Assembly: GCA_964522105.1 (NCBI GenBank)
Contig: CAZFVA010000014.1
Coordinates: forward strand, 22,677 to 84,238
Source: an uncultured Anaeromyxobacteraceae bacterium
GTDB taxonomy: Bacteria; Myxococcota_A; UBA9042; DTJE01
Direction of reading: 5' to 3'
Length of the DNA stretch: 61,562 bases
Made by a program: the position numbers and the translations under genes. Positions 1 to 61,562 of the stretch are shown here, piece after piece. Under the pieces are notes generated by a model. The model was not told where the DNA came from. It saw only the letters and a list, made by a program, of their open reading frames with translations, and did not search any database. Every line of letters begins with the position of its first letter. Positions within the stretch are counted from its first letter, which is position 1.

Positions 1-1514
1 AGCCGACCGGGTGCGCCTGCGTTCACTGACGTCATCGTTTCGGTAAGTGTCAGGTAGGGAACGTCGTCGCCGTCAACAAGCCCGAAATTCGAGTTTTCCC
101 CGTCAAAGCGGCCGCCTGCCGGTTCGTCCGCCCACTGAAACCAGTGATGTCCGACGATGTAAGGTTTGGCAAAGCAGTTGCGGGCGTATTCTGCGTAAGC
201 GGCGGCGCGTTCAGTCTGTGTCGGCAGTGTCGGGTAGAAGATTGGCGTGGTGTTCGGGACGTCGCTTTCGGCCGACCTGAATGAAAATTCGGTGATCATG
301 ATCGGCCGCCCGGTCGCCTTGTAGTAGTTTACCAGCCAGTTCGATTCGTCCATGAAGATCTGCCCGGCCCCGTCGATTGCGTCGTAAAGTTCCGGCATGA
401 ATGTGTAGTTGTTGACTGAATATATATCTACCCATGGGCCTGCGGCTTCGGGGACTTCGGGATGTGTCATGACGCTGATGGACCGGATGCCCAGGATCAT
501 GTGATTCGGGTCGGCGGCGCGTACGGCAGTCGTTGTAACGAAGAAATACTGCGATGCAACAGCCTTCAGGAACCCGGTCGGGTCGCCACGGTAGGCTTCG
601 GCGATCTTGCGCCCCGGCGTCGTTTCCGGCATCGCCAGATAATCTTGAAGCAGAGTCCATGGCGAACGCCAGTCCCAGCCCCAGCGCAGCTCGTTGTCCA
701 GGAACCAGCCGATCAGTTTCGGGTCGTCTTTCCTGGCCGCGACCTGGGTCCTGGCGACTTCGGCGCACCTGGCCGCAAATTCGGCGGAAAAGTAGTCCGG
801 GATTTCGCCGACCAGCCAGTCCACGCCCGAAATGTTAAGAATCAGCGCATAGGGCATTCTGGTGCCAAGCAGGTTCGGGTCAGACCAGGCGCCGGCCGTG
901 TTGAAGCCCCAGGATTGCAGGCGTTCAACGGTAGTGTCGGCCCATGCTTCATAGTTGGCATAGTTGGCTTTCACCGCATCGTTGTAGCGGTTTTTGCCGT
1001 TTGAAGCGTCAACCGAGCCGTTTGCCGTGCATGCGTTGATGCCGATCGAGTAAAACGGGTTGCCTTCCGGGTCCACAATCCACCAGCGGCCATCGTTTGT
1101 CTGGACGTGGAAGAAGCCGGTCGCCGTAAAATCGCTGCCTTCAGGAATCGCAGGCGGCACGTATGTGTCGGCAGGGCCTTCGTCTGGCACGGCATCCACA
1201 GCGTCATCAGCGTCCGGGTTCGCGTCAACGATGGTTTCATCGTCGTCGAGGTCCTGTGGGACGTCTGCGTTCAGATCCGAAGGCACATCGCCGGCATCGC
1301 CCACCTGGACGTCGGAACTTGTGTCGGTCGTCGGCCGTTCGTCCGAACCGGTGTCAGTCTGTTGCGGGACGTCCGCAGCGGTATCGCTTACTGTGTCCTG
1401 GGAAATTTCCGTCGTGCCGTTGTCTTCAAGCGCGTCCTGACCGTTTTCGCCGCCACATGCGACAAGACCGCTCAGGATTGCGGCAGTCGCCATCAGAAGG
1501 ATAGGTTGTTTCAT
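1..1514 (-). CDS. GH50/beta-agarase-like (clan GH-A) glycoside hydrolase lipoprotein; runs off the left window edge, so absent from the ORF track
   Basis: Hand translation from ATG at 1514: MKQPILLMATAAILSGLVAC (lipobox), Asp-rich linker, then DGRWWIVDPEG, GWFLDNELRWG (acid/base Glu), MITEF (nucleophile Glu) and FQWADEP..GRFDGENSNFGLVD. Frame spot-checked at several points; open to position 3. Confidence 0.75.
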   Translation of the reverse strand, partial: MKQPILLMATAAILSGLVACGGENGQDALEDNGTTEISQDTVSDTAADVPQQTDTGSDERPTTDTSSDVQVGDAGDVPSDLNADVPQDLDDDETIVDANPDADDAVDAVPDEGPADTYVPPAIPEGSDFTATGFFHVQTNDGRWWIVDPEGNPFYSIGINACTANGSVDASNGKNRYNDAVKANYANYEAWADTTVERLQSWGFNTAGAWSDPNLLGTRMPYALILNISGVDWLVGEIPDYFSAEFAARCAEVARTQVAARKDDPKLIGWFLDNELRWGWDWRSPWTLLQDYLAMPETTPGRKIAEAYRGDPTGFLKAVASQYFFVTTTAVRAADPNHMILGIRSISVMTHPEVPEAAGPWVDIYSVNNYTFMPELYDAIDGAGQIFMDESNWLVNYYKATGRPIMITEFSFRSAESDVPNTTPIFYPTLPTQTERAAAYAEYARNCFAKPYIVGHHWFQWADEPAGGRFDGENSNFGLVDGDDVPYLTLTETMTSVNAGAPGR

Positions 1515-1522
1515 TTGTGATT

Positions 1523-4264
1523 TCAGGTCCTTGAGTGAATTGTTGTCCTGCGCCGAATGATGATGAGCCCGCCGAAAGCGACCATCAGAAGCGCCAGTCC
1601 GGCAAATCCGCCTGTCTGTCCGTTCGATGAACATCCGCCCCCGCCACCGCCGCCGGTGCCGTTGTCGGTGGTGTCGATGACATCATTGTTGACGGTGTCA
1701 TGGCCGGGATTCGTGTCGATGCCGACGACCACATCGCGGTCGATGCCGTTGTCGGTGACTGCGGTGTCATTGCCCACAATGACGTCTTCGGTATCCACTT
1801 CGCATCCGCACGGGCAGGTCAGATTTTCCGGGACTACGGTGGTCAGTTCGGTTGACACCCCGACGCCGTTCGTCACGCGGAAGATTATGCCGTCGGTCGG
1901 GGCAAATGTCGGGGAATCGAAAGCCACAGTAAGGCGGCTTGTGAACGGAGTTTCGCCCGGCGCTTCGGTGTACACCACTTCGTTCCACTCGTCGGCGCTG
2001 TCTGTCATGGCCCACGCGACCGCCGCGACCGGACTGACTTCCGACTTCACATAAAGGTTTACGATGAACGGCAGAACGTGCTGATCGCTTCCATCGCAGG
2101 TGTCGCCGGTGGCCTCAAAATCAATGGATTCGATAATCGGCAATGTCGAGTCAATCAGGATGGCATCGCTGACGCCTTCAACGCCAAGCCCGAAGCCGTC
2201 CTTGTACTTCGGGACCAGGTGGATCTTCACGTAAGTCCCGTTTTCGACAGCGGTCGGGAAGCAGACTTCGACCTGATCTTTGGCGTTCTTTTCCATCATC
2301 GGCAGGATTTCCGCGTCGCCATCGGCGTTAGTTACCGTGACCTGGAACCTTTCGGCCTTGTGGAAGTACGCGGCAGCGTTCGTGTTGAATTTGATGCAGT
2401 CGTTGCGGCCGCTTATGCCGCCCGGTATCCATGCCTGTGGCACGACGTGATAGTCACGGGTCGTCCAGACAGTCCTGCTGGCTGCTGCGTTACATTCAAT
2501 TGAGTCTGGCAGGCTGGCATCAACAACTACGAAACCTTCAGGGGGCGTAATCATAAATTCATGGACGCCTGCCGCGACCAGATCAAAAGCTGCATTACCG
2601 TTCAGTGCTGTCGGGACAACCCACTCCTCACCAGCTTCAAATCCACCGACCGCACCCATGCTGACCTGCGCCCCTGCAATCGGGCCGCCTTCCGGGAACG
2701 TCCGGGTGTGCACCATGAACAGGCAGCGGTCGTCGCTGAAAGATGTGACTGGCAACGATGGCGGCCACTTGCCGTATGTCGCGAAGTTGTCGCGGTAGAT
2801 TGCCTGGTTAACCGGCACTTTGCCGCTGGCGATGATCGAGTCCCAGTTGCTTGTCAGCCAGGGACCGGGGTTGTCGTTGGCGTACAGCTCGAAGTAAAAC
2901 CCTTCCACTAATGCCGCACCGACTGTGAAAGTCGTTTCGATCGTGCTTCTTCCTTCCGGGACGCACTTTCTGGGGTCGATGTTCACTGACATCGTCTGCG
3001 AACCTGCCGGTATGTCGAAACTCTGGTCCAGCCCGGGCAGGTCGCCAAGAACGGCAAGCGACACTGTTCCCGCAAAATCATAAGCAGAGTAGAAACGTAC
3101 CCTGAGTTTGAGCTGCCCGCCCATAAGTTCGTCTGAAACAGCCGAGATGGCATGTCCATCCATGTCCATCCATGTCACTTCATCCACAATCAGCCCGGGC
3201 ACCACGTCGTAGATATCAGGCACCATCTGCATGACCGACATAACGTTTCCACTGATGATGGCGCTGGCGTTCCAGCTCGGCCACCCGAGGCTGGCCAGAG
3301 CCAGGTTTTCGGGCGTCTGGTCTTCCAGGAAGGCGCTTACCCGGTCCATAAACCAGAATGAACTGAGGTCGGCAAGGATGGTGTCCTGGTAGATATCCCA
3401 GAAAGACTGTTCGACGACGGCCGAATTCATAGCAGCGTCGACGTTTATGTCGTAGTCGGCTGACCGCGTACCGATGCTGCCTGCAACTTGTTTGATAAGA
3501 TCCCCGGTCAGGAAATTCAGGACGTCGGCAGGTGTTTCGCCCTTCAGGCTGTGAAAGAAGTCCTTGAACTCCTGCCGGGTAGCGCCGCCGACGTATCCTT
3601 CAACAACGGTGATCTTTTCAAGGACGCTTGCCCATATGGCGTCCGGGTCAGTCGTTGTCCCATAGTAGGCATTCAGTTGATTGACGTACCAGGTGATCGC
3701 TTCGTAGCCGCGATCCTGGGCCTCTTCACCATCAAAATAGATGTCGTACGCCATGTCGATAAGCGCGTCCCAGTCGCCGACAATCACATCTCCGATGACC
3801 TCGGTCAGACCTTCGGACATGCCCTTCGCGTCGGAATATCCGTCCAGCAGGTTCAGCATTCCGAGCGGCGCGGAAGACACCAGCGTCGGGGTCCAGAATT
3901 GTTCGCAAAGCGGGTCGGAAGATGAATTGTGCAGCAGGTGGCCGATTGCCATGACCAGAAAGCGGGGTTCCAATGTCAGGGCCTGTTCGATCAGGAAAAG
4001 TGAAAAATCCGAGCCGTGTCCCTGATGTACAGGCAGTATCCACTGGATGTCCGGGGCGATGGCGCCGACGTGCAGGTATGTTTCGAAGTACGGCGTGTCC
4101 CCGAGGTACGCAAAATCAGGATGCTGTTCCACCAGCATCGGCCACAGGCGGTCAGATTCACGGATATGAACACCCGGGCCGCAGGGCAGGGCGCTTGCAG
4201 GAATCATGATGGCAAAGCAAAGCGCGATCGCGGCGCAGGTCAGTTTTGCTGGGGATCTGGACAT
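1523..4264 (-). CDS. Secreted multidomain protein: N-terminal Zn-dependent phospholipase C-like domain and C-terminal MYXO-CTERM-type sorting signal
   Basis: Signal peptide; CGPGVH, GAIAPD and GHLLHNSSSD resemble Zn_dep_PLPC metal ligands. C-terminus is Asp/Thr-rich linker, Gly run, Cys, hydrophobic helix, RRR. Confidence 0.65.
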   Translation of the reverse strand: MSRSPAKLTCAAIALCFAIMIPASALPCGPGVHIRESDRLWPMLVEQHPDFAYLGDTPYFETYLHVGAIAPDIQWILPVHQGHGSDFSLFLIEQALTLEPRFLVMAIGHLLHNSSSDPLCEQFWTPTLVSSAPLGMLNLLDGYSDAKGMSEGLTEVIGDVIVGDWDALIDMAYDIYFDGEEAQDRGYEAITWYVNQLNAYYGTTTDPDAIWASVLEKITVVEGYVGGATRQEFKDFFHSLKGETPADVLNFLTGDLIKQVAGSIGTRSADYDINVDAAMNSAVVEQSFWDIYQDTILADLSSFWFMDRVSAFLEDQTPENLALASLGWPSWNASAIISGNVMSVMQMVPDIYDVVPGLIVDEVTWMDMDGHAISAVSDELMGGQLKLRVRFYSAYDFAGTVSLAVLGDLPGLDQSFDIPAGSQTMSVNIDPRKCVPEGRSTIETTFTVGAALVEGFYFELYANDNPGPWLTSNWDSIIASGKVPVNQAIYRDNFATYGKWPPSLPVTSFSDDRCLFMVHTRTFPEGGPIAGAQVSMGAVGGFEAGEEWVVPTALNGNAAFDLVAAGVHEFMITPPEGFVVVDASLPDSIECNAAASRTVWTTRDYHVVPQAWIPGGISGRNDCIKFNTNAAAYFHKAERFQVTVTNADGDAEILPMMEKNAKDQVEVCFPTAVENGTYVKIHLVPKYKDGFGLGVEGVSDAILIDSTLPIIESIDFEATGDTCDGSDQHVLPFIVNLYVKSEVSPVAAVAWAMTDSADEWNEVVYTEAPGETPFTSRLTVAFDSPTFAPTDGIIFRVTNGVGVSTELTTVVPENLTCPCGCEVDTEDVIVGNDTAVTDNGIDRDVVVGIDTNPGHDTVNNDVIDTTDNGTGGGGGGGCSSNGQTGGFAGLALLMVAFGGLIIIRRRTTIHSRT

Positions 4265-4493
4265 CTGGTTTCCTCATGAAAAGAAGGCCGACGGGACATT
4301 ATATATGAAGGCGGATTCTGACACACGGCGTCAGTTGTTGATTTTGTGTGTGGATTCAGTGAGCCTGCTGATGACAGCGGATCGGCCGTTTATCCCGTTT
4401 TCCTGTGCCGGTCATGTGAAAAAAATGGCCGGATCGTCTAGAATATGAGCGGTTTTTCCTGAAAAGAACCTTCATTGATGCGGGGAATGGATC

Positions 4494-5444
4494 GTGAACA
4501 GGATTTCTGGCTTTGCAATGTGGCTGGTTCTTCCGGCCGGACTGGTCGTTATGGGTTGTGGCAACGGTGGCCATTCTACTGATGTGATGCAGGACGTCTT
4601 CATACCGTTTGCAGACAGTGGAAACGATGTTGCCGGCGTTGATCTGGTCGGAATTGATATTGCAGGAGCTGATCTGGTGGTGCATGACAATGGCGGTTCG
4701 GACGTTATAGCGCAGGACATCGCAGGTCAGGACACGCAGACTGCTGATTCCACCGGGACCGACCTTGCGGTGGAAGATGTTGCGGTTGAAGACACCGTTC
4801 AGGCAGATACCGCAACGCCTTGCTGGCTGGGTGAAATGCAGTGCAGTGGACCTGCAGAACAGAAAGATGGCAAGACGTGTGACAAGGCAAAGATTTTGAC
4901 CAGGGTGATGCTGGCGACTGATAACGGCATCAAGTACGGAAACCCTGACACAATCAATGAACTTAACGGTGGAACTGGAAACGCCAACGATGACGATCTC
5001 AGCGATCAAGGTTGTCCGCTATTCGGCGAAGGCGACGACCTCTGGTGCAAGGACGCCTGTGCCGACCCGGGTAAGGACCATTTTTATCAGGTCTATCTTC
5101 TGCCGGGGGACTATTTCAGCCTGAACGTCAGCGACTACCTGATTTTTCAGCACCCTGATTATGGCTACCATATTGATTTCATGCTGAAGGTCTATAAAGG
5201 TCAGTGTCCGTTAAACCGGGACAAGCTTGTTTCGTGTACAAATGCTGAAGATAAAAGCAGTGTGGCAACCACAAACAATATTCAGATTAAGCCGTTGACC
5301 GAGGCCGAGGCCGGTTGGTACACGATCGTTGTTGACAGCTCTGATATTGAAGAAGCTGGAACTTATACACTTACGGCCCTTTTGTTCAGTAACTCCGAGT
5401 ACACAGGCGACTGGTCGCTGTGCTGCGATTTCCCGACGAATTAG
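4494..5444 (+). CDS. Lipoprotein with Asp-rich tether and Cys-containing, possibly PPC-like beta-sandwich C-terminal domain
   Basis: GTG start; LVVMGC lipobox; D-x-x repeats; DHFYQVYLLPGD and YTIVVDS..GTYTL resemble prepeptidase C-terminal domain motifs. Confidence 0.55.
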   Translation: MNRISGFAMWLVLPAGLVVMGCGNGGHSTDVMQDVFIPFADSGNDVAGVDLVGIDIAGADLVVHDNGGSDVIAQDIAGQDTQTADSTGTDLAVEDVAVEDTVQADTATPCWLGEMQCSGPAEQKDGKTCDKAKILTRVMLATDNGIKYGNPDTINELNGGTGNANDDDLSDQGCPLFGEGDDLWCKDACADPGKDHFYQVYLLPGDYFSLNVSDYLIFQHPDYGYHIDFMLKVYKGQCPLNRDKLVSCTNAEDKSSVATTNNIQIKPLTEAEAGWYTIVVDSSDIEEAGTYTLTALLFSNSEYTGDWSLCCDFPTN

Positions 5445-5474
5445 ACGTGGCGTCCGACTCACGAGGTTGTATTG

Positions 5475-7118
5475 ATGGCAGTTCACCTACTTGCCGGGAG
5501 GCCGGTTCCGGACTCGCTTGTTGACGATATTTCCGCGCTTACAGGCGCGTATTTCAGTGTACGGCCCGACCCGCAGAACCAGGCGCAGCTTGTGTCCTTC
5601 GGGACGTCGGGGCATCGTGGCTGCTCGCTTAACGGGACGTTTAATGAAGACCACGTTCTGGCGGTCACGCAGGCGATGTGCGAGTACCGCAAGGGTCGCG
5701 GGATAACCGGGCCGCTGTTCATCGGGATGGACACGCACGCGCTGTCTGCGCCGGCACATGTCACTGCGATCGAGGTCATGGCCGCCAACGGTGTTCAGGT
5801 CAGGTTTGCTGAAGGCAATCTGGTCACGCCGACCCCGGCAGTTTCACACGCGATTTTGACGTGGAATCGGGGACGTACAACGGACCTGGCTGATGGCGTT
5901 GTCATTACGCCTTCGCATAATCCGCCGTCAAACGGCGGCTTCAAGTACAACCCTCCGCACGGTGGACCGGCTGGCGGCGAAGAAACCGGCGCGATTCAGA
6001 AGCGCGCAAACCAGATTCTGCAGGACGGCCTTCGTGACGTGATGCGGCTGCCATATCAGGCGGCGTTGCAGGCCGAATGTGTCAGGCCGTACGATTTCAT
6101 CACCGCGTATGTAGCCGATCTTAAACATATTATCAGGCTTGATACGATTCGCGGCGCCGGGTTGAAGCTGGGCGTTGATCCTCTGGGCGGGGCGTCGCTG
6201 CCCTACTGGGAAAGGATTAATGACGTTTACGGCCTGGACCTGGACATCGTAAATCCGGTTATTGACCCGACGTTCAAGTTCATGCGGCTTGACCATGATG
6301 GCAAGATTCGTATGGATTGTTCGTCGCCATACGCGATGGCCGGGCTGATCGAGTACCGCGACAAATTCGACGTGGCGTTTGGAAATGACCCTGATTCGGA
6401 TCGTCACGGGATTGTGACGCGGTCGGCGGGATTGATGGCCCCGAATGCGTATCTGGCCGTGGCCATTGAGTATTTGTTTGGTAACAGGCCGGGCTGGCCC
6501 GCGACTGCGGCCATCGGCAAGACGCTCGTTTCAAGTTCGATTATTGACAGGGTCGGGGCCGAAATCGGTCGCCGCGTTGTTGAAGTCCCGGTCGGGTTCA
6601 AGTGGTTTGTGGACGGGTTGATCGATTCGTCGTTCGGTTTTGGTGGCGAAGAGAGTGCCGGGGCGTCTTTCCTGCGCCTGGATGGAACTGTCTGGACGAC
6701 TGACAAGGACGGGATTATTGCCGACCTGCTGGCCGCAGAAATTCTGGCCGTGACCGGGCGCGATCCTGGCGACCTGTACGCCGACATGGAACGCCGGTTC
6801 GGGCGGTCTTACTACACGCGCATTGATTCACCTGCCGATGCCGCGTCGCGGAAGATCCTGGGTAATTTGACGCCGGAAATGGTTGCCGCACAGGAGCTGG
6901 CCGGGGAACCGATTGTGGCCCGTCTGACAAGGGCGCCCGGTAACGATGCGCCGATCGGTGGCCTGAAGGTTGTCACGCCAGATGGCTGGTTTGCGGCCCG
7001 ACCGTCCGGCACAGAAGACATCTACAAAATCTACGCCGAAAGCCTGAAAAGCCAGTCACACCTTGACGCCATCCTGTCCGATGCCCGTGTCATCGTCGAC
7101 GCCGCCCTTGCACGGTAA
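5475..7118 (+). CDS. pgm: Phosphoglucomutase (alpha-D-glucose-1,6-bisphosphate dependent)
   Basis: [16 protein letters not shown] phosphoserine loop, DPDSDRHG metal loop, GEESAG, RPSGTED. ATG at 5475 lies 8 nt after GAGG. Confidence 0.96.
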
Positions 7119-7186
7119 AAAACCGGTGTCGCATCCAATTGTGTTTATGTGCTAACCTTTCGCCACCAATTTTCCGGGGTATTGAC

Positions 7187-7582
7187 GTGAAAGGGTTCAT
7201 CGTTTTTGCAATGATTTTTGCGGTCGCGGTCATCGGTTGTACAAAACAGGCCAGGCCTGACAATTGCGGCGAAGGCGACGCCATGGCTTCCTGCTGGTAT
7301 GCAACGGGCTGCTGGGATGCCAGGTGCGGCGAGATGAATGACAACGGCGTCTGCTTCACGTCCGACGGTGAAGAAAACATGAAGATGGCCTGCGAAAAGC
7401 AGAGCAAGGGCGTCTTCTACTTCAAATGCCCGTGTCCGCACTTGAATGCCATCGGCGGTTGTGAAAACGGCCAGCTTTCAGATCGTGTAGTCACAACGTG
7501 GATTTACGGTAAAGGTATGACGCCTGACGAATACCAGAAAGTCTGCGAAACGTCGGCCTACAACACGTTCATCAACCCGTAG
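7187..7582 (+). CDS. Small Cys-rich lipoprotein, unknown function
   Basis: Start moved to GTG at 7187 (VKGFIVFAMIFAVAVIGC lipobox); many Cys in a short mature part. Confidence 0.6.
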   Translation: MKGFIVFAMIFAVAVIGCTKQARPDNCGEGDAMASCWYATGCWDARCGEMNDNGVCFTSDGEENMKMACEKQSKGVFYFKCPCPHLNAIGGCENGQLSDRVVTTWIYGKGMTPDEYQKVCETSAYNTFINP

Positions 7583-7586
7583 CCTT

Positions 7587-8525
7587 TCATTTTTCAGGCT
7601 GGTCGGGAAACTTCACCGTACGTCCGCCCAGGTCGCAGCACACCGGGATTCCGTGGTCGCATGCGATGCCGGCAAGCTCGACGGCGCGGTCTTTGTTGCC
7701 AAGTCTTTTCTGATTGTCAGCACTTCGGCACATAAGGTCCCAGTGAAGCGGATCCGATTCGGGCACGTCTGCAAAAAGTCGTTCAATCTCTTCGCCATAT
7801 GCGTTCTTGTTGCCAAGTTCTGAAAGGGCAATCGCGTGGGCCAGCCTGATAATCACGCTGTCCGGGTTGCATTTCAGCCCTTCCGCCAAAGCTTTTTCAG
7901 CATTTTGAAAGTTCCCGACCGTCATCCATGCCGTTCCAAGTGTGTGCAGCAGAATGTCGGCAGGTCTGGAAAGCTCGACAGCCTTTTTAGCAAGCTCAAG
8001 GCCCTTTTTGTAGTTGCCGGTCATCAGTTCCTGGACTGCCGCCACATTGAATTTCATGGCCTCGGCCGGTATCAGTGCAAATGGCACAGGTATGCAGTTT
8101 GTGCCTTCGCGCCGCACGTTTATATAGACGACGATTTCCTTTCCCGGACATTGAAGGGCGACCTTTTCGATGACGTCATCGCCTTCGGCCATCTTGACGC
8201 CATCGGCGTTGACCCGAAGCTCCGGCATCGTGTCGCGGCTGACCAGAATTGCGGCCGCCCCGCTTTCGCAAAGAAGTCGATTATCAGCAATGTACTTTGA
8301 CAGGCGCATCCCGATTTCAAGCGGCTTTGATGGTTTTGCTCCAACGGCAGGGTCACAAGCGGCTGTCGGGTCGCTGATGAATCCGGGGTCCACGACCGGG
8401 TCGTCCTTAATCTGGGAAAAATTACATCCGATTGTGGCCGCAGTCGTAACTGCCGCCAGAGTCAATAAGACGGTCCGCGCCGCCTGTCCCGCGACGATGT
8501 TTTTAACCAAGTTCTTGATATTCAT
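7587..8525 (-). CDS. TPR-containing lipoprotein
   Basis: TIGC lipobox; helical repeats GLELAKKAVELS / LGTAWMTVGNFQNAEKALAEGLKCNP typical of TPR. Confidence 0.7.
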   Translation of the reverse strand: MNIKNLVKNIVAGQAARTVLLTLAAVTTAATIGCNFSQIKDDPVVDPGFISDPTAACDPAVGAKPSKPLEIGMRLSKYIADNRLLCESGAAAILVSRDTMPELRVNADGVKMAEGDDVIEKVALQCPGKEIVVYINVRREGTNCIPVPFALIPAEAMKFNVAAVQELMTGNYKKGLELAKKAVELSRPADILLHTLGTAWMTVGNFQNAEKALAEGLKCNPDSVIIRLAHAIALSELGNKNAYGEEIERLFADVPESDPLHWDLMCRSADNQKRLGNKDRAVELAGIACDHGIPVCCDLGGRTVKFPDQPEK

Positions 8526-8679
8526 CAGTTCTGTCCCCTGTGCCGGAAGCCTTCACGCAATTGTACTCCCCGCCGCCATACGACCCAAAGTCGGGGCCAT
8601 AAAATCTGGATGACGCCCGATGCACTCGGGTCTTTTCCCGAAAGCCTCAATGGTGCATACTTGGCCTGCTTTGGAAGCT

Positions 8680-8762
8680 GCCGGGGTGGCGGAATGGTAG
8701 ACGCAGGGGACTTAAAATCCCTTGATCGTATGGTCGTGCGGGTTCAAGTCCCGCCCTCGGTA
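8680..8762 (+). tRNA. tRNA-Leu (anticodon UAA), CCA not encoded
   Basis: Acceptor GCCGGGG/CCTCGGT, D-arm TGGCGGAATGGTAGACGCA, anticodon loop CT-TAA-AA (TAA at 8713-8715), long variable arm, GGGTTCAAGTCCC T-arm; discriminator A followed by CTA. Confidence 0.96.
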
Positions 8763-8780
8763 CTAATGGATATTATTGGG

Positions 8781-10022
8781 TTATTTGGCTGGATTGATGC
8801 CCGGTCCCTGGGTCGGTGCGATCAGGCCCTGATGAATCAGCATCAGTTCGGCGGACACCGGTTCGCTGGTGTTTTCATTAAGGATGCCCCAGCCGTCGGG
8901 ACTTGAGTCCCCGTGAAGCATCCACCAGCTCCAGTCCAGGTCCTGGTCGCGGATAAATCCCATGAAGGTGTCAAACCACAGGCTGGCGTCGTCGCCTTTG
9001 TTGAAACACGAGTTGCACAGGCCGAATTCGCCGATCCAGACCGGCGCCGTCGTCGCCAGGCCTTCTTCAAGCACGAAAGCCCAGTTGTTCTGCCAGTTTT
9101 CAATCATGGTTTCCGGTGTTCGACCGTTAAGAAACCATGGATATCCGTGAATTTCATATACCAGCCGGTTCGGCACGCTAAGTTGAATCGGCCATAACCG
9201 CGCGTTATAGATGTCCTGCGAGTAGTTGACGCCTTCGACAAATATCAGCCAGTCCGGCGCAACTTCCAGAACAGCATCGCCGCCCCGTTCAGCGGCCGCC
9301 GCCCAGTCCAATGCGTCCCCGTTGTCGGGACCCCACGTTGTCACAAAGCGAGGTTCGTTACGCAGGTCAGCACCAATAACGGCGGGCTGGTTCTTGTACC
9401 GTGCAGCGATGGTTCGCCAGTCGTTCAGCCAGTTTTCTTCTGGAAACCTTTCGTTGTACCAGAGTGTGTTGTCATCGTCGCTTTTGCAGCAGTAGATGGC
9501 GTCGGAAATGTGGTTGTTCATGATGATCATGATGCCCTCGGCGGCCAGGGCTTCGACCACCGCGTCCATCACTTCCAGCGATGTTTTCCCGATCAGGTCC
9601 GGGTTTGCGGTCAGTTTGTCGGCCGCCACAACCGGGTTCGTCTCGACCAGTTCGTTTGACCACACCAGCCTGATGCTGTTGAATCCCAGTTCATGCAGTT
9701 TGGCCGCGATGACGTGCCTGTCCTGCAGTTGCAGCCCCGACATCGTGAAGTCCGGCCCTTCGCCACGATTCCAGTTGTAACCAGACAATTTTACACGGGT
9801 TCCTTCGGCATCAACTATCCACCGTCCGCTTGTCCGCAGCGGCATCGGTGGCAGCAGGGGATTGACGATGGCGATGTCAGTGGCGATGTCAGTGGTGGTG
9901 TCAGTGGTGGTGTCGGCAATGGCGGTATCGTCAATTGTGTCGAGGCCTTCTGAACTTCCGGCGCACCCGTAAATCATCGCAGATACAACAATCAGACACG
10001 GCAGCAGACGGTGGTTTTTCAT
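8781..10022 (-). CDS. GH5 (cellulase family) glycoside hydrolase lipoprotein
   Basis: MIYGC lipobox; GFNSIRL, DLRNEPR (acid/base), WLIFVEG, YEIHGY, WIGEFG (nucleophile). Confidence 0.9.
   Translation of the reverse strand: MKNHRLLPCLIVVSAMIYGCAGSSEGLDTIDDTAIADTTTDTTTDIATDIAIVNPLLPPMPLRTSGRWIVDAEGTRVKLSGYNWNRGEGPDFTMSGLQLQDRHVIAAKLHELGFNSIRLVWSNELVETNPVVAADKLTANPDLIGKTSLEVMDAVVEALAAEGIMIIMNNHISDAIYCCKSDDDNTLWYNERFPEENWLNDWRTIAARYKNQPAVIGADLRNEPRFVTTWGPDNGDALDWAAAAERGGDAVLEVAPDWLIFVEGVNYSQDIYNARLWPIQLSVPNRLVYEIHGYPWFLNGRTPETMIENWQNNWAFVLEEGLATTAPVWIGEFGLCNSCFNKGDDASLWFDTFMGFIRDQDLDWSWWMLHGDSSPDGWGILNENTSEPVSAELMLIHQGLIAPTQGPGINPAK
9871..9914. repeat. 12-bp tandem repeat (about 4 copies) encoding the DTTT/DIAT linker of the GH5 lipoprotein
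   Basis: gcgatgtcagtg gcgatgtcagtg gtggtgtcagtg gtggtgtc read directly. Confidence 0.85.
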
Positions 10023-10072
10023 CAGGGTGCTCCGGTTTTATCAAAGTAGCAGGACAAACGCAGGTCGCAAAA

Positions 10073-10978
10073 TCACGGTACGAAACAAAGGATGCGGGCA
10101 CGGATGTGCATGATGGCAGCGGCTTCGATCCTGTGGTCAATGATGGCATCGATAGGCGTGACGCCGTTCGGAGTGTTTCCACGGGGATTAAATATCATAT
10201 AGAAGTGCTTGTCTTTAGGGCTTTTGTACAGTCCGTTGAAGTTCAGCAGACGTTCACGCTCGCCTGTGGTCAGGTCTGCTTCCCTGACGAATTCATCAAG
10301 GTCCCTGCGTGAATTTATCATTCGTTTCACGTCTTTCCAGTCTGCGATTCTGGCGTCGGCTCCGAATTCCTTCTTGCACTTTTTGTCCATGTAAACCCAT
10401 TCACGGTAGGATTTCCGTGTCGAAAGCAGTTTCGGGCTGCGCGGCTGATCAATCAGGCGTTCGGCCCTCGCCACATTGACTACTTCCGAATGAACCTTCA
10501 TCTCGACGCGGTGTTCAGCCGGTTCTTCACGGTAACGCGGTGCCACATAACAAAGCACGCGTTTGTTGTTGTCGCGGCGTGATTTAAGCTCGAACAGATG
10601 GTTTGCAAGCTGATCGATGACGCGGCCGGTATGTCTGGAAGGCCGGTTACTTCTCATGTGGATGAAGTATGCGTTATCCCTCGGGTCCATCTTTTTGCCC
10701 TGATACGTCACAAGCGCAAACGACCTTTTACTTGTAAGTCCGGTGTCTTCCATGAAATCAATCATGGCAGGGTGGCGTCTTGAATATTCGATTATGTCGG
10801 TCCAGTCCGCGATTTCGGCGTTCGGGCCGAATTCGTCCCTGCAAGCCTTTCCAAGCTTGTCCTGTTCATTAAATCTTTCAGAAGTGGTCATGAATCCTGA
10901 CCGGGAAATCGGGCGTGCGTCTGAAGCGCCGGCCACAAGCAAGGTCAGCATAAATACGGATACGATCAGCTTTTTCAT
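10073..10978 (-). CDS. Secreted protein with two tandem copies of a roughly 120-aa two-Cys domain
   Basis: Signal peptide; ACRDEFGPNAEIADWTDI...RVLCYV versus KCKKEFGADARIADWKDV...RILCFV. Confidence 0.7.
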   Translation of the reverse strand: MKKLIVSVFMLTLLVAGASDARPISRSGFMTTSERFNEQDKLGKACRDEFGPNAEIADWTDIIEYSRRHPAMIDFMEDTGLTSKRSFALVTYQGKKMDPRDNAYFIHMRSNRPSRHTGRVIDQLANHLFELKSRRDNNKRVLCYVAPRYREEPAEHRVEMKVHSEVVNVARAERLIDQPRSPKLLSTRKSYREWVYMDKKCKKEFGADARIADWKDVKRMINSRRDLDEFVREADLTTGERERLLNFNGLYKSPKDKHFYMIFNPRGNTPNGVTPIDAIIDHRIEAAAIMHIRARILCFVP

Positions 10979-11027
10979 GGGTTTTCCCCGTTAAATGCGC
11001 CACGCAATTCTATCACGAAGACCGGAA

Positions 11028-12011
11028 TTAACTCCAGACTTCAGGATTTACAGTGTCCTGTGGCAGCCTGCCGTGCAGGACGTCAAGCAGGTTTGCCGCC
11101 GCGCCGACAGCCATGTCATCCCGTGTCCGAAATGATGCGCTTCCGACGTGCGGCAGGATCAGACAGTTCGGCAGTGCAACAAGCGGGTGGTCGGGCGGCA
11201 GGGGCTCGGGGTCAGTAACGTCAAGGGCGGCCCCGAAGATCCGGCCTGACGAAAGAGCATCCACAAGGGCATCGGTATCAATGCACGGACCTCGTGCTGT
11301 ATTTATCAGCACGGCACTTTCTTTCATCAAAGCCAGCGTCCGGGTGTTAATGATATGTCTGGTTGCAGCGGTCAAGGGGCAGTGTAGCGACACAAAGTCT
11401 GATTCCTGCAGCAGCTCTTCAATCGTTTCAACGGCAGTCACAGGTGCCGATTGCGGCGGCACCATGAACGGGTTCGGGTCAAAATACAGAACATTCATTC
11501 CAAAACCGGCGGCACGTCGCGCCATCGCCGCGCCAATCCTGCCCATCCCGACAATACCGAGCGTGGCGCCCCAGATGTCGTGACCGCGCAGCGTCCGTGG
11601 CCCCCAGGTTTTCCACTGCCCCGTCGCAACGTTTTCGATGCCTTCCTTGACCCGCCTTGCCGCGGCCATCAGCAGCGTAAACGCCAGATCCGCTGTCGTT
11701 TCGGTAAGTTGGTCGGGTGTATTTGTGACGACGATGTGCCTGGCAGTCGCCGCCTGTACGTCAACATTGTTATATCCAGCCGAAAACAGGCTTACGACCT
11801 TCAGGCCCGGTCCCGCAGCGTCAAGCAGGGCCGCATCGACCGTATCAGACAGCAGGCATAAAATCGCGTCCATCCCGCGCACCAGATCAGTCAATTCCTG
11901 TCTGGACGGTGGCAGTTCGCCTTCCCACACATTCACGTCACATTCTTCAGACAGCCGCGTCAGACCTGCATCCGGGATCATCCTTGAAACAAAAACCTTC
12001 GGTCGTGCCAT
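11028..12011 (-). CDS. D-isomer 2-hydroxyacid dehydrogenase (glyoxylate/hydroxypyruvate reductase-like)
   Basis: Start moved to ATG at 12011 (MARPKVFVSR); GIVGMGRIG NAD-binding motif, INTARG, LDVTDPEP, LPHVGSA. Confidence 0.92.
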   Translation of the reverse strand: MARPKVFVSRMIPDAGLTRLSEECDVNVWEGELPPSRQELTDLVRGMDAILCLLSDTVDAALLDAAGPGLKVVSLFSAGYNNVDVQAATARHIVVTNTPDQLTETTADLAFTLLMAAARRVKEGIENVATGQWKTWGPRTLRGHDIWGATLGIVGMGRIGAAMARRAAGFGMNVLYFDPNPFMVPPQSAPVTAVETIEELLQESDFVSLHCPLTAATRHIINTRTLALMKESAVLINTARGPCIDTDALVDALSSGRIFGAALDVTDPEPLPPDHPLVALPNCLILPHVGSASFRTRDDMAVGAAANLLDVLHGRLPQDTVNPEVWS

Positions 12012-12161
12012 TTCCTGAACCTCTTTCCACCGTATTAACGCGCCCGACGATGCCTGCGCCGTCGAATTCTTCAGCCTTGAATCTTGCACATAAATTGGCC
12101 ATCTGGCAAAAAACGTCGTTGACTGATACTTTGTCAGTGTAAGCGGCTACGGAAATCTGAA

Positions 12162-13862
12162 ATGGATTCAATAAACATTGCCCTTGTACAGGGCGACCCT
12201 GTCGTTGGTGACATTGACGGAAACGTCGCGCTGGCGTTGGCGGCGTGGACTGATGCGCGTGATAAGGGTGCCGATCTTGTAGTGTTTTCCGAGCTTTTCA
12301 TTGTTGGTTATCCGCCTGAAGACCTGGTCTTAAAGCCTGTTTTTATTCGTCGGGCGATGGCTGCGGCCGAGTGTCTGGCAAATCAAACGGTGGACGGCCC
12401 GGGGATCATTGTGGGTTGTCCCTGGACTGTGAACGGTCAGGTCGGAAACGCGGCGCTGTTGCTGGACGGCGGAAAAGTGCAGGCTGTGCGCTTCAAGCAT
12501 CATCTGCCAAATTATGGTGTCTTTGATGAAAAGCGAGTCTTTGTGCCGGGGCCGCTTCCCGAACCTGTTGATTTCAGGGGATTATTGCTTGGGCTGCCGA
12601 TTTGCGAAGACATCTGGATGTCGGACGTATGCAGACATCTGAAGGTCCGTGGCGCCCGGATTCTGATAGCGCTTAACGGTTCACCATTCGAAGCCGACAA
12701 AGTCGATCAGCGCGTCGATGTCGCTTCAGCCCGGGTGCGCGAAACGGGACTGCCGCTGATATATGTTAATCAGTGCGGTGGCCAGGATGAACTGGTTTTT
12801 GACGGTACATCGTTCGTGATGGCTGCCCTCGGGGATGAATTCTGCGGTCCGTCCTGCGAATTCCGAAATCCGGTGAATGTTCGCTTTCCGTCCTGGAAAG
12901 AACACGTCGAGATCACCAGGTGGACTTTGTTCGCCGACACCTGGACTTGTGCCGCCGGTACTGTTGTTCCGCAGGCCGGTCATGAAGAATCGGTTTATCA
13001 GGCGATGGTTCTTGGGCTTCGCGACTACATCAAAAAAAATCGTTTCCCGGGTGTCGTCATCGGCCTTTCCGGTGGCGTTGACAGCGCCCTTACAGCGGCG
13101 GTGGCGGTTGATGCGCTTGGCCCCGACCACGTTCACTGCATAATGCTTCCGTACCAATACACCAGTTCAGTCAGTCTTGAAGAAGCTGCCGAAACAGCGA
13201 AGCTGCTGGGTGTGCGGTATGACGTTGTTCCGATCGGCCCCGCTGTCGAGGCGCTTGGCGGGATGCTGTCCGGTCTGTTTACCGGCCGTAAACCCGACAT
13301 TACTGAAGAAAACATTCAGGCGCGTGTTCGCGGGGTCGTGCTGATGGCCGTTTCAAACAAGTTTGGCGGCATGGTGTTGACCACCGGCAATAAATCAGAA
13401 TCTTCAACTGGTTACGCCACTATATACGGCGATATGTGCGGCGGATATTCGGTCCTGAAAGACGTTTATAAGACTGAAGTCTTTGCACTGTGTCACTGGC
13501 GTAACGCCAACTGGCCTTCGGGTGCGCTGGGGCCGAATGGCAGGATAATTCCTGAAAGGACGATCACGCGCCCCCCGAGCGCCGAACTGCGCCCCGATCA
13601 GAAGGATCAGGATTCGCTCCCCCCGTACGCCCAACTTGATGAAATTCTTGAAAGTCTTGTCGAGGGCGAAAAGTCGTGGGATGAAATCTCGGCCGGCGGT
13701 CATGATCCCGCGATGGTCGCCAGGATCGAAAACCTGCTTTACACGTCAGAATACAAGCGCCGCCAGGGTGCCCCGGGCGTGAAAATCACGTCCCGTAACT
13801 TCGGCCGCGATCGTCGTTATCCAATTACAAACAGATTCAGAGATATGCGCAGGAAGGGGTAG
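12162..13862 (+). CDS. nadE: Glutamine-dependent NAD+ synthetase
   Basis: Nitrilase-like domain with E/K/C triad (FSELF, FKHHLPNYGVFDE, ICEDIW) plus synthetase domain ([26 protein letters not shown]). Confidence 0.97.
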   Translation: MDSINIALVQGDPVVGDIDGNVALALAAWTDARDKGADLVVFSELFIVGYPPEDLVLKPVFIRRAMAAAECLANQTVDGPGIIVGCPWTVNGQVGNAALLLDGGKVQAVRFKHHLPNYGVFDEKRVFVPGPLPEPVDFRGLLLGLPICEDIWMSDVCRHLKVRGARILIALNGSPFEADKVDQRVDVASARVRETGLPLIYVNQCGGQDELVFDGTSFVMAALGDEFCGPSCEFRNPVNVRFPSWKEHVEITRWTLFADTWTCAAGTVVPQAGHEESVYQAMVLGLRDYIKKNRFPGVVIGLSGGVDSALTAAVAVDALGPDHVHCIMLPYQYTSSVSLEEAAETAKLLGVRYDVVPIGPAVEALGGMLSGLFTGRKPDITEENIQARVRGVVLMAVSNKFGGMVLTTGNKSESSTGYATIYGDMCGGYSVLKDVYKTEVFALCHWRNANWPSGALGPNGRIIPERTITRPPSAELRPDQKDQDSLPPYAQLDEILESLVEGEKSWDEISAGGHDPAMVARIENLLYTSEYKRRQGAPGVKITSRNFGRDRRYPITNRFRDMRRKG

Positions 13863-13863
13863 A

Positions 13864-14574
13864 TCAGCCTACGTCAACGCCGTACTTGTCCACGAAAGCT
13901 GTCAGCGATGCCTCGACGTCTTTTGGAATGTCCAGGAACTTCAAGCCCATGCCGCTGTTAGCCGAGCCTGCTTCCGGTTCGCGCGTCCAGGCGACCTGCG
14001 CCTTGATGCAACTGACTGCGTCGGAACCTGGCAGATACAGGTCAACGTTGACGATGCTGGTGACCGGTTCCGGTTTCAGGGTGCGCACAAACGCGCCGCC
14101 TTCACTGATGTTGACGACGTACTGATTGGCAGGGGTGTCGGTCGCGAAGAAACGTACCGGTATGGACGATTCACAAACTTCCGTCTGCGTCATGTCGCCG
14201 AATTCTTCAGATCTGGCGATGCACAATCCGACAAAATCGCGAATGGATTCCTGATCTTCCCGCGAAAGGTCGCCGAACATGATCAGCATACCGCCAAGCA
14301 CACCGGATTTGTGATCTTCAACCGTCGATCGCAGTACGCGTCCCGGGACGACCAGCAGCTTGCCGGTTCCTGGCAGGGCAAAGCTGACTTCACCCCACAG
14401 CGGGCCTGGTTCGGCGACTTCAGTGGTAAAAATATGCATGCCGATATTGGCGATTCGCTGGCATTGACCTTCGAAAGTTATGTCCCCGATCGTGAACGTC
14501 ACGGGAAACGCGAAGAATACACGGCGATGTTTTCTAAGCTCTCTGGCGTGTTGAACCTGGCTTGTCTCACTCAT
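13864..14574 (-). CDS. Tandem PilZ-domain protein (second domain TIGR02266-like)
   Basis: Domain 1 has RKHRR (RxxxR); domain 2 has NISEGGAFV and AQVAW...GMGLKF. Confidence 0.8.
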   Translation of the reverse strand: MSETSQVQHARELRKHRRVFFAFPVTFTIGDITFEGQCQRIANIGMHIFTTEVAEPGPLWGEVSFALPGTGKLLVVPGRVLRSTVEDHKSGVLGGMLIMFGDLSREDQESIRDFVGLCIARSEEFGDMTQTEVCESSIPVRFFATDTPANQYVVNISEGGAFVRTLKPEPVTSIVNVDLYLPGSDAVSCIKAQVAWTREPEAGSANSGMGLKFLDIPKDVEASLTAFVDKYGVDVG

Positions 14575-14662
14575 TTCGTGCCCCCAAAACTTATCAAGGC
14601 GATCAAGTCGGACATAAGTTATTCAAAGAATATTCGCGGCGAAAATTTCGCCACCGGCGGAA

Positions 14663-15019
14663 TCAGTCTTCGTCGTAGAAAAGCGTCTCGGACTTTTCAA
14701 TAAAGCTGTTAACCGCCCGCTCAACTTCGGGTGGCAGATTAATAAACTTTAGACCCATGCCCGGGGCAATGTCCGCATGCATGGCCTGAAAACCACGGAC
14801 CCAGCAGACTTCAGTTTCAATATGAATTGCTTCCGTCATGGTTGGCAGGGAAAATTTGATCCACAACCTTGTACCAACGGCCGGTGGTTCGCTTGTTTGC
14901 ACAAACAGTCCACCGTCACTGATGTTGCGAACAAACCCGGTGAAAAACTTATCATCAGATTTCAAGTCAATGGCTGACTCGTAATCAATTCGCTGCGCAA
15001 TTCGCTTTTCGTCACCCAT
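14663..15019 (-). CDS. Single PilZ-domain protein (TIGR02266-like), probable c-di-GMP receptor
   Basis: ATG at 15019 with GGAGG upstream; RIAQR (RxxxR), NISDGGLFV (D/NxSxxG), EVCWVR...GMGLKF. Confidence 0.85.
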   Translation of the reverse strand: MGDEKRIAQRIDYESAIDLKSDDKFFTGFVRNISDGGLFVQTSEPPAVGTRLWIKFSLPTMTEAIHIETEVCWVRGFQAMHADIAPGMGLKFINLPPEVERAVNSFIEKSETLFYDED

Positions 15020-15104
15020 AAAACGCGCCTCCCGGACAACCTTATACAAAGGTTTTTCCTGCGATTTCTGACCTGAAGGTCAGTCAGTTCCATTCAAGAA
15101 CAAC

Positions 15105-15133
15105 ATTTTAGCACTCGCAAACTGCAATTGAAA
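15105..15133 (-). promoter_or_regulatory. Putative sigma70 promoter for the PilZ genes
   Basis: Minus strand TTTCAA-17 nt-TAAAAT with TGn extension. Confidence 0.4.
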
Positions 15134-15160
15134 CAAAACGGTAGTCAGCGTTTTGCCTGT

Positions 15161-16708
15161 TCATTGCGCGTATTCGGCCGCAGTCGGCCGGGTCGCGTTC
15201 ATTACTTCCTCGGACGCGTTCACCATGTTTCGACCGCTGGCCTTTGATACATAAAGGTGCTTGTCTGCCGCACCGATCAGCTCTTTGGCCGTTGTGCCGT
15301 CAAACGGGAACATACCGATGCCGACGCTGGTTGTGACCTTGTGATGGTCAATCACGGCGAAGTCGGTCAATTCAACAGTTTTTCTAATACGTTCGGCCAC
15401 GCGCACGACACCCCGGGGGCTGACCCCCGACAGAATGACGACGAATTCTTCGCCGCCATATCTGGCAACAAGGTCCCCGGACCTGACGACGTCATGCATT
15501 ATGGAAGCAAGGCTCACAAGGATTTCGTCACCGGCAGGATGGCCCCACGTGTCGTTAACGACTTTGAAGTGGTCAAGGTCGGTCATTATCACGGCCAGTG
15601 GCTTGCCTGTCTTTGCTGCTTCGGCAACCATTCTTTCCAGTTCGCTCATGAAATATGAGTGGACGAAAGTCTGGGTCAGCCCGTCGGTCACCGATTTCAT
15701 CCACAGTTTTGCCCGCAGGTTGGCATTGTCGATGGCAATGGCAGCCTGGCTGGCAAACAGCATGACCAGATTCATGTCTTCTTCGCTGAAATCGCCGCCG
15801 TCACCACGGTCATTGACGTTTACAACGCCTATCACGACTCCACGGGCGCACAGCGGGACGCTGATCAGCGATGCCGACTTATAGTTTCCCGAGCTTGATG
15901 TCGCCCCGCCTGATTCGGTTTTGATATTTCTAAGGAAAAGGGCTTCGCCGGTCTGCGCAACTTTGCCCGAGATCCCTTCGCCAACCTTGCGGGTGGCCGA
16001 TTTGATGACGTCCGCCGGAATGCCGACTGCAGATCTGATCCGCAGCTCGTCGCCAGCTTCGTTAAGCAGCATTATTGAACATCTGGTGGCATCGACCAGC
16101 CGCGCAACTGTCTGAACAATCTGATTAAGCACCGAGTCAACATCAAGCGTGCTGGTGATGACTTTTCCGACCTCATAAAGGTCGGTCAGCGCGGCGACGC
16201 GGGATTGCAGATGGTCAAATATCGCCAGATTATCAACTTGTCTAGCGGCAAAAAGGCCTGTCTGCAGAAGAATCTGTCTGGTTTCGCTTTGTGGCGGATT
16301 GCTGAAGTCGGCCACTATAACTGTGCCTACGACGCGACTTTCGGTTCCCAGCCTGAACCACAGGCTGTCATCTGAAATGGTGTCGGCAATCGTTGCAAGT
16401 TCGCCCGGAAGCGTCTGCCCGTCGAGAATCGAGTTTGGCGTCAGGCCCTGAACCAGTTTTGTGGGCAACTTCATTGCGCCGGTAAACAGCGTTTTGTTCC
16501 CGTGAATGGCTACGATTCCTGAAAGCTTTGCCTCGGCGTCATCAAGATAGACGGCGGCCGATGAAGCCCCGGACATCAGGCTTACTGCAAGCGCGACGCC
16601 GTTAAGTGCCTCGGCAACCGATTCTGCCTGCTGGATCCCGCACAAGGCATCCAGAATTCTATTAAGTGCGTGTTCGTTCATATATAAGTGTGGCCCAATA
16701 GCTATCAA
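15161..16708 (-). CDS. GAF-GAF-GGDEF diguanylate cyclase
   Basis: DLDHFKVVNDTWGHPAGD, RSGD I-site (RxxD), RYGGEEF, ADKHLY; GAF domain with SLISVPL..RGVVIGVVNV. Confidence 0.93.
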   Translation of the reverse strand: MIAIGPHLYMNEHALNRILDALCGIQQAESVAEALNGVALAVSLMSGASSAAVYLDDAEAKLSGIVAIHGNKTLFTGAMKLPTKLVQGLTPNSILDGQTLPGELATIADTISDDSLWFRLGTESRVVGTVIVADFSNPPQSETRQILLQTGLFAARQVDNLAIFDHLQSRVAALTDLYEVGKVITSTLDVDSVLNQIVQTVARLVDATRCSIMLLNEAGDELRIRSAVGIPADVIKSATRKVGEGISGKVAQTGEALFLRNIKTESGGATSSSGNYKSASLISVPLCARGVVIGVVNVNDRGDGGDFSEEDMNLVMLFASQAAIAIDNANLRAKLWMKSVTDGLTQTFVHSYFMSELERMVAEAAKTGKPLAVIMTDLDHFKVVNDTWGHPAGDEILVSLASIMHDVVRSGDLVARYGGEEFVVILSGVSPRGVVRVAERIRKTVELTDFAVIDHHKVTTSVGIGMFPFDGTTAKELIGAADKHLYVSKASGRNMVNASEEVMNATRPTAAEYAQ

Positions 16709-16893
16709 GCATTTTCACCCCTATGGGCCATCATCACCAAATTCGTGCGTTCCCGGACGTGGAATTTGTTTGCGTATAGCCGGTGATTCACTGTCGGGAA
16801 GGGTGTAATTGACTGTCCTGTCTGCCAAACGCATACTGTGCCGGTGAGCGGGTTCATAAAAATGGTGTGTGGCTGGCCTTTTACGGTGAAAAA

Positions 16894-17658
16894 ATGCGAC
16901 CTGAAAAAATAATTGTCTGTGTGTCAGGGGCTTCCGCAGGCATCGGTCTGGCTGTTGCGCGGGCGCTGGCGGGACTGGGTTGTGACCTGATGCTTGGCGC
17001 AAGGCGGGTTGAAAGGCTTGCTGATGTGGCCGCCGAGCTTTCTGCCGGATTCGGCGTTTCCGTGTTCACCGGCTATCTGGATGTGACTGACGGGGGGTCG
17101 GTCAAATCGTTTGTTGAACAGGGCGTGAACAAGCTGGGCGGCCTGAACGTGCTGGTCAATAACGCCGGTCTTGGCCGGGGCGTTGACCGCCTTGATGCGG
17201 TTGCCGAGAGTGACTGGCAGCAGATGTTTTCCACTAATGTGGAAGGCGTGCTGCGGATGACGCAGGCGGCACTTCCGCACATCAGGAAATCGGGGTGGGG
17301 TCATATTATTAATCTGGGAAGCATCGCCGGGCACGGCGTTTATGCCGGGGGCGGCGTCTATTGTGCGACCAAGCATGCCCTTGATGCCGTGACTTCTACG
17401 TTGCGCCTGGAATTGAACGGCGAACCGATTCGGGTGACGACTGTTGACCCGGGAATGGTCGAAACCGAGTTTTCAATTGTGCGGCTTGGCGATGCGGAAA
17501 AAGCATCTAACGTTTACCGTGGGATGACTCCGCTGGTCGCCGAAGATATTGCCGAATGTGTACGCTGGGTTGTGTCGCTGCCGGACCATGTGAACATTGA
17601 TCAGATAGTCATCAAACCGCGTGATCAGGCCGACCTGCGGACCGTTTCAAGAAAGTAG
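16894..17658 (+). CDS. Short-chain dehydrogenase/reductase (YdfG-like)
   Basis: SGASAGIG, LVNNAG, YCATK catalytic motif, PGMVETEFS; start moved to ATG at 16894. Confidence 0.9.
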   Translation: MRPEKIIVCVSGASAGIGLAVARALAGLGCDLMLGARRVERLADVAAELSAGFGVSVFTGYLDVTDGGSVKSFVEQGVNKLGGLNVLVNNAGLGRGVDRLDAVAESDWQQMFSTNVEGVLRMTQAALPHIRKSGWGHIINLGSIAGHGVYAGGGVYCATKHALDAVTSTLRLELNGEPIRVTTVDPGMVETEFSIVRLGDAEKASNVYRGMTPLVAEDIAECVRWVVSLPDHVNIDQIVIKPRDQADLRTVSRK

Positions 17659-17684
17659 ATGTTCTGAATTTGATGGTTGGCCGA

Positions 17685-18074
17685 CTAGCTTGCCGCGATG
17701 GCATCAATTTCAACTAAAGCGCCTTTTGGAAGGGCACAGACCTGGAAAGCGGCCCGCGCCGGTTTGTGGCTGCCGAAGAATTCGCCATAGATGCCGTTGA
17801 CGACCTGAAAGTGCGCCATGTCAGTCAGGAAGATGGTGCATCTGACGGCGTTGGTGCGGTCCATGCCGCCCGCGATAAGAATGGCGTCGATGTTTCTAAG
17901 TACCTGTTCTGTCTGCTCTTTTATTCCGCCGGGAATGAATTCGCCGGTCTTCGGGTCAATCGGAATCTGGCCTGACACAAAAAGCATCCTGCCCGGATGA
18001 CATTCGACTGCCTGCGAGTAAGGTCCAATGGCTGCGGGGGCGTTTTCAGTGTGAATCGGGTTGTTTCCTTTCAT
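17685..18074 (-). CDS. RidA/YjgF family enamine-imine deaminase
   Basis: APAAIGPYSQA, VSGQIP, PARA, LPKGALVEIDAIA. Confidence 0.93.
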   Translation of the reverse strand: MKGNNPIHTENAPAAIGPYSQAVECHPGRMLFVSGQIPIDPKTGEFIPGGIKEQTEQVLRNIDAILIAGGMDRTNAVRCTIFLTDMAHFQVVNGIYGEFFGSHKPARAAFQVCALPKGALVEIDAIAAS

Positions 18075-18119
18075 GGTAATACCTTAATTTTTAACCTTTG
18101 TTTGGCGTGCCGGGCTGTT

Positions 18120-18497
18120 TCAGCGATGTGATGTGCCTTTGCGCCCATAAATATCTTCAAGCCTTACGACGTCATCAAGCTCGGCCGTCGAGGTTTCAAA
18201 AAGCTCGACAGGGCCGTCTTCTGCCGCCATGAATCTGTGAATTGTTCCCGGCGTGATTCGCAGCGACTTTCCGCTGTGCAGAACGACTTTTTCGATTGAA
18301 TCGCCTTCGCCGATGTCAACGTGAAGATTGCCGGACAATACGTACACCGTTTCGTCTTTGCGCACGTGGTACTGCCGTGAAAGTTTCTGCTCGGAATTGA
18401 TGTGTATGATTTTTCCGGCGTATTTGTCTGTCACCGCGACCCACAATTCCCAACCCCACGGTTTTTCAATCTTTTCGGGGACTATTATCGGAATCAT
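18120..18497 (-). CDS. Cupin protein (mannose-6-phosphate isomerase type II C-terminal-like)
   Basis: EKPWG, LSRQYHVRKDET, PGTIHRF; ATGA overlap with the stop of the SPOR gene. Confidence 0.8.
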   Translation of the reverse strand: MIPIIVPEKIEKPWGWELWVAVTDKYAGKIIHINSEQKLSRQYHVRKDETVYVLSGNLHVDIGEGDSIEKVVLHSGKSLRITPGTIHRFMAAEDGPVELFETSTAELDDVVRLEDIYGRKGTSHR

Positions 18498-19903
18498 TTT
18501 GCCTCCACAGGTATTGCCTGCTCGGCTTCCTTCGCGTTCAGGTCACGCGCGAAAGCCGAGGCATCGGTCGAATTGTCAAATTTCCCAACCCTTACGCGGA
18601 ACCACTGGATGCCGGATGGATCAGTAAATGTAACTACATAGGGATTGTATCCCTTTGATTTTAATAAGTCAGCGTGTTGATCGGCCAGTTCCTTTTCCTT
18701 GAAGGACCGGACCTGTACTGAGTACTTTTTCTGTTCCACGTCTTTTACAGGTTTGGTCGGGACTGGCTTGGCAGGGATGGGCTTCACTGGAACTGGTTTT
18801 GCAGGGGTTGGTTTTGTGGCAACAGCTTTCGATGGTTCAGGTTTTGAGGCTGTCGCGGTGGCTGGAACTGGTTTCGCCGGGATTGGTTTGGTGGCTGCCA
18901 CTTCCGTTGTAACCGGGTTGACTGGCACAGGTTGCGCGGGCACCGGTTTTGCCGGAATCGGGGCCGGAATCTTCACCGGCGGTTTGGGTGGCAAACATTC
19001 GCCATCAACAGCAATACATGAATAATCACAAGATGTTATTGCAAGCGGCGGCCACAGTTGGAACTGGGCCCTTTCTATGGCTTCTGCTGCAGTTTTCAGT
19101 GCCTTTTCAATTTCTTTCATATCTACAGAATCACGACGTTTACCGCCCTTTACGATGGCGCTGCGTGGTTGCGGGGAAGGTCCCGGAGTCGGTACAGGTT
19201 TTGGTGGCGCGGCCAGCTCTGGAGCAGGAACGGGAACCGGCGTCGGCGCAGGAACTGGCGCTGGAACCACAGCAGGATTCGGTACCGGAGTTGGTGAGGG
19301 GACTGGAACTGGTGCAGGAACGGGCGCCGGAACTGGCGCTGGAACCGGCGCCGGAAGTGGAAGAATACTGGCTGTCACCGCGTGGTTTTCACGGCCTTCG
19401 TCTTCGTCGCTGTCATCTGCTTGCGGGCCGGCTTTTCCATCTGTAGTTTTGTTGTTTTCGTTTGTTATGGCCTTACCGGCGGTGGCGTTTGCTTCGGCTG
19501 TCCCGGCTTTCACCGTCGTCCCGGCCGTCCCCGTCGTCCCGCCCGTTCCGTTCGTCCCGTTTTTCCCGTCTGCGCCGGCCGTTTTAGCGACCTGATTTTC
19601 GCCTGGATTAACCGCAGCAACTGCTTCTGTCGGCCTTGACGCCGGAGTCGGCGACCTGCCGATCAGCCACCCTGCGACCAGCGCAAGTGCGATCAGCGCC
19701 AGCACTCCGACAACGGCCATTTTCAGGTGGGTTGGTTCAACGGTGATAGGTGTTTTTTCCTGAATCTTGTCGAAGTCGCGCAGGACTACTTCGTCGCTGC
19801 GCCTTTCGCGCTTTTGTGCCGCCTCGGGGATATTTCCCCGGTCCACATCAAGGGAAGGGCGCTGGCCCTGGTCCGCTTCATCATGTGGCCCTTCAGTCGG
19901 CAT
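18494..19903 (-). CDS. Bitopic membrane protein with long Pro-rich linker and C-terminal SPOR domain (FtsN/DedD-like)
   Basis: One TM helix, (PVPA)n and (KPVPA)n repeats, SPOR motif YSVQVRSF...A...L...WFRVRVGKF. Start moved to ATG at 19903, overlapping the argS stop. Confidence 0.85.
   Translation of the reverse strand: MPTEGPHDEADQGQRPSLDVDRGNIPEAAQKRERRSDEVVLRDFDKIQEKTPITVEPTHLKMAVVGVLALIALALVAGWLIGRSPTPASRPTEAVAAVNPGENQVAKTAGADGKNGTNGTGGTTGTAGTTVKAGTAEANATAGKAITNENNKTTDGKAGPQADDSDEDEGRENHAVTASILPLPAPVPAPVPAPVPAPVPVPSPTPVPNPAVVPAPVPAPTPVPVPAPELAAPPKPVPTPGPSPQPRSAIVKGGKRRDSVDMKEIEKALKTAAEAIERAQFQLWPPLAITSCDYSCIAVDGECLPPKPPVKIPAPIPAKPVPAQPVPVNPVTTEVAATKPIPAKPVPATATASKPEPSKAVATKPTPAKPVPVKPIPAKPVPTKPVKDVEQKKYSVQVRSFKEKELADQHADLLKSKGYNPYVVTFTDPSGIQWFRVRVGKFDNSTDASAFARDLNAKEAEQAIPVEAK
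18740..19360. repeat. Coding low-complexity repeats (KPVPA-like and PVPA-like units) in the SPOR protein linker
   Basis: Degenerate units such as ggaactggcgct / ggaaccggcgcc; boundaries approximate. Confidence 0.7.
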
Positions 19904-21599
19904 CCGTCTCCTCGTAGTGCATCTCTTCGGGGGCCGAAACCCCAAGCAGTTCAAGACCATATCCAAGCACGGATTTCACTTTTGATACAAGGTAGAGCCT
20001 GGCGGCCGTCTTGTCGCGGTCGTCCGAAATGACCCGGTTGGACCCTTTGTACTTCGTGTAGTACGAATGGAATCCCTTAACAAGTTCCATCAGATAGAAG
20101 CACAGATGGTGCGGCTCACCCTTCTGGGCGGCCCCTGAAACGACGGCCTGGAATCTGCAAAGGTCGCGTATCATCGCCTTTTCTTCAGGCAGTACCAGGT
20201 GTTCCAGAAGTGCTTGATTCCATTCAGGAACTGTGTGGCCTTCGCGTGTGGCCTTCCTGACTATTGAAGCGACCCGCGCGTGTCCGTACTGGACGTAATA
20301 GACCGGGTTGTCCATCGTCTTCTGCTTGGCCAGCTCCAGGTCAAATTCCATCTGCGAGTCGGCCCTGCGCATCACATAAATGAAACGCACCGCGTCGGCC
20401 CCGACTTCATCAATCAAATCCTGAAGCGTCACGAACCGGCCAAGCCGCTTGCCCATCGGGATGACTTCGCCGTTTCGAGTCAGCGTAACCATCTGGATAA
20501 GGATTACTTCAAGCATTTCGGGGTCATGTCCGCATGCGCTCATCGCCGCGCGCACCCTCGGAATGTATCCGTGATGGTCGGCACCCCAGATATTGATTAG
20601 CTTGTCGTACCCGCGCCGTGCCTTTTCGTCGTGATAGGCGATGTCGGCCGCAAAGTAAGTCGGGACGCCGTTTGATCGCACGACAACACGGTCTTCCCCG
20701 TCGTCATCGTCGGTCATGGTAAACAGAACGGCGCCGTCTTCGCCCCGGTAAGCTGCCCCTTTTTCAATAAGGGTTTCAACCATTTGCGTGATGCAGCCCG
20801 AATCGTGCAGGGTTCTTTCTGAAAACCAGTGATCAAATTTGATGTCCAGATTCTTAAGCGTTTTCTGGATTTCCAGCGTCAGCCTGTCGGCCGCAAACAG
20901 TACGGCAGGATTGTTGTCGCGCGCACCGATGTCTTCGTAAGGCATCTCGCACAGGCGCCTACCTTCAGGGGTCGCCACAAATTCGGCAGCAAGATCGCGG
21001 ATATAGTCGCCACGGTATCCGTTTTCAGGGAAGTCGTCGTCAGTCGCAAGCCCAAGCACCTGCCGCCCGCGACAGTGAATCGAAATGCCGAGCATCGCCA
21101 TCTGATTGCCGACGTTATTTAACAGGTATTCTGTCTCGACCTTGTATCCGGCGACCCTCATCAGGCGGGCAATGATGTCGCCCAGCACCGCGCCCCTGGC
21201 GTGTCCCGCGTGCAGTGGCCCGGTCGGGTTTGCCGAAACGTACTCCAGCAGAACGCGCTGTCCGTGGCCGACATCCGGGATTTCCATAACAGATTCAAGC
21301 ATGTCAAACCAGGTTCGCTGGTTCACCTTGAAGTTCAGGTAGCCGGGTGCCACGAACGAAACGCTCTCAAAAACGCCTTCAGGCAGCGTCATCGCGTCAA
21401 CGATATTTTTTCCACAGATTGCCGGTGCCGAGCGAAGCGCCTTGCACATAATCAGCGGCAGCGCGCAGCCGTAGTCCCCGAATTCTTCATTCTTCGGACG
21501 TTCAATACTTATCTGCGGTTGGAAATCAGCCGGTATTGTCCCGGAATCTTTAAGTTTTTGCAGTGCGTCGGTCAGTATTTTCAATACCAGGGTTTCCAT
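19893..21599 (-). CDS. argS: Arginine--tRNA ligase
   Basis: EYVSANPTGPLHAGHARG (HIGH-like), GADHHGY, PVYYVQYGHAR, DALR anticodon-binding domain. Confidence 0.97.
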   Translation of the reverse strand: METLVLKILTDALQKLKDSGTIPADFQPQISIERPKNEEFGDYGCALPLIMCKALRSAPAICGKNIVDAMTLPEGVFESVSFVAPGYLNFKVNQRTWFDMLESVMEIPDVGHGQRVLLEYVSANPTGPLHAGHARGAVLGDIIARLMRVAGYKVETEYLLNNVGNQMAMLGISIHCRGRQVLGLATDDDFPENGYRGDYIRDLAAEFVATPEGRRLCEMPYEDIGARDNNPAVLFAADRLTLEIQKTLKNLDIKFDHWFSERTLHDSGCITQMVETLIEKGAAYRGEDGAVLFTMTDDDDGEDRVVVRSNGVPTYFAADIAYHDEKARRGYDKLINIWGADHHGYIPRVRAAMSACGHDPEMLEVILIQMVTLTRNGEVIPMGKRLGRFVTLQDLIDEVGADAVRFIYVMRRADSQMEFDLELAKQKTMDNPVYYVQYGHARVASIVRKATREGHTVPEWNQALLEHLVLPEEKAMIRDLCRFQAVVSGAAQKGEPHHLCFYLMELVKGFHSYYTKYKGSNRVISDDRDKTAARLYLVSKVKSVLGYGLELLGVSAPEEMHYEETDAD

Positions 21600-21700
21600 G
21601 GTTCTCCTTTTCGTTCGCCGGTATCATTATATAGCGCACCGGACAAAGCGTCCCGAGGATAAAGCGCACCGGGGCAATCAGGCAAGTACAGAGGTAACCG

Positions 21701-22735
21701 ATGCCGGCAAATTTGACTCAGCAGTACATGCAGGCCGAAGCCAGATTCCGGGCCGCCGTCACCCATGAAGAAAAGGTGGCCGGTCTTGAGGAGATGATTC
21801 GCGAGCTGCCCAAGCACAAACACACCGAAAAGATGTTTGCCGACCTGAAGACGCGGCTGTCAAAGCTGAAAAAGGAAGGGGACGTGTCAAAAGGTCCGGC
21901 TGTGCGCAAGACGGCCGGCTACGAAGTTGCGCGTGAAGGGGCAGGGCAGATTGTCGTGATCGGTGCGCCGAATTCAGGCAAGTCGTCGATTCTGGCGGCT
22001 TTGACGAAAGCCCCCGTGGAAGTTACGGAATATCCTTTCACGACCAGGCGCGTCATCCCCGGCCTGATGCGTTTTGAAGACGTCGGCATTCAGATAGTTG
22101 ATACCCCGGCGATCGCGGCCGAATTCATGGACCCGATGCTGCCGCCGTTTATCCGCAGCGCTGACGCGGCCGTTCTGTGTGTTGACCTTAGTGCGCCGGA
22201 CTGTCTGGATCAGGCGGCAGCGACGATGGCGGCACTGGCGGAATGTGGAATTGTCCTTCGCACCGGCATCGTTGATTCGACTGATTCGCAGAAGTCACCA
22301 AGGCCGCTCGTGGCGTTTATTGCCGCGACTCACGCCGACGATCCCGATGCCGAAATCGCGCTTGAGCTGCTGGCCGAGGCGGTCGGGTCCATCCCGGTCG
22401 AGCCCGCCATTCCCGGTGTCGGCCCACTGAAAATCATCCCCTTTTCCATCAATGACCCGGCGATGCAGGCGGTGTTCTGCCACGCCTGTTTCGACCTGTT
22501 CAACGTCGTGCGCGTCTATTCAAAACAGCCCGGGAAACCGGCTGACAAGGACGCCCCGTTCCTGGTACCGAACGGTGGTTTTGTCATTGATTTCGCGGAA
22601 ATGGTTCACCGCGACTTCAGGGATAAGTTTTCGTTTGCGCGTGTCTGGGGCGAAGGCAAGTTCGAGGGCCAGCGCGTCTCGCGTGACTATCAGGTTCAGG
22701 ACTGCGACGTCATTGAACTGCATCTTTCAACATAA
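21701..22735 (+). CDS. DRG-like (OBG family) GTPase with C-terminal TGS domain
   Basis: PKHKHTEK..LKTRLSKL N-terminus, GAPNSGKS, YPFTT, DTPA; TGS motifs VRVYSK, VHRDF, FARVWG, DVIELH. Confidence 0.85.
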   Translation: MPANLTQQYMQAEARFRAAVTHEEKVAGLEEMIRELPKHKHTEKMFADLKTRLSKLKKEGDVSKGPAVRKTAGYEVAREGAGQIVVIGAPNSGKSSILAALTKAPVEVTEYPFTTRRVIPGLMRFEDVGIQIVDTPAIAAEFMDPMLPPFIRSADAAVLCVDLSAPDCLDQAAATMAALAECGIVLRTGIVDSTDSQKSPRPLVAFIAATHADDPDAEIALELLAEAVGSIPVEPAIPGVGPLKIIPFSINDPAMQAVFCHACFDLFNVVRVYSKQPGKPADKDAPFLVPNGGFVIDFAEMVHRDFRDKFSFARVWGEGKFEGQRVSRDYQVQDCDVIELHLST

Positions 22736-22779
22736 ATTTTTGCCGTTGTTGTCGTTGACCTGCCGCATCGGTGCGGTCC

Positions 22780-22788
22780 TGTTATAAT
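22780..22788 (+). promoter_or_regulatory. Extended -10 promoter element upstream of lysC
   Basis: TG-T-TATAAT, 32 nt before the GTG start. Confidence 0.5.
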
Positions 22789-22820
22789 CGGTTTAACCTG
22801 ACTTGTTTGGGGTAATGTAA

Positions 22821-24008
22821 GTGTCGATTATCGTACAGAAATATGGCGGCAGCTCGGTTGCCGACATTGAAAGAATAAAAAAGGTCGCGTGTCACGTCGT
22901 CGAAACCAGGCGCGCCGGTCATGACGTTGTCGTCGTCGTGTCGGCCATGTCAGGCAAGACCGACGAGCTGATGCGCATGGCCACCGACATCAATCCCGAA
23001 CCTTCAATGCGCGAACTGGACATGCTTTTGACGGTTGGCGAGCGCATCACGATGGCGCTGCTTTCCATCGCGATTCAATCCCTTGGCGAAGACGCAATTT
23101 CGCTGACCGGCTCCCAGTGCGGCATCATGACGAACCAGTCGCACAGCCGCGCCAGAATAGTCGAGGTCCGGCCTTTCAGGGTCGCCGACGAGCTTGCCGC
23201 CGGAAAGATTGTCATCGTCGCCGGTTTTCAGGGGACCAGTTACAAACGCGAAATTACGACGCTTGGCCGTGGCGGAAGCGACACGACGGCGGTGGCCCTG
23301 GCGGCGGCGCTTGGTGCCGAAAAATGTGAGATATATTCAGATGTTCTGTTTGTGTGTTCGTCTGACCCGAAGGTCGTCGTCAACGCGCAGCAGCTTCTGG
23401 AATTGAGCTACGACGAAATGCTGGCCCTGTCCCGTCACGGCGCGAAGGTCATAAACGCCGATGCCGTTGAATTTGCCAGAAGATCGGGCATCGCCATCTA
23501 CACCAGATCGTCCGCCGACCCGTCGAAAGAAGGCACCGTTATCCGCCTGAATCCTGACGCCCCTCCGCGCAGTGTGTGTGGCGTGACAGCCAGAAAGGAT
23601 GTCGTCGCCTTGCGTTTCGTGGGTGAAAAGGCAGTGTCCGACGACGCTCTGGCGATGCTGGCGAAAGGCGTTTTGAAGCCATGTTTCGTGTGCGCGGCAG
23701 GTGGCGGCGGCACATGGATGGTGTTTTCAAAATCTGACAACCTTGCGCTTGAAGGGTCTTTGCACGGCACGCTTCCAGCGGGTGCCAGCCTTGTCGAAGA
23801 CATCGGTGCCGTAACTGTCGTCGGCGATGTTCTGGGCGATGTGGCCGGGCCGGCGGCGATGCAGCAAATCAGGAAACTGGACTATGTTCGCGGCATGATG
23901 CTTGCCCCTTCGGCTTTGACTCTTTTAGTCGATGCTGGCAAGGTTGACGATGTCACAGGAATGCTTCACGGGTTATTTTTTCCCGACGAAACTTCGGGCG
24001 CGGTTTAA
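22821..24008 (+). CDS. lysC: Aspartate kinase
   Basis: [31 protein letters not shown]; C-terminal ACT-like region is divergent. Confidence 0.92.
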
Positions 24009-24074
24009 CGAATACGCAAGGTGTGTCGCATTGGCGACCATTTGGCAAATACTTGACATGACAAGGGGTTAACG

Positions 24075-24536
24075 ATGGCTTCAATGAACAAGGCTCTGAT
24101 TCTGGGAAATCTTGGTGCAAATCCGGAAATGCGCTCGACGGCCGGCGGACAGTCGGTTGCGACGCTGAACGTGGCGACGAACGAGGTCTGGTTCGACAAG
24201 CAGGGCCAGAAGCAGGAACGCACCGAATGGCACAAGATCGTTGTGTGGGGCAAGCAGGCTGATTTCTGCGGCCAGTACCTGACGAAAGGCAGCACCGTTT
24301 TCGTTGAAGGTCGCATCCAGACCAGAAGCTGGGAAGACCAGACCGGCGCCAAGCGCTACACGACCGAAATCGTCGCGACCAGCGTGCAGGCCGTTGGCGG
24401 TCGCGGTGGTTCGGACCAGGGCAGTCACGGCGGCGCAGATCAGGGCGGCGGTTACCACGACGGCCCGATCGCCGAGCCGATCGGCATGCCCTCCACGACC
24501 CCGAACGCCATCCCGGACGACGACGTCCCGTTCTGA
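24075..24536 (+). CDS. ssb: Single-stranded DNA-binding protein
   Basis: NKALILGNLG, TEWHKIVVWG, VEGRIQTRSW, acidic tip DDDVPF. Confidence 0.97.
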   Translation: MASMNKALILGNLGANPEMRSTAGGQSVATLNVATNEVWFDKQGQKQERTEWHKIVVWGKQADFCGQYLTKGSTVFVEGRIQTRSWEDQTGAKRYTTEIVATSVQAVGGRGGSDQGSHGGADQGGGYHDGPIAEPIGMPSTTPNAIPDDDVPF

Positions 24537-24633
24537 TCCGGTTCTCTTCCATTCCAACCCACCGGAACCTGATTGCTTCTTAATTATCTGATTTGATTGA
24601 TTTTAATCGCTGGCGAATCCGCCCCGCAGAAGT

Positions 24634-25788
24634 CTATTCCCCGATCCAGCCGCAGACTGAGTCCGATTCTGCCAGGCCGGATACGTCCGTGAAGGCTGTG
24701 CCGCAGAAGTGGGCGGACGGGCACCAGGCGCCGGCGGTCTGGCAGGTAAATTCGCATCGTTTTGTGCCTTCCGGGTTGGCTGGTTCGACGCAGCGCAGCG
24801 GCTCGGCGCAGTCTTCGTTGCACTGACATGGTTTGCGGGTGTTCTGGGCAAGTTTGAAGTCAGGGACGCAGGCCGAACCTTCGCATGAAAATCCTGATGG
24901 GCAATCGCCACCGTCGGTGCAGGCCGGTGTTCCGGGGTCGCAGTAATGGTCCAGCCCATCGTCCGCGCTTACGCACGATGCGCCACCGGAACAATCGGCG
25001 TTCACTTCGCATGGTCTGGCGCAGGCAGTGAAAGGTCCGACGAAGCCAGATCCACCAAGGCAGACGCCTTCTGTGCAGTCGCAGTCTTCGTCGCAGGGAA
25101 ATGCCCCTTCCGGGGTGCAACCGGTTTCAGGTGCCGTCGCAACTTCAAAGGCCAGCAGGTCGGCCCCGCCCGGTGTTTTGACGTGCCATGAACCGGCCGT
25201 TGTCGGCACAAATGCAATTATGCGGGAGTCCAGGAAGTCCGGGCCAAGGCAGAAGAAATTGATCTGGTCCCAGTTCCTGATTTGTAATGTGACAGTCCTT
25301 GCGATCTGGTCAACTGTTACAAGCGGCATCGCCCTCTGCTGGTTGCACGAGACCATTGCAAATGCCGTAAGGCGTGTCGTGCGGCCGACGTTCAGTGGCG
25401 CCGGGTCGGCAAGTTGAACGCTGTCTGCAGGCATGTCCAACAGTTGCCAGGTTTTGTTGCAGGCTGCCGTATCGGTGGTGACATCCGAAGATACGTCCGA
25501 CGGCGTTTCGTCATGCCCGTATGGGGTGTCGGCTGTGGCATCATCGGTGACGTCGGCCGCAACCGTATCTACGCCGGTGTCTGTCCATGTTTCCGCGGTT
25601 TCAGGGGTATCCTGTGCAACGTCCCGGCCCGCCGCATCTGTGTCTGCCAACGCATCCCGGCCAACGTAACCGTCCGGGGTCGTGCCCTGGTCGTCTTGTG
25701 TGACATCGCCGGCGTCGGTCGGCGATGACGATTTACACCCGATAGCGACCATTCCCACGAATAAAATGAAACAAATCGAGCGCTTCAT
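24634..25788 (-). CDS. Lipoprotein with Asp/Thr-rich tether, beta-sandwich-like middle domain and Cys-rich repeats
   Basis: Start moved to ATG at 25788; VAIGC lipobox; CDEDCDC, CEVNADC, CTDGGDCPSGFSC, CQCNEDC units. Confidence 0.7.
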   Translation of the reverse strand: MKRSICFILFVGMVAIGCKSSSPTDAGDVTQDDQGTTPDGYVGRDALADTDAAGRDVAQDTPETAETWTDTGVDTVAADVTDDATADTPYGHDETPSDVSSDVTTDTAACNKTWQLLDMPADSVQLADPAPLNVGRTTRLTAFAMVSCNQQRAMPLVTVDQIARTVTLQIRNWDQINFFCLGPDFLDSRIIAFVPTTAGSWHVKTPGGADLLAFEVATAPETGCTPEGAFPCDEDCDCTEGVCLGGSGFVGPFTACARPCEVNADCSGGASCVSADDGLDHYCDPGTPACTDGGDCPSGFSCEGSACVPDFKLAQNTRKPCQCNEDCAEPLRCVEPANPEGTKRCEFTCQTAGAWCPSAHFCGTAFTDVSGLAESDSVCGWIGE

Positions 25789-25916
25789 GTCATTTACCCG
25801 GTAAGTTTTCGTTGCTTTGATGATACACCGGTTTGTGAAGACAGGATTCAATTTTTGTTGGTCGCGATGTCGGTTGCAGTGGATAATCCGTTTGATTCAT
25901 TGACCTCGGGGATTTC

Positions 25917-27428
25917 ATGGTTGTGGACGCAAAGCAGACTACATCTGTCAGTTGGTTCGGGGTAGGCGACCTGAACGCGTTTTTTGCGCTGTTCGTGGAC
26001 AACGTCGTCAATCTGGTGATGCTGACCGCAATTCTGGTCTTTCAGTTCGGGATGCCGTCAGAATTCGTGTTGTCGCGCATGATCCCGGGGACCGCCCTGG
26101 GCGTGATGATCGGGGACCTGGCGTACTCGTGGATGGCGTGCAGGGGCGGGCGGCGACTGACCGCGATGCCGCTCGGGCTGGATACTCCTTCAACTATCGG
26201 CATGACGATTGCGGTCATCGGCCCCGTTTTCCTTGAAACGAAAGACCCGTACATGGCCTGGGGCGTCGGTATGGCGACGCTCTTCATCATGGGCGTGGCC
26301 AAACTGGTGATGTCGTTTTTTGGCGAGGCGATTGCGAAGGCTATTCCGATGGCCGGGCTTCTTGGTCCGCTTGCCGGGATCGGCCTTGCGCTGCTTGGCC
26401 TTATCCCGATGGTGCACATATTTTCAATGCCGGTCGCCGGAGTCTTTGCGACCGGGATCATTCTGTATGCGTTCGTGGCGAACCACAGGCTGCCGTTCGG
26501 CCTGCCGGGTGCGCTTGTCGCGGTCGTCATGGGCCTGATAATTTACTGGGTGATGGTTGCCGTCGGGATTGGTCCGCAGCATCAGGTGCAGACGGCCACT
26601 GTTGGACTGTACCTGCCGAAAATCGAGTTTGCAGCGCTGGCTGCCGGGATGTCCGGGGCTCTGAAATACCTGCCGATCAGCATTCCTTTCGGGCTGTTGA
26701 CTATTGTTGGCGGCATTAATGTTACGGCGTCCGCCAAAGCTGCCGGCGATGACTTCCGTACCCGTGACATCCTGCTGGTCGAGTCGGTCTCGACAATGAT
26801 TGCCGCCATTTGCGGTGGTGTCGCCCAGACGACGCCGTACATCGGGCATCCGGCCTACAAGGCGATGGGCGCGAAGGCCGGGTACACGCTGCTGACCGGA
26901 CTGGTCATCGGTATCGCCGGATTCCTGGGGATACTTGGCGTCCTGATTGACTACATTCCGCAGGTGGTTGTTGCCCCGATTCTGCTGTTCGTCGGGCTCA
27001 TGATTACCGAGCAGGCGTTCAAGGCGTCCGAGCAGCGTCACCTGCCGGCCGTGGCGTTCGCAATCATTCCGTGTCTTGCTTATCTGGTGATGATTTATGC
27101 CGGTCAGCTTCTTGGCGCCGGTGCGAAGCCCGGGCCGGTTCTGGCCGGTCAGCTTGGCGTGATGTCGCTTCTTGGTAACGGCTTCATCGTGACTTCCATG
27201 CTGTGGGCGGCCGCCATCGCGTACCTGATCGATAAGCGGCCGACCGCGACGTTCGTGATGTTTGCCATCCTGGCCGTGTGCAGCCTGTTCGGGATCATTC
27301 ATTCAGTGTCGCCAACGGGCAGTCTGTACCTGCCGTTTTCCAGTGCCGACAACCGCCCCCTGGAGCTTGCCGCCGCCTATCTGCTGACCGGCGGGTCACT
27401 CGCGTTTCTTTTGCGGTTTGTGAAATAA
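25917..27428 (+). CDS. NCS2-family (xanthine/uracil/AzgA-like) permease
   Basis: Many TM helices; GDLNAFF..F.DN, TAMPLGLDTPS, TTPYIGHPAYK. Confidence 0.8.
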   Translation: MVVDAKQTTSVSWFGVGDLNAFFALFVDNVVNLVMLTAILVFQFGMPSEFVLSRMIPGTALGVMIGDLAYSWMACRGGRRLTAMPLGLDTPSTIGMTIAVIGPVFLETKDPYMAWGVGMATLFIMGVAKLVMSFFGEAIAKAIPMAGLLGPLAGIGLALLGLIPMVHIFSMPVAGVFATGIILYAFVANHRLPFGLPGALVAVVMGLIIYWVMVAVGIGPQHQVQTATVGLYLPKIEFAALAAGMSGALKYLPISIPFGLLTIVGGINVTASAKAAGDDFRTRDILLVESVSTMIAAICGGVAQTTPYIGHPAYKAMGAKAGYTLLTGLVIGIAGFLGILGVLIDYIPQVVVAPILLFVGLMITEQAFKASEQRHLPAVAFAIIPCLAYLVMIYAGQLLGAGAKPGPVLAGQLGVMSLLGNGFIVTSMLWAAAIAYLIDKRPTATFVMFAILAVCSLFGIIHSVSPTGSLYLPFSSADNRPLELAAAYLLTGGSLAFLLRFVK

Positions 27429-27524
27429 CGACTTTTGGTCAGCTATCTTCACCCAAAAAAACACCCAGAATCACTCAAATTCCGTCAGTAAATATATTAA
27501 CTAAATTGCGGCGTTGCAGGCGCG

Positions 27525-27621
27525 TGATGTGATTAGGTGCCTTAATCACATCAAAATTTGATTTGATTAACGGGGCTATTCGCATCATAATCTGATGTGA
27601 TTAGGGTGGTTATTCACCTCA
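27525..27621. promoter_or_regulatory. Three tandem palindromic 11-7-11 operator-like sites at an exact 34-bp period
   Basis: 27525 TGATGTGATTA-GGTGCCT-TAATCACATCA (perfect); 27559 TGATTTGATTA-ACGGGGC-TATTCGCATCA; 27593 TGATGTGATTA-GGGTGGT-TATTCACCTCA; 5-bp gaps. Confidence 0.85.
27563..27591 (+). promoter_or_regulatory. Putative sigma70 promoter of the Fic gene, overlapping site 2
   Basis: TTGATT (27563-27568), 17 nt, CATAAT (27586-27591). Confidence 0.6.
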
Positions 27622-27637
27622 AGCCGCGGAGTCCGGT

Positions 27638-28759
27638 ATGAAAACAAAGTATGTCTGGCAAAGTCCGTCATGGCCCAATTTCACCTGGGATGCCACCGCT
27701 ATTGCCGCGCCGCTGTCCAGTGTGCGGCTTGCGCAGGCGCACCTTCTTGGCAAGGTTGCCGGTCTTGGTTTTGAGCTTCATCTTTCCGAGCGTGTTCGTG
27801 TCATGACCGAGGAGGCCGTCCGGACCAGCGCCATCGAAGGTGAAATGCTGAATCTGGAAGCAGTCCGTTCGTCGGTCGCCAGACGGTTGGGGCTTGATAA
27901 CGTTCCTGACAAACCGGCTTCGCGCGATGTTGAAGGGCTGATTGATGTTCTGATCGATGCGACAACCGGGTTTGACAGGCCGTTGACCGCCGACCGGTTA
28001 TGCCGCTGGCATGGGGCGCTGTTCCCGGGGGGCCGTTCGGGTTTGTACGAGATTGTAGCCGGTGATTTTCGTCCAGCCGGTATGCCGATGCAGGTAGTTT
28101 CGGGACCAATCGGGCATGAACGCGTTCATTTCGAGGCGCCGCCGTCCGAAGTGGTTCCGGCCGAGATTCAGAAGTTTGTGGATTGGTTCAATAATCCGCC
28201 GAAAGGCCTTGATGGACTGATTGTCGCGGGTATCGTTCATTTCTGGTTTGTAACGATTCATCCGTTTCAGGACGGTAACGGTCGCCTTGGGCGGGCCGTG
28301 TGCGAGATGGCCCTGGCAAGGGACGAAGGGCAAGAACAAAGGCTTTATAGTCTTTCTGCCGCCATCAAAGCGGACCGGCCGGAGTATTACCGTCTTCTGG
28401 AAAAAACGTCTAAAGACACTGGCGACCTGACGTCCTGGCTGACCTGGTTTCTGAAGTGCCTGGAAAAGGCGATGCAGATGTCCGAGATCCAGATTGACCT
28501 CGCACTCGCGCAAGGGCGTTTCTGGCAGGAACACGCCGGAAAGTCCCTGAATGAACGCCAGATCAAGATAGTCCGTCGTCTGTTTGAAGCCGGTCCTGAC
28601 GGTTTCACCGGCGGAATGACAACGAAGAAGGCGGCCAACCTTACGAAAGCCAGTTCCGCCACCGCCCAGCGCGACCTGTCAGACCTGTTTGCCAAGGGCC
28701 TGCTGGTCCAAAACGCTGCAGGTGGCAGAAGCACCAGTTACAGCCTTAAAACTGTTTGA
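27638..28759 (+). CDS. Fic-family protein (DUF4172-like N-terminus, class II autoinhibited Fic, C-terminal HTH)
   Basis: YVWQSPSWPNFTWD N-terminus; TSAIEG inhibitory motif; HPFQDGNGRLGR canonical Fic motif; TTKKAANLTKASSATAQRDLSDL HTH. Confidence 0.93.
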   Translation: MKTKYVWQSPSWPNFTWDATAIAAPLSSVRLAQAHLLGKVAGLGFELHLSERVRVMTEEAVRTSAIEGEMLNLEAVRSSVARRLGLDNVPDKPASRDVEGLIDVLIDATTGFDRPLTADRLCRWHGALFPGGRSGLYEIVAGDFRPAGMPMQVVSGPIGHERVHFEAPPSEVVPAEIQKFVDWFNNPPKGLDGLIVAGIVHFWFVTIHPFQDGNGRLGRAVCEMALARDEGQEQRLYSLSAAIKADRPEYYRLLEKTSKDTGDLTSWLTWFLKCLEKAMQMSEIQIDLALAQGRFWQEHAGKSLNERQIKIVRRLFEAGPDGFTGGMTTKKAANLTKASSATAQRDLSDLFAKGLLVQNAAGGRSTSYSLKTV

Positions 28760-28889
28760 AAAAGTGTACCTGCGTCCGATCGTGCGTACAGTCCTCGCTT
28801 ACGCCACTTCCCATCTTCAATATCAGTGATAAACTGCGTGCAGCCTGAAGAGGGCGGTGTTTGGTCTGGTTATTTGACGGAGAGTTCAG

Positions 28890-30380
28890 ATGGCGAAATT
28901 CATACTTGCCCTTGATGAAGGAACGACTGCTTCCACCGCCATGGTGGTTGCGCAGGACCTGACTTTTCTTGCAAAGGCTTCCAACGAAATTACCCAGATA
29001 TATCCAAAGCCGGGTTGGGTCGAGCATGACCCCGAAGACATCTGGAATGCTACCTGCCTGTCCGCGAAGCAGGCGATGGAAAAGGCCGGAGTCGACGCCG
29101 CTGATTGTGCCGCAGTTGCCATCACAAACCAGCGCGAAACGTCGGTAATCTGGGACCGTGAAACCGGCAAGCCCGTGTACAACGCCATCGTCTGGCAGTG
29201 CCGCCGTACGACAGCCTTTTGCGAGCGCGCAAAAGAAGAAGGTCTGGAAGAATACTTCCGCCACCGCACCGGCCTTGTCCTGGACCCGTACTTTTCGGGC
29301 ACCAAGGTCCGCTGGGTTCTTGATCACGTCCCCGGCGTGCGCGACGATGCCGAGGCCGGGAAACTGGCGTTCGGTACGATTGATACATGGTTGATTTACC
29401 GCCTGACTGCCGGCGTTTCACACGTGACCGACCCGTCGAACGCCTGCCGCACGCTGCTGTTCAATATTCAGCGTCTGCAGTTTGATGAAGCATTACTCGG
29501 ACTTCTGAAGATTCCGCGCAGCCTGGTGCCGGAAGTCCGCCCGTCAGCCGGGGATTTTGGTGTCACAAAAGGTCTGGATTTCCTGCCCGACGGTATTCCG
29601 ATAGCCGGTGTCTGCGGCGATCAGCAGTCGGCCCTTTTCGGCCAGACGTGCTTTGATGAAGGTCAGTCCAAGTGCACTTACGGGACCGGCGCGTTCCTGC
29701 TGATGAACACCGGCGAAAAACTGGTGCCTTCGACTCACGGCCTGCTGACGTCTGTCGGCTGGACCGTTAACGGTAAAACGAATTACGTCCTTGAAGGCTC
29801 GTCATTCATAGCCGGCGCCGCCGTCCAGTGGCTTCGCGATTCGCTTGGCTTTTTCAAGACGGCCCCGGAAGTCGAGGAACTGGCCGCCAGTGTTGAAGAT
29901 TCCGGTGGTGTCGTGTTTGTCCCGGCGCTTGCCGGCCTTGGTGCCCCGTACTGGGATCCGTCCGCCCGTGGCGCGTTGTTCGGCCTGACCCGTGGTGCGA
30001 CAAAGGCTCACATTTCCCGCGCCGTTTTAGAAGGTATTGCCCTGCAGATTGCCGAACTGCTTGACGCAATGGGCAAAGACCTCGGCAAGCCTTTGACCGA
30101 GCTGCGTGTTGACGGTGGTGCCAGTGCCAACAACTTGATGATGCAGTTCCAGGCCGACATCCTTGACGTGCCGGTCCTGCGCCCGAAGAACGTTGACACG
30201 ACCGCCCTCGGTGCCGCCATGCTTGCCGGTATCAGCATCGGCATGTGGGACATGGCCCGCCTGCGCGAAATGGCCGCAGTCGACAGCCGCTTCGGACCCA
30301 AATTTACCGCCGCCGAACGCGCCGACTACCTGAACCGCTACAAATCCGCCGTCAAATGCGTCTGTGGACATCAGTGCTAG
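28890..30380 (+). CDS. glpK: Glycerol kinase
   Basis: LDEGTTAS, ITNQRET, DPYFSGTK, GDQQSALFG, KCTYGTG, LRVDGGASAN. Confidence 0.95.
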   Translation: MAKFILALDEGTTASTAMVVAQDLTFLAKASNEITQIYPKPGWVEHDPEDIWNATCLSAKQAMEKAGVDAADCAAVAITNQRETSVIWDRETGKPVYNAIVWQCRRTTAFCERAKEEGLEEYFRHRTGLVLDPYFSGTKVRWVLDHVPGVRDDAEAGKLAFGTIDTWLIYRLTAGVSHVTDPSNACRTLLFNIQRLQFDEALLGLLKIPRSLVPEVRPSAGDFGVTKGLDFLPDGIPIAGVCGDQQSALFGQTCFDEGQSKCTYGTGAFLLMNTGEKLVPSTHGLLTSVGWTVNGKTNYVLEGSSFIAGAAVQWLRDSLGFFKTAPEVEELAASVEDSGGVVFVPALAGLGAPYWDPSARGALFGLTRGATKAHISRAVLEGIALQIAELLDAMGKDLGKPLTELRVDGGASANNLMMQFQADILDVPVLRPKNVDTTALGAAMLAGISIGMWDMARLREMAAVDSRFGPKFTAAERADYLNRYKSAVKCVCGHQC

Positions 30381-30518
30381 CGCTGTCGTAAACACACTGA
30401 AACCTTCAGAAAAATGCTATGCTCACCAAAGCTTGATGACAACCGCTGGTTTGGGACGCGTGATGAAGATGGAACAGATCACCCTGCGCCTGAATTACGT
30501 CGTCAGGGGGTTGCCTTA

Positions 30519-31016
30519 ATGACTTTCCGATGGTCGAAAGCCTGGCTCGCCCTGTCAATCCTGGTCGGCGCCGTCGGCGGCCTGGGGATGTTCACATTCA
30601 ACTACGCGAATGGCCCTGCTTACCTGGGGAACGACCCCGCGACGTGCGCGCAATGCCACATCATGAATGACCAGTTCGACTCGTGGCGTAAGGGACCGCA
30701 CCATTCGGTTGCAACATGCAATGACTGCCACCTGCCGCCGGCCTTCCCTGAAAAATACATAGCCAAGGGCTTGAACGGCTATCATCACTCGATGGGTTTT
30801 ACATTGCAGTCGTCAACTCCTGACGAACCGGGCGCCCGCACGGTTTTTAATGAACCGATCCAGATTAAGGACTCCAACAGCCAGATATTGCAGGACAACT
30901 GCCTGCGCTGTCATGGGGACATTGTCCACGACATCGTTCGGGGCAGCACATGGGCGGACGACGCGATTCGCTGCGCCGACTGCCACAACGCCGTCGGGCA
31001 CGGAGCACGGAGGTAA
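30519..31016 (+). CDS. nrfH: Cytochrome c nitrite reductase small subunit (tetraheme, membrane anchor)
   Basis: N-terminal TM helix; CAQCH, CNDCH, CLRCH, CADCH; start moved to ATG at 30519. Confidence 0.93.
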   Translation: MTFRWSKAWLALSILVGAVGGLGMFTFNYANGPAYLGNDPATCAQCHIMNDQFDSWRKGPHHSVATCNDCHLPPAFPEKYIAKGLNGYHHSMGFTLQSSTPDEPGARTVFNEPIQIKDSNSQILQDNCLRCHGDIVHDIVRGSTWADDAIRCADCHNAVGHGARR

Positions 31017-31026
31017 CGGGAATATC

Positions 31027-32583
31027 ATGGACAGGAAACTCAGACTCCAGATTGGCGCGTACGCCGGCGTCGCAATCGTAACCGCAATCGTCATGGCAAT
31101 TATCGCCGCGCTTCTGGTCAATATCTTTGACCGCAAGCAGGAGGCGAAGAACCCCTTTCTGAAGCTGGTCGAGGTTACCGAAAACGATGTCGATCCCGCT
31201 AAGTGGGGAACGAACTGGCCCAGGGAGTACGACGGCTACAAGCGGACCAGTGAACCTACTGCCACTAAATATGGCGGTGGCACCGTCGGACCGGAAGGCA
31301 GCCTTCCGCCCCAGAAAGCCGACCGCGATCCGTGGTTGAAGCGCGTTTTTGCCGGCTACCTGTTCGCCGTCGATTACCGCGACCGTCGTGGACACGCGTT
31401 CATGCTTGAAGATCAAGAGGTTACGAAACGAAACGTGCCCGCTGAAGGCAAGCAGTCCGGTAACTGTCTGCACTGCCATGCGTCGATTATGCCGTTGTAC
31501 AGGGAGCTGGGCAAAACGGCCATGCCCGATGGTTCACCTGCAGAACAAGTTCAGAAAGGTCTGGAAGCGGTTGGTACGATGAGTTACTGGGACGCCCACA
31601 AGGCGCTGGAAAAGACGACCGGCAAGGCGCATCCGGTTTCCTGCGTGGACTGTCATGACCCGGACAATATGGAATTGCGCGTGACACGCCCCGGGTTTAT
31701 CGCGGGAATCCAGAAGCTGGCGGCATCCGACGCGGCAGTCCCGCACCTGTCCAGTATCGATCAGTGGCGCCGGGGCGACCGCGCCGCCCCGTATGACCCG
31801 AACGTTGACGGCACCCGCCAGGAGATGCGGTCGTTCGTCTGTGGCCAGTGCCATGTCGAATACTTCTGCGGAAAGGGAACCACTCTCTTTTTCCCGTGGG
31901 ATAAGGGATTGAAGGTCGAAGATATCGAGGCCACCTACAACGGAATAGAGGTAAAGGGACAGCAGTTCAAGGACTGGGTGCACGCCGAGACGGGTATGAA
32001 TGTTCTGAAGGCCCAGCACCCTGAATTCGAGCTGTGGAGCCAGGGCATCCACGCCCGCAGTGGTGTCGCCTGTGCGGATTGTCATATGCCTTATAAGCGC
32101 GAGGGTGCGCTGAAGGTTTCTGAGCATTGGGTACGCAGCCCGCTGCTGGGGATCAACCGTTCCTGCATAACCTGTCACCCGTACGGTGAGCAGGAGATGA
32201 AGGACCGTGTCGAAAGTATCCAGGACCGCCACTTCGCGATGATGACACGTGCGGGCGAGGCGGCCGTGGCGATGATTGACTCGATTGCGGCGCTGCGCAA
32301 AACGTACGATGACGTGGCCTGGAAAGCGGCAGTCCAGGTGGACCCGGCCATCCGTAAGATCGCGGAACTGCAGCGCGCCGCCCAGTGGCGGCTTGACTTC
32401 GTGGCGGCAGAAAACTCGATGGGCTTCCACGCCCCGCAGGAAATGGCACGCATCCTGGGCGAATCAATCGACATGTCCCGCCAGGCACAGTTGATGGCGG
32501 TCACCTTGCTTGAAGCCGGTAAGCGGGCGCCGGAAACAGCCCCGGTTTCACCCGAAGTAGTCGTCGTCCCGACCAATCCGTAA
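31027..32583 (+). CDS. nrfA: Pentaheme cytochrome c nitrite reductase, CXXCH variant at heme 1
   Basis: RGHAFM, CLHCH, CVDCH, CGQCHVEY, KAQHPEFE, CADCH, CITCH, ENSMGFHAPQE; start moved to ATG at 31027. Confidence 0.93.
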   Translation: MDRKLRLQIGAYAGVAIVTAIVMAIIAALLVNIFDRKQEAKNPFLKLVEVTENDVDPAKWGTNWPREYDGYKRTSEPTATKYGGGTVGPEGSLPPQKADRDPWLKRVFAGYLFAVDYRDRRGHAFMLEDQEVTKRNVPAEGKQSGNCLHCHASIMPLYRELGKTAMPDGSPAEQVQKGLEAVGTMSYWDAHKALEKTTGKAHPVSCVDCHDPDNMELRVTRPGFIAGIQKLAASDAAVPHLSSIDQWRRGDRAAPYDPNVDGTRQEMRSFVCGQCHVEYFCGKGTTLFFPWDKGLKVEDIEATYNGIEVKGQQFKDWVHAETGMNVLKAQHPEFELWSQGIHARSGVACADCHMPYKREGALKVSEHWVRSPLLGINRSCITCHPYGEQEMKDRVESIQDRHFAMMTRAGEAAVAMIDSIAALRKTYDDVAWKAAVQVDPAIRKIAELQRAAQWRLDFVAAENSMGFHAPQEMARILGESIDMSRQAQLMAVTLLEAGKRAPETAPVSPEVVVVPTNP

Positions 32584-32616
32584 ACCAATTGAAACGAGGA
32601 TTGCGTGTTGAAATGC

Positions 32617-32645
32617 TTGACAAACTTTTGCGCGATACCTAAACT
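32617..32645 (+). promoter_or_regulatory. sigma70 promoter of rho
   Basis: TTGACA-17 nt-TAAACT; implies a pyrimidine-rich 5' UTR of about 240 nt. Confidence 0.7.
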
Positions 32646-32818
32646 ACCTTTCGAACCGTTTCATTGGGCCGGGCTTTCACCCGTTCCTGTTTATTCTTCA
32701 AGTTTCGGTTTTCTCGACTCAAGCCACGTGAGATTCTGTAATTCCACGTTGACCTGAGCCGGTAGTTTCATCCTTTTTTTTGTCGTTTCGGGGTCTGGCG
32801 GTCGCCGGGTCTCAAGAA

Positions 32819-32870
32819 GCGATGCCGTTGTTGGCGCACGGTATCGCCCTCATTTTATATCTGCGCCAAT
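32819..32870 (+). other. Predicted H-type RNA pseudoknot in the rho 5' leader
   Basis: S1: GCGATGCCGT (32819-32828) pairs with ACGGTATCGC (32838-32847). S2: loop TTGGCGC (32831-32837) pairs with GCGCCAA (32863-32869). SD GGAGG at 32882-32886. Confidence 0.5.
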
Positions 32871-32894
32871 CAAAAAAGTGCGGAGGAATGTTAA

Positions 32895-34142
32895 GTGAAC
32901 CTCAATGAACTCAAGATGATGAAGATCGCGGATCTGCTTCTTCTGGCCAAGGATCTGAATGTCGAAAACGCTCGTGGCCTGCGCAAGCAGGAACTGATTT
33001 TTGCGATTCTTCAGGCCCAGACCGAACAGAACGGCTTCATCTACGGGGAAGGCGTGCTTCAGGTACTCCCGGAAGGCTTCGGCTTCCTTCGGGCCCCTGA
33101 CACCAGCTATCTCCCCGGCTCAGACGACATCTACGTCTCCCCGTCGCAGATTCGTCGCTTCAATCTTCGGACCGGTGACACAGTTTCAGGTCAGATTCGC
33201 CCCCCCAAGGACGGCGAACGTTACTTTGCCCTGCTCAAGGTCGAGACGATCAACTATGAAGATCCCGATGTTGCAAAGACAAAGACGCTGTTTGATAACC
33301 TGACCCCGCTGTACCCGGATCAGAAGTTCAAGCTGGAATTCGATCCCAAAAATTTCACGACCCGCGTCATCGACCTGCTTTGCCCGCTCGGCAAGGGTCA
33401 GCGTACGCTGGTTGTTGCGGCGCCCAGAACCGGTAAGACAGTTGTCCTGCAGGACCTGGCCCACGCCATTGCTTCCAATCATAAGGAAGTTTATCTGATC
33501 GTTCTGCTGATCGATGAACGCCCGGAAGAAGTTACGGACATGGAACGCTCGGTCAAGGGTGAAGTTATTTCTTCAACCTTCGATGAACCGGCTGCCCGTC
33601 ACGTCCAGGTCGCGGAAATGGTCATCGAGAAGGCCAAGCGCCTTGTCGAACACAAGCGCGACGTCGTCATCCTGATCGACTCGATCACCAGACTGGCCCG
33701 TGCGTACAACACGATTGTCCCGCCGTCCGGCAAGATCCTTTCCGGTGGTGTTGACTCGAACGCGCTGCACAAGCCGAAGCGTTTCTTCGGTGCTGCCCGT
33801 AACATCGAAGACGGCGGTTCGCTGACCATCATCGGTACGGCGCTGATCGATACCGGCTCCAGAATGGACGAAGTTATCTTCGAAGAATTCAAGGGCACAG
33901 GTAACTGCGAACTGCACCTGGACCGCAAGCTGATGGAAAAGCGTATCTTCCCGACACTGGACATCAACAAGTCCGGTACGCGTAAGGAAGAGCTGCTGCT
34001 GGACGCGATGACCCTGAATCGCGTGTGGATTCTGCGTCAGCTTCTGCACCCGCTCAACGTTCTGGATGCCATGGAATTCCTGTTGGACAAGCTGTCCCGC
34101 TACGATACAAACGAGCAGTTCCTCAATTCCATGAATCGTTAG
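32895..34142 (+). CDS. rho: Transcription termination factor Rho
   Basis: [34 protein letters not shown]-loop, [20 protein letters not shown]; GTG start 8 nt after GGAGG. Confidence 0.98.
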
Positions 34143-34257
34143 TATCCGCCCGTCCAGCTTCACCGAACTGCCTTCACGACGTTGCCCAATCAACTGATCC
34201 GTGATACCAGATAGCAGAACTGTGGGCTGTTTTTGTGATTATTGAGGGTTGATTGAA

Positions 34258-35439
34258 ATGGAAATTAAGGCGTCGCTGCGGATTCAGTCGCTTACGGGTT
34301 ACCCGTTTGCTGAAATAGATCGGATGGTTACGGAACTGAAGGCCGGGGGATTCGACCCGATTGATTTTGGCGTCGGCGACCCGACTGAACCGACCCCGGA
34401 ACTGATCAGGGATGCCGTAAAGCTGGCAGTTGATGCCCGTGCGTCGGCTGGATATCCGAGCTATATCGGGGACAAATCGTTCAGGCTGGCCGTCAGTGGC
34501 TGGATGAAGAAGCGCTTTGGTGTCGATCTGAATCCGGATACTGAAATCTGCGCCACGATCGGTTCCAAGGAAGCAGTTTTCAACTTCCCGAATGCCGTAA
34601 TTAACCCGGGCGACATCGTAATCTGCCCGAGCCCGGGATATCCGCCGTACAACCGCGGGACTTTGTTCGCCTGCGGGGTGCCGTGGTATTACCCGTTGAC
34701 GATGGAAAATGGCTTTCTGCCCGATCTGGAAGCCATCCCTGCAGACGTGCTTGCGAAGGCGAAGGTGATCTGGGTGAACTACCCGAATTCGCCAAGCGGG
34801 TGCATTCCGCCCGATGATTTCTGGCCGCGCCTGATCGCGTTTGCGTCGCGCCACAACTTGATAATAGGGTCGGACGAGGCTTACACTGAGGTCTGGTTTG
34901 AAAGAAAGCCGAGATCGATTCTGGAGTTCGGTCGGGAAGGAATCATCGTCTTTCAGTCGTTTTCCAAGCGCTCAAACATGACGTGTCACCGCGTCGGCTG
35001 GGTGTGTGGCGACGAACGTCTTGTCGCGCTTTTCAAGAAGTTGAAGACAAATATTGATTCCGGCACGGCAACTTATATTCAGGACGGTGCCGCCGCTGCC
35101 ATGTCTGATGAAAGCCATGTCGATGCGATGCGCGAAGTCTATCGGGCAAAACGTGACATCCTGATTCCGGCGCTTGAAGCCGTCGGGTGCATCGTCCCAC
35201 CTGCCGATGCGACGCTTTATCTGTGGCCGCGCGTCCCTGTCGGCATGGACGCTGTTGAATTCGCAAAAACGCTGCTGGCCCCGGAAGTTGCAGTTGTCTG
35301 TACGCCCGGTCCTGCCCTTGGCGAGCCGCTTGCAGACGGTACCAGCCCTGGTAAATATCATGTCCGCTTCGCCCTGGTGCCTTCTGTTGAAGACTGTCGC
35401 CGCGCCGCCGCCAGAATCGCCGCCGCTTTCGCGAAGTAA
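34258..35439 (+). CDS. Class I/II PLP-dependent aminotransferase (LL-diaminopimelate aminotransferase-like)
   Basis: GYPSYIG, IGSKEA, NYPNSPSG, DEAY, SFSKRSNMTCHRVG with PLP lysine. Confidence 0.85.
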   Translation: MEIKASLRIQSLTGYPFAEIDRMVTELKAGGFDPIDFGVGDPTEPTPELIRDAVKLAVDARASAGYPSYIGDKSFRLAVSGWMKKRFGVDLNPDTEICATIGSKEAVFNFPNAVINPGDIVICPSPGYPPYNRGTLFACGVPWYYPLTMENGFLPDLEAIPADVLAKAKVIWVNYPNSPSGCIPPDDFWPRLIAFASRHNLIIGSDEAYTEVWFERKPRSILEFGREGIIVFQSFSKRSNMTCHRVGWVCGDERLVALFKKLKTNIDSGTATYIQDGAAAAMSDESHVDAMREVYRAKRDILIPALEAVGCIVPPADATLYLWPRVPVGMDAVEFAKTLLAPEVAVVCTPGPALGEPLADGTSPGKYHVRFALVPSVEDCRRAAARIAAAFAK

Positions 35440-35486
35440 CCTGATTTTGCCTCTGAATGCGAAGTAACCTGATTTCGGGCCTGAAT
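35431..35486. repeat. 28-bp tandem duplication including the aminotransferase stop codon
   Basis: gcgaagtaacctgattttgcctctgaat / gcgaagtaacctgatttcgggcctgaat; first 17 nt identical, 24/28 overall. Confidence 0.85.
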
Positions 35487-35500
35487 TACTGGACTGAATA

Positions 35501-35944
35501 ATGCGAATCTGGACTGTTCATCCGCGCTATCTTGACGCGCAGGGGTTGGTCGCGCTCTGGCGCGAAGCTCTGCTTGCAAAGGCGGTTCTGTCGGGGTTGA
35601 CGCGTGGTTACACAAAGCACCCGCAGTTGTCGCGGTTTCGCGCTCAGCCCGACCCTGTTGCCAGTATCAATTCATACCTGAAGTGTGTGGGAGATGAAGC
35701 ACTGGCGCGCGGTTACCGGTTTGATCTTTCAAAAGTCGGTGACCCAGGTCCGCCGCGCCTTATCATCGAAACACGCGGTCAACTCGAGTATGAATTCAGT
35801 CATCTCAAGGCCAAGCTGGCCGTTCGTTCGCCGGATAAACTGGCGCAAATTCAGCTAGTTATGCAGCCCGAGCCTAATCCGGTCTTTGAAATTATCGAAG
35901 GTGATATTCAGTCCTGGGAAGTTGGGGCAGCAAGGTCATTTTGA
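35501..35944 (+). CDS. Pyrimidine-dimer DNA glycosylase / T4 endonuclease V-like protein
   Basis: MRIWTVHPRYLD..GLVALWRE.LLA..VL.G...GY..HPQL..FR family signature. Confidence 0.85.
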   Translation: MRIWTVHPRYLDAQGLVALWREALLAKAVLSGLTRGYTKHPQLSRFRAQPDPVASINSYLKCVGDEALARGYRFDLSKVGDPGPPRLIIETRGQLEYEFSHLKAKLAVRSPDKLAQIQLVMQPEPNPVFEIIEGDIQSWEVGAARSF

Positions 35945-36547
35945 AGCAAGAACGGTATCAACCGCCGCAGTTGCACGGTTCAGTTCAGTCAGTGCGCTTT
36001 TCATGAAATAGTTGTACGCGATGACTGCCGGAATGGCGACGAAAAGTCCGACCGCTGTGGCGATCAGTGCTTCCGAGATACCGGACATGACGACGTTTGC
36101 GCCGCCCTGCATGTTGCCCGAAAGGTCGTGAAACGCCTTGATAATGCCCAGAACTGTGCCGAACAGGCCGATGAAAGGTGCATTGTTTCCAAGGGTTCCC
36201 AGAAAGGCCAGCCGTTTTTCCAGCCTCTGTTGTTCCATCAGCATTGCAGAATGAACCAGTTTGTCGGCGGCGCCCATGTCTTTATCAAGACCGTCCAGGG
36301 CAGCTCGCAGAACTTCGGCTTCCGGTCCCGGCCAGGAATCGACGACCTGTCTGGCTTCGTCCCATTTGCCGCCATGCACAAGTGGATCAAGTCGTTTAGA
36401 CAGTGTTTCCCATGCCTTACGGTTTCCCATATAAAAAATGGCCCGTTCGATCATGACAGAAACGGACAACACCGAAAGCGCCAGAAGGATGTATAAAATC
36501 CATTCGCTTCCGACCAGTGTCACCTCAAGTATTTTTTCGGTCAGCAT
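35936..36547 (-). CDS. MotA/TolQ/ExbB proton channel protein with no adjacent partner gene
   Basis: LGTLGNNAPFIGLFGTVLGII, GISEALIATAVGLFVAIPA. Confidence 0.92.
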   Translation of the reverse strand: MLTEKILEVTLVGSEWILYILLALSVLSVSVMIERAIFYMGNRKAWETLSKRLDPLVHGGKWDEARQVVDSWPGPEAEVLRAALDGLDKDMGAADKLVHSAMLMEQQRLEKRLAFLGTLGNNAPFIGLFGTVLGIIKAFHDLSGNMQGGANVVMSGISEALIATAVGLFVAIPAVIAYNYFMKSALTELNRATAAVDTVLASK

Positions 36548-36721
36548 CTGATTACCCCGGTTTTTCTGAACTGGACGTTAATGGACGTCAATGGACATCA
36601 AGATCTGGCAGATTATGCCCTTATCACGCGCCTATGTCGAACGATCCTGTGTAAAGGCCGGGTTGCGCACCGGGGGATCATGACTTATGTTAGTAGCGGC
36701 ATAATCAAGGAGCGCCGAAAA

Positions 36722-37810
36722 ATGGGTGACTACTGGAGCGGAAACAGCAATTCTGAACCGAATCCGTTTGATGACATCATCAAATTGTTTGAAAAGATGA
36801 AGGCAGGCTTCGGCGGTAAGGGTTCAGGGAAACCGGGGGCTTCCGGTTCTGGAAAGGGCGGTGGCGCAGGCGGAAAGATTCTTCTGACACTTGTGCTGGG
36901 CATCATATCCATCTGGCTGCTGACCGGGATATACCTTGTTGATCCAGGTGAAGTTGGCGTTGTCAGGCTTTTTGGCAGCGAGGTATCTCAGACCGGCCCG
37001 GGGCCGCATTATCGCTGGCCATCCCCGATCGAGCGTGTAGACATCGTGAATATGGAACAGGTCCGTCGGGCTGAGGTCGGGTTCCGGACTCAGGGTAATT
37101 CGTCTATCCATGAAAGGCGCCTTGAAGAGTCGCTGATGCTGACCGGTGACGAAAATATTGCAGATATTCAAGTCGTTATTCAGTACCGCATCCGTGATGC
37201 GTCCCAGTTCTTGTTTCAGGTTCGTGAACCTGAAGTTGCGCTGGTCGACGCTACTGCAGTCGCGCTTCGCGGCGTTATCGGTCGTACCTCGATTGACGAC
37301 GCCATGACGACCGGACGTATCGAGGTTGAAACGAAGGTTCATGAATTCCTTCAGAGACTTCTGGACAGCTACAAGTCCGGAATCCAGGTCTATGAAGTCA
37401 AACTGCTGGTAGTTGACCCGCCGGATCAGGTAAAGGACGCCTTCCATGAAGTTGTCCGCGCACTTGAAGACAAGTCGCGTCTTGTTCAGGAAGCAGAAGG
37501 ATATAAAGAGGATCTGGTACCGAAGGCCAGGGGACAGGCCGAGAAACTGATCAAGGATTCCGAAGCTTATATGGAAGCCCGTATCCGCGAGTCAGAAGGT
37601 GAGGCGGCCCGTTTTGACAAGGTGCTGGCCGAGTACTCGCTGGCCAGGGATGTTACCAGGCAAAGAATGTTCCTTGAGTTCGTCACGCAGAATATGGCCG
37701 GCGTTGAAAAGTACATTATCAATGGCAAGTCCACTGGTGATGTTGCCAAAATGCTCCCGTTGCGGAGTTTCACCGGGTCCACGGCTGTGGAATCTGCAAA
37801 AGCCAAATAG
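36722..37810 (+). CDS. hflK: FtsH protease modulator HflK
   Basis: TM helix plus SPFH domain; MLTGDENIAD, VKDAFHEV, ARGQAEKL; start moved to ATG at 36722. Confidence 0.93.
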   Translation: MGDYWSGNSNSEPNPFDDIIKLFEKMKAGFGGKGSGKPGASGSGKGGGAGGKILLTLVLGIISIWLLTGIYLVDPGEVGVVRLFGSEVSQTGPGPHYRWPSPIERVDIVNMEQVRRAEVGFRTQGNSSIHERRLEESLMLTGDENIADIQVVIQYRIRDASQFLFQVREPEVALVDATAVALRGVIGRTSIDDAMTTGRIEVETKVHEFLQRLLDSYKSGIQVYEVKLLVVDPPDQVKDAFHEVVRALEDKSRLVQEAEGYKEDLVPKARGQAEKLIKDSEAYMEARIRESEGEAARFDKVLAEYSLARDVTRQRMFLEFVTQNMAGVEKYIINGKSTGDVAKMLPLRSFTGSTAVESAKAK

Positions 37811-37825
37811 GCGGAGGGGCGAATC

Positions 37826-38695
37826 ATGAAGAAAAATACATGGTCCTATTATGTGGTTATCGGGCTGGTCCTGGCCATAGTGGCCTCCCAGTCGGTTTTC
37901 GTTGTTGATATGACCGAGCAGGTAATCATTACTCAGCTTGGCGAGTTTGTAAGGACCAATTCGCAGCCCGGGCTCGATTTCAAGATTCCATTTATTCAGA
38001 CTGTCCACCGTTTTGAAAAGAGGATCGTCACTTCCGACGCCGAGGCTGCCGAGTACCTGACGCTTGATAAGAAGCGCCTGGTCGTAGACAGCTACACCCG
38101 ATGGAAGATTGTTGATCCGCTGCGGTTCTTTGTGACGATGCGCAATGAATCCGGGGCGTTAAGCCGTCTTCAGAGCATGGTGTTTTCCGAGCTTAGAACG
38201 CACATTGCCGCCCATCCGTTTATTGAAATCATCGGTGACAAGCGCGAGCCAATCATGGAAGACGTGGCCCTGAAAGCCGGCAAAATCGTTGAAAGTTTCG
38301 GGATTCAGATCATTGACGTAAGAATCAAGACTGCCGACCTGCCGCAGGAAGTTCAGGCAAGCGTTTTCGCCCGCATGAATGCTGAACGTCAAAGAATTGC
38401 CAAGAAGTACAGGGCCGAAGGCGAAGAGCAGGCCAGGATTATCCGCGCCGAGGCTGACAAGGAATCGACCATCATTCTGGCCGAGGCCGGCAAGAAGTCG
38501 AAGGAACTGCGCGGCGAGGGCGATGCCGAGGCGATCAAAATCTTTGCATCGGCTTTCCAGAAGGACCCCGAATTCTACGCGTTCACGAAGTCGCTGGAGA
38601 CGTATTCGAAGGTGCTGGACGACAAGACCGTGCTTGTGCTGGACAGTAATTCTGACCTGTTCAGATATCTGGATTCCCCCGCGCTCAAGAGGTGA
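37826..38695 (+). CDS. hflC: FtsH protease modulator HflC
   Basis: PGLDFKIPFIQ, LTLDKK, RMNAERQRIA..YRAEG, DPEFYAFTKSLETY. Confidence 0.95.
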   Translation: MKKNTWSYYVVIGLVLAIVASQSVFVVDMTEQVIITQLGEFVRTNSQPGLDFKIPFIQTVHRFEKRIVTSDAEAAEYLTLDKKRLVVDSYTRWKIVDPLRFFVTMRNESGALSRLQSMVFSELRTHIAAHPFIEIIGDKREPIMEDVALKAGKIVESFGIQIIDVRIKTADLPQEVQASVFARMNAERQRIAKKYRAEGEEQARIIRAEADKESTIILAEAGKKSKELRGEGDAEAIKIFASAFQKDPEFYAFTKSLETYSKVLDDKTVLVLDSNSDLFRYLDSPALKR

Positions 38696-38699
38696 CCCG

Positions 38700-39113
38700 T
38701 TGGCCCGCGAAAAGGACTACTATCGAATCCTGCAACTTGACCCGTCTGCCGAACCTGAAGTCATCGAGGCCGCCTATAAGCGGCTTGCTTCCATGTATCA
38801 TCCCGATTTGAATCAGTCGGCTGATGCAGGCGAGCGGATGCGGGATATTAACGAGGCTCATTCTGTTCTGTCCGATGAAGCTCGCAGACGCGACTATGAC
38901 TATCGCACGCGCGGTACGCGATCCCGTTCGGAAGGTTCGTCCGGTGCCAGCCTGCCGGCGACTCCGTTATGGCTTCGACGGTTGTGGTTCATTCTGGGAA
39001 TAGTCGGCTTACTTGCGCTGATTCGGTTGAATTTCAGGGTTGCCATTGTTGTTGCAGCAGGATGGCTGTTGTCGGCAATGTTCAGGAAGTTTTACAGAAA
39101 GCGTAAGCGCTGA
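38700..39113 (+). CDS. Small J-domain protein with C-terminal membrane segments
   Basis: TTG start 4 nt after the hflC stop; KDYYRILQL, YHPDLN, INEAHSVLSD, RRDYD; then hydrophobic LWFILGIVGLLALI and VAIVVAAGWLLSAM. Confidence 0.85.
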   Translation: MAREKDYYRILQLDPSAEPEVIEAAYKRLASMYHPDLNQSADAGERMRDINEAHSVLSDEARRRDYDYRTRGTRSRSEGSSGASLPATPLWLRRLWFILGIVGLLALIRLNFRVAIVVAAGWLLSAMFRKFYRKRKR

Positions 39114-39129
39114 AACCGTTTCACGGCCG

Positions 39130-42100
39130 TCACGGCGCGACGTACCCGTAGTAGCCGTTCGAGACTTCAAGCTGGTACGTCGTGCATCTTGGCGTTACCC
39201 CTGCCTTGCGCCTGACTTTCACAAACACCGTTCGTGTGTTGTCGCTGCTTACGTGAGCACCCGGGGAAGCGTAACCAGGGCATGTGTTGCACTTGTTTAC
39301 CCAGTCAGTTCCGTGAATTCGCTTGCACTCAGCAAGGTCAGGTTTCGGCGCCGAGCAACTCTGAACCGGGCTGCTGTCGCTGGGACATTCACCGAGGGTG
39401 GCACTGTAGAAGTTAGTCGCGAAATCCCATGTCTGCGCATTTCCGCAAAGTAGACTCATGTAGTACCCGGATTCCGTCTCAACTCGTTTGTAAACATCGA
39501 TTTCGTAGTCTGAATTTGGATTGTTCTTCAGGAATATCGTTAAGTTGTATGTGTCACATCCGGTTGGTTCTTCTGTCCATCCAATGTCCGTGCCAGTAAC
39601 GATAAACCAGTCTTCCTGTGTCGGGAACGACAGTTTTCCGTCAAATGTCGCCAGTGTACTGTCATCCGGCAGTGTCCCCAGATTATAGGGCCAATTTTCA
39701 TTTGCGCCCCCTTTCAGTTCAAACTGGTCACCTTGACATTCACAACCATTAGCCAGGTTCGAGTCGAAGTTATACCAGCCAGGCTGCTCGAGCACCGGGT
39801 CTGCAGCTTCACATTCCACAACGCACGTGCCACGGCAGAACATCGTTGCGTGAGCAAGTAAAGCCGGATTATGGGGGCACAGTTGCGCGATCGGTGTGTC
39901 ATCAGCGAATCCGGAGCAGTCATTATCCTTGCCATCGCAGACTTCGACGTTGTCAGGGTTGATGGTATCGTCGAAGTCATTACAGTCGTCGCCGCGTGTC
40001 GCGGTGAACTCCTGAGTCGGACCACAGAGGCACGCACTTATGAGAGTATCACCCCACGTGTCATCGTCCGTGTCGACGTAGTATCTTACGCAGCCCGTAA
40101 GGTCCGGCGGGTCGGCAATCAAGTCGCAGTTATCATCGATGCCGTTGCAAACTTCGGTTTTTCCCGGGTTGCGGTTGACGTTGGCGTCATCGCAGTCGCC
40201 GACACTCAATGTCCGGTACAGACCCTGGGGTGAACACAGGCACCTGCTGCTGGTTTCAACACCATACGCATCGTCATCATTGTCAAGGTAGAACACCTGA
40301 CAACCGAACGTGTTAACCGGGTCAGTCACGCCATCGCAGTCGTTGTCGATGCTGTCACAGGACTCTTCAAAGCCGGGATACATCGACGGATTGCTGTCGT
40401 TACAGTCCCCGGGGATTGGCGTCTTGTAAACAACGTCCGGTTTACACAGGCACTTGAAATCTTCAGTTACGCCGACGCCATCAGAGTCTATATCACGGTA
40501 GTAAACGATGCAGCCGGGTGCCCCGATCGGGTCCAGGATGCCATCACAGTTGTCGTCGATGCCGTTGCAGATTTCAATTGCGCCGGGATTAAGTTCCGTC
40601 CAACCGAATTGATTGGTAGTCGGCACGCAGGCTTCGCACGGAATGCCTGGCTTCGGGTCACCGACGTTGTAACAGACATCGTTGATTATGCATGCGTCAG
40701 GTGAAAGCGGGTTGGTACACCCACCGGCACTGTCGCACTGGTCAAGGGTACAGACGATGTTGTCTTCACACGAGTATTCCAGACCCTGGCACAAACCATC
40801 CAGGCAGATGTCGTTAATTGTGCAGGACTGGAAATCGTTACAGAACATTCCATCGTTAAGCGACCATTCCTCGGTTGAAAGTGTTGGCGTACATTTCTGA
40901 CAGATATTATCGGGGCTCGGGCTGTTGGCCGCGTAGCACTTGTTCATGATTCGGCAGAAACCGGGTTTGAGGGTAAACAGGCAACCACCCTGCCCATCGC
41001 ACTCATCGGTTGTACAGGCCATGCCATCGTCGCATGTATAGGCTCTTCCCACGCATTCGCCCGAGGTGCATACGTCATGTCTGGTGCAGATTTCACCGTC
41101 GTCGCACGGAAGGCTGTCATTGAATGACCAGTCGCTGCGGCTGGATGATGACACGCAGGCCAGACAGTGGTTCGTTGCGTTAAGAGTCTGGTCGCGGAAA
41201 CAAGTTCCATCGATCAGGCACCAGCCACTGGTCGTTACATGACTGCATGTCCCGTCGCCGTTGCAGGAATCGGCAGTGCACGACAGCTCGTCGTCACAAC
41301 TGTAGGACGTTCCTTCACACTGATGGTTCAAGCAGGCATCATTTGATGTGCAATCTAATTCATCATCACAGACGACGCCGTCATTAGCAGACCATTCCGC
41401 AACACTTGCCGCCGGATTGCAGAATTCGCACAGATTGCCGATGTTAGCCTCGCCGCCGTCATAACAGCCACCCAGAATCAGGCATTTTGCTTCTTCGACT
41501 TCGTATCCACATCCGCCAAGTCCATTACATATATCTACTGTACACGGCACACCGTCATTGCAGTCGTAAGCCTGACCAGCGCATTCGCCAGCAAAGCAGA
41601 AGTCCCCGAAACTACAGCTGTTCAGGTCATTGCAAACTATTCCATCGTCATATGACCAGGCGTATGGGTTTGCTGCCGGATCGCACATCAGGCAGACGTT
41701 GGTCGCGTGTTTGACTCCACCCAGAACGCACTGGTTGTCAATGACGCACCATCCGGTCAGGGGCACCGTGCCGCACAGGCTGAATTGACAGAAGTCGGTT
41801 GTGCAGGCCAGGTGGTCATCACAGATGATCGGGTTGCCCTGGCAGCTATTGCCGATGCAGATATCTCCGATTGTGCATGTATCCTGGTCGTCGCACTCCC
41901 CACCGTCTGTAATGGTCCATGCTGTGTTTGAAGTTGGCGGGACGCACCTTTCGCACTGGTTCTGGCCCTTTTGCTGCCCGAATTCGTAACAAAGCCCATC
42001 AATTGAGCAGGCGTTCACTTCTACAGTATTTGTACACTGTCCCAGAGCGTCGCATGTGTCAATTGTGCAGGCAATTGCGTCATCGCACTTTGCCAGACCT

Positions 42101-44748
42101 ATGCAGTCCCCGGACGCGCACTTGTCGCCTACGGTGCATAGAGAACCGTCATCGCAGGACAGGCCTTCCCTCCAGGCAGACCAGAACTGGTTGCTGGTTG
42201 ATGGCAGGCACGCCCCGCATGCGTTGTCGGGCTGCGGTGTATTTGCGGCAACGCAGATATCGTCAATAAGGCAGAAATCTGGCTGAATATCGAATCGGCA
42301 GGTGCCATCCCCTACGCAGACATCGTTGGTACAGGCAAGGGTATCGGAGCATGAGTAATCAATACCGGAACAGACGCCGGCCACGCATTTGTCTTCTTTC
42401 GTGCATGGAATGCCGTCCTGGCAGTTTTCGCCTTCTGCGCGCGGGGTGAACTGGGTTTGAGAGTACTGAGTGTTGCATGTTCTGCACGCGTAACCGGGGT
42501 CCTGCTGGTTGTTCACGAAGCAGACGCCGCTGATAAGACAGGCACCGGGAGAGATTGGATTGAAGCAGTTGCCCAGACCGTCGCAGGCATCGTCTGTACA
42601 GGCGATATTGTCGTCGCACGAGTAAACCTCGCCGATACATTCGCCATCGACACACGTGTCATTGAGTGAACACTGATCAAGATCATCGCAGAAGCCGCCG
42701 TTGACGGGGCTCCATCCTTCCCTGTCCAGCAGGGGGTCACAGTACTGGCAGCCGCTGGTCGGGTTGTACGAGCCCGGCATTACGCACTCGTTGTTGATGC
42801 GGCACCAGCCTTCCTGAACAGCATTGATGCAGCCGCCAAGTCCGTCGCACGAATCGTCGGTACATGACAGATTGTCGTTACAACTGTAAGCGATACCGCT
42901 GCATGAACCGTTTGTGCATTTGTCGGTCTTTGTACAAAGATTTAAGTCGCTGCAGGCTGTGTCATTCGGGGCAATCGGATTTGAACACTGGCCATTTGCC
43001 AGGTTGCATGATCCGGCGATATGGCATCCGTCAAGTGGTTGACAGATTACGGGGTTGGCGCCAACACACGAGCCGTCCTGGCAAGTGTCTGTCTGCGTAC
43101 ACGGGTTGCTGTCGTTGCAGGTGGAGTTGTTCGGCTTGAAAACTTCGCTGCATGTCCCGTCAGCAGTATTACACGTTCCTGCCAGATGGCAGTTTGAGAT
43201 TGGCGGACAGACAGTTGCCGTGCCAACACATTCCTGCGCAACGCACTTGTCAAATCGGGTACACAGGTTGCCGTCATTGCAGTTTGATCCTTCCGGAAGG
43301 ACTCCAAGAGTGCATGTGCCGGTTGACGGGTCGCACGTTCCCGGGTCCTTGCACGGGTCAACTATGCTGCAGGCGACTGGATTGTGGCCGACGCAGGCAC
43401 CGTTGCTGCATTCGTCAGTTCTTGTGCAGAGGTTGTTGTCATTACAGGGCGTTCCAGTTTCGGATTTTGGGTGAGTACATGCACCTGCCGAGCAGATGTC
43501 ATCAGTACACTGGTTGGTGTCGGCCGGGCATGGCGTGCCAAAATCAGCATTGACGGGAACGCATCCGCCGCTGCCGTCACAGTTGTTTGCTGCCATACAT
43601 GTAAGGACCGGACAGGAGTATGTTGTGCCACCGCATACACCATACTGGCAGCGGTCGTTTCTTGTACAAGGTTTGCCGTCGTTGCATCCTGCTGAATTGA
43701 ACCTGGTCTTACAGCCGACGCCTTCCTGACAGTAGTCATCCGTGCAGACGTTCGTGTCATCACAGACCACTGTGTCGCCGGTGCATGTTCCGCTTCTGCA
43801 GGAATCGTTTTCAGTGCAGAGCAGATTGTCGTTGCATTCCTGACCGGTCAACGGGTCATGGGTACATCCCAGTTCGTTGCAACCGTCGGTGGTGCATGGG
43901 TTGTCGTCATCGCAGGAGTTGGTACCGATGCAGACACCGTTTGTACACGTGTCTGTTATCGTGCATGGATTATCGTCATCGCATTTCATGCCCGAACGCT
44001 TGTCATGAACGCAACCGGAGGCTGTGTCGCATCTGTCGTCAGTACAGTCGTTCGTGTCGTTGCAGTCAAGGGTGGTGCCGATGCATGAACCACTGCTGCA
44101 ACTGTCATCGCCGGTGCATGCGTTGCCGTCGTTGCAGGGGCCGTAATATGGTCTGTGGTAACAGGAGTTGGCTTCATCGCACAGATCCTGGGTACATTCC
44201 AGATCGTCGTCGCAGTCTTTGGGCGCACCGATACATTCGCCGTCCAGACACTTGTCTTCTATTGTGCAGAATAAGTTATCACTGCAGGACGAGTCGTTTT
44301 CGGCAAATACCGCGACGCACAGATTGTCGTCATTGCATGCGGCCACGTGGCAGACTTCAAGAGTCAGTTTGCCGGCACAGTCTTCAACATTGATGCACTC
44401 AATTACCTGGATGTCAGGGTTGTCGCCGACGTCGCCGATGTCGCTGGCGTCTTTAATATCGTGTGTAATATCATAAACTTCTACGGTAGTCTGGTCGTCC
44501 GGGATGTCGCGCACCGAATCATCCGCCGCCACGTCGGTGTCGACCGGAATCAGGGTGTCAAGATCTTCAACGTCGCGAGTGTCGGTCGTAATAACTTCGG
44601 CGGTGCCGTCCGGCACAATGATGTCCCCGGAAATATCCGGGCCGCCATCGTTGCTGGTATCTTCGGGGGCAGGGCTATTTCCGCAACCCGCAATTGCCAG
44701 GACCAGAACAGCCGACAGGAGTGTCGATCTCATAACAACCCGCTTCAT
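39130..44748 (-). CDS. Giant (about 1,870 aa) Cys-rich repeat lipoprotein
   Basis: LAIAGC lipobox, Asp-rich tether, many C[DN]DxxxCTxxDxC units, CxIxxxC and CxxCxP units, four E-x-C-[DN]-x-x-D-[DN]-[DN]-C MopE-like motifs. Confidence 0.85.
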   Translation of the reverse strand: MKRVVMRSTLLSAVLVLAIAGCGNSPAPEDTSNDGGPDISGDIIVPDGTAEVITTDTRDVEDLDTLIPVDTDVAADDSVRDIPDDQTTVEVYDITHDIKDASDIGDVGDNPDIQVIECINVEDCAGKLTLEVCHVAACNDDNLCVAVFAENDSSCSDNLFCTIEDKCLDGECIGAPKDCDDDLECTQDLCDEANSCYHRPYYGPCNDGNACTGDDSCSSGSCIGTTLDCNDTNDCTDDRCDTASGCVHDKRSGMKCDDDNPCTITDTCTNGVCIGTNSCDDDNPCTTDGCNELGCTHDPLTGQECNDNLLCTENDSCRSGTCTGDTVVCDDTNVCTDDYCQEGVGCKTRFNSAGCNDGKPCTRNDRCQYGVCGGTTYSCPVLTCMAANNCDGSGGCVPVNADFGTPCPADTNQCTDDICSAGACTHPKSETGTPCNDNNLCTRTDECSNGACVGHNPVACSIVDPCKDPGTCDPSTGTCTLGVLPEGSNCNDGNLCTRFDKCVAQECVGTATVCPPISNCHLAGTCNTADGTCSEVFKPNNSTCNDSNPCTQTDTCQDGSCVGANPVICQPLDGCHIAGSCNLANGQCSNPIAPNDTACSDLNLCTKTDKCTNGSCSGIAYSCNDNLSCTDDSCDGLGGCINAVQEGWCRINNECVMPGSYNPTSGCQYCDPLLDREGWSPVNGGFCDDLDQCSLNDTCVDGECIGEVYSCDDNIACTDDACDGLGNCFNPISPGACLISGVCFVNNQQDPGYACRTCNTQYSQTQFTPRAEGENCQDGIPCTKEDKCVAGVCSGIDYSCSDTLACTNDVCVGDGTCRFDIQPDFCLIDDICVAANTPQPDNACGACLPSTSNQFWSAWREGLSCDDGSLCTVGDKCASGDCIGLAKCDDAIACTIDTCDALGQCTNTVEVNACSIDGLCYEFGQQKGQNQCERCVPPTSNTAWTITDGGECDDQDTCTIGDICIGNSCQGNPIICDDHLACTTDFCQFSLCGTVPLTGWCVIDNQCVLGGVKHATNVCLMCDPAANPYAWSYDDGIVCNDLNSCSFGDFCFAGECAGQAYDCNDGVPCTVDICNGLGGCGYEVEEAKCLILGGCYDGGEANIGNLCEFCNPAASVAEWSANDGVVCDDELDCTSNDACLNHQCEGTSYSCDDELSCTADSCNGDGTCSHVTTSGWCLIDGTCFRDQTLNATNHCLACVSSSSRSDWSFNDSLPCDDGEICTRHDVCTSGECVGRAYTCDDGMACTTDECDGQGGCLFTLKPGFCRIMNKCYAANSPSPDNICQKCTPTLSTEEWSLNDGMFCNDFQSCTINDICLDGLCQGLEYSCEDNIVCTLDQCDSAGGCTNPLSPDACIINDVCYNVGDPKPGIPCEACVPTTNQFGWTELNPGAIEICNGIDDNCDGILDPIGAPGCIVYYRDIDSDGVGVTEDFKCLCKPDVVYKTPIPGDCNDSNPSMYPGFEESCDSIDNDCDGVTDPVNTFGCQVFYLDNDDDAYGVETSSRCLCSPQGLYRTLSVGDCDDANVNRNPGKTEVCNGIDDNCDLIADPPDLTGCVRYYVDTDDDTWGDTLISACLCGPTQEFTATRGDDCNDFDDTINPDNVEVCDGKDNDCSGFADDTPIAQLCPHNPALLAHATMFCRGTCVVECEAADPVLEQPGWYNFDSNLANGCECQGDQFELKGGANENWPYNLGTLPDDSTLATFDGKLSFPTQEDWFIVTGTDIGWTEEPTGCDTYNLTIFLKNNPNSDYEIDVYKRVETESGYYMSLLCGNAQTWDFATNFYSATLGECPSDSSPVQSCSAPKPDLAECKRIHGTDWVNKCNTCPGYASPGAHVSSDNTRTVFVKVRRKAGVTPRCTTYQLEVSNGYYGYVAP

Positions 44749-44957
44749 CACTCACCTCTGAACAGGGATTACGGTCCCTGATTACCAAACATTCGCCGGT
44801 CCAATCTCGTATTGGAAAAGAAACAGCACGCTGTATATTACATTATTAACGCCCGCACGCGCCACAATAAGCGTGTGTTCTGGAAATCCTGTCAAGGATA
44901 GTTCAAACTGTTCAGCACTTTGCCGGTCTTTCTTTGCGCGTGGTTTATGGAGGAACA

Positions 44958-46181
44958 ATGGAAACTTCGGAAGTCAGTTTGATTGATAAATACTCAGCCG
45001 CTCTGGTTGAATCGATGCAGGATCACAGGGTGTCCGCAGTACTGTCGGGTGCCTTGATAGATCGGCTTGACAGCCATATTCGGAAGAATTTTATTGAATG
45101 GTTTCAAAAGGTTCTGGACTCAGGCGAGTTTGATTTCAGCGGCTTCCCGGACGATATCAAGGCAGACCCGGATGTCGCCGAAAAAGCGGCCAGATTTGTC
45201 GAGATGGAGGCTGGCGAACTGCAGCAGGTGTCTGTTTCGGCAGTTGCCGGTCTTATAGGGGACTTTGTTCTTCAGAATCGGGCGGAAGTTATTGCCGCGA
45301 TGAATGCTGCCGGCGAAGGGCCGGGTGGCGACAGGGCCGGGCACGTCTGGAAGGCTTCGGCACTGGTGCGCGAATCCAGGCAGAAGGTTGACGCGCTTGG
45401 TGCGGTCGAAAGCCTGGAAGATGCGGAACAGCAGTTCGAAGAAATTCGCGATGCGCTTGAAGAGGCCCGCGAAATACTCGGGATGCTTATTCTTGACGAT
45501 GCAATTCTTTACAGCGCCACGCCTGGTGCGGATGAAACTGTCGCCGGGGGATTGCCTGCAGTTACGCCTTACGGTCGCAGAATCGACGTCGAGGACTTGT
45601 TGCTGGAATCATGGATTGTCGAGGTTGATGCCCACATGATGCTTGCTGACAAGGCGGGCGAGCCACTCGGTTGTTGTAAAATTGCGCCGGAAGAACAGCG
45701 GCAGTTCATCCTGGATGCCGTCGTGGCGATTCAAGAGGCAATCACAATCCGCCCCGAGCCTGCCCTTATCCTTCGTTTCGGTGAACTTCGACTTGCCAAG
45801 GGTGATGTCGGTGAAGCCCGCGCTGCCGCCGGCAAGTTGATGGAGGTCATCGAGGATGAAGAGGACGAACTGTACGTACGGGCTTCCAGACTGCTTGCCG
45901 CGGTCGAGGAGGCTTCGCCCCTTGGAAAACACGACAAAAGGTGTTTCATTGCGACCGCTGCGATGGGCGATGTGGATGCTCCGCAGGTTCAAACTTTGCG
46001 GTGTTTCCGTGATGAAGTACTGATGGAATCCGGTCCCGGCCGGGCATTTGTACAGATTTACTACCGGCTTTCGCCCCCGGCGGCCAGATTTATTGCCGGC
46101 AGGCCACGGCTTCGGGCGGCCGTTCGCAGTTGCCTGATTGTTCCTGCTGCGCGGGCAGTCCGTCGTACCGGAATCCGGTAA
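44958..46181 (+). CDS. Cytoplasmic helical/TPR-like protein with C-terminal CFI-box-CTERM domain
   Basis: CFIATAAMG...V..LR.FRD..L....GRAFV..YYRLSPP.A..I; ATG at 44958 after GGAGG; no signal peptide visible. Confidence 0.75.
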   Translation: METSEVSLIDKYSAALVESMQDHRVSAVLSGALIDRLDSHIRKNFIEWFQKVLDSGEFDFSGFPDDIKADPDVAEKAARFVEMEAGELQQVSVSAVAGLIGDFVLQNRAEVIAAMNAAGEGPGGDRAGHVWKASALVRESRQKVDALGAVESLEDAEQQFEEIRDALEEAREILGMLILDDAILYSATPGADETVAGGLPAVTPYGRRIDVEDLLLESWIVEVDAHMMLADKAGEPLGCCKIAPEEQRQFILDAVVAIQEAITIRPEPALILRFGELRLAKGDVGEARAAAGKLMEVIEDEEDELYVRASRLLAAVEEASPLGKHDKRCFIATAAMGDVDAPQVQTLRCFRDEVLMESGPGRAFVQIYYRLSPPAARFIAGRPRLRAAVRSCLIVPAARAVRRTGIR

Positions 46182-46218
46182 CGCTGATGCCGTCGGCTGA
46201 TTTGAATGGAGTCAGACT

Positions 46219-47097
46219 ATGTCCCTGACAGAACAACTGAAAAAGATCATAGGGATGGAAGACGAATCTGGCACGGCCCCGGCGAAGGCCCGGATTATTG
46301 CTGTTGCAGCCAGAAAGGGCGGTGTCGGAAAGACTACGACCACTGTCAATCTTGCCGTGGCGATGTCACGGTTTTTCGGCCTTGATGTCCTTGTCATGGA
46401 CCTTGACGGGCAGGGGCATGTTTTTGAGTCGCTGTCGAAGGTTATCCCGGATACGACCGGCGCTTCACTGTCAGATATTCTTCTGTCAAACGGGCGGGAT
46501 TCCCGCGATTTGATGGATATTGTCGTGCCTACCGGCCTGGATCGTCTGTGGGTGACGCCTTCTGACAAGGGTCTTGCCGCGACAGAAGGTATTCTTGCGG
46601 GCCGCATCGGCCGCGAGTTTCTGCTGCGAAATGTAATCAGGAAGGCGGCCGCAAGGTTTGACGTGATACTTTTTGACTGTCCCCCGAATGTCGGAAACCT
46701 GACGTTGAATGCACTTACTGCCGCGACCCACGTGCTGATTCCATGTGATATGAGCGTCCTTTCACTGGCCGCAGTCAGCGACATCATCGGAGTTGTGGAT
46801 ACTGTAAACGAACAACTTGGTCATAACCTTGAGGTCCTTGGAATTCTTCCGACCCGTGTGGACAAAAGAAACGGAAGACTTACCGAAGAAGTTATGAAAA
46901 AGCTTGAACATTCATGGGGTTCACGTGTTTGTCGTACACGGATTCCTTCTAACAGCGCGCTTGCAAGGGCTCAGATGGCCGGTAAGTCGATTTTTGATTT
47001 TGAGCCGAGGGCGGCCGGTGCCACAGCCTACAAGAATCTGGCGACCGAGACGTTGAACAGAATGGGGTTTCAGATTACCAGCCGGAAACAAGACTGA
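46219..47097 (+). CDS. ParA/Soj-family ATPase with no adjacent ParB
   Basis: RKGGVGKTTT deviant Walker A, DLDGQG, FDCPP, ALTAATHVLIP, TRVDKR. Confidence 0.92.
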   Translation: MSLTEQLKKIIGMEDESGTAPAKARIIAVAARKGGVGKTTTTVNLAVAMSRFFGLDVLVMDLDGQGHVFESLSKVIPDTTGASLSDILLSNGRDSRDLMDIVVPTGLDRLWVTPSDKGLAATEGILAGRIGREFLLRNVIRKAAARFDVILFDCPPNVGNLTLNALTAATHVLIPCDMSVLSLAAVSDIIGVVDTVNEQLGHNLEVLGILPTRVDKRNGRLTEEVMKKLEHSWGSRVCRTRIPSNSALARAQMAGKSIFDFEPRAAGATAYKNLATETLNRMGFQITSRKQD

Positions 47098-48076
47098 TTC
47101 TGGAGTGGTCGGCCCACGGTAATGACGCAAGCAGCCTTGTCGCGGTCGTCGGCCGAAGGTCCGGGTTCTTTTCCATCAGATGGGCAAAGACCTCAAGAAT
47201 GACTTTCCCTGTCTCGGTGCACGCGATCGATTCGGGCATACGCGGTGCCGGGGCCTGAAGATGGGCCAGCATAAGGTCCTGCTGGTCTTCTGCATCAAAA
47301 CACGGTTTTCCCGTGATCATTTCAAACAGTACAACCCCCAGGGAATACAGGTCGCTGCGCTCGTCAAGTTGACCGCCAGACACCTGTTCAGGACTCATGT
47401 AGGCAGGTGTCCCGTCGACGGTCAGTCCATTTGGTGAAGCATTCAGGGGTGTTGCGACGCCAAGATCCATAAGGCGGACGTGTCCGGCCTGAATTTTGCG
47501 CGCATATCTTTTTCCGGTCAGGAAGATGTTTTCAGGTTTAATGTCGCGATGCACGTATCCGCAGTTGTGAACAGCCGTCAGCGCCTTTGCAACGCCTGCA
47601 AGAACTTCCCCGGCGTCGTCAGGAGACAGTCTGCCGCGCGTTGCCAGTCTGTCAGCCAGAGTCTGGCCTTCAAGCAGCTCCATCGACATGAAACAGTGTC
47701 CATCACGTGATATGCCGCCTTCATGGACGCGCACGACGTTGTCGTTTCTGATTTTTCGCATGACGGCGACTTCGGTAAGGAATAATTCACGCCAGCGACA
47801 GTCGGTGGCCATTTCTGGTGCCAGAAGTTTAATGGCGACGGCCCGCGCGGTCAGGGCATCCCAGGCGCTGAATATCCGGCACATTCCGCCATCGCCGACT
47901 TTGGTGGCTATGCGGTAGCGGAACCCGACAGACTCGCCCGGTCGCGGCAATCTTTCTGCAAGGACATGAAGGTCACCACCGTCATGCGGGCAGACGGGCG
48001 GGTCTGCTGACATGAAGACACGTCCGCATTTTTCGCAGAATGCGCTGATGGTCTGACCCCTTTTAAGACAAAACAC
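47075..48076 (-). CDS. Hanks-type Ser/Thr protein kinase with N-terminal Cys/Zn-ribbon motif (start uncertain)
   Basis: CEKC...CPHDG; VGDGG, VAIKLL, HRDIKPEN, DLG, GTPAYMSPEQ, SDLYSLG. Start set at GTG 48076 to avoid overlap with the HEPN gene. Confidence 0.85.
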   Translation of the reverse strand: MFCLKRGQTISAFCEKCGRVFMSADPPVCPHDGGDLHVLAERLPRPGESVGFRYRIATKVGDGGMCRIFSAWDALTARAVAIKLLAPEMATDCRWRELFLTEVAVMRKIRNDNVVRVHEGGISRDGHCFMSMELLEGQTLADRLATRGRLSPDDAGEVLAGVAKALTAVHNCGYVHRDIKPENIFLTGKRYARKIQAGHVRLMDLGVATPLNASPNGLTVDGTPAYMSPEQVSGGQLDERSDLYSLGVVLFEMITGKPCFDAEDQQDLMLAHLQAPAPRMPESIACTETGKVILEVFAHLMEKNPDLRPTTATRLLASLPWADHSRISLVSGW

Positions 48077-48132
48077 GCCGTACCGGTTGATTCTATTTGA
48101 TATTTTCGGGGTGGGCCAAGAAGACGACAGGC

Positions 48133-48894
48133 TTACTTCTGCAGTTTCATCGGGCGTCCGCACATCGCGCAAGGTATCTGTCCTGTGGCCGTCTGTCTTG
48201 TCCGGGGGATTCGGACCCCGCACCGGTCACAGACCAGGAACACTTTGACAAATGAACTGCCCCTTTCGTCGGTTGATCTTCCCGACCTGACATCCTGATT
48301 ATCGCCTTCATGGCGTCTGGAGCCACTGCGGCTGCGGTCTGCGTTCGTCTGGTCAAACGGCAGCGTCATGTCCGAAGGCATCTGTGTCATCAGATTGGGA
48401 TCATCAGGCAACACAGTGGGGATGCCGTCATCACCGTTGTCAATTATGGCTGAATCGATGACTTCACTCGAGGCACAACCCGGTTCGCCCAGCCCCGGTT
48501 CAGGGGCGGTCGGTTCCGCCTCAACGATATCGAATGCCTTTCTGACGGCCCAGCGCACCTTTTTGGCGGCGTACATGACGTCAGTCATTCGTGACGTTCT
48601 GCCGTCACCGGCTTTTGCTGGTGTCGTAAAAAGGGCAAGAACACCGATCTGGTCGCTGACGGCTGACAGTTCGCCGATGTCCCTGATCGTTTCGTAAACC
48701 TTTCCAATATCCCACATGACACCGGCCGGACGGTCTGCCGCCTCGCACAGTGCCCTCAGATACTTTTCCGCACCCTGGGACGCTGAGTAGCGTGCGGCAG
48801 GGGCGCTGCGGCCGGCAAGTCTGCCTGCATCAAACAGATCGTCATCAGCTTCTTCAATAAGTCCGGCCACTTCTGCGGCTTCAATTGTTTTCAT
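48133..48894 (-). CDS. HEPN-like domain protein with acidic linker and C-terminal Zn-ribbon
   Basis: ADDDLFDA..L...A.YSASQGAEKYLRAL matches HEPN helices 1-2; the usual H-D-L position reads W-D-I; C-terminal CDRC..CAMC. Confidence 0.6.
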   Translation of the reverse strand: MKTIEAAEVAGLIEEADDDLFDAGRLAGRSAPAARYSASQGAEKYLRALCEAADRPAGVMWDIGKVYETIRDIGELSAVSDQIGVLALFTTPAKAGDGRTSRMTDVMYAAKKVRWAVRKAFDIVEAEPTAPEPGLGEPGCASSEVIDSAIIDNGDDGIPTVLPDDPNLMTQMPSDMTLPFDQTNADRSRSGSRRHEGDNQDVRSGRSTDERGSSFVKVFLVCDRCGVRIPRTRQTATGQIPCAMCGRPMKLQK

Positions 48895-49813
48895 GTTTTT
48901 CCTCGTCCGGGGGATTGCACCCTGATTGCGATTCTATCTGTGTGACTGTGTCCGCGATTTCCTGATTCCGGTGACTGACCCTGGTTCTGAACCCGGCCGC
49001 ACCCAGAATTTCAGCCATGCTTTCCGCCGTTGCGACCGATCTGTGTTGTCCGCCGGTACATCCAAAGGCGACCGTCACGAGCGGTCGTCCTTCCTGTTCG
49101 TGGAGTGGAAGACTGAACCGGAGCAGTTCTGTTGTTCTGTCCAGGAAAGTCTGCCATTCAGGCAATTCCCGCAGGAATGCCAGAATTTCAGGGTCCAGGC
49201 CGGTAAGCGGGCGGAGCTGTTTAACAAAATACGGGTTTTTCAGGAATCTGCAGTCAAAGACGTAAGATGCGTCGCGCGGGACCCCGTTTCTGTATCCGAA
49301 AGATACGATTTCCACGGCCATGCGACAGGAACTAGTCTTGTCGTAAGCCCTTTGAATCATTAATCTGAGGTTGTGAATGTTGATGTCGGTAGTGTCTATG
49401 ACCCAGTCCGCCATCACCTTGATTTTTGCCAGAATCTCGCGCTCGAGGTTCACCCCGTCGCGGATTGAACCGGAGATTGATTCCAGCGGGTGCCGTCGCC
49501 TGGTTTCGGAAAATCGCCTTACCAGGACGTCTTCTGACGCATCAAGGTAGATGATTTCCAGTTTGTGGCCAAGGTCCTTGACTTTATTGACTTCGGATGC
49601 GAACGAGTCAAGCAGAAACCTTTCCCGCACATCGATTCCGATGCACATTTTCGAGATTTCCGAGTGTGTATCAGCCAGATACAGGATCTTGTCCAGAAGC
49701 GGCAGCGGAAGGTTATCAACACAGAAAAACCCCAGATCTTCCATTGCCTTGATGACAGTGGATTTTCCGGAACCGGATAATCCGGTCACGATTACAATGT
49801 GTGCTGAATTCAA
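48881..49813 (-). CDS. rapZ: RNase adapter protein RapZ (YhbJ)
   Basis: TGLSGSGKS, DNLP, RRFSETRRRHPL, SFGY, FDCRFLKNPY, GCTGGQHRSV; TTG start at 49813 after GGAGG. Confidence 0.95.
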   Translation of the reverse strand: MNSAHIVIVTGLSGSGKSTVIKAMEDLGFFCVDNLPLPLLDKILYLADTHSEISKMCIGIDVRERFLLDSFASEVNKVKDLGHKLEIIYLDASEDVLVRRFSETRRRHPLESISGSIRDGVNLEREILAKIKVMADWVIDTTDINIHNLRLMIQRAYDKTSSCRMAVEIVSFGYRNGVPRDASYVFDCRFLKNPYFVKQLRPLTGLDPEILAFLRELPEWQTFLDRTTELLRFSLPLHEQEGRPLVTVAFGCTGGQHRSVATAESMAEILGAAGFRTRVSHRNQEIADTVTQIESQSGCNPPDEEKHENN

Positions 49814-49844
49814 CGTCTGTTGGTCCTCCCGGAGCCCCGGCCAA

Positions 49845-50144
49845 TCAATGTTTGCGCTTATCCACAATGATATCTTTGTGTTTTGCGATCTGGCGGGCCA
49901 GTTTTTCAATTACCGTATCAAGAATTGGGTAAATGTCGGTCGCTTTTTCGGAAGTCTTGAAAGTTTCGCCTTTGAACTGGACCAGCAGGTCGATGTGCGT
50001 CCATGCCTTTTCCATTGCAAGCGTAACCTTGACTTCAGCGTCATCGGGAAGATGCGGCCCGACGTGCTTTTCAATCTTTGATTCAATCAGTGAGCGAAGC
50101 TCGTCTGAAACGTTAATCTGACGAAGTGTAAACTGAACCTTCAT
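49845..50144 (-). CDS. hpf: Ribosome hibernation promoting factor, short HPF/RaiA type
   Basis: 99 aa directly downstream of rpoN; LR..I..KI.K, DIYPILD....KL.RQI.KHK. Confidence 0.88.
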   Translation of the reverse strand: MKVQFTLRQINVSDELRSLIESKIEKHVGPHLPDDAEVKVTLAMEKAWTHIDLLVQFKGETFKTSEKATDIYPILDTVIEKLARQIAKHKDIIVDKRKH

Positions 50145-50166
50145 GGTGGTCTCCTTCTAAAATTAA

Positions 50167-50195
50167 TCAGCCGACCGGCCCTTGCTGCCGGCTGA
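50167..50195 (-). terminator. Possible hairpin or intrinsic terminator between rpoN and hpf
   Basis: TCAGCCG...CGGCTGA stem followed on the minus strand by TTAATTTT. Confidence 0.3.
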
Positions 50196-50200
50196 ATGAA

Positions 50201-51688
50201 CTACATGAGTTCCTTCCTTCGTGAAGAAGGTGAAATCCCAAGAGCTTCACGGTACTTTGCAACCGTGCGTCTTGCAACATTCATGTCTTCTTTCTCAAGT
50301 ATTTCCACGATTTCCTGATCGGATAACGGCTTGTTCGGCCTTTCCGCGTCAATAAGCATTTTTATACGGGATTTGACGCTCATGGAAGAGTGGTCTTCAA
50401 CCCCGTAACCACCGCTGATTCTACTGGTGAAAAAGTATTTCAGTTCAAATATGCCCTGCGGTGTGTGTACATATTTGCTGGTTGTCACGCGGCTGATTGT
50501 TGACTGGTGCATGCCGACATCGTCTGCGACTTCCCGCAGCACCAGTGGTTTCAACTGTTCGACGCCGTAGTCCAGGAAGTCCCTCTGAAAACGCATGATG
50601 CTTTCTGTAACTTTGCGAATGGTTGTCTGACGTTGATTGATGGACTTGATTAACCAGGATGCCGCTTTCAGTTTATCTTGAACAAATTCGCGGGCTTCAC
50701 CCTTCGTCTTCTTTGCCAGTGTCTTTTCGTAGTACTGGCTTATCTTCAGCTTCGGCAGACCGTCGTCATTTACAACGACCATGTACTCGTCACCGACTTT
50801 AATCACATACACGTCAGGCTGGATGTAGATGATGTCATCTGTGGAAAACAGCCTTCCCGGTTTCGGTTCCATTGACTGGATAGTGTCTATCAGCAGTTTG
50901 ACGTCATCAAGGCTCAGCTTCAGAGCCCTGGCGATGACCTGGAAATTTCGTTTTTCAAGGTCGGGAAGATGGTTGTTGATGAGCTGCTGCAGCTTGTCGT
51001 TGTCCGGCCACGTCAACTGAGCCTGGGTAAGAAGACATTCCCGCAGATCACGGGATGCAACGCCGACCGGGTCAAATTCCCTTATTCTTGAAAGGACTTC
51101 GCGCACATGTTCAACCGACGTTTCGGTCGCCTCGGCAATCTCTTCATCAGAAACGTCGACCAGATAGCCGTCTTCATTGATGTTGCCGATGACATAAGCT
51201 CCGACTTCCTGGGACCTTCGCGGCAGGTCAGACAGCTTCAACTGCCACATCAGGTGTTCGACAAGTGAACTTTTATTGCAGACAGTCGCTTCAACAGACG
51301 GGAAATCTTCGTTAGATACCCGCAGTTGCGGCCCCTGAGAGTACATTGAATACCCTTCCACATAGCGTTCCCAGTCGATCTCTTCCCGTTTGGAGCCTGC
51401 CGGGTTTTCCGGTTCAGCGTGGGCGTCGTCGGCGTCGCGGACTGCTGTGCCGCGCAGTTCATTTTGAATTTCGCCGGAATCGTCGCTTTCGCGGGCGGCT
51501 TCGTCCAGGGACAGTGATTGAGAGCCTGTTTCAGATTCTTCAAGGGCAGGGTTGGAGTCAAGCTGCTGGCGGATCTCGTCGGCAAGTTCAAGCCTGGACA
51601 GTTGTAGTAGACGAATCGCCACCTGCAACTGCGGCGTGATAATCAGTTTCTGTTGGAGCCTTGTTCCAAGCTCTTGCCGGATATCCAT
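50201..51688 (-). CDS. rpoN: RNA polymerase sigma-54 factor
   Basis: TPQLQVAIRLLQL, DPVGVASRDLRECL, KPLVLREVA...HQSTISRV, RpoN box ARRTVAKYRE; start moved to ATG at 51688. Confidence 0.97.
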   Translation of the reverse strand: MDIRQELGTRLQQKLIITPQLQVAIRLLQLSRLELADEIRQQLDSNPALEESETGSQSLSLDEAARESDDSGEIQNELRGTAVRDADDAHAEPENPAGSKREEIDWERYVEGYSMYSQGPQLRVSNEDFPSVEATVCNKSSLVEHLMWQLKLSDLPRRSQEVGAYVIGNINEDGYLVDVSDEEIAEATETSVEHVREVLSRIREFDPVGVASRDLRECLLTQAQLTWPDNDKLQQLINNHLPDLEKRNFQVIARALKLSLDDVKLLIDTIQSMEPKPGRLFSTDDIIYIQPDVYVIKVGDEYMVVVNDDGLPKLKISQYYEKTLAKKTKGEAREFVQDKLKAASWLIKSINQRQTTIRKVTESIMRFQRDFLDYGVEQLKPLVLREVADDVGMHQSTISRVTTSKYVHTPQGIFELKYFFTSRISGGYGVEDHSSMSVKSRIKMLIDAERPNKPLSDQEIVEILEKEDMNVARRTVAKYREALGISPSSRRKELM

Positions 51689-51941
51689 AACTTCATAGTC
51701 CGTGGTGTTTCGGGCGTCTGCCCGTTTCACGAGCCCCCCGGGGCGCGTGCCCGCTTCGTGCTGCTGCAGCCGGCAAGGACCACATCAAATCAACGAACAA
51801 ATCAACGCTAACAGGGGTTGGCCGGGTTGTAAAGGTTATCGCTCAATACTACAATCCACCCGCTTTCGGGTAAGTGTCGACGGCAGGATTCAGGGCGCGC
51901 GCAGATGTGCGTTTTGTGAACAGAAACGGTGTTATTGACAG

Positions 51942-53057
51942 ATGTTTGGTATCTCAGAAAAAGGTACAGGTCTTTCGTTCGGCAATATTGACCTTGCCGA
52001 CGTAGAAGCGGTTCGCCTGACATTGAGGGGCGGGTCTGTCGTCGACTGGCACAGGCTTAACCTGCAGGACAAGGACGAAGTTGACCGGTTCCTTCTTGTG
52101 AACGGTTTCGACGTTCAGGACCCTGACGACGAGACGCGACTGCTGCATCTGCTGAAAGTTGCTGTCGAATATCTGGAATCAAATTTCAATTTTCATTTTC
52201 CTGCATGCTTGAAGCAGCCGGCTGCTGTTGAAGACATTCTGTTAATGGCATCGGGCAGTTCCGAGTTCCAGAAGCTTGCCTGTGTCATCCTGAAGGTCAT
52301 GCACGTTGTCAATCACGTTGAAAGTCAGCAGCTTCGGTTCAGGCTGGCAGTGCCCGAGGATCAGCTTTTTCAGATGGCTGTCGCGAGGGTTGATCAGACT
52401 ATTGCCGCGATGAGGATTTCCGGGGCGCCGATTCTTCACTACGCCGCCAACCGCAAGACCCGTGACTCGTTGATTACCAAGCTTCTGGCCAAAAAGACGA
52501 ACTTTGCGGCGGAGGTCTACGACAGGCTTCGGTTTCGCATCATAACCCGTGAATATCCTGATATAATTCCTGTTCTTTCGTATTTGAAGGATAACCTTTT
52601 TCCATACAACTACGTCGTTCCGGGTCAGTCCAGGAACCATATTATTACGACGGCGGCCTTGCTGGGCGAGATTCCCGAGTTGTGCGCAAGGGAGCCCGGT
52701 CTGGCAAACCGCTTTCTATACGAAGATGCCGAGGATGGCGATGATCTGAACCAGGAAATTAATGCGTTTTCGGGTCAGTCCTTCAAGATGATTAACTTCG
52801 TTGTCGAGCTGCCGATCAAGGTTCGCGAGCTTGTTGCCAAAGACAATCCAGATATGGCCGAACTGGGAAATCTTGTTTACATCCAGATCGAATTTCAGTT
52901 TTTTGACGAGAAGACCTGGGCATCAAACGAAGTTGGCGACAACAATCATGAACGTTACAAGGACCGGCAGCGCTGGGAAGTTATCCGGCGGCTGGTTCAC
53001 GGTAATCGTTACGGGATGGCCGATGACCCTGGTTGGGAAGGCAAGACCCGCTGGTAG
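51942..53057 (+). CDS. TIGR04552-like protein with RelA/SpoT synthetase-fold motifs
   Basis: LRGGSVVDWHRL N-terminus recalled as typical of this family; RKTRDSLITKL, YDRLRFRII, IEFQ, NHERYK. Confidence 0.7.
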   Translation: MFGISEKGTGLSFGNIDLADVEAVRLTLRGGSVVDWHRLNLQDKDEVDRFLLVNGFDVQDPDDETRLLHLLKVAVEYLESNFNFHFPACLKQPAAVEDILLMASGSSEFQKLACVILKVMHVVNHVESQQLRFRLAVPEDQLFQMAVARVDQTIAAMRISGAPILHYAANRKTRDSLITKLLAKKTNFAAEVYDRLRFRIITREYPDIIPVLSYLKDNLFPYNYVVPGQSRNHIITTAALLGEIPELCAREPGLANRFLYEDAEDGDDLNQEINAFSGQSFKMINFVVELPIKVRELVAKDNPDMAELGNLVYIQIEFQFFDEKTWASNEVGDNNHERYKDRQRWEVIRRLVHGNRYGMADDPGWEGKTRW

Positions 53058-53068
53058 TCGGCACCGTT

Positions 53069-53866
53069 CTATTTCCCAAGCAATTCAATGATTTCGCACG
53101 CATCTGGCCGGTCGGCAGGATTTGGGGCAAGCATGTCTCGAAACAGCGCTTTGATTTTGTCATCAAGTCTGGTCAATTCATCCAGAAGCTGAATCGCGGT
53201 TGTTTCCGCGCGAAGTTTTAGAACTTCTTCAGGATGTTTTGCTTCTGCCCACGGCGTCTTCCCGGCTGTTGCCGACATCAATGAAATTGCCAGTGACCAG
53301 ATTTCAGCGGCCGGCGTCACCGGTTCACCTGCAAGCATCTGGTCGGACATGTAGTGCAGTGTTCCCAGGATAAGGTCCGACCTGTTCTGGCTGGTTTCAA
53401 CGGCTCCACGAATATCGACTAAAGTCAGTCCGTCCGAGTTGCGTCCGGCGACAGGCCCGAAAATCATGTTCGACGGGGAAACGTCGGCATGCATTACAGG
53501 TGAAACCGGGCTTCCCCTGTGCAGGTATGCCAGGGCGCACAGAGCGTCTTCAAACATGACGATGATATCGCTGCTGGAAATCTCGGTTCCGCCCATCAGG
53601 CTGCGAACGGACTTTCCTTCCACCCACTGTGAAATCTGCATCAGAGTGCCGTCGTCGTCGGTGCCGTGCCATAAAAGCTTCTGCAGGCGGGGGTGGTCAA
53701 GCTTGTAAAGTATTGATGCGTCAGGCATTACGCGTGGTGAAGCTGTCAGGGCAGAGCCGAAATAACGCCGCACAACGACATTTTTTTCGCCCAGCTTTGC
53801 AGCCCAGACTTCAACGCCGAAGCCGAAAGAAAGAGGATGTGACAGTTTAATGCCGTTCCGAATCAC
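53069..53866 (-). CDS. Degenerate Ser/Thr kinase-like protein (probable pseudokinase)
   Basis: Kinase fold (LDHPRL, ALAYLH, HADVSPSN, GTLHYMS, IWSL, RP), but beta3 Lys is Arg, DFG is DIR and APE is SDQ. Confidence 0.75.
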   Translation of the reverse strand: MIRNGIKLSHPLSFGFGVEVWAAKLGEKNVVVRRYFGSALTASPRVMPDASILYKLDHPRLQKLLWHGTDDDGTLMQISQWVEGKSVRSLMGGTEISSSDIIVMFEDALCALAYLHRGSPVSPVMHADVSPSNMIFGPVAGRNSDGLTLVDIRGAVETSQNRSDLILGTLHYMSDQMLAGEPVTPAAEIWSLAISLMSATAGKTPWAEAKHPEEVLKLRAETTAIQLLDELTRLDDKIKALFRDMLAPNPADRPDACEIIELLGK

Positions 53867-53890
53867 ATCGCCCCCTGCCAGATTCGCACG

Positions 53891-54958
53891 TCAGGAATTT
53901 GAAAGCTCTTTCAGCTCTTCGTAAATCTTCTTTTCTTTGCGGGAAAGGTTCATTGGAATTCTGACCTTGATCTGAACCCACAGGTCGCCCCGGCCACGCG
54001 ACTGAAGTTTTGGCATGCCACGGCCCCTGATCTGAATAAGTTCATCAGGTTGCGCACCCTGCGGGATGTCAACATCAACTGCATCGCCAAGGATATCTGC
54101 GATAGGTTTTCTGGCGCCAAGGACTGCGTCGGCCACTTCAACCTGCATCTCGGTAACAAGGTCGTCGCCTTCACGGCGGAACGTTTCGTGATCGTTAACT
54201 TCTATGACGACATACAGGTCCCCGGCCGGAGCGCCCATTGCGCCAGCCCCGCCTGCGCCTGTAACCCTTATGGAATTGCCGGTGTCGATACCGGCTGGAA
54301 TCTTCACTTTGTATGTCTTGTCGGTAAGGTAGCGCCCGGCCCCGCCGCACTTGCTGCACTTTTCGCGAATCACGCGGCCGGTTCCACCGCAGCTTGAACA
54401 CGTTGTGGTTATTGTAAACAGACCCTGGCTGTGCGCCATCCGCCCCCGGCCCCCGCAGGCGCGGCAAGTCTCGGGCGTTGTCCCGGCTTTAGAGCCGTTT
54501 CCGCCGCAGGCGTCGCAAGATTCTTCCTTTCGGAGATGGATTTCCTTTTCGATGCCTTTTGCTGCGTCTTCCAGCGAGATTGACTGCCCGGTCTGCTGGT
54601 CGCGGCCTTTTGTCGGGCCACCGCGCTGCCGTCCGCCGCCGAATATGTCACCGAAGCCGCCTCCGAAGGCGCCGCCGAACATGTCCATGAACGACGAGAA
54701 TATGTCTTCAGGATGGAAATCGTACCCCTGTCCCCTGAGCCCCGACGCGCCGTACTGGTCATAAATCTGGCGTTTTTTAGGGTCGGACAGGACGTCGTAC
54801 GCTTCCGCCACTTCCTTGAACTTCTCTTCCGCTTCAGGATTGTCGGGGTTGCGGTCCGGGTGGTATTGGATGGCAAGACGTCTGTATGCCTTCTTCAGTT
54901 CAGTGGCATCGACGTCTCGCGAAACACTCAAAATGCTGTAGTAGTCTTTGTCAGCCAT
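53891..54958 (-). CDS. dnaJ: Chaperone DnaJ (class A)
   Basis: DYYSIL, YHPDRNP, G/F region, four CxxCxGxG repeats, GDLYV; start moved to ATG at 54958. Confidence 0.96.
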
Positions 54959-55032
54959 GGCGACAGTTATTAAGGGCATCGGGCACCTTTCTGTCAATCC
55001 CGAATTGCATCCAGATTGAACAAAAAGATATT

Positions 55033-55052
55033 AATCAATCGTTTGATTGACA
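55033..55052 (+). promoter_or_regulatory. Palindromic TetR-type operator overlapping a -35 box
   Basis: TCAATC-GTTT-GATTGA (55035-55050) overlapping TTGACA (55047-55052), upstream of the TetR gene. Confidence 0.6.
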
Positions 55053-55113
55053 AAATTCAGGGGTGGTGGTCCAATTGATTCAGGTTCTGACTGGCGTGTA
55101 AAAGGGGAAAACT

Positions 55114-55758
55114 ATGGCCGATCGCGAACAACAACAGGATGACGGGAAGCGGGCAAGTCTGATTGAGGCCGCCGCAGAACTGTTTATTCACAAGGGATTT
55201 GCTTCCAGTGGCATCCGCGAGATTGCATCGAAGGCTGGATGTAACATCTCGATGATTAAATACTATTTTGGTTCCAAGGAAGGGTTGCTTCAGGAAATCG
55301 TCAAGCCGAGGGCCGAGAATCTGTGGTCAAGTCTTGAAAAATTTGCCCACGACGACATGGACCCGGTCGACAGGTTGAATAGCCTGATAGATGAAATGGT
55401 ACGAATTTTCGGGCGCAACCGGGTGATGATCGGGATAGTGGCCCGCGAGATGATATTCAGTCAAAGCAAGATGTTACCGATTTTCCTTCCGTTGCTGGGG
55501 CGGAATGCAGGCCGTTTAATTGCGGTCGTCAAGAGGGCTCTTGATGACGCCGGAGTGACTGGCGTAAAGCCGCAGGCTGTAGCGCTTGTCATCATATCGT
55601 CGTTTATCTACGCAGTAGTCGCCGAACCGATTATCAGAAAGATCCTTGTTGAGCGTGATGGGCTTGTCGATTCTGAACATGTCGATATTTTTGTTGAATT
55701 TGTTGGTCCGACTTTAAAGGCCATGCTTGCCGGATTGACGGTGGAGTCACAAAAATGA
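55114..55758 (+). CDS. TetR/AcrR-family regulator (CecR/YbiH-like position)
   Basis: LIEAAAELFIHKGF...IREIASKAGCN...YYFGSKEGL. Confidence 0.93.
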   Translation: MADREQQQDDGKRASLIEAAAELFIHKGFASSGIREIASKAGCNISMIKYYFGSKEGLLQEIVKPRAENLWSSLEKFAHDDMDPVDRLNSLIDEMVRIFGRNRVMIGIVAREMIFSQSKMLPIFLPLLGRNAGRLIAVVKRALDDAGVTGVKPQAVALVIISSFIYAVVAEPIIRKILVERDGLVDSEHVDIFVEFVGPTLKAMLAGLTVESQK

Positions 55759-56807
55759 AGAAATTCATCGCGGTACTGATTGTTCTGTCTGTGGTGCTCG
55801 GGTCGGCCCTGGCGTACAAGCTTTACCTTGATAAACAGGCCCTTAAAATGCCGCCGGGCAGTTCAGGTGTCGTTGAAGGTACTACAACCCTGATTTCGGC
55901 AAGGATCGGTGCGCGGATAGATTCAATTGAAGTCAGGGAAGGTGATTCGGTGAAGGCCGGTGACGTGCTGGTCAAACTGGACTGCAGCGAACTTGATTCG
56001 GTCGTTGAAGGCGCAAAAAGTCAGGTGGCCATGTCCAGGGCTCGTGTGGCGCAGGCGACGGCTTCGGCCGAAGCGGCCCTGTACCGCGAAAAGGCCGCGT
56101 TTGCGCAGGCGTCAAGCAGTCGGGTCAATCTTGGCACTATCAAATTGAACAGTGAAAACGCAGATCGCCAGAAGGACAGGGCAGTCAAACTGAACAAGCA
56201 GGAAGTCATGCCCCTGAATTCGCTGGAAAACTATGAGACGACGGCGGCAGGCCTGGACGTCAGCCTGAAGGCGGCCGATGTGGCGGTCAAGGCGGCCGTC
56301 ATGAACGCAAAGTCGGCAGACCTTCAGGAAGATGCGGCAAAGGGTGCAATTCAGGAAGCTGAAGGTGGGCTTGCTGCGGCCGAGGCCGGTCTGAGGCGGG
56401 CTGAGATTAATCAGAAAGAGTGTGTTCTGACGGCTCCGTCGGATGGAGTTGTGACGATTCGGTCAAAAGAGCCGGGCGAAACGGTGCTGCCCGGGTCAAC
56501 TCTGCTTGAAATCACGGATTCCAGGGTGGTGAAGATCAACTTCTTTGTCAGGACGGCTGAAGTCGCGGTCGTAACAAGCGGAATGGCAGTTCGGGTAGTT
56601 GCAGACGCAATCGCGGACCAGGTCTTTGATGGGAAAATCGTAAAGGTTTCGCAGAATGCCGAATTTACGCCCAGGAACATTCAGACAAGGTCAGATCGGG
56701 ACAGGCTGGTCTTTGAGGTCGAGGCCGCCGTTGATAATGTTGACGGTCGGCTGAAGCCCGGGATGCCGGTTGAGGTCCAGGTCGTGGACGCGGGGGCGCC
56801 CAGATGA
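55755..56807 (+). CDS. HlyD-family membrane fusion protein (YbhG-like)
   Basis: N-terminal TM, lipoyl-like half motifs, coiled coil, AEFTPRNIQT...R..LVF, LKPGMP. Confidence 0.92.
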   Translation: MKKFIAVLIVLSVVLGSALAYKLYLDKQALKMPPGSSGVVEGTTTLISARIGARIDSIEVREGDSVKAGDVLVKLDCSELDSVVEGAKSQVAMSRARVAQATASAEAALYREKAAFAQASSSRVNLGTIKLNSENADRQKDRAVKLNKQEVMPLNSLENYETTAAGLDVSLKAADVAVKAAVMNAKSADLQEDAAKGAIQEAEGGLAAAEAGLRRAEINQKECVLTAPSDGVVTIRSKEPGETVLPGSTLLEITDSRVVKINFFVRTAEVAVVTSGMAVRVVADAIADQVFDGKIVKVSQNAEFTPRNIQTRSDRDRLVFEVEAAVDNVDGRLKPGMPVEVQVVDAGAPR

Positions 56808-57748
56808 TTGCCGCAGACGATTTTTCTGCAATTCCCCTGAGGATCAGTGACTTGCGCCATTCATTTGGAACGCGCAAAGCACTTGACGGCCTGAATCTGC
56901 AGGTCGAGGCGGGCGGAATTTGTGGAATTGTCGGGCCGGACGGGGCAGGCAAGACGACGGCGCTGCGGATATGCAGCGGTCTGATAGATCCTGTGTCTGG
57001 CAGTGTGACCGTTTTCGGGATGGATCCCAGGTCTGTGCAGGCCAGGGATTTCGTCGGATACATGCCTCAGATGTACAGTCTTTACGGGGACTTGAGTGTC
57101 ATCGAAAATCTGAAGTTCTTTGGGAAAATGTTCTGTCTGGACAGGAAGACTTTCAATGACCGGGCCGAACGTCTGCTGTCCATTACGATGCTGAAGGAAT
57201 TTGTGGACAGGCGGGCCGACGCGCTTTCAGGCGGCATGTACAAAAAACTGGCGCTTGCGGCAGTGCTGATTTCCAGGCCGCGTCTGTTGCTTCTTGACGA
57301 ACCGACGAACGGTGTTGACCCGGTTTCGCGCGCGGAACTGTGGGATTTGCTTTATGAATTCGTGTCTGAAGGCTCGACGGTAGTCGTTTCGACCGCCTAT
57401 ATGGACGAGGCCGCCAGGTGTTCTAAAGTCGGCCTGCTGTCCGAAGGTCGTCTAATTGCCGAAGGGTCGCCCCATGACCTTAGAAGCAGGTTTACCGGGA
57501 CTGTTTTTTACCTTGCTGAAGCGGAAGGTCAATCCACAGGTGTCCAGATTCACAAGCTTATTGATTCCATGCGTGCGGATATTCAGGCTGTGACGCCATC
57601 GGGCAACGGGTTTCGCGTTCTTGCGTCATCGGCACAGGTCGGGTCAGCAAGAGGTCAGATAGCCGGTGCGGGTCTGGTGCCTGTCGAAGTCAGTCCGTCG
57701 TTTGAAGACATATTCATTTCTTCGTTCCTGGAAAATTCTGATGGGTGA
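56804..57748 (+). CDS. ABC transporter ATP-binding protein (YbhF N-half-like)
   Basis: GPDGAGKTT, LSGGM, LLLDEPT. Confidence 0.93.
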   Translation: MIAADDFSAIPLRISDLRHSFGTRKALDGLNLQVEAGGICGIVGPDGAGKTTALRICSGLIDPVSGSVTVFGMDPRSVQARDFVGYMPQMYSLYGDLSVIENLKFFGKMFCLDRKTFNDRAERLLSITMLKEFVDRRADALSGGMYKKLALAAVLISRPRLLLLDEPTNGVDPVSRAELWDLLYEFVSEGSTVVVSTAYMDEAARCSKVGLLSEGRLIAEGSPHDLRSRFTGTVFYLAEAEGQSTGVQIHKLIDSMRADIQAVTPSGNGFRVLASSAQVGSARGQIAGAGLVPVEVSPSFEDIFISSFLENSDG

Positions 57749-58739
57749 GTCTGTTCCCCGGGGTGTTATGGCGATGAATGCAATAAGTGTTGTCAATCTT
57801 TGTCGTAATTTCGGGGACTTCAAAGCTGTCAGCGACGTTTCGTTCGATGTCCCGGCTGGTGGAATATTCGGGTTTCTGGGTGCGAACGGGGCCGGTAAAT
57901 CGACCACAATCAAGATGTTATGCGGCCTTCTGGAAGCGACTTCTGGCACCATTAATGTGGCCGGGGTTGATGTTGTTGCCAACCCCGAAGCCGTCAAACC
58001 GCGAATTGGCTACATGTCGCAGAAGTTTTCGCTGTATCCCGATCTGACCGTCGAAGAAAACCTGGATTTTTTTGGCGGTGCGTACGGTCTGAAAGGAAAG
58101 CAGCTTGGCCTTAGAATTGAAGAAGTCCTTGAACTTACTGCCCTTGTTGATATCAGAACTCGCATGACAGGGGCGCTTCCTGCAGGATGGAAACAGCGGG
58201 TAGCACTTGCCAATGCACTTGTTCACAAGCCGGGTCTGTTGTTTTTGGATGAACCGACGGCCGGTGTCGATCCAATTTCGCGCAAGCAGTTTCTGGATAT
58301 TGTCGGGCGGTATGTGGCCGAAGGCGGTACCGTTTTCCTGACGACGCACTTCATGGACGAAGCCGAGTACTGCCAGCTTGTCGGACTGATGGTCAGGGGG
58401 AAACTGGTCGCGCTCGGGTCGGTGGCCCAGTTGAAGGCGGAATGGGCGCCGGGTAACCGTTTTCTTATTCAAACTCCGTCTGCCGCAGGCGCCGGGGCCG
58501 AATCGGCCGCCGCTCTGTTGAAGATTCTGTCGGCTGCGCCCGGTGTTGAATCGGTCGTCAGGTGGGCCGACGGGTTCAAGATCACAACGTCGCTGTCCGG
58601 CCCCGAAATCCAGGCGCTCGTTACGGCGGGTGCTATAACTGCCGGCATGTCCGCTGACATGGCACCTTCCCGGATACAGCCTGTTGAAGCCACCCTTGAT
58701 GACGTCTTTACCGTTCTGACGCTCGGGAGGCAGAGATGA
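57741..58739 (+). CDS. ABC transporter ATP-binding protein (YbhF C-half-like)
   Basis: GANGAGKST, degenerate signature LPAGWKQR, LFLDEPT, TTHFMDEAE; start moved to ATG at 57741. Confidence 0.92.
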   Translation: MGESVPRGVMAMNAISVVNLCRNFGDFKAVSDVSFDVPAGGIFGFLGANGAGKSTTIKMLCGLLEATSGTINVAGVDVVANPEAVKPRIGYMSQKFSLYPDLTVEENLDFFGGAYGLKGKQLGLRIEEVLELTALVDIRTRMTGALPAGWKQRVALANALVHKPGLLFLDEPTAGVDPISRKQFLDIVGRYVAEGGTVFLTTHFMDEAEYCQLVGLMVRGKLVALGSVAQLKAEWAPGNRFLIQTPSAAGAGAESAAALLKILSAAPGVESVVRWADGFKITTSLSGPEIQALVTAGAITAGMSADMAPSRIQPVEATLDDVFTVLTLGRQR

Positions 58740-59875
58740 ACAGGGGGCCCCTCGCATTTCTGTCCAGGACTGTCGCCGTTGCGGAAAAAGAGGTCCGTCA
58801 CATATCACGCGACCGGACCACGCTTTACATGTCGCTGGGACTGCCGCTCGTTCTGCTGATTATCTTTGGCTTCGGCATCAGTTTTGACCTTGAAGATGCC
58901 CCGGTTCTTGTCATCAACCAGGACGGCGGCAGCAGGTCTGTCGAGATTATCAGGCTTCTGAAGGCGACCGGCGATTTTGAAGTAGATGATCGGTTCACGA
59001 ACGCGGCAGAAGCTGAAAAGGCTTTCAAATCGGCACGTGCGATGGGTGCCGTGGTCATTCCGGCCGGTTATGAAAAAGATCTGCTTTCGGGCGCCGGTGG
59101 CAGGGTTCAGATTCTGATTGATGGCAGTGACGGGACAGCCGCAGGGACGTTGACCGGGAACCTGCTGTCATCGCTTTCGTCGTCCATTTCAGGGCAGATT
59201 GCCGACATCACCGGCCAGACAGTTGAACAGCCGGTTTCATCTGTTGTCAGGCCGGTATTCAACACGGGAATGGTTTCGGCGGTGTTCCTTGTGCCCGGAC
59301 TGATCGCGCTTGTCCTTTCGCTGGCCGGCGTATTGATGACTGCGTTGACCGTTGCCCGCGAGTGGGAGCGTGGCAATATGGAGCAGGTCTTTTCGACCCC
59401 GGTCGGCCGTGGTGAAATCATCCTTGGAAAGCTTGTTCCATACATGGTGATTGGACTGGTTCAGGCCCTGATGGTTCTGACAGCCGGCGCGGTGATATTC
59501 GGTGTCCCGTTCCAGGGTTCAGTTATTGTGTTGTTTGTCGGAACTTTCCTGTTCCTGGCCGGCGCGCTCGGGCTTGGTCTGCTGGTGTCGTCGGTTACGC
59601 GTAATCAGCAGGTCGCCACTCAGGTCGGTACGCTGGTTTCGTTGCTGCCGACCGTTTTTCTGTCAGGTTTCATGTTTCCAATAGACAAGATGCCGCTGTT
59701 TCTGCGGGCTGTTTCACATATTCTACCTGCCCGATATTACGTGCATTTTCTTCGCGGAGTGCTGCTGAAAGGGGCGGGATTTGCCGAGCTTGCGCCCGAC
59801 CTTTTCGCGATGGTCGTGTTCGCCACGATCGTACTTGTCATGGCCGTTGCCAAATTTCCCAGGAGGATCGCATGA
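58736..59875 (+). CDS. ABC-2 type permease (YbhS-like)
   Basis: KEVRHISRD, AREWERGNMEQ, LSGFMFPIDKMP. Confidence 0.92.
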   Translation: MNRGPLAFLSRTVAVAEKEVRHISRDRTTLYMSLGLPLVLLIIFGFGISFDLEDAPVLVINQDGGSRSVEIIRLLKATGDFEVDDRFTNAAEAEKAFKSARAMGAVVIPAGYEKDLLSGAGGRVQILIDGSDGTAAGTLTGNLLSSLSSSISGQIADITGQTVEQPVSSVVRPVFNTGMVSAVFLVPGLIALVLSLAGVLMTALTVAREWERGNMEQVFSTPVGRGEIILGKLVPYMVIGLVQALMVLTAGAVIFGVPFQGSVIVLFVGTFLFLAGALGLGLLVSSVTRNQQVATQVGTLVSLLPTVFLSGFMFPIDKMPLFLRAVSHILPARYYVHFLRGVLLKGAGFAELAPDLFAMVVFATIVLVMAVAKFPRRIA

Positions 59876-61011
59876 CTGGTGAAATTGCGGCAGTTATCAG
59901 GAAGGAAATCCGTCAGATATCAAGGGACAAAAGGCTGCTGCCGATGCTGTTTCTGGCACCCGCCCTGCAGGTCATGGTGTTCGGCTTTGCCGTTGATTTT
60001 GATGTCAGAAATGTGAAAACGGCCTGGTGTGACCAGGATAATTCCGAGTACAGCAGAAAATTCATAACCGGCTTTCTGACCGGAGAATCGTTTGTGCCTG
60101 TTGGACCGGCCGGGAACTGCGGTGACCCGACCAGCGACTTGAAGCGCGAAACGGCCGAAGTTGTCGTGCTGGTTCCGCCCGGCTTTGGAAGGGCGATTTC
60201 CGGCGGGCGGACAACTCAGGTGCAGTTCCTGGTCGATGCGTCTAACCCGATAGTCGGGCGTTTTGCCGATACGGCGTCAAAGGCATACACGGCGACATTT
60301 TCGTCAGAATATGCCCGTGGGCGGGCCGGTCTGGCGGCGGGCCGTCAGGGAATTGATCCCCGGATTCCGACTATTTCCACTGAAGTGCGGGTCTTCTTCA
60401 ATCCGACCCTGCAGACACCGTTGTTCATGGTGCCCGGTGTGGCGGCGATGGTTCTGCTTGTCGTGACAATGATTGCGACTTCGATGGGGCTGGCGCGTGA
60501 ACGTGAGATGGGAACGCTTGAGCAGGTCATGGTTACGCCGATTAAGCCGATTGCGCTGATCATCGGCAAGACGACCCCGTTCGTCGTGATTGGCTGCGTT
60601 GACATACTGCTGGTATTCGCAATCGCCGTCTGGGTTTTCAACGTCCCTGTGCGCGGTTCGCTGCTTCTGCTTGCCTTCGGCACGTTGCTTTTCATCATGT
60701 CAACTGTCGGCATCGGCCTGTTTATCTCGACCGTCAGCCGTAATCAGCAGCAGGCGTTTCTGGGGTCATTTATCATCATGATGCCTGCCGTTCTGCTTTC
60801 AGGGGTTCTTACGCCTGTGTTTAACATGCCTTTCTGGCTGAAACCTCTGGCATATATGAATCCAATTAAGTATTACGTGGATATACTGCGGGCGGTGCTG
60901 CTGAAGGCTGCCGGTTTTACTGATGTGCTACCCGATCTGGCAGCTTTATTTATTTTTGGCTTTGGAATTCTGACGCTGGCCGTTCTAAGATTCGGCAAAA
61001 GGATCGGTTGA
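59872..61011 (+). CDS. ABC-2 type permease (YbhR-like)
   Basis: KEIRQISRD, AREREMGTLEQVMVTP, LSGVLTPVFNMP. Confidence 0.92.
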   Translation: MTGEIAAVIRKEIRQISRDKRLLPMLFLAPALQVMVFGFAVDFDVRNVKTAWCDQDNSEYSRKFITGFLTGESFVPVGPAGNCGDPTSDLKRETAEVVVLVPPGFGRAISGGRTTQVQFLVDASNPIVGRFADTASKAYTATFSSEYARGRAGLAAGRQGIDPRIPTISTEVRVFFNPTLQTPLFMVPGVAAMVLLVVTMIATSMGLAREREMGTLEQVMVTPIKPIALIIGKTTPFVVIGCVDILLVFAIAVWVFNVPVRGSLLLLAFGTLLFIMSTVGIGLFISTVSRNQQQAFLGSFIIMMPAVLLSGVLTPVFNMPFWLKPLAYMNPIKYYVDILRAVLLKAAGFTDVLPDLAALFIFGFGILTLAVLRFGKRIG

Positions 61012-61029
61012 GTCCTTGAGGTGTTATTT

Positions 61030-61562
61030 ATGAGATGTTGGCTGAATAGAAATTTTGCGGGTGTTCCGCTGGCTGTGGCCTCGTTGGCGGCAGTCGTCGC
61101 GATTGCGGCATCGGCCGTGGCGCAGGAACGTCCGGTAACGCTTGAACAGGCGGTGCGGGCGGCCCTGGAACATTCGCCGAAGGTAAAGATTGCTGAGATC
61201 GGGGTTGAAAAGGCCGGGGACACCAGAAAGGGCGCAATCGGGCCGATGGTGCCGAACCTGTCAATCGATATGGGCGTGCAGTACTGGGATGCCGCCAACC
61301 AGTTGAATTTCCTTGGTAAAGACATGCCGTCGGATGCCGAACTGGCAGCCGCGATTGAACCTATTGCGGGCCTCCTTCCTGAAGAGTCAAAAGCGACGTT
61401 TGGCAAGCTTCTGACCGGTTTCAGCAAGATGCGTAACTACCAGGTTCAGGACCAGGTTACCGCGTCAGTCACCGTCCAGGCCGTTCAGCCCCTGACTCCG
61501 CTTATATCTCTGGCCAGTGTTTACAAGGTTTATGGCGCGGCCGAAGACGCCGCGAAGTTCGA
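61030..61562 (+). CDS. TolC-family outer membrane factor; runs off the right edge, so absent from the ORF track
   Basis: Hand translation from ATG at 61030: signal peptide, then TLEQAVRAALEHSP...PNLSI and VQPL. Confidence 0.8.
   Translation, partial: MRCWLNRNFAGVPLAVASLAAVVAIAASAVAQERPVTLEQAVRAALEHSPKVKIAEIGVEKAGDTRKGAIGPMVPNLSIDMGVQYWDAANQLNFLGKDMPSDAELAAAIEPIAGLLPEESKATFGKLLTGFSKMRNYQVQDQVTASVTVQAVQPLTPLISLASVYKVYGAAEDAAKF

What the first reader, a model, noticed from the sequence alone, without database searches (positions are those of the whole stretch)
27525..28759. Triple palindromic array at an exact 34-bp period over the promoter of an HTH-bearing Fic enzyme
Seen: three 29-bp sites (consensus TGATGTGATTA-N7-TAWTCACATCA) starting at 27525, 27559 and 27593. 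Arms are conserved and the 7-nt cores differ. Site 2 overlaps a TTGATT-17-CATAAT promoter and site 3 covers the likely transcription start, ending 16 nt before the ATG. The Fic protein has an intact catalytic motif, a TSAIEG autoinhibitory motif and a C-terminal HTH. Established: class II Fic proteins are intramolecularly inhibited AMPylases. Inference: the enzyme binds its own array cooperatively, coupling DNA binding or oligomerisation to AMPylation and autorepression, as a single-gene toxin or stress module. Alternative: 11-7-11 geometry also resembles tyrosine-recombinase sites that could have delivered the gene. I do not recall a description of this array.
Basis: partly seen in the sequence, partly recalled or inferred. 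Interest (0 to 1): 0.72.

Follow-up and report, generated by a model that had tools for sequence, protein, structure and literature searches.

The report
Self-operator of a DNA-binding Fic enzyme
Three palindromes in front of a Fic (AMP-transferring) enzyme gene are very probably the enzyme's own binding sites for shutting off its own promoter; self-repression is already known for related Fic enzymes, but here the same site layout turns up across many bacterial phyla, with the site sequence changing in step with the protein's DNA-reading helix.

Summary
Three 29-bp sites (11-7-11, TGATGTGATTA arms) start at 27525, 27559 and 27593, exactly 34 bp apart. None is expected by chance, and paired sites occur nowhere else in the 3.3-Mb assembly. 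They cover the only sigma-70-like promoter (TTGATT-17-CATAAT) and end 16 nt before the ATG of a 373-aa DUF4172-Fic-wHTH protein. That protein is about 46-50% identical to Coxiella CbFic2 (PDB 8CIL).

The interpretation (an operator bound by the gene's own product) is well supported by comparison. Among 79 homologue loci from many phyla, 67% carry a strong palindrome or a chain of at least 3 arms upstream, against 1.6% of control windows. Arms alternate in orientation with 7- and 5-nt spacers. No neighbouring gene is conserved. Arm sequence tracks the recognition-helix residues 340, 341 and 344, and some pairings recur in separate branches of the tree.

The tyrosine-recombinase alternative is not supported. 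A same-genus relative has an empty permease-glpK junction without any site, and there is no recombinase gene.

The concept is not new: CccR is a footprinted autorepressor, SoFic binds its own promoter, and CbFic2 activity is switched by DNA. I found no description of the family-wide operator layout or of the residue-to-base correspondence. Binding and repression remain untested. Verdict: a new member of a known kind, with useful new detail.

The parts
27525..27553 (.). Operator site 1 (arms 27525-27535 and 27543-27553). It is a perfect 11-7-11 palindrome, and clade relatives have only its right arm.
   Evidence: Relatives L115, L117 and L119 have only the inverted arm at about the equivalent position, -95 or -92 from the start. 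The simple scan also flags it as terminator-like.
27559..27587 (.). Operator site 2 (arms 27559-27569 and 27577-27587). It spans the predicted -35 box and the start of the -10 box. It corresponds to the first palindrome of clade relatives.
   Evidence: It sits in the same register (-79/-61 from the start codon) as in L114-L119. The G-to-T change in arm 3 creates TTGATT.
27593..27621 (.). Operator site 3 (arms 27593-27603 and 27611-27621). It covers the predicted transcription start and the early leader.
   Evidence: Same register (-45/-27) as in clade relatives. The start site is inferred to lie about 7 nt after the -10 box.
27563..27591 (+). Predicted sigma-70-type promoter, TTGATT-17-CATAAT.
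   Evidence: a consensus match only.
27627..27630 (+). Shine-Dalgarno GGAG, 7 nt before the ATG.
   Evidence: Read from the sequence. GGAG occupies the same place in clade relatives.
27638..28759 (+). Class II Fic enzyme gene (373 aa): DUF4172, Fic domain and C-terminal winged helix.
   Evidence: Pfam. PDB 8CIL (CbFic2) by phmmer, E 7e-108. AlphaFold2 model with pLDDT 89.5. Foldseek TM-score 0.87-0.92 to 8CIL. PADLOC SoFic model, E 1e-48.
27824..27841 (+). Inhibitory motif TSAIEG (residues 63-68), of the form (S/T)xxxE(G/N).
   Evidence: E67 and G68 are invariant in the alignment. The motif is identical to that of CbFic2 (PMC10628234).
28259..28294 (+). Fic catalytic motif HPFQDGNGRLGR (residues 208-219).
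   Evidence: H208, P209, F210, D212, G213, N214, G215, R216 and R219 are invariant.
28553..28747 (+). Winged helix-turn-helix (residues 306-370). The recognition helix is residues 340-352 (nt 28655-28693), beginning SATAQRDL.
   Evidence: Secondary structure of the model. Residues 340, 341 and 344 co-vary with arm bases 3 and 5.
27430..28800 (.). Approximate extent of the inserted one-gene cassette (leader, array, fic and a short tail) between the permease and glpK.
   Evidence: Relatives have permease and glpK adjacent, 73 bp apart in same-genus G002. Similarity to the ancestral intergenic region resumes near 28800 by eye; the BLAST alignment itself resumes at 28875.

Best explanation
The array is the autoregulatory operator of the Fic gene that follows it. 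Each 11-bp arm (TGATGTGATTA) is read by the C-terminal winged helix of one Fic subunit. The protein is expected to dimerise through helix alpha-1 of DUF4172, as its solved relative CbFic2 does. A dimer would then occupy each 11-7-11 palindrome, and up to three dimers would fill six alternately oriented arms.

The arms span the region from upstream of the -35 box, across the -10 box, to about +24. RNA polymerase would therefore be excluded once a few molecules have been made, which keeps a potentially toxic AMPylase at a very low copy number.

The cassette (operator plus gene) is a mobile one-gene unit inserted between a permease gene and glpK.

Shown here: the sites, their uniqueness in the genome, their conservation with the gene family, and their co-variation with the helix. 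Inferred: binding, repression rather than activation, stoichiometry, and any link between DNA binding and enzyme activity.
For: 1. The sites are real, not chance, and unique in the genome.

2. They overlap the only promoter-like element, and the last arm ends 16 nt before the ATG.

3. Family-wide conservation. With 10-nt arms and a 9-nt spacer at no more than 1 mismatch, 44/79 upstream regions score against 38/1958 control windows, and only odd spacers are enriched. A strong pair or a chain of at least 3 arms is found in 67% of upstream regions against 1.6% of controls. Chains of at least 3 arms are found in 40.5% against 0.1%.

4. In the window's own clade (53-64% amino-acid identity, unrelated neighbours) the arms sit in the same register from the start codon (-79, -61, -45, -27). 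Arms carry 1.47 bits per column, against 0.66 in spacers and 0.47 in gaps.

5. No neighbouring gene is shared by more than 3 of 79 loci, so Fic is the only constant candidate trans-factor.

6. Specificity co-variation. Arm base 3 (A or C) against residue 341 (A or D) gives a mutual information of 0.98 bit. Arm base 5 against residues 340 and 344 gives 0.91-0.93 bit. A partial Mantel test of arm against helix, given the rest of the protein, gives r = 0.24, p = 0.0005.

7. On a tree built without the HTH, pairings recur in separate branches:
- SKDTAI with TGCGAC (L017 versus L058, L060, L066)
- SHDTAL with TGCGTAG (L040 versus L020, L025)
- SRATAY with TGAAGCG (L073, L031, L055)
- loss of D341 together with C3-to-A (L042, L062)

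8. Residues 340, 341 and 344 lie at the N-terminal end of the predicted recognition helix.

9. Published relatives behave this way. CccR is footprinted, represses its own promoter and needs its dimer (PMC9755527). SoFic binds the first 100 bp upstream of its gene, and only as a dimer (bioRxiv 10.64898/2026.07.09.737422). CbFic2 binds DNA through its HTH, and affinity rises from 20-bp to 60-bp DNA (PMC10628234).
Against: - There is no binding, footprint, transcript or reporter data for this protein.
- Co-variation is partly confounded by shared descent. The control segment (the wing) also gives a significant partial Mantel result (r = 0.19, p = 0.0025), so the argument rests mainly on the recurrent pairings. 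Those depend on a FastTree topology whose support values I did not inspect.
- CbFic2, the closest studied relative, bound random DNA with nanomolar affinity, so sequence specificity in this subfamily is unproven.
- In clade relatives the -10-like hexamer lies at the junction of spacer and arm 4. In the window that position reads GCTATT, so the real promoter and start site are uncertain.
- Most homologues have an odd number of arms (right, left, right). A simple rule of one dimer per palindrome does not explain that.
Confidence: 0.8

Rival explanations
1. The operator is more than a repressor site: it is also the allosteric platform of the enzyme. Specific DNA holds the few Fic molecules as dimers in the inhibited or deAMPylating state, so the chromosomal array acts as a DNA 'antitoxin'. 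Loss of binding would then release AMPylation. Triggers could be phage infection, damage, dilution, or copying of the cassette.
For: In CbFic2, DNA-induced dimerisation switches AMPylation to deAMPylation (PMC10628234). Six arms next to a tightly self-limited gene would match a very low copy number. The protein matches the PADLOC SoFic defence model over its full length (E 1e-48). The family is patchy among relatives and sits on 459 plasmids. Paired sites exist only at this locus.
Against: Nothing in the sequence distinguishes this from plain autorepression. For EcSofic, dimerisation is required for toxicity (PMC12249575). For SoFic and CccR, mutations in the dimer interface do not affect AMPylation or enhance it, as summarised in the SoFic preprint. 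The direction of the switch therefore differs between relatives. The neighbours here are housekeeping genes, not a defence island.
Confidence: 0.12
2. The palindromes are bound by a different host regulator, and the Fic HTH has another role, such as non-specific DNA tethering.
For: CbFic2 bound random DNA with high affinity (PMC10628234). The arm contains TGTGA, which looks superficially like a CRP half-site.
Against: The layout follows the gene through many phyla and onto plasmids, with no conserved neighbouring gene. The arm sequence changes with the Fic recognition helix. The genome has no other paired site, as a host regulator with a regulon would need. The TGTGA-N13-TCACA spacing is not the CRP spacing (N6).
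Confidence: 0.04
3. The repeats act as RNA or at the DNA-structure level, either as leader hairpins or as a terminator for the upstream permease gene, rather than as protein-binding sites.
For: Site 1 is flagged as terminator-like: a 13-pair stem followed by AAAATTTGATT. It lies about 100 nt after the permease stop codon. Any palindrome can fold as a hairpin.
Against: Of 103 mismatched positions in family palindromes, 65 are neither G:U-type nor A:C-type. G:U-type mismatches (25) are not strongly favoured over A:C-type (13). Unpaired third arms are common. Sites 1 and 2 lie upstream of the predicted start site. -10-like hexamers are embedded in the proximal palindromes of relatives. A secondary insulating role for site 1 is not excluded.
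Confidence: 0.03
4. The 11-7-11 sites are core sites of a tyrosine recombinase that delivered the gene.
For: The geometry resembles dif or lox-type sites. The cassette is an insertion relative to a same-genus genome.
Against: There is no recombinase gene in or beside the insert. Sites lie on one side of the insert only. The empty junction in G002 has no arm-like sequence. Across the family the arrays keep a fixed register to the start codon and embed promoter elements.
Confidence: 0.01

Closest known systems
CbFic2 (Coxiella burnetii CBU_0822, PDB 8CIL; PMC10628234)
   Same: Same architecture: DUF4172 with TSAIEG, a Fic motif and a C-terminal HTH. phmmer E 7e-108, Foldseek TM-score 0.87-0.92 at 44-46% identity. 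It binds DNA through the HTH, and DNA-induced dimerisation changes its activity.
   Different: CbFic2 was studied only with random DNA, and its authors left open whether a specific motif exists. It is discussed as a host-directed enzyme acting on histone H3. The window's protein sits in an environmental bacterium with a defined candidate operator. I did not fetch or inspect the promoter of CbFic2.
CccR (Yersinia pseudotuberculosis YPK_0951, PDB 7XUX; PMC9755527)
   Same: A class II Fic with a C-terminal HTH. It forms a dimer and represses its own promoter by binding inverted repeats near the -35 and -10 boxes. The same logic is inferred here.
   Different: It is only distantly related (E 1e-5). 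Its operator is 10-N26-10, not alternating 11-bp arms with 7- and 5-nt spacers. It is secreted by a type VI system and regulates further genes. Here no other paired sites exist in the genome.
SoFic / EcSofic (Shewanella oneidensis SO_4266; the 'SoFic' one-gene anti-phage system; bioRxiv 10.64898/2026.07.09.737422, PMC12249575)
   Same: A Fic-wHTH dimer formed through the N-terminal helix. SoFic binds the first 100 bp upstream of its own start codon. The PADLOC SoFic model matches the window's protein over its full length (E 1e-48).
   Different: Identity is 18-19% in the structural alignment. The NCBIfam SoFic equivalog scores 57 bits against a cut-off of 550. No motif has been defined for SoFic. 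EcSofic has a 47-aa downstream antitoxin, AS1, whereas no credible small ORF exists here.
Type II toxin-antitoxin autoregulation (for example Phd/Doc)
   Same: A toxic Fic/Doc-fold enzyme is kept low by repression at palindromes over its own promoter.
   Different: Here there is no separate antitoxin. The DNA-binding domain and the inhibitory helix are both parts of the enzyme polypeptide.

Membership tests
Class II Fic enzyme of the DUF4172-Fic-wHTH (CbFic2-like) type | Fic catalytic motif HxFx(D/E)GNGRxxR | tested here: met
   HPFQDGNGRLGR at residues 208-219. Pfam Fic domain, E 9e-16.
Class II Fic enzyme of the DUF4172-Fic-wHTH (CbFic2-like) type | [quoted passage not shown] | tested here: met
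   TSAIEG at residues 63-68, inside DUF4172 (E 1e-29). E67 and G68 are invariant.
Class II Fic enzyme of the DUF4172-Fic-wHTH (CbFic2-like) type | [quoted passage not shown] | tested here: met
   AlphaFold2 model with pLDDT 89.5, helices at 306-317, 329-336 and 340-352, plus two wing strands. Foldseek to 8CIL: E 9e-31, TM-score 0.87-0.92.
Class II Fic enzyme of the DUF4172-Fic-wHTH (CbFic2-like) type | AMPylation/deAMPylation activity and dimerisation through helix alpha-1 | not testable with these tools
   Needs biochemistry. Only a monomer model was made.
Self-repressing Fic-HTH regulators (CccR type) | Inverted repeats overlapping the -35/-10 region of the enzyme's own promoter | tested here: met
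   Site 2 overlaps TTGATT-17-CATAAT and site 3 overlaps the predicted start. The promoter is a consensus prediction only.
Self-repressing Fic-HTH regulators (CccR type) | The protein's own HTH binds those repeats and represses transcription | not testable with these tools
   Indirect support only: family-wide conservation and arm-to-helix co-variation.
Self-repressing Fic-HTH regulators (CccR type) | Operator geometry of 10-bp boxes separated by 26 bp | tested here: not met
   Here the geometry is 11-7-11 units with 5-nt gaps. A second Fic-wHTH paralogue in the same genome does show 11-N26-11.
SoFic anti-phage defence system | Match to the family profile | tested here: inconclusive
   PADLOC model PDLC03963 matches at E 1e-48 over residues 14-370. 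The NCBIfam SoFic equivalog scores 57 bits against a cut-off of 550.
SoFic anti-phage defence system | Protection against phage, or a defence-island context | tested here: inconclusive
   The phenotype cannot be tested here. The neighbours are ssb, a permease and glpK. In one relative the flanking genes are an MmeI-type methyltransferase; in another, HEPN/nucleotidyltransferase genes.
Tyrosine-recombinase core sites / integrative cassette | A recombinase gene nearby, with a site copy at both cassette ends or at the empty target | tested here: not met
   No such ORF. The array lies on one side only. The empty junction in G002 lacks any arm.
Two-gene toxin-antitoxin module | An adjacent small antitoxin gene | tested here: not met
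   There are no credible small ORFs in 27429-27637 or 28760-28889. No neighbour is conserved across 79 loci.

The most novel reading that the evidence does not exclude
DUF4172-Fic-wHTH enzymes carry a portable recognition code: recognition-helix residues 340, 341 and 344 set arm bases 3-6. Each enzyme would thus be tied to its own private array of alternating arms. That array would act both as the autorepression operator and as the DNA cofactor that holds the few enzyme molecules in the inactive or deAMPylating dimer, a 'DNA antitoxin' for a one-gene toxin or defence module.
Probability: 0.2. Interest if true: 0.7.

Novelty: new member of a known kind. Interest (0 to 1): 0.5.

Why it matters
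Fic enzymes with a C-terminal winged helix are widespread. More than 7,900 close homologues were scored, and the family sits on 459 plasmids. They are being studied as toxins, as effectors and as the 'SoFic' phage-defence genes.

Three papers show that such enzymes bind DNA. Only CccR has a defined site, and the authors of the closest relative (CbFic2) left open whether a specific motif exists.

The comparison made here supplies a concrete, testable operator layout for the CbFic2-like subfamily: 11-bp arms beginning TG, alternating in orientation, with spacers of 7 and 5 nt and a 34-bp period, often with the -10 box embedded. It also supplies a candidate residue-to-base correspondence.

That makes three experiments direct:
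- Does specific DNA, rather than random DNA, control the AMPylation/deAMPylation switch?
- How many subunits load on two, three or six arms?
- Can specificity be swapped by changing three residues?

For this genome, the finding explains a 1.4-kb insertion as a self-limiting one-gene cassette.

Tried and rejected
- **Recombinase sites.** Rejected.
- **RNA hairpins.** The mismatch spectrum is not wobble-biased, and unpaired third arms are common.
- **A wider regulon.** No other paired site exists in the assembly. The assembly is 92% complete, so a missed site is possible.
- **A conserved partner gene or antitoxin.** None was found.
- **Close relatives for fine footprinting.** Apart from the window's own protein, nothing above 64% identity exists among 5.8 billion proteins. 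The footprint therefore uses relatives at 53-64% identity.
- **My first arm-chain count (76 of 79 loci).** I discarded it as evidence, because the lenient threshold of 8 matches in 11 fires in 46% of control windows. Only the stringent figures are used.
- **Phage carriage.** None was found.
- **Earlier scan notes near this place.** They concern other genes and did not bear on this finding.
- **Helical phasing.** Centre-to-centre distances are 18 bp within a palindrome and 16 bp across a gap. CccR's recognition helices are reported 70 Å apart, about 20 bp. This suggests that one alpha-1 dimer could span one palindrome. I could not model a dimer on DNA, so this remains a loose inference.
Full report
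**1. What is there**

The intergenic region between a 503-aa permease-like ORF (25917-27428) and a 373-aa ORF (27638-28759) holds three 29-bp units starting at 27525, 27559 and 27593. Each unit consists of two 11-bp arms in inverted orientation around a 7-nt spacer. Units are separated by 5 nt, which gives an exact 34-bp period.

Unit 1 is a perfect palindrome, TGATGTGATTA-N7-TAATCACATCA. Units 2 and 3 differ from it at 3 and 2 arm positions, and the spacers are unrelated. No match at up to 3 mismatches arose in 100 dinucleotide-preserving shuffles of the window.

In the whole 3.3-Mb assembly (92% complete) the pattern is found only here. A weight-matrix scan for arm pairs, in both the 7-spaced and the 5-spaced configuration, scores 34-39 bits at this locus. 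The next best place scores 17.7 bits.

**2. Promoter context**

The only plus-strand sigma-70-like match next to the gene is TTGATT (27563-27568)-17-CATAAT (27586-27591). The -35 box lies inside arm 3, and the G-to-T deviation of that arm is what creates TTGATT. The -10 box spans the end of arm 4 and the 5-nt gap.

A start about 7 nt downstream of the -10 box would fall in arm 5. Unit 3 ends 16 nt before the ATG, and GGAG sits at 27627-27630. These are consensus predictions.

**3. The protein**

Pfam finds DUF4172 (E 1e-29) and Fic (E 9e-16). The catalytic motif HPFQDGNGRLGR and the inhibitory motif TSAIEG are intact and conserved.

The best solved relative is 8CIL, Coxiella CbFic2, with phmmer E 7e-108. 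An AlphaFold2 model (pLDDT 89.5) superposes on 8CIL with a TM-score of 0.87-0.92. The model shows a C-terminal winged helix whose recognition helix spans residues 340-352.

The PADLOC profile for the one-gene 'SoFic' defence system matches the whole protein at E 1e-48. The NCBIfam SoFic equivalog is far below its cut-off. The protein is therefore a CbFic2-like member of the wider Fic-wHTH group, not an orthologue of SoFic.

**4. Is the array tied to the gene family?**

Yes. Among relatives of this genome the gene is patchy: 11 of 41 genomes have it, at no more than 62% identity. Each copy I read nevertheless had similar palindromes upstream, with different arm sequences.

In 79 homologue loci from many phyla, 10-nt arms with a 9-nt spacer (the same as 11-7-11) at no more than 1 mismatch occur in 44 upstream regions. 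They occur in 38 of 1958 control windows from the same loci. Only odd spacers are enriched, as expected for one shared palindrome centre.

With a chain finder, a strong pair or a chain of at least 3 arms occurs in 67% of upstream regions against 1.6% of controls. Chains of at least 3 arms occur in 40.5% against 0.1%. The lenient threshold of 8 matches in 11 is uninformative, with 46% false positives, so I do not use the '76 of 79' count.

The common layouts are two triplets (right, 7 nt, left, 5 nt, right) about 54 bp apart, or two palindromes 34 or 44 bp apart. The last arm abuts the ribosome-binding site or the start codon. The same layout appears on the C. metallidurans CH34 megaplasmid, S. 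meliloti pB and a Sphingomonas plasmid.

**5. The window's own clade**

Apart from the window's own protein, the nearest proteins among 5.8 billion are only 57-64% identical. Six of their contigs, plus three genomes, have unrelated neighbouring genes. Even so, the arms keep the same register from the start codon: -79, -61, -45 and -27. These correspond to the window's units 2 and 3. Three of the six contigs also have a lone inverted arm near -95.

Across 8 loci, arms carry 1.47 bits per column, against 0.66 in spacers and 0.47 in gaps. The window differs in having a complete third palindrome upstream. It is the only contiguous six-arm chain among the 79 loci.

In the relatives a -10-like TATAAT, CATAAT or TACAAT hexamer sits at the junction of spacer and arm 4. 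The window has GCTATT at that position, and its CATAAT lies about 10 nt downstream. The promoter has therefore shifted, or the prediction is wrong.

**6. Who binds?**

No neighbouring gene family is shared by more than 3 of the 79 loci. There is no credible small ORF beside the window's gene. The only constant protein is Fic itself.

Arm sequence tracks the recognition helix:
- SATAQ goes with TGA(T/G)GTGATT.
- CS(Q/P)DTAL goes with TGCGGnGA.
- CSHDTAL goes with TGCGTAG.
- CSKDTAI goes with TGCGAC.
- SKATAT goes with TGAGCCG.
- SRATAT goes with TGAGTTATAG.
- SRATAY goes with TGAAGCG.

Mutual information is 0.98 bit between arm base 3 and residue 341. It is 0.91-0.93 bit between arm base 5 and residues 340 and 344.

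Shared descent inflates such numbers. The partial Mantel test controlling for the rest of the protein is significant for the helix (r = 0.24, p = 0.0005). It is also significant for the wing segment used as a comparison (r = 0.19, p = 0.0025).

The stronger argument is recurrence. On a tree built from residues 5-300, without the HTH, the pairings SKDTAI/TGCGAC, SHDTAL/TGCGTAG and SRATAY/TGAAGCG each appear in separate branches. The change of D341 to A or P, together with C3 to A, also appears in separate branches. The helix lies at the 3' end of the gene and the operator lies upstream of its 5' end. Their joint change is therefore hard to explain without a functional link.

**7. Alternatives**

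*RNA structure.* Of 103 mismatched arm positions, 65 are neither G:U-type nor A:C-type. G:U-type mismatches (25) only modestly exceed A:C-type (13). Unpaired third arms are frequent. Unit 1 is flagged as terminator-like and might additionally insulate the cassette from read-through.

*Recombinase sites.* The ancestral order ssb-permease-glpK is kept in relatives. In same-genus G002 the permease-glpK gap is 73 bp and contains no arm. The window's insert (about 27430-28800) has no recombinase gene and has sites on one side only.

*A host regulator.* This does not fit the lack of other sites or the co-variation with the Fic helix.

**8. What is already known**

CccR of Y. pseudotuberculosis is a Fic-HTH dimer. 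It represses its own promoter through a footprinted AGATAATCAT-N26-ATGATAATCT site (PMC9755527). Dimeric SoFic binds the first 100 bp upstream of its own gene, and no motif has been defined (bioRxiv 10.64898/2026.07.09.737422).

CbFic2 binds DNA through its HTH, and binds longer DNA better. DNA-induced dimerisation switches it towards deAMPylation. Only random DNA was used, and the authors discuss that a specific motif may exist (PMC10628234). EcSofic is a toxic dimer with a downstream antitoxin (PMC12249575).

Searches for DUF4172, for wHTH Fic enzymes and for related terms returned no description of this operator layout. These searches cover open-access papers and bioRxiv only.

**9. Verdict**

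What I found no description of is the following:
- the conserved layout of alternating arms in the CbFic2-like subfamily;
- the candidate residue-to-base correspondence;
- the six-arm version in this window.

Binding, repression, stoichiometry and any link to enzyme activity remain to be tested. Most homologues have odd arm numbers, which a rule of one dimer per palindrome does not explain.

Noticed in passing
L005 1136-1217 (own genome, contig C2, about 124.5 kb); gene ATG near L005:1253: A second Fic-wHTH gene in the same genome (28% identical, SSTRIEG and HPFQDGNGR motifs) has its own, different array just upstream. It reads ATACCCACAAA-N26-TTTGTGGGTAT, with further box copies at 1136 and 1207. 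The 26-bp spacer equals that of the footprinted CccR operator.
   Followed up: partly
window 24634-25851 (- strand): A 405-aa Cys-rich, lipoprotein-like ORF lies between ssb and the permease. In relatives ssb and the permease are directly adjacent, so this looks like a second insertion at the same conserved ssb-permease-glpK locus.
   Followed up: partly
window 25917-27428: The 503-aa multi-pass membrane ORF next to the array has no Pfam or NCBIfam match. It is nevertheless conserved (50-74% identity) and syntenic with ssb and glpK across the family.
   Followed up: no
L008 (G004, same genus), upstream of its fic: A 53%-identical Fic also lies directly upstream of glpK in a same-genus genome. 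It has one intact palindrome plus a collapsed, spacer-less remnant (TGATGTGATAATCAAATCGA) upstream. Its downstream arms have decayed, which suggests turnover of arms at a shared insertion site.
   Followed up: partly
window 28756-28848: A 30-aa TTG-initiated ORF overlaps the fic stop codon (TTGA). EcSofic has a 47-aa downstream antitoxin, but this ORF runs into sequence homologous to the ancestral permease-glpK spacer and is probably spurious.
   Followed up: partly
proximal palindromes of homologue loci (for example L012, L031, L115, L118): The last two spacer bases plus the first four arm bases form YATAAT in 23 of 39 promoter-proximal palindromes, against 8 of 26 distal ones. In some TGCGGAG-type loci the third arm contains GGAG at Shine-Dalgarno distance from the start codon. 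Operator, -10 box and ribosome-binding site are thus interleaved.
   Followed up: partly
plasmid collection: Homologues at 48-50% identity occur on 459 plasmid records (113 conjugative, 60 mobilizable). They are frequent in Pantoea, Phaeobacter, Agrobacterium and Ralstonia. None occurs in 50,697 phage records.
   Followed up: no

Follow-up and report, generated by a model that had tools for sequence, protein, structure and literature searches.

A single gene in the window (the whole stretch of DNA analysed, 61,562 nt from an uncultured Anaeromyxobacteraceae bacterium) encodes a 371-aa protein whose residues ~155–355 form a genuine, though highly divergent, RelA/SpoT (RSH) synthetase domain (Table 1). 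Through (p)ppGpp, RSH enzymes govern growth, dormancy, development and antibiotic tolerance in bacteria, and divergent members found recently make (pp)pApp or pyrophosphorylate tRNA. Across 197 members of the family to which this protein belongs, TIGR04552, the catalytic residues of the donor and Mg sites are evidently under strong purifying selection, and the acceptor side has, by alignment, been rebuilt. The best reading, to which we give a probability of about one half, is an active pyrophosphotransferase that would use a non-canonical acceptor. The protein may well be a stand-alone cytoplasmic, chromosomally inherited enzyme of the RSH synthetase fold with a remodelled acceptor site.

Table 1. 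Features of the TIGR04552 gene, its product and its surroundings (positions are those of the window)
Feature	Position	Strand	Basis
rapZ, divergently transcribed	48881–49909	−	Pfam
hpf, divergently transcribed	49845–50144	−	Pfam
rpoN, divergently transcribed	50201–51730	−	Pfam
Sigma-70-type promoter-like site, TTGTAA-17 nt-TACAAT, ~85 nt upstream of the start codon	51827–51855	+	Prediction
CDS of the 371-aa TIGR04552 family protein, stop codon included	51942–53057	+	ORF list; TIGR04552 profile; homologue starts
N-terminal helical region, residues 1–105	51942–52256	+	AF2 helices; family conservation
Two long helices ahead of the synthetase core, residues ~106–160	52257–52421	+	AF2 helices H110–134 and H139–159; conservation
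Donor (ATP) phosphate-binding motif K172-x3-S176-x3-K180, Syn1 equivalent without the canonical Arg	52455–52481	+	Alignments to RelP and long Rel
D194-R-L-R197-F-R199, DxxGxR equivalent (Syn2), with Mg-binding Asp and adenine-stacking Arg	52521–52538	+	Alignments to RelP and long Rel
Family-specific insertion between second strand/helix and G-loop strand, residues ~219–280	52596–52781	+	hhalign gap versus Rel; AF2 secondary structure
G-loop equivalent F281-K-M-I-N285-F286	52782–52799	+	Aligned to NGYRSLH of RelP and gYqSLH of Rel
E317-F-Q319-F-F-D322, Syn4 (ExQIRT) equivalent with catalytic Glu and Gln kept	52890–52907	+	Alignment to long Rel
N329-E-x-G332-x3-H336-x2-Y339-K340, equivalent of AExGxAAHWxYK	52926–52961	+	Alignment to long Rel
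265-aa protein-kinase-like gene, convergent, 11 bp past the TIGR04552 stop codon	53069–53866	−	Pkinase, E 3e-20

TIGR04552 is a catalogued family found in nearly all myxobacteria. The protein matches the profile at 320.7 bits (E 1.3e-95) over positions 3–351 of 352, with a curated cut-off of 125 bits, so that the family resemblance noted in the first-pass annotation is full membership; it also scores 304.5 bits with TIGR04562 and is a full-length member of both NCBIfam models, which include M. xanthus MXAN_4858. A profile search of the genome returned this ORF as its sole TIGR04552 gene. The protein has 1822 homologues, and its start codon matches that of relatives at 78% identity. Within the phylum the gene is present in 198 of 301 genomes and 137 of 209 genera, at one copy per genome. 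The NCBIfam name, ‘TIGR04552 family protein’, is a function-free label; the two papers found to mention the family give no function, a search for biochemical data on any member yielded nothing, and Pfam searches of the longer members gave no informative domain fusions. The M. xanthus member is probably the protein listed as an unclassified ‘SYNTH’ (YP_633016.1, Atkinson) in the 2011 RSH census, Rel and the TIGR04552 gene being the only PF04607-like places in the Corallococcus and Myxococcus genomes. The protein cluster, searched for an M. xanthus accession that would equate YP_633016.1 with TIGR04552, returned MAG records only.

The likeness of the protein to the RSH synthetase domain lies far beyond chance. 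The AF2 model of all 371 residues (pLDDT 83.8, pTM 0.82) was compared with the PDB by Foldseek, and the top 39 matches are all RelP, RelQ, Rel, RelA or SpoT. Small alarmone synthetases (SAS) are matched with a probability of 1.00 and a target-normalised TM-score of ~0.5 at 12–16% identity, and the first match outside the RSH proteins, a TdT/Pol mu chimera, appears at rank 40. Independently of structure, an alignment of residues 100–371 from the 197 members matches the synthetase regions of 30 long Rel proteins by hhalign with 93.1% probability (E 3.2e-7). The only match of the family profile among PDB sequences is RelP/YwaC (6fgk); a direct phmmer search of the 371-aa protein against PDB sequences gave none. 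PF04607 (RelA_SpoT) reaches 15.9 bits (E 0.016) over model positions 4–49 only and so fails its gathering threshold of 27 bits. It is found at E≤1 in 28 of 30 family members, in all cases below threshold (best 8.9e-6). The first-pass annotation had proposed an RSH synthetase homologue, and had said that the idea would fall with an absent fold match or with catalytic residues that vary in the family; the fold match is present, and the donor and Mg residues are kept in ~94–98% of the 197 members. The positions that it gave for the motifs agree with the translation: R171 of RKTRDSLITKL at 52452, D194 at 52521, SFKMINF as residues 280–286, E317 of IEFQ at 52890 and H336 of NEVGDNNHERYK at 52947.

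Residue frequencies in the family alignment, which reaches down to ~31% identity, single out the donor site. The Lys, Ser and Lys of Syn1 that bind the ATP phosphates are present as K172 (193/197, 98%), S176 (188/197, 95%) and K180 (191/197, 97%), corresponding to K80, S84 and K88 in SaRelP and K66, S70 and K74 in FaRel2 (PMC5794853, PMC11782079). In Syn2 the Asp and the second adenine-stacking Arg are kept as D194 (194/197, 98%) and R199 (193/197, 98%), whose roles have canonical counterparts in D107 and R112 of SaRelP (PMC5794853). E317 (189/197, 96%) and Q319 (188/197, 95%) retain the acidic and amide positions of Syn4; E174 of SaRelP coordinates Mg (PMC5794853), and E145 and Q147 of FaRel2 read the donor adenine (PMC11782079). 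The last donor motif is likewise conserved (N329 in 189, G332 in 190, H336 in 186 [94%], Y339 in 188 [95%] and K340 in 186 [94%], each of 197), its His corresponding to H190 of SaRelP, which binds the donor ribose (PMC5794853). The 19-residue spacing from Glu to His and the H-x2-Y-K arrangement are the same as in the genome’s own long Rel. The roles of the K/S/K, Asp, Arg, Glu/Gln and His residues are thus known from solved enzymes (PMC5794853, PMC11782079, PMC7983052).

One donor residue is missing. An R-K-x3-S-x3-K motif had been read in the sequence; its K, S and K align canonically, but its Arg was placed in the wrong register. R171 is adjacent to the canonical position, not equivalent to it, and is 68% conserved. 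The aligned residue, 170, is Asn in the window protein and Ser (130), Asn (33) or Gly (30) in 193 of the 197 members, and is never Arg. In Rel the R249A change, at the equivalent of this RxK Arg, strongly lowers activity (10.1101/670703), and R64 of FaRel2 is called crucial (PMC11782079). A second departure is R197, which occupies the canonical Gly position of Syn2 in 194 of 197 members; the corresponding G93 of FaRel2 touches the adenine (PMC11782079).

The acceptor side departs much further from the canonical enzymes. The insertion that the first-pass annotation had noticed is confirmed both as a gap in the alignment to Rel and in the AF2 model; some 60 residues long, with near-invariant P221, N223, P227, N232, N274, F276 and S277, it stands in for the canonical PGRxKDYI...KPN segment. 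The G-loop that follows has the family consensus Y-R-x-I-N-F (S-F-K-M-I-N in the window protein) versus the canonical G-Y-x-S-x-H, and the Syn3 motif is not matched. Position 285, canonically His, is Asn in 159 members (81%), Ser in 12, Lys in 8 and His in 5 of 197. The R-T of ExQIRT is replaced by a hydrophobic residue (F/V) and Asp, with D322 at the canonical Thr position in 191 of 197. In sum, no fewer than three basic or His positions of the canonical enzymes are lost in the family, and one invariant Asp is gained.

An earlier proposal that the acceptor pocket is changed, based on Tyr-to-Phe and His-to-Asn substitutions in the G-loop, holds for the conserved His-to-Asn change but not for the other. 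Position 281 is Tyr in 133 and Phe in 55 of the 197 members and has switched at least 19 times on the family tree; Tyr-to-Phe is therefore no family trait and cannot alone define a new acceptor. The G-loop His had moreover been credited with selecting GDP/GTP, whereas the structural papers document stacking by the Tyr only (PMC5794853, PMC7983052). Y→F is nevertheless the usual change by which the catalysis of canonical RSH enzymes is impaired (PMC11782079). Because Phe281 matches the impaired Y→F variants of toxSAS enzymes, the proteins of the window’s clade could be weak enzymes. The aromatic–basic pair itself, Y/F281-R/K282, is kept as in the GYRS of SAS enzymes, and would be compatible with an ordinary guanine nucleotide acceptor.

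That compatibility bears on whether TIGR04552 is simply another housekeeping (p)ppGpp synthetase, a SAS using GDP/GTP as a second, differently regulated source beside the long Rel. (p)ppGpp is central to the starvation responses of myxobacteria. The product of such an enzyme could be degraded by a stand-alone RSH-type HD hydrolase, which the same genome encodes together with the usual long Rel (locus L004, 799–3000). Conservation of the RSH fold and of every Mg/ATP residue speaks for this reading, as does the Y/F-R/K pair, which matches GYRS of RelP and RelQ. However, the His→Asn and R-T→x-Asp changes and the exchange of PGRxKDYI/KPN for the insertion run throughout the family, with the loss of basic and His positions and the gain of an Asp described above, and Tyr and Phe are swapped frequently at a site where Y→F impairs canonical enzymes. 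We regard a plain (p)ppGpp synthetase as unlikely.

An active enzyme with a non-canonical acceptor would work as follows by homology. ATP would sit in the RSH donor site, where K172, S176, K180 and K184 would hold the phosphates, R199 would stack on the adenine, E317 and Q319 would read that base, and H336 would contact the ribose; D194 and E317 would hold Mg2+. The beta,gamma-pyrophosphate would then pass to a hydroxyl of the acceptor, whose base or ring would stack on residue 281. Part of the donor site may have been relocated, the RxK Arg being lost and the invariant R197 lying on the neighbouring strand; R197 might conceivably compensate for the missing Arg. Given the 60-residue insertion, the His→Asn change and the RT→x-Asp change, the acceptor, or the way in which its phosphates are held, would therefore differ from that of (p)ppGpp synthetases. 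We infer a non-guanosine acceptor, most likely a purine nucleotide other than GDP/GTP, or else one with fewer phosphates. The PF04607 score of 15.9 bits, below 27, and the lost RxK Arg count against an active enzyme of this kind.

The region ahead of the core had been described as a unique N-terminal domain, and it has no detectable relative. Residues 1–160 folded alone gave no Foldseek match in the PDB (best E 1.1), and a profile of the domain gave none among PDB sequences. A degenerate HD hydrolase was considered, since ACxxLKxMH fell opposite KLADRxHNM of Rel when hhalign was run permissively, and was rejected: domain-wise hhalign against the HD domain of Rel gives a probability of 1.6%, there being no Foldseek or PDB sequence match either. 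Residues 1–105 contain the invariant motif R25-x2-L-x-G30-x-S32-x2-D35-W36, and the helix pair that follows contains invariant A113, C114, L117, K118, H121 and H125. Foldseek alignments to SAS chains of 185–200 residues span 226–245 columns, and therefore presumably include part of residues ~106–160. Residues 1–32 have a pLDDT below 50 when residues 1–160 are folded alone, and residues 11–40 reach 74–86 in the full-length model.

An N-terminal segment that is conserved, and modelled with confidence only when the catalytic domain is present, raises the possibility of RNA 3′-end pyrophosphorylation (for example of the tRNA CCA end, as by FaRel2, CapRel and PhRel2) by an endogenous regulator of translation or RNA rather than a toxin. 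tRNA-targeting RSH enzymes share the donor site and the stacking residue, and have a smaller positive acceptor patch and an ordered N-terminal extension that folds back beside the G-loop (PMC11782079, 10.1101/2021.04.30.441581); canonical acceptor basic residues are fewer in TIGR04552 too, and in the window’s clade the gene adjoins hpf, a ribosome-hibernation gene. Still, we consider this very unlikely. With a pI of 5.3 the window protein is acidic (the medians are 6.4 for the family and 7.2 for the catalytic half), and no conserved basic surface cluster is evident from the sequence; the gene is single-copy and vertically inherited, with no antitoxin or immunity partner and no PADLOC match, and the adjacency to hpf is clade-specific.

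Several of these points also speak against a toxin-antitoxin or defence role, which was rejected. No small partner ORF stands beside the TIGR04552 gene in the window, where its flanks are rpoN and the kinase-like gene, and PADLOC gives no match for it; vertical inheritance and an acidic product add to this. The gene is not a toxSAS, since it is single-copy, occurs in 198 of 301 genomes, has its own conserved sigma-70-type promoter and lacks an antitoxin partner. It would instead be a housekeeping or signalling gene under that promoter. Both promoter hexamers and the spacer block (GGTTGTAAAGGTTA...CTACAATCC) are kept in the four closest related loci (L007–L010). Inspection by eye of the intergenic region next to rpoN gave no match to a sigma-54 promoter (GG-N10-GC).

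The genes surrounding TIGR04552 differ by lineage. In the window, rpoN, hpf and rapZ form a divergent block (48881–51730, − strand), an arrangement that the first-pass annotation had thought suited to a stress or dormancy role. The arrangement is indeed present, but it occurs in 11 of 84 related loci and in the window’s own clade only (L003, L007–L013, L020), and owing to this restriction it is not a family-wide clue to stress or dormancy. The convergent kinase-like gene has degenerate motifs in its translation (VAIK Lys→Arg, HRD→HAD, DFG→DIR); it adjoins the TIGR04552 gene in 8 loci of the window’s clade besides the window, and in L003 it is co-directional with that gene and overlaps it. More widely, a protein-kinase gene lies immediately downstream of TIGR04552 in 19 of 84 loci, in two deep clades. 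Throughout Myxococcia, M. xanthus among them, the gene comes after gltI–gltJ of the gliding machinery, and for the M. xanthus gene only mild phenotypes are reported (10.64898/2026.08.28.747804). Ser/Thr kinases are the neighbours in Polyangia and in the window’s clade. A search of the window’s genome for a gltJ-like gene gave just weak partial matches, on other contigs.

Such changing neighbours, gltI–gltJ in one lineage and Ser/Thr kinases in others, count in favour of a catalytically weak or dead RSH-fold protein that would sense nucleotides or alarmones or serve as a scaffold, perhaps assisting the gliding machinery or partnering the adjacent kinase-like protein. The missing adenine-stacking RxK Arg, important in Rel (10.1101/670703), the Phe281 of the window’s clade, identical to the impaired Y→F variants (PMC11782079), the PF04607 score under threshold and the mild phenotypes of the M. 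xanthus gene (10.64898/2026.08.28.747804) point the same way. Pseudoenzymes, however, normally lose metal and catalytic residues, whereas D194, E317, Q319, the K-S-K set and H336/Y339/K340 are 94–98% kept, and a weak or dead enzyme seems quite unlikely.

The recurrent kinase gene is also pertinent to other chemistry of the nucleotidyltransferase fold, namely nucleotidylation (for example adenylylation) of a small molecule or protein, or pyrophosphorylation of a hydroxyl outside nucleotides, on a protein side chain for instance, with a possible link to the kinase-like gene. The RSH synthetase domain has a polymerase-beta-like nucleotidyltransferase fold, as the TdT/Pol mu chimera at Foldseek rank 40 recalls, and the acceptor side is heavily rebuilt. 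But the RSH-specific ATP-binding residues (K-S-K helix, ExQ and HxxYK) are all kept, the retained aromatic stacking platform suggests an acceptor that contains a base, and the kinase adjacency, seen in 19 of 84 loci and two deep clades, is a post hoc observation in a kinase-rich phylum. Chemistry of this sort is highly improbable.

A pyrophosphotransferase with a non-canonical acceptor would have its nearest characterized counterparts in RelP and RelQ, the best structural matches of the protein, RelP being also the sole PDB sequence match. Both they and TIGR04552 consist of a single catalytic RSH synthetase domain without a hydrolase domain, and share K-x3-S-x3-K, the Mg Asp, the stacking Arg, the aromatic-Arg pair of the G-loop, ExQ and the His/Tyr-Lys residues. 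At 12–16% identity, TIGR04552 differs from them in its extra N-terminal helical domain of ~105 residues, the ~60-residue insertion before the G-loop, the absent RxK Arg, Gly→R197, the G-loop His→Asn and R-T→x-Asp after ExQ; the Glu-to-His spacing is 19 versus 16 in SaRelP (E174/H190, PMC5794853). With the long RSH proteins (Rel/RelA/SpoT; 1VJ7, 5XNX, 6S2T, 7QPR and the genome’s Rel) it shares a homologous core (hhalign 93%). Unlike them it has no HD hydrolase, TGS or ACT domain and ends ~15 residues past the synthetase domain, and their acceptor motifs PGRxKDYI, KPNGYQSxH and EIQIRT are not conserved.

The toxSAS enzymes (the tRNA pyrophosphokinases FaRel2, CapRel and PhRel2 and the (pp)pApp synthetases FaRel and Tas1) are likewise divergent RSH synthetase domains that use non-guanosine acceptors, and in some of them the N-terminal extension is ordered and the positive patch at the acceptor site is reduced (PMC11782079). 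TIGR04552 differs from them in having no antitoxin, immunity or secretion context, in its single-copy presence in two-thirds of the phylum’s genomes and in its acidic product; toxSAS keep the RxK Arg (R64 of FaRel2) and the Gly (G93), neither of which is retained in TIGR04552. Another candidate, DsRel/SAS-TPR (Tde-SAS of Treponema denticola), is an RSH SAS of Deltaproteobacteria and spirochaetes, uncharacterised until recently, in which an N-terminal catalytic domain with canonical Syn1–Syn4 is followed by a C-terminal TPR (PMC10434055). TIGR04552/TIGR04562 was rejected as a form of DsRel on account of its opposite domain order, unique N-terminal domain and lack of a TPR match.

A wider picture is possible, though doubtful as a whole. 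TIGR04552 could form its own branch of RSH-fold pyrophosphokinases, passed on mainly by vertical descent in Myxococcota (and Bdellovibrionota), and the rebuilt pocket of these enzymes would yield a product other than (p)ppGpp, either a new nucleotide second messenger or pyrophosphorylated RNA or protein. Its wiring would be lineage-specific: to the Agl–Glt gliding focal-adhesion complex in Myxococcia, to Ser/Thr kinases in Polyangia, and to rpoN–hpf–rapZ and a pseudokinase-like gene in the window’s lineage.

TIGR04552 represents a further, phylum-wide RSH branch in which donor chemistry appears kept and the acceptor pocket changed. Its hosts have a multicellular development that is alarmone-dependent, and in many of them the gene lies at the end of the gliding-motility cluster. 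If the product were plain (p)ppGpp, the family would be the missing ‘second synthetase’ of myxobacteria and would show how far the G-loop can drift. Should the enzyme act on a new acceptor, myxobacterial biology would gain a signalling nucleotide or a macromolecular modification.

The window protein is a homologue of the RelA/SpoT (RSH) synthetases, and the family-level evidence is clear. The ORF is a full-length match to TIGR04552 (E 1.3e-95, 320.7 bits, cut-off 125); the sister model TIGR04562 gives 304.5 bits. PF04607 is sub-threshold on the window protein alone (15.9 bits, cut-off 27, residues 172–218), and a phmmer search of the PDB with this protein found no match. PF04607 matches 28 of 30 diverse TIGR04552 members (best E 8.9e-6), the sole PDB match of the family profile is RelP/YwaC (6fgk), and in hhalign a 197-member alignment (residues 100–371) matches the synthetase part of 30 long Rel proteins at 93.1 % probability (E 3.2e-7). 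All of the top 39 Foldseek matches in the PDB for the AlphaFold2 model (pLDDT 83.8, pTM 0.82) belong to RelP, RelQ, Rel, RelA or SpoT; against small alarmone synthetases (SASs) the probability is 1.00 and the target-normalised TM-score about 0.5. The RSH synthetase fold proposed in the first-pass annotation is thus borne out, and its motif coordinates are exact (R171 at 52452, D194 at 52521, SFKMINF at residues 280–286, E317 at 52890, H336 at 52947).

The resemblance was half-noticed earlier and never classified or studied; among the papers searched, the two that name the TIGR04552 family assign it no function. A 2011 RSH census listed, for M. xanthus DK1622 (YP_633016.1) and for Sorangium, a ‘SYNTH[S]’ protein that it left unclassified; for Anaeromyxobacter, Haliangium and Bdellovibrio it had Rel alone. 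Since genomes of Corallococcus and Myxococcus have no PF04607-like place besides Rel and the TIGR04552 gene, the census entry is most likely a TIGR04552 orthologue.

Judged by alignment, the donor/Mg side of the RSH synthetase is kept in the family. Residue equivalences were taken from alignments to RelP (HMMER) and to the Rel of the same genome (hhalign), and frequencies from 197 full-length members, down to ~31 % identity to the window protein. Catalytic conservation, which the first-pass reading presupposed, holds at these frequencies. In solved enzymes the counterparts of these residues have defined roles: in SaRelP, K80, S84 and K88 bind the ATP phosphates, D107 and E174 are Mg2+ ligands, R112 stacks on the adenine and H190 contacts the ribose (PMC5794853); in FaRel2 the adenine is read by E145 and Q147 (PMC11782079), and the RSH Mg2+ forms a bridge between the beta/gamma phosphates and the acceptor 3′-OH (PMC7983052).

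Features of the TIGR04552 locus, conserved donor-side residues of its product and a hydrolase-like protein of the same genome (G000)
Feature	Position	Strand	Remark
TIGR04552 family ORF	51942..53057	+	371 aa
Sigma-70-type promoter TTGTAA-17-TACAAT	51827-51855	+	predicted; conserved in four closest related loci
265-aa kinase-like gene	53069-53866	-	11 bp downstream, convergent
Stand-alone 395-aa RSH-type HD hydrolase-like protein	652-1839 of locus L090 = G000 contig C15 around 63871-64071	-	motifs and profiles
K172			conserved 193/197
S176			conserved 188/197
K180			conserved 191/197
D194			conserved 194/197
R199			conserved 193/197
E317			conserved 189/197
Q319			conserved 188/197
H336			conserved 186/197
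Y339			conserved 188/197
K340			conserved 186/197

One donor residue is lost: the RxK Arg, which is R78 in SaRelP, R64 in FaRel2 and R249 of the T. thermophilus Rel, has position 170 as its counterpart in the alignments, and this residue is Ser, Asn or Gly but in no member Arg. In FaRel2 the backbone of the DxxGxR Gly contacts the adenine; the family has in its place an invariant R197 (194/197 members), which may substitute for the lost RxK Arg. An E-to-H spacing of 19 and the H-x2-Y-K spacing are shared with long RSHs, whereas RelP (E174/H190) differs in its E-to-H spacing.

The acceptor side, by the same alignments, is rebuilt. A ~60-residue insertion (near-invariant P221, N223, P227, N232, N274, F276 and S277) stands in place of the canonical PGRxKDYI...KPN segment, GYxSxH has become (Y/F)-(R/K)-x-I-N-F, and the R-T of ExQIRT is hydrophobic-Asp (D322 in 191/197). 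The stacking residue stays aromatic (Tyr in 133 and Phe in 55 of the 197 members), and the family tree shows at least 19 switches at this position, which is notable because Tyr-to-Phe is the standard crippling substitution of canonical RSH enzymes (FaRel2-Y128F, PhRel2-Y143F, FaRel-Y175F; PMC11782079). The most likely mechanism, at a probability of about 0.5, would be ATP-Mg-dependent pyrophosphate transfer to a base-containing acceptor in a non-canonical pocket. Its rivals, in falling order of probability, are an ordinary (p)ppGpp synthetase (unlikely), a protein of weak or no activity that serves as sensor or scaffold (quite unlikely), an RNA 3′-end pyrophosphokinase (very unlikely) and other nucleotidyltransferase chemistry (highly improbable). 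The first-pass interpretation, a pyrophosphotransferase with a non-guanosine acceptor, is partly supported: the fold and catalytic conservation stand, but the arguments from the Tyr-to-Phe and His-to-Asn changes and from the rpoN context are weaker than stated.

Residues 1–105 are helical and bear a strictly conserved motif, R25..L28.G30.S32..D35-W36. Neither Foldseek against the PDB with residues 1–160 folded alone (best E 1.1) nor an N-terminal domain profile against PDB sequences found a match, and a decayed HD hydrolase domain was rejected (hhalign only 1.6 %). Residues 1–32 are confidently modelled only with the catalytic domain present, which suggests that the motif packs against that domain. 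The C-terminal tail (residues 361–371, window 53022–53054) ends G-K-T-R-(W/F/x) and is kept only in the rpoN-linked clade, as WEGKTRW in the four closest relatives and FAGKTRF, FPGKTRV or LGGKTRQ/H farther off; it is missing from Myxococcia and Polyangia members.

Across 84 loci including the window, genomic context is lineage-specific. As the first reading held, rpoN, hpf and rapZ lie divergently on the minus strand; the kinase-like gene and dnaJ follow downstream. This arrangement occurs only in the window's own clade (relatives of at least ~48 % identity), so the context argument for a stress or dormancy role does not generalise. The kinase-like gene has degenerate motifs (VAIK Lys to Arg, HRD to HAD, DFG to DIR) and so may encode a pseudokinase. 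It adjoins the TIGR04552 gene throughout the clade in flipping orientation, co-directional and overlapping in the related locus L003. In 11 Polyangia-type loci a large Ser/Thr kinase, unrelated to it, lies just downstream and convergent; in total, 19/84 loci have a kinase at the downstream position. After rapZ come, at 47075–48894 on the minus strand, a gene for a 253-aa protein, its start overlapping the rapZ 3′ end, and a Ser/Thr kinase, an order kept in the closest related loci (L007–L010). The 253-aa protein carries a C-terminal CxxC...CxxC zinc ribbon and has no Pfam, NCBIfam or PADLOC match. Despite the divergent rpoN, no sigma-54-type element was seen in 51827–51900. Within this region (plus strand), the 5′ leader after the promoter contains a short GC-rich hairpin, CCCGCTTTCGGG, with the counterpart CCGCGCC...GGCGCGG in L007, L008 and L010.

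In 35 Myxococcia loci (L002, L015–L079; e.g. L002 1–9107), a giant TPR gene and a ZnR-GYF gene directly precede the TIGR04552 gene co-directionally; these are the counterparts of gltI and gltJ, which belong to the gliding focal-adhesion machinery (PMC11135422 for the GltJ domains). In a Tn screen, MXAN_4858, the family member of M. xanthus, had a fitness like that of glt genes (bioRxiv 10.64898/2026.08.28.747804). Two small genes for predicted secreted proteins or lipoproteins intervene in Myxococcaceae, and in Myxococcia loci ffh is convergent downstream.

The host genome (3.3 Mb, 78 contigs, 92 % complete) encodes a single canonical long Rel (733 aa) and carries TIGR04552 exactly once. Its stand-alone HD protein (motifs HD...LHD...KLADRMHN; HD_4 38 bits; spoT_relA N-terminal region E 4.9e-13) bears a ~200-aa C-terminal extension, and could possibly degrade the product of Rel or of the TIGR04552 protein.

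The family is large, with 1822 matches in 90 % clusters and 1074 representatives at 50 % identity. Its carriers number at least 575 species genomes; most are Myxococcota, and some belong to Oligoflexia/Bdellovibrionota. In a sample of the window's phylum, 198/301 genomes and 137/209 genera have the gene, nearly always in single copy; it was absent from control genomes (0/14). PADLOC gave no match for the gene, no small partner ORF was found beside it in the window, and the protein is acidic (pI 5.3; family median 6.4). Distribution, copy number, these features and the conserved promoter give the profile of a housekeeping or signalling gene that is inherited vertically, and not that of a toxic SAS. 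In one population of a Bdellovibrio sp. NC01 evolution experiment, a small indel in the family gene DOE51_RS08710 rose to high frequency (PMC9888234), a hint that under constant prey co-culture loss of this gene is tolerated or of benefit.
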